Below, piece by piece: positions 1 through 5,125 of a DNA stretch of 5,125 nucleotides. Source of the DNA: a virus (lineage: Duplodnaviria; Heunggongvirae; Uroviricota; Caudoviricetes); the IMG/VR virus record IMGVR_UViG_2690316099_000009, one strand, 5' to 3'. Each line of letters starts with the position of its first letter. Position 1 is the stretch's first letter. A program made the position numbers and the translations under genes. The notes under the pieces were generated by a model, which was not told the DNA's origin, made no database searches, and was given only the letters and a program-made list of their open reading frames with translations.

Positions 1-2658
1 CCGACACCAATCCGGCTGGTCGCCTCCTTCGTGAAGACAAACTCCCCGCGATGAACAATCCCCGCAGGTTCATATTTACCCCCCGTCCCCGTAAATCCCC
101 CGGTCGCGAAATGGAAGTTCGCCGCCGCAGCCTGAATGGCCGTCCCCGTGGAGGCAGACGCACCACCACCGAAAGCACCGCCAATGGCGCTGCCGATACT
201 CCCGACTATCCCCACCATCGCCTGCTTCAGAAAAATCTCTGTCAGCATGGACAGCACAGAACGGGTGAAACCACGCCAGTTCTGTTCGCTGCCGATCAGC
301 ATCGCTGCCATATTCTGTGCAATACCGTCAAAGGTCTGCGTGGCCGCGTTTTTAACCTGCGAAAAACTGTCCGTCGCACTTTCCGCCCACTCGCCCCAGC
401 CGGACTTCATCCCGGCCATCCAGCTTCCACGAAGCTGCTCCTCCGCAGACCAGGTGTTCTTCAGTGCAGATGTGGCCTTCGCCAGCGCAGCCGGATTATC
501 ACCGTACACCTCNNNNNNNNNNNNNNNNNNNNNNNNNNNNNNNNNNNNNNNNNNNNNNNNNNNNNNNNNNNNNNNNNNNNNNNNNNNNNNNNNNNNNNNN
601 NNNNNNNNNNNNNNNNNNNNNNNNNNNNNNNNNNNNNNNNNNNNNNNNNNNNNNNNNNNNNNNNNNNNNNNNNNNNNNNNNNNNNNNNNNNNNNNNNNNN
701 NNNNNNNNNNNNNNNNNNNNNNNNNNNNNNNNNNNNNNNNNNNNNNNNNNNNNNNNNNNNNNNNNNNNNNNNNNNNNNNNNNNNNNNNNNNNNNNNNNNN
801 NNNNNNNNNNNNNNNNNNNNNNNNNNNNNNNNNNNNNNNNNNNNNNNNNNNNNNNNNNNNNNNNNNNNNNNNNNNNNNNNNNNNNNNNNNNNNNNNNNNN
901 NNNNNNNNNNNNNNNNNNNNNNNNNNNNNNNNNNNNNNNNNNNNNNNNNNNNNNNNNNNNNNNNNNNNNNNNNNNNNNNNNNNNNNNNNNNNNNNNNNNN
1001 NNNNNNNNNNNNNNNNNNNNNNNNNNNNNNNNNNNNNNNNNNNNNNNNNNNNNNNNNNNNNNNNNNNNNNNNNNNNNNNNNNNNNNNNNNNNNNNNNNNN
1101 NNNNNNNNNNNNNNNNNNNNNNNNNNNNNNNNNNNNNNNNNNNNNNNNNNNNNNNNNNNNNNNNNNNNNNNNNNNNNNNNNNNNNNNNNNNNNNNNNNNN
1201 NNNNNNNNNNNNNNNNNNNNNNNNNNNNNNNNNNNNNNNNNNNNNNNNNNNNNNNNNNNNNNNNNNNNNNNNNNNNNNNNNNNNNNNNNNNNNNNNNNNN
1301 NNNNNNNNNNNNNNNNNNNNNNNNNNNNNNNNNNNNNNNNNNNNNNNNNNNNNNNNNNNNNNNNNNNNNNNNNNNNNNNNNNNNNNNNNNNNNNNNNNNN
1401 NNNNNNNNNNNNNNNNNNNNNNNNNNNNNNNNNNNNNNNNNNNNNNNNNNNNNNNNNNNNNNNNNNNNNNNNNNNNNNNNNNNNNNNNNNNNNNNNNNNN
1501 NNNNNNNNNNNNNNNNNNNNNNNNNNNNNNNNNNNNNNNNNNNNNNNNNNNNNNNNNNNNNNNNNNNNNNNNNNNNNNNNNNNNNNNNNNNNNNNNNNNN
1601 NNNNNNNNNNNNGGACGACCGATATCCAGAATGGCATCCCACATCGATTTGAATGCCTTCCCTGTTTTATCCGCCCAGGTCTCCAGTGTTCCCATGTTTT
1701 CTTTCAGGCGACGGGTCTGCTCATCAAAGCCTTTCGTGGCGATATCGTTCGCCGCCTGCAATGCCCCGGCCTCGTCTCCGGAACGCTGCAGCTGTGCAAC
1801 ATACGCAATCTGCTCTGCCGTCACGTTACGGAACTGGCGCGCCATCGCCATCAGTCCCGACGTCGGGTCAGTGGTCAGCTTCCCGAAGGCTTCAGCGACT
1901 TTATCCACCTCCACACCGGATGCAGACGCAAAACGCGCGACACTCTGGTTGATGGCATCAAACTGTTCACCACCACGCACACCGGCATTCACCAGGGCTG
2001 CCAGTGACTCTCTCGCCTGGTTAAACGTCAGCCCTGCTGCCTGCCCGGCTCTTGAGAGAGTCAGCATACGATCGGCAGTCAGTCCGGACTGATTACCGGA
2101 AAGAACCAGGGTTTTATTAAACNNNNNNNNNNNNNNNNNNNNNNNNNNNNNNNNNNNNNNNNNNNNNNNNNNNNNNNNNNNNNNNNNNNNNNNNNNNNNN
2201 NNNNNNNNNNNNNNNNNNNNNNNNNNNNNNNNNNNNNNNNNNNNNNNNNNNNNNNNNNNNNNNNNNNNNNNNNNNNNNNNNNNNNNNNNNNNNNNNNNNN
2301 NNNNNNNNNNNNNNNNNNNNNNNNNNNNNNNNNNNNNNNNNNNNNNNNNNNNNNNNNNNNNNNNNNNNNNNNNNNNNNNNNNNNNNNNNNNNNNNNNNNN
2401 NNNNNNNNNNNNNNNNNNNNNNNNNNNNNNNNNNNNNNNNNNNNNNNNNNNNNNNNNNNNNNNNNNNNNNNNNNNNNNNNNNNNNNNNNNNNNNNNNNNN
2501 NNNNNNNNNNNNNNNNNNNNNNNNNNNNNNNNNNNNNNNNNNNNNNNNNNNNNNNNNNNNNNACCTGAAAAATGACGCCTTACCCGGCTCATCTNNNNNN
2601 NNNNNNNNNNNNNNNNNNNNNNNNNNNNNNNNNNNNNNNNNNNNNNNNNNNNNNNNNN
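1..2658 (-). CDS. H: Tail length tape measure protein, lambda gpH-like; partial, 3' end lies beyond window position 1; start is inside the 2595-3145 mask and the 2658 coordinate is an estimate
   Basis: Minus-strand translation of 2563-2592 gives MSRVRRHFSG (lambda H has an internal MARVRRHFSG about 22 aa from its N-terminus). 1613-2122 gives FNKTLVLSGNQSGLTADRMLTLSRAGQAAGLTFNQ...KAFKSMWDAILDIGR, closely matching lambda H. 1-512 gives EVYGDNPAALAKATSALKNTWSAEEQLRGSWMAGMKSGWGEWAESATDSFSQVKNAATQTFDGIAQNMAAM...IVHRGEFVFTKEATSRIGVG, matching the lambda H C-terminal region with about 80 aa still missing beyond the window. Codon frame differs between the 1613-2122 and 1-512 segments (see findings). 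Confidence 0.85.
513..1612. other. N-masked / undetermined block (1100 nt) inside the tape measure gene
   Basis: Run of n characters seen directly. Confidence 1.
2123..2562. other. N-masked / undetermined block (440 nt) inside the N-terminal part of the tape measure gene
   Basis: Run of n characters; H frame is consistent on both sides. Confidence 1.
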
Positions 2659-3145
2659 NNNNNNNNNNNNNNNNNNNNNNNNNNNNNNNNNNNNNNNNNN
2701 NNNNNNNNNNNNNNNNNNNNNNNNNNNNNNNNNNNNNNNNNNNNNNNNNNNNNNNNNNNNNNNNNNNNNNNNNNNNNNNNNNNNNNNNNNNNNNNNNNNN
2801 NNNNNNNNNNNNNNNNNNNNNNNNNNNNNNNNNNNNNNNNNNNNNNNNNNNNNNNNNNNNNNNNNNNNNNNNNNNNNNNNNNNNNNNNNNNNNNNNNNNN
2901 NNNNNNNNNNNNNNNNNNNNNNNNNNNNNNNNNNNNNNNNNNNNNNNNNNNNNNNNNNNNNNNNNNNNNNNNNNNNNNNNNNNNNNNNNNNNNNNNNNNN
3001 NNNNNNNNNNNNNNNNNNNNNNNNNNNNNNNNNNNNNNNNNNNNNNNNNNNNNNNNNNNNNNNNNNNNNNNNNNNNNNNNNNNNNNNNNNNNNNNNNNNN
3101 NNNNNNNNNNNNNNNNNNNNNNNNNNNNNNNNNNNNNNNNNNNNN
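2595..3145. other. N-masked / undetermined block (551 nt) covering most of T and the H start
   Basis: Run of n characters seen directly. Confidence 1.
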
Positions 3146-3599
3146 CGCGCCAGTCTGAGGGCAAAGTTCAGCTCGCCGTCGAAGACTTTCCCGCAGAAAA
3201 ATCATCATCAGTCAGCGTGTTATTTTTCGCCACTTCAGTAATATCAGTATCCGGACGAACAGCTTCGATCATCCCGGACAGGCACAACACCACGTCTTCC
3301 GCCCGGGCAATGGCATCGGCAGGCCAGGTGGTGAGCACTTCCTGCTCTATCTTCATCACGGCCTCATTCATTGACGGTGACTGCGTTTTCTGTGGATGGT
3401 TATGCCACAGGGACATCGCCACCAGAAACGCGCCGGTTCTGACGAGATCTTCCACGCTTACCTGCAGGTTGCCGCTGGATTCTGCCTGTTCTGCACGCCG
3501 TTTCAGGAGGGCAAGATGCTCGATACGCTGCAGCGCAGACAATTCGGAAAGCGTGACAGACACACCGTTATATTCAAATTGTTCTGTTTTCAGAAACAT
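2760..3599 (-). CDS. T: Tail assembly chaperone G-T fusion made by programmed -1 ribosomal frameshift at 3186-3192; the T part is almost entirely masked and the 3' end coordinate is an estimate based on lambda T length
   Basis: After the slippery heptamer the -1 frame reads VFDGELNFALRLA before entering the N-run, matching my recollection of the lambda gpGT junction (VFDGELSFALKLA). There is no stop in that frame in the readable bases 3146-3186. Confidence 0.55.
3168..3599 (-). CDS. G: Tail assembly chaperone, lambda gpG-like
   Basis: 143-aa ORF MFLKTEQFEYNGVSVTLSELSALQRIEHLALLKRRAEQAE...FSAGKSSTAS with strong similarity to lambda gpG. ATG at 3599-3597 is preceded by GGAGG (3610-3606) with 6-nt spacing; TGA stop at 3170-3168. 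Sits immediately downstream of V as in lambda. Confidence 0.93.
   Translation of the reverse strand: MFLKTEQFEYNGVSVTLSELSALQRIEHLALLKRRAEQAESSGNLQVSVEDLVRTGAFLVAMSLWHNHPQKTQSPSMNEAVMKIEQEVLTTWPADAIARAEDVVLCLSGMIEAVRPDTDITEVAKNNTLTDDDFSAGKSSTAS
3186..3192 (-). other. Programmed -1 ribosomal frameshift slippery heptamer G GGA AAG (G/T recoding site)
   Basis: Minus-strand sequence 3200->3168 is ttt tct gcg gga aag tct tcg acg gcg agc tga. The heptamer GGGAAAG sits 6 codons before the G stop, the same position and sequence as the lambda G-T slip site, and the -1 frame stays open into T. Confidence 0.85.
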
Positions 3600-3605
3600 G
3601 TATTA

Positions 3606-3610
3606 CCTCC
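3606..3610 (-). promoter_or_regulatory. Shine-Dalgarno (GGAGG) for G
   Basis: Minus-strand TAA-acGGAGGtaatac-ATG between the V stop (3615-3613) and the G start (3599). Confidence 0.7.
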
Positions 3611-3612
3611 GT

Positions 3613-4386
3613 TTACCCTGCAGCGCCCGCTTCAGTAACGGTGACTTCAGCCACTGCGGCGAACTGACCATTTCCGCTCACCACAGGGATCTGCACCTTA
3701 CCTGTCGCCACGCCGTTTACCGTAATTGTCATATCTTTCACACTAATGGTGGCTTTCGACGGATCGGCGGAAACCGCTCTGAACGTCTTGTCGGTTGCAC
3801 TTTCCGGCTCAAAAGAAACCGTCAGGGTGGTTGTTTTCCCTTTTGCCACCGTACCGGATGTCGGCGTCACCTTAATCGCACTGACCGGCGTAATTTTGCT
3901 GCGTTCTTCCGCTACAGAAGGTTTACCCACGTTAGTGACTTTCACCGTGCGGGTGATCACTTCTTTCGCCGTCACGGCCTTACCGATACTGCTGACCCAG
4001 CCACGAAACACATCCACCGTGCCATTCGGAAAACGGATTTTATAGGCCCGGACATCGCCGCTTTCAANNNNNNNNNNNNNNNNNNNNNNCCAGCCTATAA
4101 GCCCTTTCTGGCCTTCCTCTCCCGGTTTCCAGGCCAGCGTAAAACTGGTATCACCTGCAGATTTCTGCCCCTGCCCGGTCGCGCTCCAGTCCGCGTCTTC
4201 ATCATCCAGGTAGTTATCATCATAGGATTCAGCCGTCATCTCGCCCGGCGTCAGATCCTTCACCTTAGCCAGTCGCTGCCAGTCATCGTCTGACAACGGG
4301 TTTGCATAAGCATCAGCCTTGCCGTTGTAAACCCACAGAGTGGTACCGGCACCTTTTACCGGCTCCAGGGGATTTGGTGTTGCCAT
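3613..4386 (-). CDS. V: Major tail tube protein, lambda gpV-like, with C-terminal Ig-like (Big_2-type) domain; contains a 22-nt N-run at 4068-4089
   Basis: 257-aa [70 protein letters not shown]...[42 protein letters not shown]...[33 protein letters not shown], near-collinear with lambda gpV. ATG at 4386-4384 preceded by GAGGA (4395-4391); TAA stop at 3615-3613. Frame is preserved across the N-run (22 N + 2 nt = 8 codons). Confidence 0.95.
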
Positions 4387-4390
4387 ATCG

Positions 4391-4395
4391 TCCTC
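4391..4395 (-). promoter_or_regulatory. Shine-Dalgarno (GAGGA) for V, overlapping the U stop codon
   Basis: Minus-strand atgTGAGGAcgatATG: the U stop TGA (4396-4394) overlaps the GAGGA, 4 nt upstream of the V ATG. Confidence 0.7.
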
Positions 4396-4789
4396 ACATC
4401 TCGTATGTAATGGAATAAGTCAGATCCGCAGAGCTCCATAACGCCATATCGTCATCACGACGATACTCATAGCCCTGCGTAACCATCGTGGTAATCAGTC
4501 CTGCCAGTGCAGGGATCGCAGTCATCGCCGGATAAATCCGGCTTTCCATCCACTGATCGAGCTCCGAATCAGGTACCTGTGCCGGTAAAAACACCTCAAT
4601 ATGCAGTGTGGCCCGCCAGGTATCTGCATCCAGCTCTTCACCGGTATACTCTGCATCCGTCAGATAAACCGCGATCGCAGGAAAATCCTCTTCGTCAAAA
4701 ACAACGGGGCGACCATCAAACAGCGTCGCCCCGTGTTCATGCTGCTCGAGTGCATCCAGCACTGCGGCACGAATGTCAGTGTGTTTCAT
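4394..4789 (-). CDS. U: Tail terminator (tail tube terminator) protein, lambda gpU-like
   Basis: 131-aa [134 protein letters not shown], highly similar to lambda gpU along its full length. Its ATG (4789-4787) overlaps the upstream gene's TGA (4788-4786) as ATGA. Confidence 0.95.
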
Positions 4790-5125
4790 CGTTTTATCGC
4801 AATCCTCAGTTGTTGTTTCAGCGCGTATGCCAGTTCTTTAGGCAGGCGTTCACGCCGGATACGGTCAACATTCTCATCAAATGCCTGTTTCAGTGGGGCC
4901 GCCATCGGGATTTTCACCACCTGAATGGGAAGGCGATTACGCTTTTTCCTTCCCTTGTCGTCATTGCCCTCCTCATATCTGGCCTGGGGAAGACGTTGCA
5001 TAACATGCCAGCGCCCATTATTTAATCGCTGGNNNNNNNNNNNNNNNNNNNNNNNNNNNNATCGCTGGATAAATGCCCGCTGATAACGATGCTGACCGGC
5101 TTTGAGTATGCTGTTCGGACGACGC
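4786..5125 (-). CDS. Z: Tail completion protein, lambda gpZ-like by position; partial, 5' end beyond the window; contains a 28-nt N-run at 5033-5060
   Basis: Open frame ending ...[84 protein letters not shown], immediately upstream of and overlapping U, the position of Z in lambda. The same frame modulo 3 is open in 5061-5125 (RRPNSILKAGQHRYQRAFIQR). Assignment rests on synteny; I cannot recall the lambda Z sequence well enough to confirm by similarity. Confidence 0.7.
   Translation of the reverse strand, partial: RRPNSILKAGQHRYQRAFIQRXXXXXXXXXXQRLNNGRWHVMQRLPQARYEEGNDDKGRKKRNRLPIQVVKIPMAAPLKQAFDENVDRIRRERLPKELAYALKQQLRIAIKR

What the first reader, a model, noticed from the sequence alone, without database searches (positions are those of the whole stretch)
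499..1630. Reading-frame discontinuity in the tape measure gene across the 1100-nt masked block
Upstream of the mask the H-like codons (…KAFKSMWDAILDIGR) have their first base at positions congruent to 0 mod 3 (for example 1617-1615), and that frame hits a TGA at 501-499. Downstream, the H-like sequence (EVYGDNPAALAKATS…) is in the frame with first base congruent to 2 mod 3 (512-510). The intervening distance is therefore 3n+1. The other masks that can be tested (2123-2562 in H, 4068-4089 in V) preserve frame with exact N length, so the masks appear length-faithful. That points to a +1 or -2 indel in the hidden part of H (a defective prophage), a sequencing or assembly error in a repetitive coiled-coil region, or a non-exact mask.
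Basis: partly seen in the sequence, partly recalled or inferred. Interest (0 to 1): 0.5.

Follow-up and report, generated by a model that had tools for sequence, protein, structure and literature searches.

The report
Apparent tape-measure frameshift is an N-run artefact
The apparent reading-frame break in this phage tail "tape measure" gene comes from a run of N placeholders 247 positions longer than the DNA it stands for; identical copies elsewhere show an ordinary, intact gene.

Summary
On the minus strand the H-like frame upstream of the 1100-N run has first bases at 0 mod 3. Downstream it is 2 mod 3, and the upstream frame hits TGA at 501-499.

The premise that the N-runs keep true length is wrong. 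Five IMG/VR contigs match all 2984 unmasked bases with no mismatch. They hold 853, 347, 462, 1 and -8 bases where the window has 1100, 440, 551, 22 and 28 N. At the last run the two flanks overlap by 8 nt. Every fetched locus with both exact flanking 16-mers has 853 at the H run (13 of 13). A spread sample of complete E. coli genomes gives 841-859, never 1100.

With 853 bases, H is one open 857-aa frame. It is colinear with lambda H at 77% identity and carries Pfam TMP_2 and Tape_meas_lam_C. The two "frame-preserving" runs are also too long, by 93 and 21, which happen to be multiples of three.

This meets the finding's own refutation criterion. It is an intact, ordinary lambdoid prophage tape measure gene, not a frameshift. 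A real indel in the hidden bases cannot be strictly excluded (about 3%).

The parts
1..2658 (-). Lambda H-type tail tape measure gene. It is partial because the 3' end runs off the window at position 1. The start codon lies inside N-run 2595-3145, so 2658 is nominal (64 nt beyond 2594, as in L012).
   Evidence: In L012, which is identical in all unmasked bases, the gene is 8084-10657 (-), 857 aa, 77% identical and colinear to lambda H.
513..1612 (.). Run of 1100 N standing for 853 real bases, the central coiled-coil part of H (residues about 318-602). The excess of 247 (= 3n+1) creates the apparent frameshift.
   Evidence: spacing is 853 in 13 of 13 loci with both exact flanking 16-mers; 841-859 in 49 sampled E. 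coli places, none 1100.
1..512 (-). Unmasked C-terminal part of H (EVYGDNPAALAKATS...TSRIGV) containing the Tape_meas_lam_C domain.
   Evidence: translation; PF09718, 75.4 bits against a cut-off of 23.
1613..2122 (-). Unmasked N-terminal-half fragment of H (FNKTLVLSGNQ...DAILDIGR[P]), the second half of the TMP_2 domain.
   Evidence: (PF06791, 98.6 bits against a cut-off of 30.2).
499..501 (-). TGA met when the upstream H frame is carried across the 1100 N. It is out of frame in the real gene and has no biological meaning.
   Evidence: In L012 the true frame reads ...EEQRLREVYGDNP... straight through.
2123..2562 (.). Run of 440 N standing for 347 real bases of H. The excess of 93 is a multiple of 3, so phase is kept by coincidence.
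   Evidence: 347 in 22 of 24 loci.
2563..2594 (-). 32-nt unmasked island of H (residues MSRVRRHFSG, about 23-32).
2595..3145 (.). Run of 551 N standing for 462 real bases: nearly all of gene T and the first 64 nt of H. Excess 89.
   Evidence: 462 in 27 of 29 loci.
3168..3599 (-). Gene G, the tail assembly chaperone. The GGGAAAG slippery heptamer for the G/GT -1 frameshift lies at 3186-3192.
   Evidence: (PF06894, 173.5 bits). The lambda heptamer is listed in PMC3296357, Table 1.
3613..4386 (-). Gene V, the major tail protein. It contains a run of 22 N (4068-4089) that stands for a single real base. The real protein is 250 aa, not 257.
   Evidence: GGW-F-ESGD in L012; spacing 1 in 26 of 26 loci.
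4394..4789 (-). Gene U, the tail terminator.
   Evidence: PF06141, 207.4 bits.
4786..5125 (-). Gene Z (partial), interrupted by 28 N (5033-5060). The flanks of this run both carry ATCGCTGG, so the real flanks overlap by 8 nt.
   Evidence: spacing -8 in 13 of 13 loci.

Best explanation
The region is an ordinary, intact lambda H-type tail tape measure gene in a lambdoid E. coli prophage tail module (Z-U-V-G-T-H, minus strand). The frame discontinuity comes from the placeholder. The 1100-N run stands for 853 real bases, and the excess of 247 (3n+1) shifts the apparent phase.

All five N-runs in the window are too long, and one sits between flanks that really overlap by 8 nt. So the runs are not base-for-base replacements. 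They behave like scaffold gaps of estimated size between contigs of a multi-copy prophage region, or like a masking step that does not keep length. I cannot tell which.

**Shown:** the N-run lengths disagree with every identical or near-identical copy, and the gene is open and colinear with lambda H in those copies.

**Inferred:** the source of this window has the same 853 hidden bases.

**Function, from established knowledge rather than tested here:** the protein sets tail length as a ruler. The tail tube polymerises around it, helped by the G and GT chaperones.
For: **Identical contigs.**
- IMG/VR contigs L012, L015, L017, L018 and L019 match all six unmasked segments (2984 nt) with 0 mismatches and no gaps. 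L014 has 2 mismatches.
- Where the window has 1100/440/551/22/28 N, they hold 853/347/462/1 bases and an 8-nt overlap.
- The hidden 853 nt are identical in L012, L014, L015, L017, L018 and L019 and in L013+L032.

**Direct read of the junctions.**
- Window: TTTAATCGCTGG[N28]ATCGCTGGATAAATG. L012: TTTAATCGCTGGATAAATG.
- Window: CGCTTTCAA[N22]CCAGCC. L012: CGCTTTCAAACCAGCC.

**Spacing in other copies.**
- Across 31 fetched loci, the spacing between exact flanking 16-mers is 853 (13/13), 347 (22/24), 462 (27/29), 1 (26/26) and -8 (13/13). It never equals an N-run length.
- The best 30 E. coli complete-genome hits all span 1875 nt for window 1-2122, which is a gap of 853.
- A spread sample of 49 two-piece places gives gaps of 853, 859, 858 or 841.

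**The gene in those copies.**
- With 853 nt, H is one ORF of 857 aa.
- It is 77% identical to lambda H over its full length with only small in-frame gaps.
- It hits TMP_2 (232.5 bits) and Tape_meas_lam_C (71.5 bits).
- The 4639-nt reconstruction aligns as a single 4639-nt piece at 99.1% to complete genomes in which every gene is annotated intact.
- Tape measure ORFs in relatives are 828-866 aa. None approaches the roughly 940 aa that an 1100-nt centre would imply.
Against: - The hidden bases of this particular window were never seen, and the source record was not found. An exact 66-mer from the window gave 0 hits in genome contigs and in metagenome contigs. It gave eight viral contigs, none of which has N-runs here.
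- Genuine frameshifted tape measure genes do occur at low frequency. One of 49 sampled places, E. coli O157:H7 DEC4E, is annotated 'frameshifted'.
- All five excesses are positive. Simple unbiased gap-size error would not predict this, and I have not explained it.
Confidence: 0.95

Rival explanations
1. A real +1/-2 indel lies somewhere in the hidden part of H. The tape measure gene would then be a pseudogene in a defective prophage, and the N-run length is faithful or nearly so.
For: - The phase shift across the run is real arithmetic.
- Frameshifted H genes exist in public genomes: DEC4E is annotated 'frameshifted', and L010 has split tail genes.
Against: - The N-run length carries no phase information. 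All five runs are wrong by 21-247 nt, and one spans overlapping flanks.
- Seven contigs with 0-2 mismatches in the unmasked bases all have the same 853 nt and an open frame.
- The base rate of frameshifted copies in the sample is about 2%.
Confidence: 0.03
2. The source really carries about 247 extra bases inside H, such as a small insertion, a duplication or a miniature mobile element. It would also carry real insertions of 93, 89, 21 and 36 nt under the other runs.
For: Only that the N-runs are consistently longer than in relatives.
Against: - It needs five independent insertions, each exactly hidden by a mask, in a sequence with zero differences over 2984 visible bases.
- No relative among 31 loci or 49 sampled genome places has such spacings.
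- A 7-aa insertion in the V N-domain and a 12-aa insertion in Z have no counterpart in any relative.
Confidence: 0.01
3. A sequencing or assembly error, such as a homopolymer miscall or a collapsed repeat, in the hidden coiled-coil region of the source assembly produces a false frameshift in real called bases.
For: - The region is multi-copy in many genomes: median 2 and up to 10 places per genome.
- Indel-rich assemblies exist (L010).
Against: - The visible 2984 bases carry no indel or mismatch against five contigs, so the source is not an error-rich assembly.
- The phase shift is fully explained by the N-run excess of 247.
Confidence: 0.01

Closest known systems
Bacteriophage lambda gpH (tail length tape measure protein, NP_040595.1, 853 aa)
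   Same: - In the copies with identical flanks: 77% identity, colinear over the full length, and both Pfam domains TMP_2 and Tape_meas_lam_C.
- Same gene neighbourhood Z-U-V-G-T-H, with the GGGAAAG G/GT slippery site.
- The distance between the DIGRP and YGDNP landmarks is nearly the same as in lambda; the alignment over that stretch has only small in-frame gaps, and the protein is 4 aa longer overall.
[quoted passage not shown]
   Different: 857 aa rather than 853. The central coiled-coil part (about residues 318-400) is diverged, with small in-frame gaps. Nothing functionally distinctive was found.
Tape measure genes of E. coli lambdoid prophages (e.g. WP_001530573.1 in NZ_CM136175.1; phage PhiR12_1 'tail length tape-measure protein H')
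   Same: 99.8-100% identity to the window's H fragments in NZ_CM136175.1 and about 98.4% in phage PhiR12_1. Gap of 853 nt, annotated intact. The reconstruction is 99.1% identical end to end to many complete genomes.
   Different: None found beyond a few SNPs.
Genuinely frameshifted tape measure pseudogene (E. coli O157:H7 DEC4E, locus E3154_RS10125, annotated 'frameshifted')
   Different: In DEC4E the shift is in real called bases (gap 858 instead of 859). In this window the shift rests only on the count of N.

Membership tests
Lambda gpH-type tail tape measure protein | TMP_2 domain (PF06791) in the N-terminal half | tested here: met
   Window fragment 1615-2121 (-): 98.6 bits against a cut-off of 30.2, profile positions 100-207. 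Full protein of L012: 232.5 bits.
Lambda gpH-type tail tape measure protein | Tape_meas_lam_C domain (PF09718) in the C-terminal part | tested here: met
   Window fragment 3-512 (-): 75.4 bits against a cut-off of 23. L012 protein: 71.5 bits.
Lambda gpH-type tail tape measure protein | One continuous frame of about 850 aa, colinear with lambda H | tested here: met
   Met in L012, which is identical to the window in all 2984 visible bases: 857-aa ORF, 77% identity, colinear. The window's own hidden bases could not be read.
Lambda gpH-type tail tape measure protein | Position downstream of V, G and T, with the G/GT -1 slippery site | tested here: met
   Z, U, V and G are identified in the window. 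GGGAAAG lies at 3186-3192 on the minus strand. T is hidden under N-run 2595-3145 but present in identical copies.
Lambda gpH-type tail tape measure protein | Protein length sets tail length (ruler function) | not testable with these tools
   Established for lambda H (PMC1796659). It would need electron microscopy of deletion or duplication mutants.
Frameshifted tape measure pseudogene (defective prophage) | An indel of non-multiple-of-3 length in real called bases that splits the ORF | tested here: not met
   No indel in any visible base against five contigs. The hidden stretch is 853 nt and in frame in all seven near-identical contigs. The only support was the N count, which is shown to be unreliable. 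The hidden bases of the source itself were not seen.
Length-faithful mask (each N replaces one base) | N-run length equals the number of bases between the flanks in identical copies | tested here: not met
   1100 vs 853, 440 vs 347, 551 vs 462, 22 vs 1, 28 vs -8: zero of five.
Scaffold gap of estimated size between contigs | Irregular N-run lengths, flanks that can overlap, location in a region repeated within genomes | tested here: inconclusive
   - The 8-nt overlap of flanks at 5033-5060 and the multi-copy nature of the module (median 2, up to 10 places per genome) fit this.
- The source record was not found.
- The hidden stretches are not visibly more repeat-like than the visible ones against a second H copy in L015.
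- The uniformly positive excess is unexplained.

The most novel reading that the evidence does not exclude
The source genome really has extra sequence or a non-triplet indel inside the hidden central part of H. The tape measure gene would then be split: a decayed prophage, or an H gene carrying a small inserted element.
Probability: 0.03. Interest if true: 0.15.

Novelty: not a real feature. Interest (0 to 1): 0.03.

Why it matters
It matters for method, not biology. In this window the N-runs do not preserve length, so any inference from phase, spacing or gene length across them is unsafe. That includes the apparent frame preservation at 2123-2562 and 4068-4089, which is a coincidence. Other first-stage findings on this window, or on windows from the same source, that rely on N-run lengths should be re-examined. 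The gene itself is a common, well-understood lambdoid prophage tape measure gene: a place covering at least 80% of the reconstructed stretch occurs in 3668 of 5426 complete E. coli genomes.

Tried and rejected
1. **Looking for the source record.** An exact 66-mer (window 4175-4240, carrying window-specific SNPs) gave 0 hits in genome contigs and 0 in metagenome contigs. It gave 8 contigs in viral contigs, none with N-runs at these places. A second 50-mer (window 270-319) returned the same 8 contigs. Exact-protein look-ups for U and G returned only intact relatives. The origin of the N-runs therefore stays undetermined.
2. **A possible scaffold gap in L013.** L013 ends 761 nt into the hidden stretch, which I thought might mark a scaffold gap there. 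L013 and L032 turned out to be adjacent storage chunks of one contig with no gap. Rejected.
3. **Hidden stretches as repeats.** I tested whether the hidden stretches are the parts shared with a second H-like copy in the same contig (L015) or with lambda. Identity is about 78-80% across hidden and visible parts alike, with no pattern. Rejected as evidence.
4. **A rule linking true length to N-run length.** I tried a constant offset, a proportional rule and multiples of a k-mer size. The excesses 36, 21, 89, 93 and 247 fit none exactly. Left as unexplained.
5. **Natural H variants with a centre of about 1100 nt.** None appeared among the 30 best and 49 spread-sampled E. coli places, the phage hits or the 31 loci.

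Full report
**What is in the window.**
- The 5125-base window holds five N-runs: 513-1612 (1100), 2123-2562 (440), 2595-3145 (551), 4068-4089 (22) and 5033-5060 (28). That leaves 2984 readable bases.
- On the minus strand the readable parts encode a lambda-type tail module.
  - Z is partial.
  - U is at 4394-4789 (PF06141).
  - V is at 3613-4386.
  - G is at 3168-3599 (PF06894).
  - Two fragments of the tape measure gene H are readable: 1613-2122 (second half of Pfam TMP_2, 98.6 bits) and 1-512 (Tape_meas_lam_C, 75.4 bits).
- The canonical G/GT slippery heptamer GGGAAAG sits at 3186-3192 (heptamer as listed for lambda in PMC3296357).

**Check of the observation.**
- The upstream H fragment (...KAFKSMWDAILDIGR, then CCN = Pro) uses codons whose first base is 0 mod 3.
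- Carried across the run, that frame reads G-V-R-TGA, with the TGA at 501-499.
- The downstream H fragment (EVYGDNPAALAKATS...) uses first bases at 2 mod 3.
- The distance is 3n+1.
- The 440-N and 22-N runs do keep phase.

**Are the N-runs length-faithful? No.**
- The nearest complete E. coli genome (NZ_CM136175.1, locus L001) matches the H fragments at 99.8-100%. It places them 853 nt apart, not 1100. The other runs correspond to 347, 462 and 1 nt.
- A 66-mer carrying window-specific SNPs retrieved eight IMG/VR contigs.
  - Five of them (L012, L015, L017, L018, L019) match all six readable segments with no mismatch and no gap.
  - All five give the same spacings: 853, 347, 462 and 1. At the last run the spacing is -8.
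- Read directly, the window has TTTAATCGCTGG[N28]ATCGCTGGATAAATG where the real sequence is TTTAATCGCTGGATAAATG. The same 8 nt is printed on both sides of the run.
- The window also has CGCTTTCAA[N22]CCAGCC where the real sequence is CGCTTTCAAACCAGCC.
- Over all 31 loci fetched, spacing between the exact 16-mers flanking each run is 853 (13/13), 347 (22/24), 462 (27/29), 1 (26/26) and -8 (13/13).
- The best 30 genome hits all have the 853 gap. A spread sample of 49 two-piece places in complete E. coli genomes gives 853, 859, 858 or 841, never 1100.
- The excesses are therefore 247, 93, 89, 21 and 36 nt.
Both are multiples of three, which has a 1-in-9 chance and says nothing about faithfulness.
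- A run of arbitrary length breaks phase two times out of three, so the discontinuity is no more than chance gives.

**What the hidden part holds.**
- In the contigs identical to the window, the hidden 853 nt are the same in all of them (L012, L014, L015, L017, L018, L019, and L013+L032).
- H reads straight through...DAILDIGRPESSADML...EEQRLREVYGDNPAALAKATS... It is an 857-aa ORF (L012:8084-10657, minus strand).
- It aligns end to end with lambda H (853 aa) at 77% identity with only small in-frame gaps. It hits TMP_2 (232.5 bits) and Tape_meas_lam_C (71.5 bits).
- The 4639-nt reconstruction of the window aligns as one 4639-nt piece at 99.1% to complete genomes in which all genes are annotated intact. 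A place covering at least 80% of it is found in 3668 of 5426 complete E. coli genomes.
- Tape measure ORFs in relatives are 828-866 aa.

**Mechanism.**
- Biologically this is a standard tape measure gene.
- In lambda, the length of H sets tail length. [quoted passage not shown]
- G and the frameshift product GT are thought to act as chaperones for H (PMC3296357).
- None of that was tested here. It follows from family membership.

**Origin of the artefact.**
- The mechanism of the artefact is simple. The placeholder is 247 positions (3n+1) too long.
- Why the runs are too long I cannot settle.
- The 8-nt overlap of the flanks and the multi-copy nature of this module (median 2, up to 10 places per genome) fit scaffold gaps of estimated size between unmerged contigs.
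- A masking step that does not keep length would give the same picture.
- The source record was not found in any searchable collection.
- The fact that all five excesses are positive is unexplained.

**Rivals.**
- A real indel or insertion in the hidden bases cannot be strictly excluded, because those bases were never seen.
- Real frameshifted H genes do exist. E. coli O157:H7 DEC4E is annotated 'frameshifted', and it is 1 of the 49 sampled places.
- With the N count discredited, nothing positive supports a real indel here. The identity of the visible bases to seven contigs that all share one intact hidden sequence argues against it. I put it at about 3%.
- Five real insertions hidden exactly under five masks is about 1%.

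**Verdict.** The interpretation as a frameshift or defective prophage is not supported. This is not a real feature. Interest is very low, apart from the practical warning that distances across N-runs in this window cannot be trusted.

Noticed in passing
window 5021-5075: The 28-N run is flanked on both sides by the same 8 nt, ATCGCTGG. In all 13 loci with both flanking 16-mers the 8-mer occurs once, so the flanks overlap. This looks like two contigs joined by a scaffolder without merging their overlap.
   Followed up: yes
window 3186-3192 (minus strand): The canonical lambda G/GT -1 programmed-frameshift heptamer GGGAAAG is present six codons before the G stop. The T-frame continuation (GKVFDGELNFALRLA) is open up to the N-run (PMC3296357).
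   Followed up: partly
window 4068-4089 (gene V) and 2123-2562 (gene H): These two runs keep reading phase only because their excess lengths (21 and 93) happen to be multiples of three. As printed, V looks like 257 aa, but it is 250 aa in identical copies.
   Followed up: yes
L031 (NZ_CP038398.1, E. coli O157:H7 DEC4E) 748-3326: A genuinely frameshifted tape measure gene: the RefSeq note says 'frameshifted', it is flagged as a pseudogene, and its central gap is 858 nt where its closest relatives have 859. It is the only such case among 49 sampled places.
   Followed up: partly
L010 (GCA_045575475.1) 7169-12352: G, T, H, L and K are all broken into several short ORFs in an otherwise colinear tail module. 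This is either an indel-rich assembly or a decaying prophage.
   Followed up: no
L015 (IMGVR_UViG_2690316286_000003) 4843-8213 and 9091-13729: One 14-kb contig carries two lambda-like tail-gene stretches in the same orientation. One is identical to the window. The other is about 78-84% identical and covers H through part of V. This could be tandem prophages or a chimeric contig.
   Followed up: no
L002 (GCA_964205805.1) 8024-12396: Here an 833-aa tape measure gene is followed directly by a resolvase/invertase gene, a Collar-domain gene and a tail-fibre assembly gene, instead of the usual M-L-K-I genes. This is a mosaic junction or a truncation of the tail tip module.
   Followed up: no
L013 and L032 (IMGVR_UViG_2671180456_000007): Loci returned from the viral collection can be storage chunks of one contig. 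These two abut exactly (L012 positions 8944/8943). A locus ending in mid-gene is therefore not evidence of a contig end or gap.
   Followed up: yes
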